Origin: Selaginella moellendorffii
Lineage: Eukaryota > Plantae > Lycopodiophyta
Assembly: GCF_000143415.4 (NCBI RefSeq)
Contig: NW_003314530.1
Coordinates: forward strand, 1 to 15,232
Direction: 5' to 3'
DNA: 15,232 bases
Part shown: positions 1 to 15,232 of the stretch, one piece after another
Layout: each line of letters opens with the position of its first letter
Numbering within the stretch: position 1 is the first letter of the stretch
The notes under the pieces: generated by a model
Told to the model about the DNA's origin: nothing
Databases searched by the model: none
What the model saw: the letters and a program-made list of their open reading frames with translations, nothing else
Made by a program: the position numbers and the translations under genes

Positions 1-650
1 TCAAACCTGATCTTGGTAGAGTTTTCGATCTCATAACCTCCCTCTCGGGCCGCCCTTTTCAAGTCATTAGATTCTGGAGTTCTAGACGAAAACTTCGACC
101 CAAATTTTCCTCCAATCTCCAGAGCCACCCTGCACACCTCGTCATCCGCATTCTCCACAGCAAGCCTATCCAGAAGCTGCACAATTCCAGGTCTCTGTCT
201 CGGCGAGCAAAAACTCGAGGCTGTGATCACAGCAAGGCGAGTCTCCACAGTGAGTGCATGATTCAAAGTCGTGAGCTGGTCCTTGATCCGAGCAGTGATC
301 TCTTTAGTGCGTCGGTTTTGCTTGACAAGCCCTTGTCCAAAAAATGCCTTCAACACACCGGCATCCAAGTTCCCACTCTTGGTCGAGCCAGTAAATCTTT
401 GAATCTTCACATTCGCGGCTGCCAATTCCTTTCCAAGCTCCTCTATGACGACTGATCTCACCCGGGTGATAGGGCCAGACTCACCTGCTGCTTGAAGATC
501 CAGTAACAAGCTCCCCGCATGATCTACACAAGAGACTAGATCTTGCAGCTTGAGTGGTGCATTTTTAAGCTCTTCCCTCACTTGGAGTATGTGTCGCACA
601 AGTTTTATTGCCATATCTACCAAGCCGACCACATTTCCTGCCGTGTCCAT
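1..650 (-). CDS. 5' part of a protein with a putative HeLo-like/MLKL-type four-helix N-terminal domain; continues beyond the left edge
   Basis: Manual translation from ATG 650 gives 216 stop-free codons to the edge: MDTAGNVVGLVDMAIKLVRHILQVREELKNAPLKLQDLVSCVDHAGSLLLDLQAAG...EITARIKDQLTTLNHALTVE...GGYEIENSTKIRF. It is absent from the ORF track, presumably because no stop lies in the window. An amphipathic first helix followed by KNAPxxLxxL resembles HeLo-like/STAND N-terminal domains (by-eye match). Confidence 0.6.
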   Translation of the reverse strand, partial: MDTAGNVVGLVDMAIKLVRHILQVREELKNAPLKLQDLVSCVDHAGSLLLDLQAAGESGPITRVRSVVIEELGKELAAANVKIQRFTGSTKSGNLDAGVLKAFFGQGLVKQNRRTKEITARIKDQLTTLNHALTVETRLAVITASSFCSPRQRPGIVQLLDRLAVENADDEVCRVALEIGGKFGSKFSSRTPESNDLKRAAREGGYEIENSTKIRF

Positions 651-805
651 CTTACATGACCTATGGTATGCCTCCTCCTTTCATCCTAGAATTCCAGTGA
701 AAGTCAACACGGAATGGAATTATTCGAGCCATTGTGAAACATTTAAGTCAGTAAAGATGCCCTTGTTGAAAAGTAAAAAGGTTTTAAGAAGATTATAAGG
801 GAACG

Positions 806-2103
806 ATGGACGTGTTCTACAGCGATCCGTCACCTTGTGCGGCAATGGCTGCGTGCCACTGCGAGCCATTGCGAGCCATTGCCAGTCGATTTGGGCTACA
901 ATGGAGATTTGCACATCGAAAAGGTGCGATCAGAAACAAACAGGGATGGCAGCCAGAGCCAACCGTTCCAGATCGGTGGGTATTATGGCCCATTCTCAGC
1001 AGGCGATTCATGTGCACTGGAGGTGATGTTTTGGAGATCCGGCTAGAGAAGCTATTGCATACGTCCCGCTCCATCGCCGGTTACAGTGCCATCGATCTCA
1101 CCACAGGCGATCAGCTTGTTCTCAAGCTGGACTACGAGGCCGACATGAACCTCGGTGTTGAAGTTTCAGCGTTGGCGTCGCTTTGCAAGCGAGGGATCAA
1201 GTCGCCCAGCTTGCCCGTGCTTGTCAGCGATGGCTGCTTCCGGGCATGGGGAGTTGCTACCGAGCACAGCCAGTTTGGTGACGTGCATGGGCTTGTCACA
1301 AAGCCGCTGGGAGGCATGAAGTTCCATGGGGGTGTCTTGTGCAAGTTGGCGTTTGACATCCTCCTGGGGCTATACCACCTTCACCTGATCGGCTGCCGGC
1401 ACAAGGACGTCCACCCCCGCAACATGATCCTCTTGGGTGGCAACCAGTTCGCATTGATCGACCTCGAGTTTGCTTGGTGCGAGGACGAGGAGAAGATCTC
1501 GGCATTGCAGCTGAACATGTTCACGACGACGAAACCCTCCCTCCGTCGGACTGTCAGGCTCTTGTTTTCCGCTTGGTGGAGCTCTCCCAAGAGCGGCCTA
1601 CTGTGACTATGGAGGCCGCTATCCAGATGCTGGAGGCGGAGAGTGGAACGCTAGGCGACTTCGCAGCCTACGTTTCCAGGCTCGATCGCGATGCTTGGCC
1701 TGATTTCAAACAGTGGCTGCATCGCCTCGGGAAAGCTTGCGGCCTGAGTGATGCACGTATCGAAGATTTGTTGGCAGGACGGGTATCTTCGGCAGAGTTT
1801 GGTCCGCGGCCTGTGGAAGTCGCTCCCAAACGTCCGGTGGAGCAGCCTTGGGACAACAGGCCTGTTGCGATCTGGGTCAAGTTTGTGCAGCAGCTGGGCG
1901 CCTTTGCTTGTGGGGAGGGCGCGTTTTTCCCACTGGAAGGTGTGAAGGCCAAGTGGACGCTAGATGGGGTGGAGGTGGCAGGGCGTGCAATTGGAGCCAG
2001 GGAAAACCTCGAGGAAGTGTTAGCATGGAGTGGGCACAAGGGAACGCCCGATGATCCTTCGGTAATCAGTGGCAGGCCTCGTATGATCGTCGGCACAATC
2101 TAA
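806..2103 (+). pseudogene. Divergent non-RD protein kinase-like gene (FunK1/CK1-like flavour) split by a frameshift near 1500, with an extra C-terminal domain
   Basis: ORF 806-1606 has the beta3 Lys (LVLK), alphaC Glu (VEVSAL), catalytic loop HKDVHPRN and a DFG-equivalent (LIDLEFA). The subdomain IX-like segment (AAEHVH...SDCQALVFRLVEL) is in another frame (ORF 1474-2103). No plausible intron bridges the two frames. The true start is uncertain. Confidence 0.65.
841..890. repeat. Degenerate 10-bp tandem repeat with an inverted copy
   Basis: gcgtgccact/gcgagccatt/gcgagccatt/gccagtcgat at 851-890; ggcaatggct (841-850) is the reverse complement of 874-883. Confidence 0.6.
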
Positions 2104-2440
2104 ATTCTCTAGTGATCTAGAGATGTTCGCTCTTTAAAAAGTAGTTCGCGCTATATCCAACGGCTGGCGCTTGCTTAGCCGCCCGTCAGAAGCCCTAATC
2201 TTGATAGAATATTCGCATTAGGGCTAGAGAATATTCGTTTTTAAAAAAGGGACCATGTAAGAAAAATCAAACGACAAAACGCGGACAATGTATATCTGTA
2301 CAAAAACAAGAACAAACCTTGTTTCCACATTCCTTGTTTTAGGATGATTAGCCCACCGCGATGAGCTAATCATCGTAAAACAAGATGTGGCTCCTTCCCT
2401 TCTCTTTCCTTTGTTTTTCGTCCCTGCTCTCTCTTCTTTC

Positions 2441-5400
2441 TCAATCGTCGTAGGGGCCTTCAAAGTTAACGGGCCTCGTCTTGAGCCAATGCATCATCTC
2501 CGAGTCTGGATAGCCGCGTCGCTGCACGGCATCCAGCATTGGACTCCCAAACAGCCCTCTGTTACTCTTGAACTCCCAAAACTGTGACTTTGGCCACTGC
2601 TTTTGAGGCCAGCGCTCCTGCGCAACAAGAACCAAGTTAGCCACAGAGAAACGAGAGAAACGCATCGAGCGTACCATTCGCGGGAACATTTCTTCTCGAA
2701 ACCTGGAGCCGTACGCACGCCGAGAATCTTGCTGCAAGCCCTTGGCGTAGCAGGACGAGAAATCCGGGAGCACCAGGCAGCCTCTTCGTTGCTGTACAAG
2801 GCTGGCACCAGGATCAGCGCATGTCTGCTTGAACCAGGATATGAGCTGCCCAAGCACGTACTCCTTATTGTACGTCTTCTTCCACTTGTGGCAAGAGGGA
2901 GGATTGACATGCTTGCCAAGATCCAGGGAGCTTATTTCAATCGGAGGGGACTCAAAGGTGCCATACTCCTGCGGTAAAATATGCGTGATGAGACGATCAA
3001 CACAAACCATAGACACGCATACCTCGCACGTAAAGAAGCACTGAGTGTACGCGTACATCTGAACCAGGTCTGCAGCTGCATCATGTCTTGACAACACTGT
3101 CGGCTCCAAACCTCGCAGCGTATCTCTTAGCCTAAAGAAATCGTCAGCAAGAACAACACAAGAAAGAGAAAACGTACCATAAGAGTGACTCCCGGAGGCT
3201 TCCCCCGTCGTCTCTTTCGTCTGGCGTATGCTCTTGAACCTGCCGCTTCAACTCAGCTAATCTATCCGCCGGGATGTGTGGCATCATACAGCTAAGCAGC
3301 TCGTTCACAATCGAATTCTCTGCACTCCACAGCCGCGAAACGAGTTCCTTCTGATCGAGCTTTTTCAAAAGAGGTGGTGCCTCCCGAGGATCCGTGAACA
3401 GTTGCCGCAGGACGTACCTCACCTGAAACCGGCAAAAGAAAACGCCGTCAATAAAAGAAGATCACGAAGAAGAGAAAAAAGAGGAACATTTACTTTGTCA
3501 AGTGTGATGGCAATGTTTTGCAGCCTTTGATTGTAGACACCCTCGGCCTGTAAACAACAGAGGTGGGTTACAAACATCCAAAGTCCCCTTTGATGTGATT
3601 TCAAACCTGGTTCTCGGCGTCGACTCTACCGAGTTCATAAGATAAATCGGCATCCTTTCTCTTCTTTTTAACACTTCTCATGAGCTCGTCAGGCAGTAGT
3701 TGCCGTTCCAGATTCATAAACTCCACCTACAAAAACATGAGTGGAGATCAAAGTTTAAAATTTAAAACATACCAGTCGGGCCGTATATTTTAGCAACCAA
3801 TCCGGCAAGCCGTCCAGAAGACAAGATCCAACACCCGCCTGCCTCATCTCTTCGAGCTCCAACCTTGTCACCGGCCCCTCACAGCAGGCTTCAAGAAGTA
3901 GAACATGCCGGTCCAGTAGACCATGCCGCTCCTTGATAACATCTTGTGAAGCTCCCGCATTAGCAAGATTAAGATAGCTCCCACGACAACACTGGCTTCC
4001 GCACAAACAGATTGAGTTGTTGTACTCCTCTTTGCTCTGTAAGACGACGTGTCAGGCTTGCACAAATCATAAAGAGAAAGAGAGTGAACTTCACCTCCGT
4101 CACAGAATTATAGTCGAAAGTTAGTTCTTCACCATTCTGGATAGGTCGTAGAGCATAGACTCCAATAATGTATCGGCCTTTGACGGCAGTGACCCTGACA
4201 AACCCGTGTTAGCACATAGGACTGATTTAATTGAGTGAAGCTTACTTTGCCTCGCAGTTTGGTCTGCATGAGTGACATATCCGACTTGCAAAATTTGCTT
4301 TGTGCATGGCATCCACGACTACAAGATCGTAGCCAGCAGCATCACCCTATAACCGCATTTGATCAGTAACTGACGCTCAAGAATCAGGGTAAGCACCTTT
4401 GGCCGTTCCAATAGAATGTTGTAGAACTCTGGCAAAGGTTCTTTATCTTTCTTCTGCAAATACCGGCATCCGTCCTGTTTCTCATACCATCTCCAGGCAG
4501 GATACACCTATAATTGATTGACAGAGTTAAGTGGGAATTAAAACAAGTAAACGTGTACCTCCCCAAAGAACTCCACAACAAAGTCGTCCTCCTTAAATCC
4601 ACCGTCCTTGTTACAAACCACCCCGAGGCCCTGCAGTGCAATTAATAAGTATGCCTTAACATGCACGCGCACGGCAGTGAGCATACCTTGCGATAAGCTA
4701 AATACTTCTCCTTTGTACGATTGCGCATGTTAGAGAGAAGCCCTTGGGCAAACTGTTGCATGGACGTATCTTGAGCGTCATCTACGATTCGTTGTATGAC
4801 GGGTTCCAGTGAAAAATCAATCGGCGCTTTTCCTGTACCGGTAAACTGTTTTACCTCCTTGTTTATGGCTTGGAGCAATGTCTGCAAACAAACTGTAAGT
4901 CGCCAAGGACAAGAAACATTCTGAAAGATCATACCTCTTCCATAAACTGCAGTTTCTCTTGAAGTGTCATCGCTGGAATCTTTGGCATAGTATCCAGAAG
5001 AAGATTATGTGTGTACGGGTCTATTCCATAAACCTCCTGCTCCATGACTTCCACCCCCAATTCTCTTCGAGGGTGGTAGTTCTTGATGTCAGGAATGTCT
5101 AGATGGCTGTATTCACCACGCTTCAGCTTTGAAGCCCTTAGCTTCTCCTCATAGTCGTCTGGAACCTCGACTTGCATCTTCCTTTCGACCAAGTCTTTGT
5201 CTATGACTATCCAGTAGTCCTCAATAATCTCATACTTCCTGGTCACCGGTGGCACCATCGCTGCCTTGGTCATGCGCGCACCCCATTCGCGTACATCGCA
5301 TGCATACTCGTCCACCTCGGTGAATTCTTCATCCAGTACGACAGACTTCACTGAACGTCTTAGCTTGTTGAGCTTCTTCGTCACCGTAGTTTTCCGTTTG

Positions 5401-8400
5401 CCTTTCAAGTAACCATTATCCTTTAGGACCTTTATATCGGTGGTCACCTTAACCCGTTTGTAGCCGCTGTGCTGCGTCATGGAATCGATGTCCTGCTCGT
5501 TGCTGTAGCATGGGTCTATGTCCATCGGCTCTGACTCATCCACGTCTTCATCGTCCTTACTTAAGCTACAAGTGCCGATGGAGTTCAAGCTTTTCATCTT
5601 GCGATGGGAATCATCGCTTCCCTGAGTTGCACTGTCGGACACCTCACTGTCGTCGTATACCCAGTTTACTTGAGGAAAACTGTGACTAAGGTCGCCGAAC
5701 TGGTCACAGCCGTTGATATCAACATCTTGAATCGTCGGACAAGCCTCCAAAAACTTCCCGAGAGCATCCGGACTGAGCACCGTGCAATCCTTCAGCAGTA
5801 TCTGCTTCAGGTTGCCCCCACCGTAATTTTGTTGCTGTTTAGTAGGATGATTAGCCAACCAGTGAAAGAAAGAAACTTTCGCATACCTGGACCGAAGACA
5901 AAACAGCATCTGTGCAATGCACTCCGATGGACGTAAAATCGAGGCATTTCACTTTTGGCTTGAACTTCTCAACAGCAGCGCGCCAGGATTTGCAGGTCAT
6001 AGAAATCAATGCCAGCGATTTCAAGTCCCCTTTAAGATGATGGTAGATTCGCATCAGCATCAACTGTCCTAGTGTCTCCCAGCTGTTATTCTGTCCCGCC
6101 TCGTACAAGTGCTCATCCGATGAGTCAAAAACGTCGTTGCGGATCAGACGTCGCTGTCTTGTTCTTCTTCCTGTCGGGAGTTCATCTTCCGACGATTCTA
6201 CATCGTCATTGTAAACCAGACGCCGTTTTCTGGAAGTCTGCTCCTGGCTCAATCCGTTAGACCTGAATAAAGGCCTTCTGTTGGGACGATGATCTTGGTC
6301 ACCTACGAAAGAACAGTTAGGCATTACAGTAAACCATGGGAAGCAAATAAGCGTACCATCTTCGCGTTCGTCACTTGTGTCATTGGAGCTCGAAGGCGAG
6401 GGGTGAGACCTTCCATATCCAATCCAAGAATCTTCGCCGGAGAGCAAAGCTACTGTAGAGCACGTTGAAAGCCTTCTGTTCGACTCTATGAGCTTTGCAC
6501 GAGCATCTAAACCTTCGAACAAAATCGCGGACATCACCTGATTTTTGTAGTGCTTCATAACGTGTTCATGTAGCTGGCCGCTGGTGAAGGCCATGATAGT
6601 CTGCTGGATATTTGTGGTCACGACTTTCCTCACGCGTCGGGCACCATCAAAACTGGAAGTGGTCACCTCTGTCACGTTGAAGTTGCCATCATCCATCTCA
6701 GGCCGCGGGAGTGGCACCCAGAGATCATCACTCTTCCTATAAGCGCTGGTACCCGGTATTAGGAGCTCTCTTCCAACCATTGCTTGCAGTTCAGCAAATG
6801 AGTACGGGCCTCTTTCGCGACCACCTCCATCCTTGTAGAACCAGTCTCCTCTACCAAGATCATGGTTGCATTTAGCCTTGATATCTGCAGAGCATGAAGA
6901 CGGTCTCTGAGCTTTCCAAGAAAACGTTCTTGCTGAAGGTGTGTGCCTTTCAGGTGGTAGTGTCTTAGGACGCGTATCGCTGAAAGATGCCTTCTTCGTA
7001 AGGAAAGAGCTCGGTCTTTCCATGCTTGCTCTCTCCGGAGCAATCTCTTTTCCATGGTCGAAAGCCCTGGTAGCAGTCTTCGCTGGCCTGGTTGCCGAAG
7101 CTGATTTCGTCGTTTCAGCACTTGAATCCGCCTTCTGACTTCTGTCTAGTGCCCACTGTGGCAGCTCAAACTTTGGTCTTTCTGACACCTGGACCTGCCT
7201 CCTGGGATCAACCCCGTAATGCGAACGTTCGCAGAGCAAAGAACCCTCATTCAAAACCACCTTGACGTAGTTCTGACCATCCGGATGAAGCAACTTCCAG
7301 TCTCCTCCCTTGGAAGTCCATCTACCAGGCTTCCACTTCAATGGACTTGGATTGTGGTCGTGATGATGCAAGTCCTCCTCGGTTGACGGCGGAGGAGCAG
7401 GCACCGGCTCGGGTGGCACAACTCTGGAAACCGCATCTAGACACTCCAAATCAGTATCAACGCCGAATCCGAGGTTGTATGAGTCCTTCCACGGATTACT
7501 CAGCTCAGGCGCAGCAGAACCTGCAAAAGCCAATTACGCGTTAGCGAATATCGACCGCAAAAACCATCTTTTCCACAACCTTCGTCTGGTGAGTGTTGTC
7601 GCTGTGCATCCAACGCACCTGGCACAAAACACAAGTCAGTGGCCCGTTAAACGCCTTACGATACTTACTAATTAATAGCACAAAACTTACTCAATACAGA
7701 TTTCAGCTCGTTTCCTTGGTCCGAGGCACGACAGGTCGCAAGTATCCTCTCCACCCTTCCGTCAATGTCCAAGAACTCAAAAGACTCATTTTGGAACTGC
7801 TCGTTTCCATCGATGGTCGATTCCGCCAGTGTAGCATCTTTTGCATTTCTAGTAGCAGCGACAGGATTTACCAGCCTCTGTAAGGCCGACGAACCGTTGT
7901 CCGGAGACTGTGCATGCTCTAGAGTGATCCAGGCGTTTGTCCCGCAGCGCATCACCAGGTGGTCGTCTGGCATGAACTCCCTGGACGCCAGCAGCTTCAA
8001 TGCAGCCAGCTCCATAGGCCCCTGCGTGTCTCCATTCTTGTTGATGTACACCCACCCGTCCTTCACCTCTCCAGGCTCATACGTTTCATCTCGGTCTTCC
8101 TGTTCTTGTCCATCACTTTCGATCTCCATCGCAACATGAGTTCCCGGATCACCTAGAACAGGCTGCAGGGCAGCCACAGGAGGCGGAGGTGTAGAAGATT
8201 CGTGCTCTACGGAAGGAGGCGGCAAATGGTGACTAGAGGAAAGAAAAGCCGATCCTTCATTCGCTTGGAATGCCGGGACCGCCGCTTGTACACTGGTAAA
8301 CCTGCTACTTGAATCCCACTGCCCGCTACTGCTACGATAGTCATCCGAGTGCCATTCCTCCGAGCTTCTGACTTGCCTCCGATCTCTTTCAGCACCTCGA

Positions 8401-9539
8401 ATCCAGTCCCTGCGCTCAAACACTTCCCGATCACACCTGCGATCTCTAGCATCGTAGCTCTCTCTACTCTCGGAGCGATTTCCCCAGTCCCGATGATCCC
8501 TGCTACCGCGTGAAGCACACCAATCACCCCGACGCTCGAAGCCATTCCTAGTACCAAATCTGTGAGGCCCCCTATCGTAAACCGCTGAACGCTCGTACGA
8601 AGAGCTCTTGTACTCTAAGCTCGGCTTCACATCGTTTCTATAGTAGTTATCTTTGCGGATGTTCCCCTGGATCGTCACACACCTCCGGCTGTCATTGTAT
8701 CTCCGGCTTCTCGAGTCATGGTCCGCGTAACCATTTCCATAGCTGCTCGAAGAAGAGATCATAGAGGCCCTCCGAGAACCGATGGTGTGTCTCTCGTCAA
8801 GATCATTGTCTTGACCATAAGCTAAATCGTTCCCGGACTCCGATTGAGCTCCCTGCTTGGTGGGCGATGGATCCCATCGAGTTTTCCTGCCACCCCGCCC
8901 CTTATCTTCCTTGTCTTGATGCAGCGGGAGAGCGTTTTCCAGCTCCCTGTCTGAGCGGGAAAAATGGTTTGACTCGCCCAGGTGAGAATCCATGCCGGAG
9001 CCGCGAGAAAATTCTTCCTGGTGCTCTCTAGCGTCCAGTGAGAGAGTGGGCTCGTCTACTTGGTTGGCATTCTGGAAATTGAGATCCAGGGGAGCGCCCG
9101 GAGATCCAGGGGGTCGATCTGGGCTCGACACCATAGTCACTTCCTCCTCCTCAATTTCATACTGGTGTACCAAATCTCGCGACAAGCTTGGTAGCACTGA
9201 AGAACAAAAGGGAAAGAAAGAAAATTGCAAAAAATTAGTCAATTGAGACACTGGGGAGAAAGAACGCGAGCTTCGTCCTAGGGTTGAGGAGGAGAAATCG
9301 AAGCAAAAAGAAAGAGGGGCTCATGCCAGCTCAACCCGCAATCGACCATGCAGCAAACAATGACGAGAAAATCCCACTCCACAAGCCAGGAATCACAGCT
9401 CAGGCAAGATCACGCTAGGTCTTCCACCCCGCGGGGCATGGACAGACGGGAAAAACCCCAGCCCAGTTCCCTGTGCCAGAATCAGCCACACAAACAAGAA
9501 AGCACGAAATTTGGGCAGCGGAACCTCACCCTCGCCCAT
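2441..9539 (-). CDS. ATXR3: Histone-lysine N-methyltransferase ATXR3/SDG2 (H3K4me3 writer): two GYF domains, F-box-like/LRR region, SET and post-SET
   Basis: Hand-built GT-AG model, exons 9530-9539, 7691-9196, 7580-7618, 6357-7520, 5887-6302, 4935-5834, 4687-4881, 4559-4630, 4397-4507, 4246-4346, 4095-4194, 3773-4036, 3607-3726, 3494-3547, 3178-3422, 3023-3131, 2675-2968, 2441-2617; total 5877 nt, in frame. Motifs: EWGARMTKAAMVPPVTRKYE, QEVYGIDPYTHNLLLD, SET (GLGVVCNK...FVVEFFGEVYPAWRWYEKQDG...ANFASRICHSCRPNCEAK...GEELTFDYNS), post-SET CLCGSQCCRGSYL, C-terminal GSPMLDAV. The first exon and the 39-nt exon are the least certain. Confidence 0.93.
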
Positions 9540-10011
9540 TGCCGTAGCTGCGCGCCGTGCATCGCTGCTGATTGCGCTCCCCCGACCTAAGCGCAGCAGG
9601 AAAAAAGCGCCATAGCCGCGAAGATTACGAGCGCGCGGAGGGATTGCAGAGCTGCCCGACGATCCTGCTGCTTGGCGCTGTGGCTATGGCGGCTCCTCCT
9701 CCGCCTTCCCTCCCCAAAGATCTGTCACACACGATTGATGACGCTGGCGTTGGCCCTAACCCTGTGAAGCTTCAGGGGTTAGGGCTGCGCAGTATAAGCC
9801 TATCGTTAAAAAGAAGAAATAAAACTAAAGGAAAAACTGGAACCTTTTACCAAAGTTTACTGTTATCTACTTGCCAAACGTGGAACTTTTAAATTCGTTG
9901 CCGTACATTTCACCGTAGAGGCTACGGAATCTTGCCCTAACCCTACCTTTGGCGATGGCGCTCAAAGCGAGATGACGCTCGCTGGTTCTTTGCTCCTCCA
10001 GCGGCGGCGCA
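9540..10011. promoter_or_regulatory. Likely bidirectional promoter/5'UTR region between ATXR3 and the CCCH gene, with telo-box-like CCCTAA/TTAGGG motifs
   Basis: Divergent predicted starts at 9539 (-) and 10012 (+). ccctaaccct at 9754 and ~9935, ggttaggg at 9777, AT-rich core at about 9806-9895. Confidence 0.55.
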
Positions 10012-11152
10012 ATGAGCAAGAGGCAGCGCAGTAGAAGCCGCTCCCCTGGACGGCGCCGAAGGGATCGCAGCAGATCGCCCAAGCGATTGAGGTAAGAGTG
10101 GAGCTAGCTCGCCCATCCCAATCGCTTATCTCAGTGTACTTTCATCTTCCAGCCGGTCTCCACCGCCGCGGATCCATGGTAAGAAGCAGAAGATCTGTGT
10201 GGATTACGCCAGGGGGAATTGCTTCAGAGGGAATGAGTGCTGGTTTCTCCACGACGAGTTTGAGGACAGATACCAGCGGAGGAGCTACAGCCACAGTAAG
10301 CGCGACTCGAGCTTCTATCCCAGGGGACGGGATGTGAATGGGAAATCGAGGAGCCGGGAGCTGGACGACGATTACAGGCACAATGGATACTCTCGTAGGG
10401 AACGGGAGGAGAGTCCCAGTCACAGGAGATACTCTAGGCGAGATAGTCCCAGTCCCAGGCCATCGACTGAGCGTGTCGAGGAGCAGCATAGAGTGGTGGA
10501 AACGCATCAAGAGCGTAGAGCGGTGGAAACGAATCAACAGCATGGAGTGGTGGAAGCTTACGACAGAATGGTGGTGGAAACATGCCAAGAAGAGCACGCA
10601 CAAATCGAGACACAGGAGCATCAGGATTCGGCTTTACCAGATCACGCTGGGTGTGAAGTAGCTGCAGTGGCTGTGGCTGCCAGAGATGACACTCGAGATG
10701 ACGCTCGAAATGAAGCTCGTTCAAAGCCACTTCCAGAGGTTGAGCGTGACTTGGAGATGTTTGGAGCGCCGGAGTTTTCTCTCGAGCTACAAAAGACGCA
10801 AAGTCACAGCCCGAGTGATGATCGGAAGAAGATGATGGACAGGGAGATGAGATCCTTGAAGGTGCTGAGGAACGCGATCACAGACTTCGTCAAGGAGTCG
10901 CTCAAGCCGGCTTGGAAGGAAGGCCACCTGAGCAAAGTCGCGTTCAAGACAATCGCGCAAAAGGCCGTGGACAAAGTCATGGGAACGTTGCAAGGTCACG
11001 AAATCCCAAAGGGCCAGGCCAAGATCGAGCAGTTCATGGATTCCTCCCACGCAAAGATCACCAAGCTCGTCAAGGTACCGACACTCTCATTCGTTTCAAT
11101 TCATCCTTGTTCTCTTTTTGTGCAGGGATACTTGGACAAGTATGTGTCGTGA
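10012..11152 (+). CDS. CCCH zinc-finger protein with an RS-rich N-terminus and a FES1/C3H38/C3H55-type (SRI-like) C-terminal helical domain
   Basis: Exons 10012-10091, 10153-11074, 11126-11152 with GT-AG introns. Starts MSKRQRSRSRSPGRRRRDRSRSPKRLS; finger CVDYARGNCFRGNECWFLH (C-x7-C-x5-C-x3-H); C-terminus FVKESLKPAWKEGHLSKVAFKTIAQKAVDKV...KITKLVKGYLDKY. Confidence 0.88.
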
Positions 11153-11345
11153 TGTTTTGACAATGGTTGGAAGCCGGAAGATTGATTTCTCAACAGATTG
11201 TACTATGTAAGTCTATAAGTATCAATAGCTAACATTTAAGGTACGCGCACTGGTTCTTCTACTCTTCTGTGTTCTTCAATTTCTCTATGGTATTTCTTTC
11301 GATCTAACAAAAAAAATCGGTTTTTGATGAGCCAGCTCTAGGTGG

Positions 11346-13309
11346 TCACTCCAGCAAGATATTGGTCATAGGTCCGGGGTTCTCGGGGTGTGCCTCAAAC
11401 GCGCTCCACGCCGCTCGGAGACCACACTGGATATCACTGTGGATCCGAGCGCCGCCAAGCAGCGCTCCCCAGGTGGTATCATCGGGAAGATATGGCATGC
11501 TCTGGATAAGCTCCTCGGCCTGTGGGAGCTGCCCTGCTCGAGCCAACAAATCCACCATGGAGCAGTAGATCTCAAAGTGTGGAGCTACGCATCGATCTTC
11601 CAGCATGTACAAGAAGCACTGGCGGCCTTCTTCGACGAGCCCGACGTGCCAGCAAGCGCTCAGGATGTTCACGCAGGTGGCCTCGTCGGGTGGAATTCCC
11701 AGGAGCTCCATCGGTTTGAGCAGCTCCAGCGCTACCTTGCCATGCCCGTTTCGAGCATACGCGGTCGCCATCTCGGCCCAGGGCTTGACGTCCGGGTGTG
11801 GGATCCTTGCGAGAAGATCCCGGGCTTCGCCCAAATGCCCGCTCTGGGCAAATGCTGCCACCACCGCGGTCCAGGTGATCCAATTGCGCTCCGGCATGGA
11901 TTGGAATGCGTGCTTCGCTTGGGCGACGAGGCCGCTCTGGGCGAATCCGGCTGCGGTGCTCGTCCAGGAGACTACATTCCTCTGGGATATCCGATCGAAG
12001 GCGGTGCTTGCCTCGTCCATCAGCCCCGCCTGGGCAAAGCTCGAGATCATCGCGTTCCAGGAGACTGGGGCATGGAATCGAAGACGGCCTTGGCCGCGAC
12101 GGCGTCTCCGACGAGCCCGTGCACGGTGATCATGGCGTTCCAGGAGATCACATCGAGCTGTGGCGCGCGAGAGATCGCGGCGATGGCGTCGTCGACCTGG
12201 CGAGATTGGGCGTAGGCGGCGATGAGCGCGTTCCAGGAGACGATGTTGCGAGAGGGCATCGAGTGGAAGAAGGATTGGGCGTCGTCGACGCGACCGCTCT
12301 GGGAGAAGACTGTGATCATCGCGTTCCAGGCGATGGAATCCCATTTGGGCATAAGAGAGAACATCTCGACCGCTGGATTCAAATCTCCCGCCGTCGCCAG
12401 GCCTTCGATCATGGCCGTCCAGGACACCACGCTCCTTTCCGCCGCGGAATCGAACATCGCCATCGCATCGTCCACATGCCCCTCTTCCGCGAAACCACGA
12501 ATCATGGCCGTCCACGACACCACATCGTGCTGGGGCATTCTCAAGAACACGCTGCGCGCCCTAGCCACATCCCCGCTCTCGGCATTCGCGACGACGATCA
12601 CAGTCCAGGGGATCACATCGCGCTCGGGCATTCCATCGAAGATCCTCTTGGCCTCGCGATTCTCCCCGCGCTCGACGTGTGCTGTGATCATCGCATTCCA
12701 GGAGACGACGTCGTGCTGCGGCATCCGCCAGAACATCGCGCGCGCGTCGTCAAGATTTCCTCTCCTGGCGTAGCCAGCGACCATCGCGTTCCAGATCACG
12801 ATGTTTTGCTGGGGAATCGAGTCGAATATCGCCCTGGCATCGTGGATCCGGCCGTGGCGAGTGTAGAGCGTGATCATCGTGGTTCCAAGGTACACATCCC
12901 ACTGCGGCATGCTCTTCTTGATCTTCTTGGCCTCCGCCACATCCCCTCTCCGAGCATAGGCAGCCGCCAAGGAATTCCAGGTGACCGCATTGCGCTCGGC
13001 CATGGCATCGAAGATCCGCCGCGCCTCCTCGACCTCGCCATTCTCGACATAGGCCTGGATCATCAGATTCCCGGAGAAGGAATTGGGGCAAGGGATGGAG
13101 TCGTGCACGGATCGCGCGTCGCGGGGGCTGCGGCACTTGCCATACATCTCCACGAGCAGATTGGCGAGGAACAAGCTCTGGACATGGATGCTGCTGCCGC
13201 GGATTCGAGCATGCAATCGCCGCCCGCCACACAGGTCGCGGTTCCTCCCGCATTCGCGGACGAGCTCGCCGAGATTCTTCTCCTCAACTCCAGCAGCATC
13301 GTCTCTCAT
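11346..13309 (-). pseudogene. PLS-class (SS-rich) pentatricopeptide-repeat gene ending in an E1 domain, frameshifted near 12066
   Basis: About 14 tandem 31-aa motifs (xVVSWNAMIxxxAxxGxxxxAxxxFxxMPxx), then P2-L2-S2-E1 (YCSMVDLLARAGQL; TWGALLGGARIH). The frame switches at ATG CCC CA|GTC TCC TGG, about 10 nt short of sibling repeats. The C-terminus PENPGPMTNILLE* has no E2 or DYW domain. Confidence 0.85.
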
Positions 13310-13387
13310 CTGCAGATGCCCGGCTATGGCATCGCATTCTCCGCGCTAGAGGAAAGACAGTTACTTACATTCATCGACTCAGGCTAG

Positions 13388-13774
13388 CTAGAACAAGGGA
13401 GATCTGTGAGGAGTTCCTTTGCGGTGGCTTCTGGGCGATGGAGAGGAGACAAGCACTAGGCTTTTACAAGGCGTGGGTGTGGGTGTGGCGGCCATCTCCG
13501 ACGAGAGCACGGAGTTTGGAGAGGGTGGAACTAGAGTTACTGGTGGGGGATGTTGGTGGCGAGTAGTAGTGGTGGTGGCGGTGGTGGTACTGGGCTCTCG
13601 ATCTCTCACAACTATCTGGAGCTTGGTCTTCTTGAAGCCCAGTATCCGAGGAGGAAGAACTTCTTCGCCAACGCTTTGCTGCCGCCTCTTGAGAAGATTG
13701 ACGGTGGTGGTGGTGGTGGTGGCGGCATTCTTATTCTGGTGGTGGTGGTGGTGGTGATGGTCGCTCGTCGCCAT
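13388..13774 (-). CDS. Low-complexity 128-aa ORF ending in an RKGxPHRSP motif typical of PLATZ transcription-factor C-termini; probably an orphaned last exon
   Basis: Ends SHRKGTPHRSPLF*, with poly-His/poly-Thr and an S/P/T-rich body. The frame stays open upstream to about 13870. No PLATZ zinc domain found upstream in the window. Confidence 0.45.
   Translation of the reverse strand: MATSDHHHHHHHQNKNAATTTTTTVNLLKRRQQSVGEEVLPPRILGFKKTKLQIVVRDREPSTTTATTTTTRHQHPPPVTLVPPSPNSVLSSEMAATPTPTPCKSLVLVSSPSPRSHRKGTPHRSPLF
13553..13760. repeat. (GGT/TGG)n trinucleotide microsatellite tracts encoding poly-Thr and poly-His on the minus strand
   Basis: Runs at about 13561-13590, 13703-13722 and 13737-13760. 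Confidence 0.8.
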
Positions 13775-13839
13775 GGATGACGATGGAGCTGGATTGAGTT
13801 CTTCGCGGTCTTCCAGCGATCCAGTGGGGGATGACTTAC

Positions 13840-14030
13840 CTGGAGAAGGCCCTTCAGCTGCAATGCTACTGCATTATGTCCCACACGAGCACTTGGAACA
13901 CTTCCTGATGAACTATGAGGAGAATTCCAACGAAGCTCCGCTGCAAAAATAAAAATAGAAAGAAGCTTTCAGAAAGAATTAACTCGAGTTTTATTACTGC
14001 TCACCATCAAGAAAACCGGACGTCCATGAA
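13840..14030 (-). pseudogene. Single Kelch-repeat fragment with an intron (13941-14004) and a +1 frameshift
   Basis: Removing one T from CGG TTT TCT TGA TG and splicing GTGAG...TTTTTGCAG gives FMDVRFLDAELRWNSPHSSSGSVPSARVGHNAVAL, matching the Kelch pattern D-V-x-x-L-D...W...G-x-x-P-x-x-R-x-G-H-x-A-V. Confidence 0.5.
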
Positions 14031-14390
14031 GGGTGTTCTAGCTGCAGCAGCAATTATATTACGGTTCATCAGCGCCTTTTCTCGCTCCAAGCTTTTGATT
14101 ATCTTTGTCATTTCGGCCTGCATAATTCCCGCGTCTTGAAGGTCCTGTTGTGAAAGTTCTAACTGAGCTTGCAAAACTCTAGCGTCTTTTAACACTGACT
14201 CCTTCCCGACGAGACAAACTCTGCCATTAAATCGAATGAAACCATGAACAGCTTCACTAACCTGAACTCTGCCATAAAAATCAACCATCGGTAGAACATA
14301 CTCTTCAGCAGTCTTTGTCCTGATCTCTCCAGCATAATATGAAGATGTTGTCTGTGAAATTTCTGCCTTTTGGACATTAAGAGCCAGGCT
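14007..14390 (-). other. Open frame of about 127 codons containing a coiled-coil-like segment; unassigned fragment
   Basis: Stop-free from 14390 to 14007; LQAQLELSQQDLQDAGIMQAEMTKIIKSLEREKALM has heptad character. Confidence 0.3.
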
Positions 14391-14930
14391 TTAAAGACCT
14401 CTGACGTGCAAAACAATACCTCAGCTTGGCAGATTGTCGAAAACGGAAACGCAACAGCAAGCGATCTTCAGTCAACCGCACTTTCCAGCCGCTGAACGCA
14501 TTCTGGTGAAGATCTAAACGCTGCGATTCCTGAGCTTCAGATCTCTAGTTGTTCTTTTTGCTTCTGCTGCTGCTGCTCAAACCAAACCCAAGTTAAAAAA
14601 TCAAATGAGAATATCTATTAGATATCAACTGCTATTGTACAAATTATATGTAATACCGAACATCGAGCAACAACATTAACAACACTGATGCTAAATAGTG
14701 GCAGAATTAAGAATGTCATATAACTTTGGTAAATCACCATAAATCATCAAATCACCATAAGATAAAAGGCGAAAAGCCTGCTTCTGGAGTAGAGCAGCAA
14801 TCTGACAGCGGATTTGACATTGTGACTGATCACAAACTCCTTAGACGCATAGCCGCAGAGCTGAGAAGCCGCCATAGCCATGCCCAGGGCTTTTTGTTCG
14901 TGTGTTCAGAGTTCAATGGTTACAGTCAGA

Positions 14931-15232
14931 TCAACGGTCAGATCTACAATAAGGACATATCCACGCGTTGTCGTCGTCAACGCCCTCAGAGAAGTTGACA
15001 CAGTCCTTGTGGTGAAATACTGCAACTTCACAATCTCGGTGTGAGCAGACAACCACAGCACCTTCATCCACTAGATATCTTCATTTGCTGCAGATTGCAT
15101 TTTTAACAATCAAAACATTAAAACCGCACGAAACACATACCACGAGATGGCGGTGCCTCTACCAAATTCAGTGAAACAATTTGTTGCTGTAGCTCGAAAA
15201 GGCTGAGCTCAAAATGAAAATCTTGATCAAGC
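14931..15232 (-). pseudogene. 3' end of an ING-like PHD-finger gene; the PHD lacks its first CxC and is out of frame with the upstream exon
   Basis: 15071-14931 reads VDEGAVVVCSHRDCEVAVFHHKDCVNFSEGVDDDNAWICPYCRSDR*. Upstream exon 15232-15141 reads LDQDFHFELSLFELQQQI...; a 53-bp GT-AG intron (15088-15140) joins it to ANEDI-TAG. Not in the ORF track. Confidence 0.6.

What the first reader, a model, noticed from the sequence alone, without database searches (positions are those of the whole stretch)
1..650. Hidden ORF with a HeLo-like/MLKL-type cell-death domain in a probable non-seed plant
Seen: a 216-codon stop-free minus frame from ATG 650 that the ORF track misses. It predicts about four amphipathic helices, further helices, then YEIENSTKIRF at the edge. 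Known: HeLo/HELL/MLKL/RPW8-like four-helix domains execute membrane-disrupting cell death, and plant MLKLs were described from seed plants. Inference: the start (AGNVVGLVDMAIKL...KNAPxKLQDL) looks more like fungal HeLo-like N-termini of STAND/kinase proteins, and the edge residues look like the lead-in to a kinase domain. This may be an unannotated MLKL-like executor.
Basis: partly seen in the sequence, partly recalled or inferred. Interest (0 to 1): 0.75.

Follow-up and report, generated by a model that had tools for sequence, protein, structure and literature searches.

The report
Clubmoss MLKL-like bundle protein, no kinase
The open frame is the front two-thirds of a real clubmoss (Selaginella) gene, already in databases as a hypothetical protein.

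Summary
The 216-codon minus-strand frame (650..1) is real. It runs off the window edge and is 100% identical to GenBank EFJ08744.1 (SELMODRAFT_428690, Selaginella moellendorffii, hypothetical protein), so the gene is annotated but uncharacterised.

Full-length copies (336-347 aa, 95-99% identical) show that YEIENSTKIRF leads into a ~165-aa beta-sandwich with weak DUF4384 similarity. There is no kinase or NTPase.

Three moderate lines point to a HeLo/MLKL-type four-helix bundle in the N-terminal ~150 aa:
- Template-free AlphaFold models match the human MLKL executioner domain best in the PDB (Z 11.8, rmsd 2.7 Å, 119 residues, 22% identity), tied with NRG1.1 CC-R and the unrelated IncA.
- Protein-language features of two members only 27% identical both land on fungal PigL_N (Helo_like_N)/SesA clusters.
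- Two distant relatives give sub-threshold Pfam MLKL_N hits.

No curated profile threshold is passed.

The family is tiny: 8 clusters among 1.84 billion representatives, from lycophytes, a fern and intron-bearing metagenome contigs.

An atypical kinase-like gene lies head-to-head about 195 bp away. In one metagenome contig an intact TPR-CHAT caspase-like protease gene lies next to the homologue. That suggests, but does not show, a protease-gated death or immune switch.

The parts
1..650 (-). Codons 1-216 of about 336 of gene SELMODRAFT_428690. The CDS continues beyond the left edge of the window.
   Evidence: open frame, start codon. (100% identity to EFJ08744.1 over 214 aa). (the 99%-identical P0006 gives the full length of 336 aa).
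210..650 (-). Codons 1-147: predicted four-helix bundle (helices 3-28, 33-54, 63-91, short 97-105, 108-147), MLKL_N/HeLo-like.
   Evidence: AF2 models (pLDDT about 70, pTM 0.61). VIA-align best matches: MLKL 6zz1_A Z 11.8, NRG1.1 CC-R Z 11.5. Atlas neighbours PigL_N/SesA. Conserved hydrophobic periodicity.
147..209 (-). Codons 148-168: low-confidence linker followed by one more helix (155-168), possibly brace-like. In relatives this region varies in length.
   Evidence: pLDDT below 50 at 135-151. Large insertions here in P0007, P0011 and P0013.
1..146 (-). Codons 169-216: start of the C-terminal beta-sandwich (DUF4384-like). It includes the conserved DDE-C-V-LEI strand and the RAAREGGYE-NSTK-RF motif.
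   Evidence: Strands from residue 173 onwards. Nearly invariant columns R199, A201, E203, G204, G205, E207, K213 and F216. Weak DUF4384 hits.
651..844 (.). Short spacer of about 195 bp between the two divergent start codons. A shared promoter is inferred, not shown.
   Evidence: Coordinates. No promoter test was run.
845..2103 (+). Head-to-head neighbour SELMODRAFT_428689 (P0020, 398 aa). Two exons, 845-1555 and 1627-2100, plus the stop codon. An atypical protein-kinase-like gene with catalytic loop HKDVHPRN and DLE in place of DFG.
   Evidence: mapping. Weak Pkinase/APH hits. Weak Bud32 hit. 199 weak PDB kinase hits over the catalytic loop.

Best explanation
Window 650..1 (minus strand) is the 5' two-thirds of a real Selaginella moellendorffii gene, SELMODRAFT_428690. 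Its product of about 336 aa has two domains. The N-terminal part (about 150 aa) is an amphipathic four-helix bundle of the HeLo/HELL/MLKL_N/RPW8 kind. A variable linker and one further helix connect it to a C-terminal beta-sandwich of about 165 aa that is distantly DUF4384-like. There is no kinase or NTPase domain.

The gene belongs to a very small family known only from non-seed land plants and is duplicated in Selaginella. By analogy (inferred, not shown), the bundle is the effector: once released it oligomerises and attacks membranes, giving cell death or an immune output. The beta-sandwich would be the regulatory or recognition part that holds it in check. Release may come from cleavage in the linker by a TPR-CHAT caspase-like protease, and/or from the neighbouring atypical kinase.

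Shown here: the gene, its architecture, its taxonomic range and the fold prediction. Inferred: homology to MLKL/HeLo, membrane activity and the trigger.
For: Gene and architecture:
- Open frame and start codon.
- Identity to annotated proteins and to full-length paralogues.
- Both domains are conserved in Diphasiastrum (P0007) and in Logan and metagenome relatives at 27-40% identity.

N-terminal fold:
- Two independent template-free AF2 runs give the same helices.
- The best PDB matches are the MLKL executioner domain: 6zz1_A Z 11.8/rmsd 2.7/119 aa/22% id; 6ux8_A Z 11.2; mouse 4btf_A Z 10.9, 24% id; AtMLKL3 6ka4 Z 10.5.
- Next come NRG1.1 CC-R (Z 9.7-11.5) and Rx/NRC2 CC domains.
- MLKL has the highest Foldseek TM-scores for its own and the query length combined, 0.54/0.58.
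- Identity in the structural alignment is 21-24% for MLKL, against 4-12% for most of the other helical proteins in the lists.

Sequence-level leads:
- ESM Atlas neighbours of two members only 27% identical are both Ascomycota clusters carrying PF17111 PigL_N/PF17107 SesA (0.91-0.93).
- Pfam MLKL_N hits P0011 at E 4.6e-5 and P0009 at 0.075. MLKL_N is the only N-terminal family besides FRB_dom (E 0.02-0.1) hit in more than one member.
- An NRC4 CC domain is the second PDB hit of the family profile (E 0.036).

C-terminal domain:
- DUF4384 hits in 4 members (best 4.7e-4).
- Ig-like sandwich matches (filamin Z 7.3, Pycsar AGS-C Z 7.0, RhoGDI Z 6.7).

Trigger:
- In metagenome contig L001 the only intact homologue lies 2.8 kb head-to-head from a 1420-aa TPR-CHAT ORF (CHAT E 3.8e-38) that keeps its THG and SAC catalytic motifs.
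- DUF4384 is reported as often fused to proteases, and as the C-terminal domain of one group of Csx30, the substrate of the TPR-CHAT protease Csx29.
Against: - No curated profile threshold is met. The window ORF has no Pfam hit to HeLo, PigL_N, SesA, RPW8 or MLKL_N. The best MLKL_N score in the family is 23.4 bits against a cut-off of 27.
- A probably spurious EzrA hit scores E 9e-5 in a sister protein, so E-values of this size are not reliable for these helical sequences.
- Neither the family profile nor P0011 alone finds any MLKL sequence in the PDB at E up to 10.
- Foldseek E-values are 0.06 or worse.
- The VIA Z-scores tie with unrelated bundles (Sla2 THATCH 11.2, IncA 11.6). The tool itself warns that Z below about 13 is common for helical bundles.
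- Model confidence is only moderate (pLDDT about 70) and rests on 13-14 sequences.
- TPR-CHAT adjacency was seen by me in one contig only. The one other locus with enough upstream flank (L003, a frameshifted copy) has none within 10 kb.
- No kinase-like neighbour appears in any metagenome locus.
- The recent metagenome paralogues show dN/dS of about 1.0-1.3 and shared frameshifts, so some copies are decaying.
- No expression or functional data exist for this copy.
Confidence: 0.62

Rival explanations
1. The N-terminal domain is a generic helical bundle or coiled-coil, unrelated to HeLo/MLKL. It would serve as an oligomerisation, scaffold or partner-sequestering domain, like the N-terminal part of Csx30, which holds a regulator until a CHAT protease cuts it off. 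Under this reading the protein is a protease substrate or signalling adaptor, not a membrane-attacking executor.
For: No profile hit above threshold. Foldseek E-values are not significant. Unrelated bundles (IncA, Sla2 THATCH, Cbl 4H, designed proteins) score within one Z unit of MLKL. The DUF4384/Csx30/TPR-CHAT parallel fits a non-lytic regulator equally well.
Against: Three MLKL representatives from separate sequence clusters, plus the RPW8-type and NLR CC bundles, gather at the top of a search of 48,161 chains, with two- to three-fold higher sequence identity than most of the other helical hits. Two divergent members independently land on fungal HeLo-like clusters. The bundle starts at residue 1 with a conserved hydrophobic first helix, as in HeLo/MLKL/CC executors.
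Confidence: 0.25
2. One reading: an MLKL-like or STAND-type protein whose helical head is followed, just outside the window, by a kinase or NTPase domain.
For: Only the resemblance of the head domain, plus the presence of a kinase-like gene nearby. That gene is on the opposite strand and is a separate gene.
Against: Full-length copies at 95-99% identity continue from YEIENSTKIRF into a beta-sandwich and end at 336-347 aa. The model of this very gene (P0003) also ends without a kinase. Diphasiastrum and Logan relatives have the same two-domain build. Pfam finds no kinase or NTPase in any member.
Confidence: 0.02
3. This particular copy is a decaying duplicate (pseudogene) of a lineage-specific family and has no function now.
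For: The family shows birth-and-death: tandem or haplotype copies in Selaginella, and frameshifted copies with dN/dS of about 1 among the metagenome paralogues. Only 216 of about 336 codons can be seen here.
Against: The visible 216 codons are open. They differ from the intact 336-aa P0006 by only 3 residues. All family-invariant columns are kept.
Confidence: 0.08

Closest known systems
MLKL N-terminal executioner domain (4HB; Pfam MLKL_N PF22215), animal MLKL and seed-plant MLKLs
   Same: Predicted N-terminal up-down four-helix bundle of the same size. It superposes on human MLKL residues 0-121 at rmsd 2.7 Å with 22% identity and is followed by a further helix. Two family members give sub-threshold MLKL_N hits.
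   Different: No brace-plus-pseudokinase module follows; the tail is a beta-sandwich. No profile hit reaches threshold. Plant MLKLs were described across seed plants (bioRxiv 10.1101/681015), whereas this family was found only in non-seed plants.
Fungal HeLo-like domains (HELL; Pfam PF17111 PigL_N, formerly Helo_like_N, and PF17107 SesA)
   Same: These are the nearest language-model neighbours for two divergent members. The N-terminal motif style is similar: a hydrophobic G/A-rich first helix followed by a conserved 'NAP' turn.
   Different: The Pfam models PF17111 and PF17107 do not hit any of the 13 members at E up to 1. The domain is not attached to a NACHT/NB-ARC STAND protein or to an amyloid motif. 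The host is a plant, not a fungus.
RPW8 / CC-R domains of helper NLRs (NRG1.1) and CC domains of NLRs (Rx, NRC2/NRC4)
   Same: Same bundle topology: NRG1.1 CC-R Z 9.7-11.5, covering 108 of 109 residues; Rx Z 9.2-9.4; NRC2 Z 9.8. The family profile weakly hits the NRC4 CC domain (E 0.036).
   Different: No NB-ARC-LRR follows. No RPW8 hit at E up to 1, and only one Rx_N hit, at E 0.069 in a fragment.
Csx30-Csx29 (Craspase) of type III-E CRISPR, and protease-activated pore formers such as gasdermins
   Same: A two-domain protein with a flexible linker and a DUF4384-type C-terminal domain lies next to a TPR-CHAT protease gene (L001). One group of Csx30 has a DUF4384 C-terminal domain and is cut in its linker by TPR-CHAT Csx29. 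The logic of releasing an N-terminal killer domain by cleavage would parallel gasdermin activation (established knowledge).
   Different: No sequence relationship to Csx30 NTD or to gasdermin was tested or seen. No CRISPR context; the host is a eukaryote. The adjacency was seen by me in one contig only, and cleavage is untested.

Membership tests
MLKL (animal or seed-plant MLKL proper) | N-terminal four-helix bundle that superposes on the MLKL 4HB | tested here: met
   Z 10.1-11.8, rmsd 2.3-2.7 Å, 100-121 residues aligned, 21-24% identity to human and mouse MLKL. By the tool's own caveat, Z in this range does not prove homology for helical bundles.
MLKL (animal or seed-plant MLKL proper) | Brace helices followed by a (pseudo)kinase domain in the same chain | tested here: not met
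   Full-length copies end at 336-347 aa with a beta-sandwich. No kinase hit in any member.
Pfam MLKL_N (PF22215) | Profile score at or above the gathering cut-off (27 bits) | tested here: not met
   The window ORF and P0006 give no hit. The best in the family is P0011 at 23.4 bits, E 4.6e-5, then P0009 at E 0.075.
Fungal HeLo-like (PF17111 PigL_N/Helo_like_N, PF17107 SesA, HeLo PF14479) | Profile hit to one of these Pfam models | tested here: not met
   No hit at E up to 10 for the window ORF or at E up to 1 for 13 members.
Fungal HeLo-like (PF17111 PigL_N/Helo_like_N, PF17107 SesA, HeLo PF14479) | Similarity in learned sequence features to family members | tested here: met
   Atlas scores of 0.91 (P0006 1-160) and 0.93 (P0010 1-155). 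All of the best family-bearing hits are PigL_N/SesA clusters. This is a lead, not an alignment.
HeLo/MLKL/RPW8 executors (functional class) | Membrane permeabilisation or cell death by the isolated N-terminal domain | not testable with these tools
   Needs expression assays.
DUF4384 (PF14326) | Profile score at or above the gathering cut-off (27 bits) | tested here: not met
   15.8-20.6 bits in P0001, P0006, P0007 and P0011 (E 4.7e-4 to 0.015). The hits are consistent across members but all below threshold, hence 'DUF4384-like'.
DUF4384 (PF14326) | Association with caspase-like/CHAT proteases (fusion or neighbourhood) | tested here: inconclusive
   A TPR-CHAT gene lies next to the intact homologue in L001. 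None lies within 10 kb of L003.

The most novel reading that the evidence does not exclude
Non-seed land plants keep a protease-gated death switch that seed plants lack. In this reading, a TPR-CHAT caspase-like protease cuts the variable linker, or the conserved RAAREGG loop, of this 4HB-DUF4384-like protein and frees an MLKL/HeLo-type bundle that attacks membranes. That would be gasdermin- or Craspase-like logic built from an MLKL-like head. The head-to-head atypical kinase might be a third, regulatory component.
Probability: 0.3. Interest if true: 0.85.

Novelty: new variant of a known kind. Interest (0 to 1): 0.62.

Why it matters
HeLo/HELL/MLKL/RPW8 bundles carry out regulated cell death in fungi, animals and seed plants. 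How far this toolkit reaches into early land plants, and how it is triggered there, is poorly known.

If the fold assignment holds, this family shows such a bundle in lycophytes, ferns and probably mosses, coupled neither to a pseudokinase nor to an NLR. Instead it carries a mostly bacterial-type beta domain that is elsewhere linked to caspase-like proteases. That would be a new activation logic for a 4HB executor. It can be tested directly: express the head alone, and co-express the protein with the neighbouring protease.

I found no paper in the searchable library on CHAT-domain proteins in land plants, and none that places DUF4384 in a plant protein or links it to MLKL/HeLo (I judged most of the seven papers from title and abstract only).

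Tried and rejected
- **Kinase lead-in.** Rejected from the full-length paralogues.
- **Direct sequence searches.** Pfam, NCBIfam and PDB searches with the window ORF gave nothing usable.
- **PDB with the family profile or P0011.** No MLKL sequence at E up to 10. The top hit, the MetRS appended domain (E 0.0026), looks like helical noise.
- **Word-indexed homologue search with the family alignment.** It added only two more Logan proteins.
- **Profile-profile comparison against a HeLo or MLKL_N alignment.** Not possible: no such sequences could be obtained by reference, and I did not type any from memory.
- **The look-up of encoding contigs.** I could not read the scaffold to the left of the window, the paralogous loci, or the Logan contigs. 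The rest of this copy's CDS and its left neighbour are therefore unseen.
- **Metagenome scan with the 13-sequence alignment.** It failed for lack of a conserved stretch. A three-sequence alignment worked.
- **P0020-like kinase near the metagenome homologues.** None found.
- **Second TPR-CHAT near the other metagenome copies.** None found, but most of those contigs have less than 1.2 kb of upstream flank.
- **dN/dS among the metagenome copies.** About 1. This reflects frameshifted copies and says nothing about the Selaginella gene.
- **Joined spliced models.** None was built for the metagenome loci; exon 1 was used by reference only.

Full report
**Observation**

Window 650..1 on the minus strand translates into 216 codons without a stop. 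It runs from MDTAGNVVGLVDMAIKLV to YEIENSTKIRF at the window edge. ATG 650 is the first in-frame ATG, 11 codons after an in-frame stop. The mechanical ORF list leaves the frame out only because it runs off the source.

**Identity of the gene and the organism**

A word-indexed search found one cluster, represented by P0001 (336 aa, 95% identical over all 216 residues). Its members are Selaginella moellendorffii proteins. P0003 (EFJ08744.1, SELMODRAFT_428690, UniProt D8T3Q6) is 100% identical to the window frame over 214 residues. This frame is therefore that gene.

It is annotated, though only as a hypothetical protein, and its old 263-aa model skips about 40 residues. P0006 (336 aa) is 99% identical and is probably the other haplotype's allele. 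P0001 and P0004 (95-97%) look like a second, tandem copy. I infer this from the two scaffolds named.

The rest of the window fits a plant genome. A large minus-strand ATXR3/SDG2 gene is present (SDG2_C E 1.3e-60, GYF domains). The plus-strand neighbour is SELMODRAFT_428689.

**What follows the window edge**

In all full-length copies, YEIENSTKIRF continues as EISVDEDDYFFYVV... and the protein ends at 336-347 aa. Pfam sees only a weak DUF4384 match there (E 0.0065-0.015). The AlphaFold2 model shows beta strands from residue 173 to the end.

Structure searches place this part among Ig-like sandwiches: RhoGDI at Foldseek E about 1e-3, filamin Z 7.3, Pycsar AGS-C Z 7.0. There is no kinase and no NTPase.

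**The family**

An exhaustive phmmer scan of 1.84 billion representatives found only 8 clusters:
- the Selaginella cluster;
- Diphasiastrum complanatum KAJ7560339.1 (P0007, E 6.6e-20);
- a Pteridium aquilinum transcript fragment (P0012), which shows that a fern relative is transcribed;
- one cluster from JGI metagenomes (P0008/P0017);
- four Logan assemblies of unknown taxon.

All members long enough share the same plan. A helical head of about 150 aa comes first, then a linker that varies greatly in length, then a conserved DDE-x-C-x-V-x-LEI strand. The most conserved motif of the protein, (K/R)RAAREGGYE-x-NSTKVRF, follows, and then the beta domain. DUF4384 is hit weakly in 4 members (best E 4.7e-4, 20.6 bits against a cut-off of 27).

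**Is the head a HeLo/MLKL-type bundle?**

Direct profile evidence is weak.
- The window ORF hits no relevant Pfam model.
- Among 13 members, MLKL_N is hit twice (P0011 E 4.6e-5 at 23.4 bits; P0009 E 0.075). Rx_N and PUB2_N are each hit once, weakly.
- A sister protein also gives EzrA at E 9e-5, which is surely noise. I therefore do not treat these E-values as proof.
- The family profile does not find MLKL in the PDB. Its second hit is the CC domain of NRC4 at E 0.036.

Structural evidence is better.
- Two template-free AlphaFold2 runs were made: the full-length protein, and residues 1-170 read from the window itself. Both have pLDDT about 70, and the head alone has pTM 0.61.
- Both give the same helices: 3-28, 33-54, 63-91, 97-105, 108-147 and 155-168.
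- Against 48,161 PDB representatives, the top rows include human MLKL NTD (6ux8_A, Z 11.2, rmsd 2.7, 121 aa, 22% id), mouse MLKL (4btf_A, Z 10.9, 24% id) and Arabidopsis MLKL3 (6ka4_A, Z 10.5). NRG1.1 CC-R (Z 9.7) and Rx CC (Z 9.2) follow.
- When Foldseek's top 1000 chains are re-aligned, the MLKL executioner domain is first (6zz1_A, Z 11.8). NRG1.1 CC-R reaches Z 11.5 over 108 of its 109 residues.
- The full-length model again has MLKL first (2msv, Z 10.6).

The caveats are real.
- IncA (Z 11.6) and Sla2 THATCH (Z 11.2) tie with MLKL.
- Foldseek E-values are 0.06 or worse.
- The tool warns that helical bundles reach Z of about 13 by chance.

What speaks for more than chance:
- Three MLKL representatives from separate sequence clusters, plus the RPW8 and CC bundles, gather at the top.
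- MLKL identity in the structural alignment is 21-24%, against 4-12% for most of the other helical hits.
- The alignment begins at residue 1 of MLKL.

A third line comes from the ESM Atlas. The heads of P0006 and of P0010 (27% identical to it) both have Ascomycota clusters carrying PF17111 PigL_N (the former Helo_like_N) and PF17107 SesA as nearest neighbours (scores 0.91 and 0.93).

Taken together, I put about 70% on a true HeLo/MLKL-type bundle and about 25% on an unrelated helical bundle.

**Neighbourhood and possible trigger**

About 195 bp upstream, on the other strand, starts SELMODRAFT_428689 (P0020, 398 aa; exons 845-1555 and 1627-2100). It is a divergent protein-kinase-like protein. 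Its catalytic loop reads HKDVHPRN, and IDLEFA stands in place of DFG. Hits to Pkinase, APH and Bud32 are all weak. I could not check that.

A metagenome scan returned seven eukaryote-like loci. They have GC of 35-43% and an intron of about 350 nt after codon ~255, and are 83-92% identical to P0008.
- L001 is intact. L003 to L006 share a frameshift near codon 165, and L002 has another.
- dN/dS among these copies is about 1.0-1.3. This is a birth-and-death family.
- In L001, the intact copy lies head-to-head, 2.8 kb from a 1420-aa ORF with TPR repeats and a CHAT domain (E 3.8e-38). That ORF keeps its THG and SAC catalytic motifs.
- L003, the only other locus with a long upstream flank, has no CHAT gene. 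No locus has a P0020-like kinase.

After I had seen this pairing, the scan's own notes turned out to report it too: TPR-CHAT beside a HeLo-like/DUF4384 gene on other pieces of this genome and in mosses and liverworts. These are unchecked AI notes. My only independent test is L001.

The literature gives a parallel. [quoted passage not shown] It also forms the C-terminal domain of one group of Csx30, the substrate that the TPR-CHAT protease Csx29 cuts in its linker (bioRxiv 10.1101/2022.08.17.504292). It accompanies cyanobacterial orthocaspases as well (PMC7475262).

**Mechanism proposed**

- Shown: a two-domain protein made of a predicted 4HB head and a DUF4384-like beta-sandwich tail, joined by a poorly conserved, low-confidence linker (pLDDT below 50 at 135-151).
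- Inferred: the head is an executor that oligomerises and inserts into membranes, as MLKL, HELLP and RPW8/CC-R domains do (established knowledge of those families). The tail keeps the head inactive or recruits the activator.
- Speculative: the activator is a TPR-CHAT protease that cuts the linker or the conserved, loop-located RAAREGG motif. The atypical kinase next door may add control.

**Comparison with what is known, and novelty**

This is not an MLKL proper, because it has no pseudokinase. It is not a fungal STAND N-terminus and not an NLR CC. It works, if at all, like their shared bundle.

Plant MLKLs were reported as conserved across seed plants (10.1101/681015). A later survey lists MLKL-type proteins among the NLR-associated proteins it identified in every plant lineage it tested, non-seed plants included, using NLRtracker (PMC11218826). 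That pipeline would not pick up this profile-negative family (my inference).

I found no paper on CHAT-domain proteins in land plants, and none of the seven DUF4384 papers places the domain in a plant protein or links it to MLKL/HeLo (most judged from title and abstract only). I rate it a new variant of a known kind.

**Limits**

The left flank of the window, the paralogous loci and the Logan contigs could not be read.
- No profile-profile test against HeLo or MLKL_N alignments was possible.
- The structure models rest on 13-14 sequences.
- No transcript evidence exists for this copy.

Noticed in passing
window 845-2103 (+): SELMODRAFT_428689 (P0020, 398 aa, two exons) is an atypical kinase-like gene, head-to-head with the finding at about 195 bp. 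Its catalytic loop reads HKDVHPRN, and DLE stands in place of DFG. Pkinase, APH and Bud32 hits are all weak.
   Followed up: partly
L001:2858-7120 (-): A 1420-aa intron-free TPR-CHAT ORF (CHAT E 3.8e-38, THG and SAC catalytic motifs kept) lies 2.8 kb head-to-head from the only intact metagenome homologue of the finding (L001:9956-10843 +). A further 170-aa ORF at 7142-7654 (-) may be its 5' part.
   Followed up: partly
L002-L006 (e.g. L003:9956-10840): The metagenome paralogues of the family carry frameshifts: one shared near codon 165 in L003-L006 and another near codon 98 in L002. dN/dS is about 1.0-1.3 over the first 160 codons. The family is in recent expansion and decay in that organism, probably a moss; the taxon was not verified.
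   Followed up: partly
window 2200-13400 (-): A large multi-exon ATXR3/SDG2-type histone methyltransferase gene: SDG2_C E 1.3e-60 at 2441-3109, and GYF/GYF_ATXR3 domains in ORFs 5851-7533 and 7668-9251. Two separate GYF-like matches are present. The long plus-strand ORF at 11906-13387 in the 60% GC stretch has no family hit and is probably an antisense artefact.
   Followed up: no
window 651-690 (-), just upstream of ATG 650: Paralogue P0004 is modelled with an 11-residue N-terminal extension (MKGGAYHRFCK). In this copy the corresponding upstream ATG is out of frame by one base (34 nt before ATG 650), so ATG 650 is the start here.
   Followed up: yes
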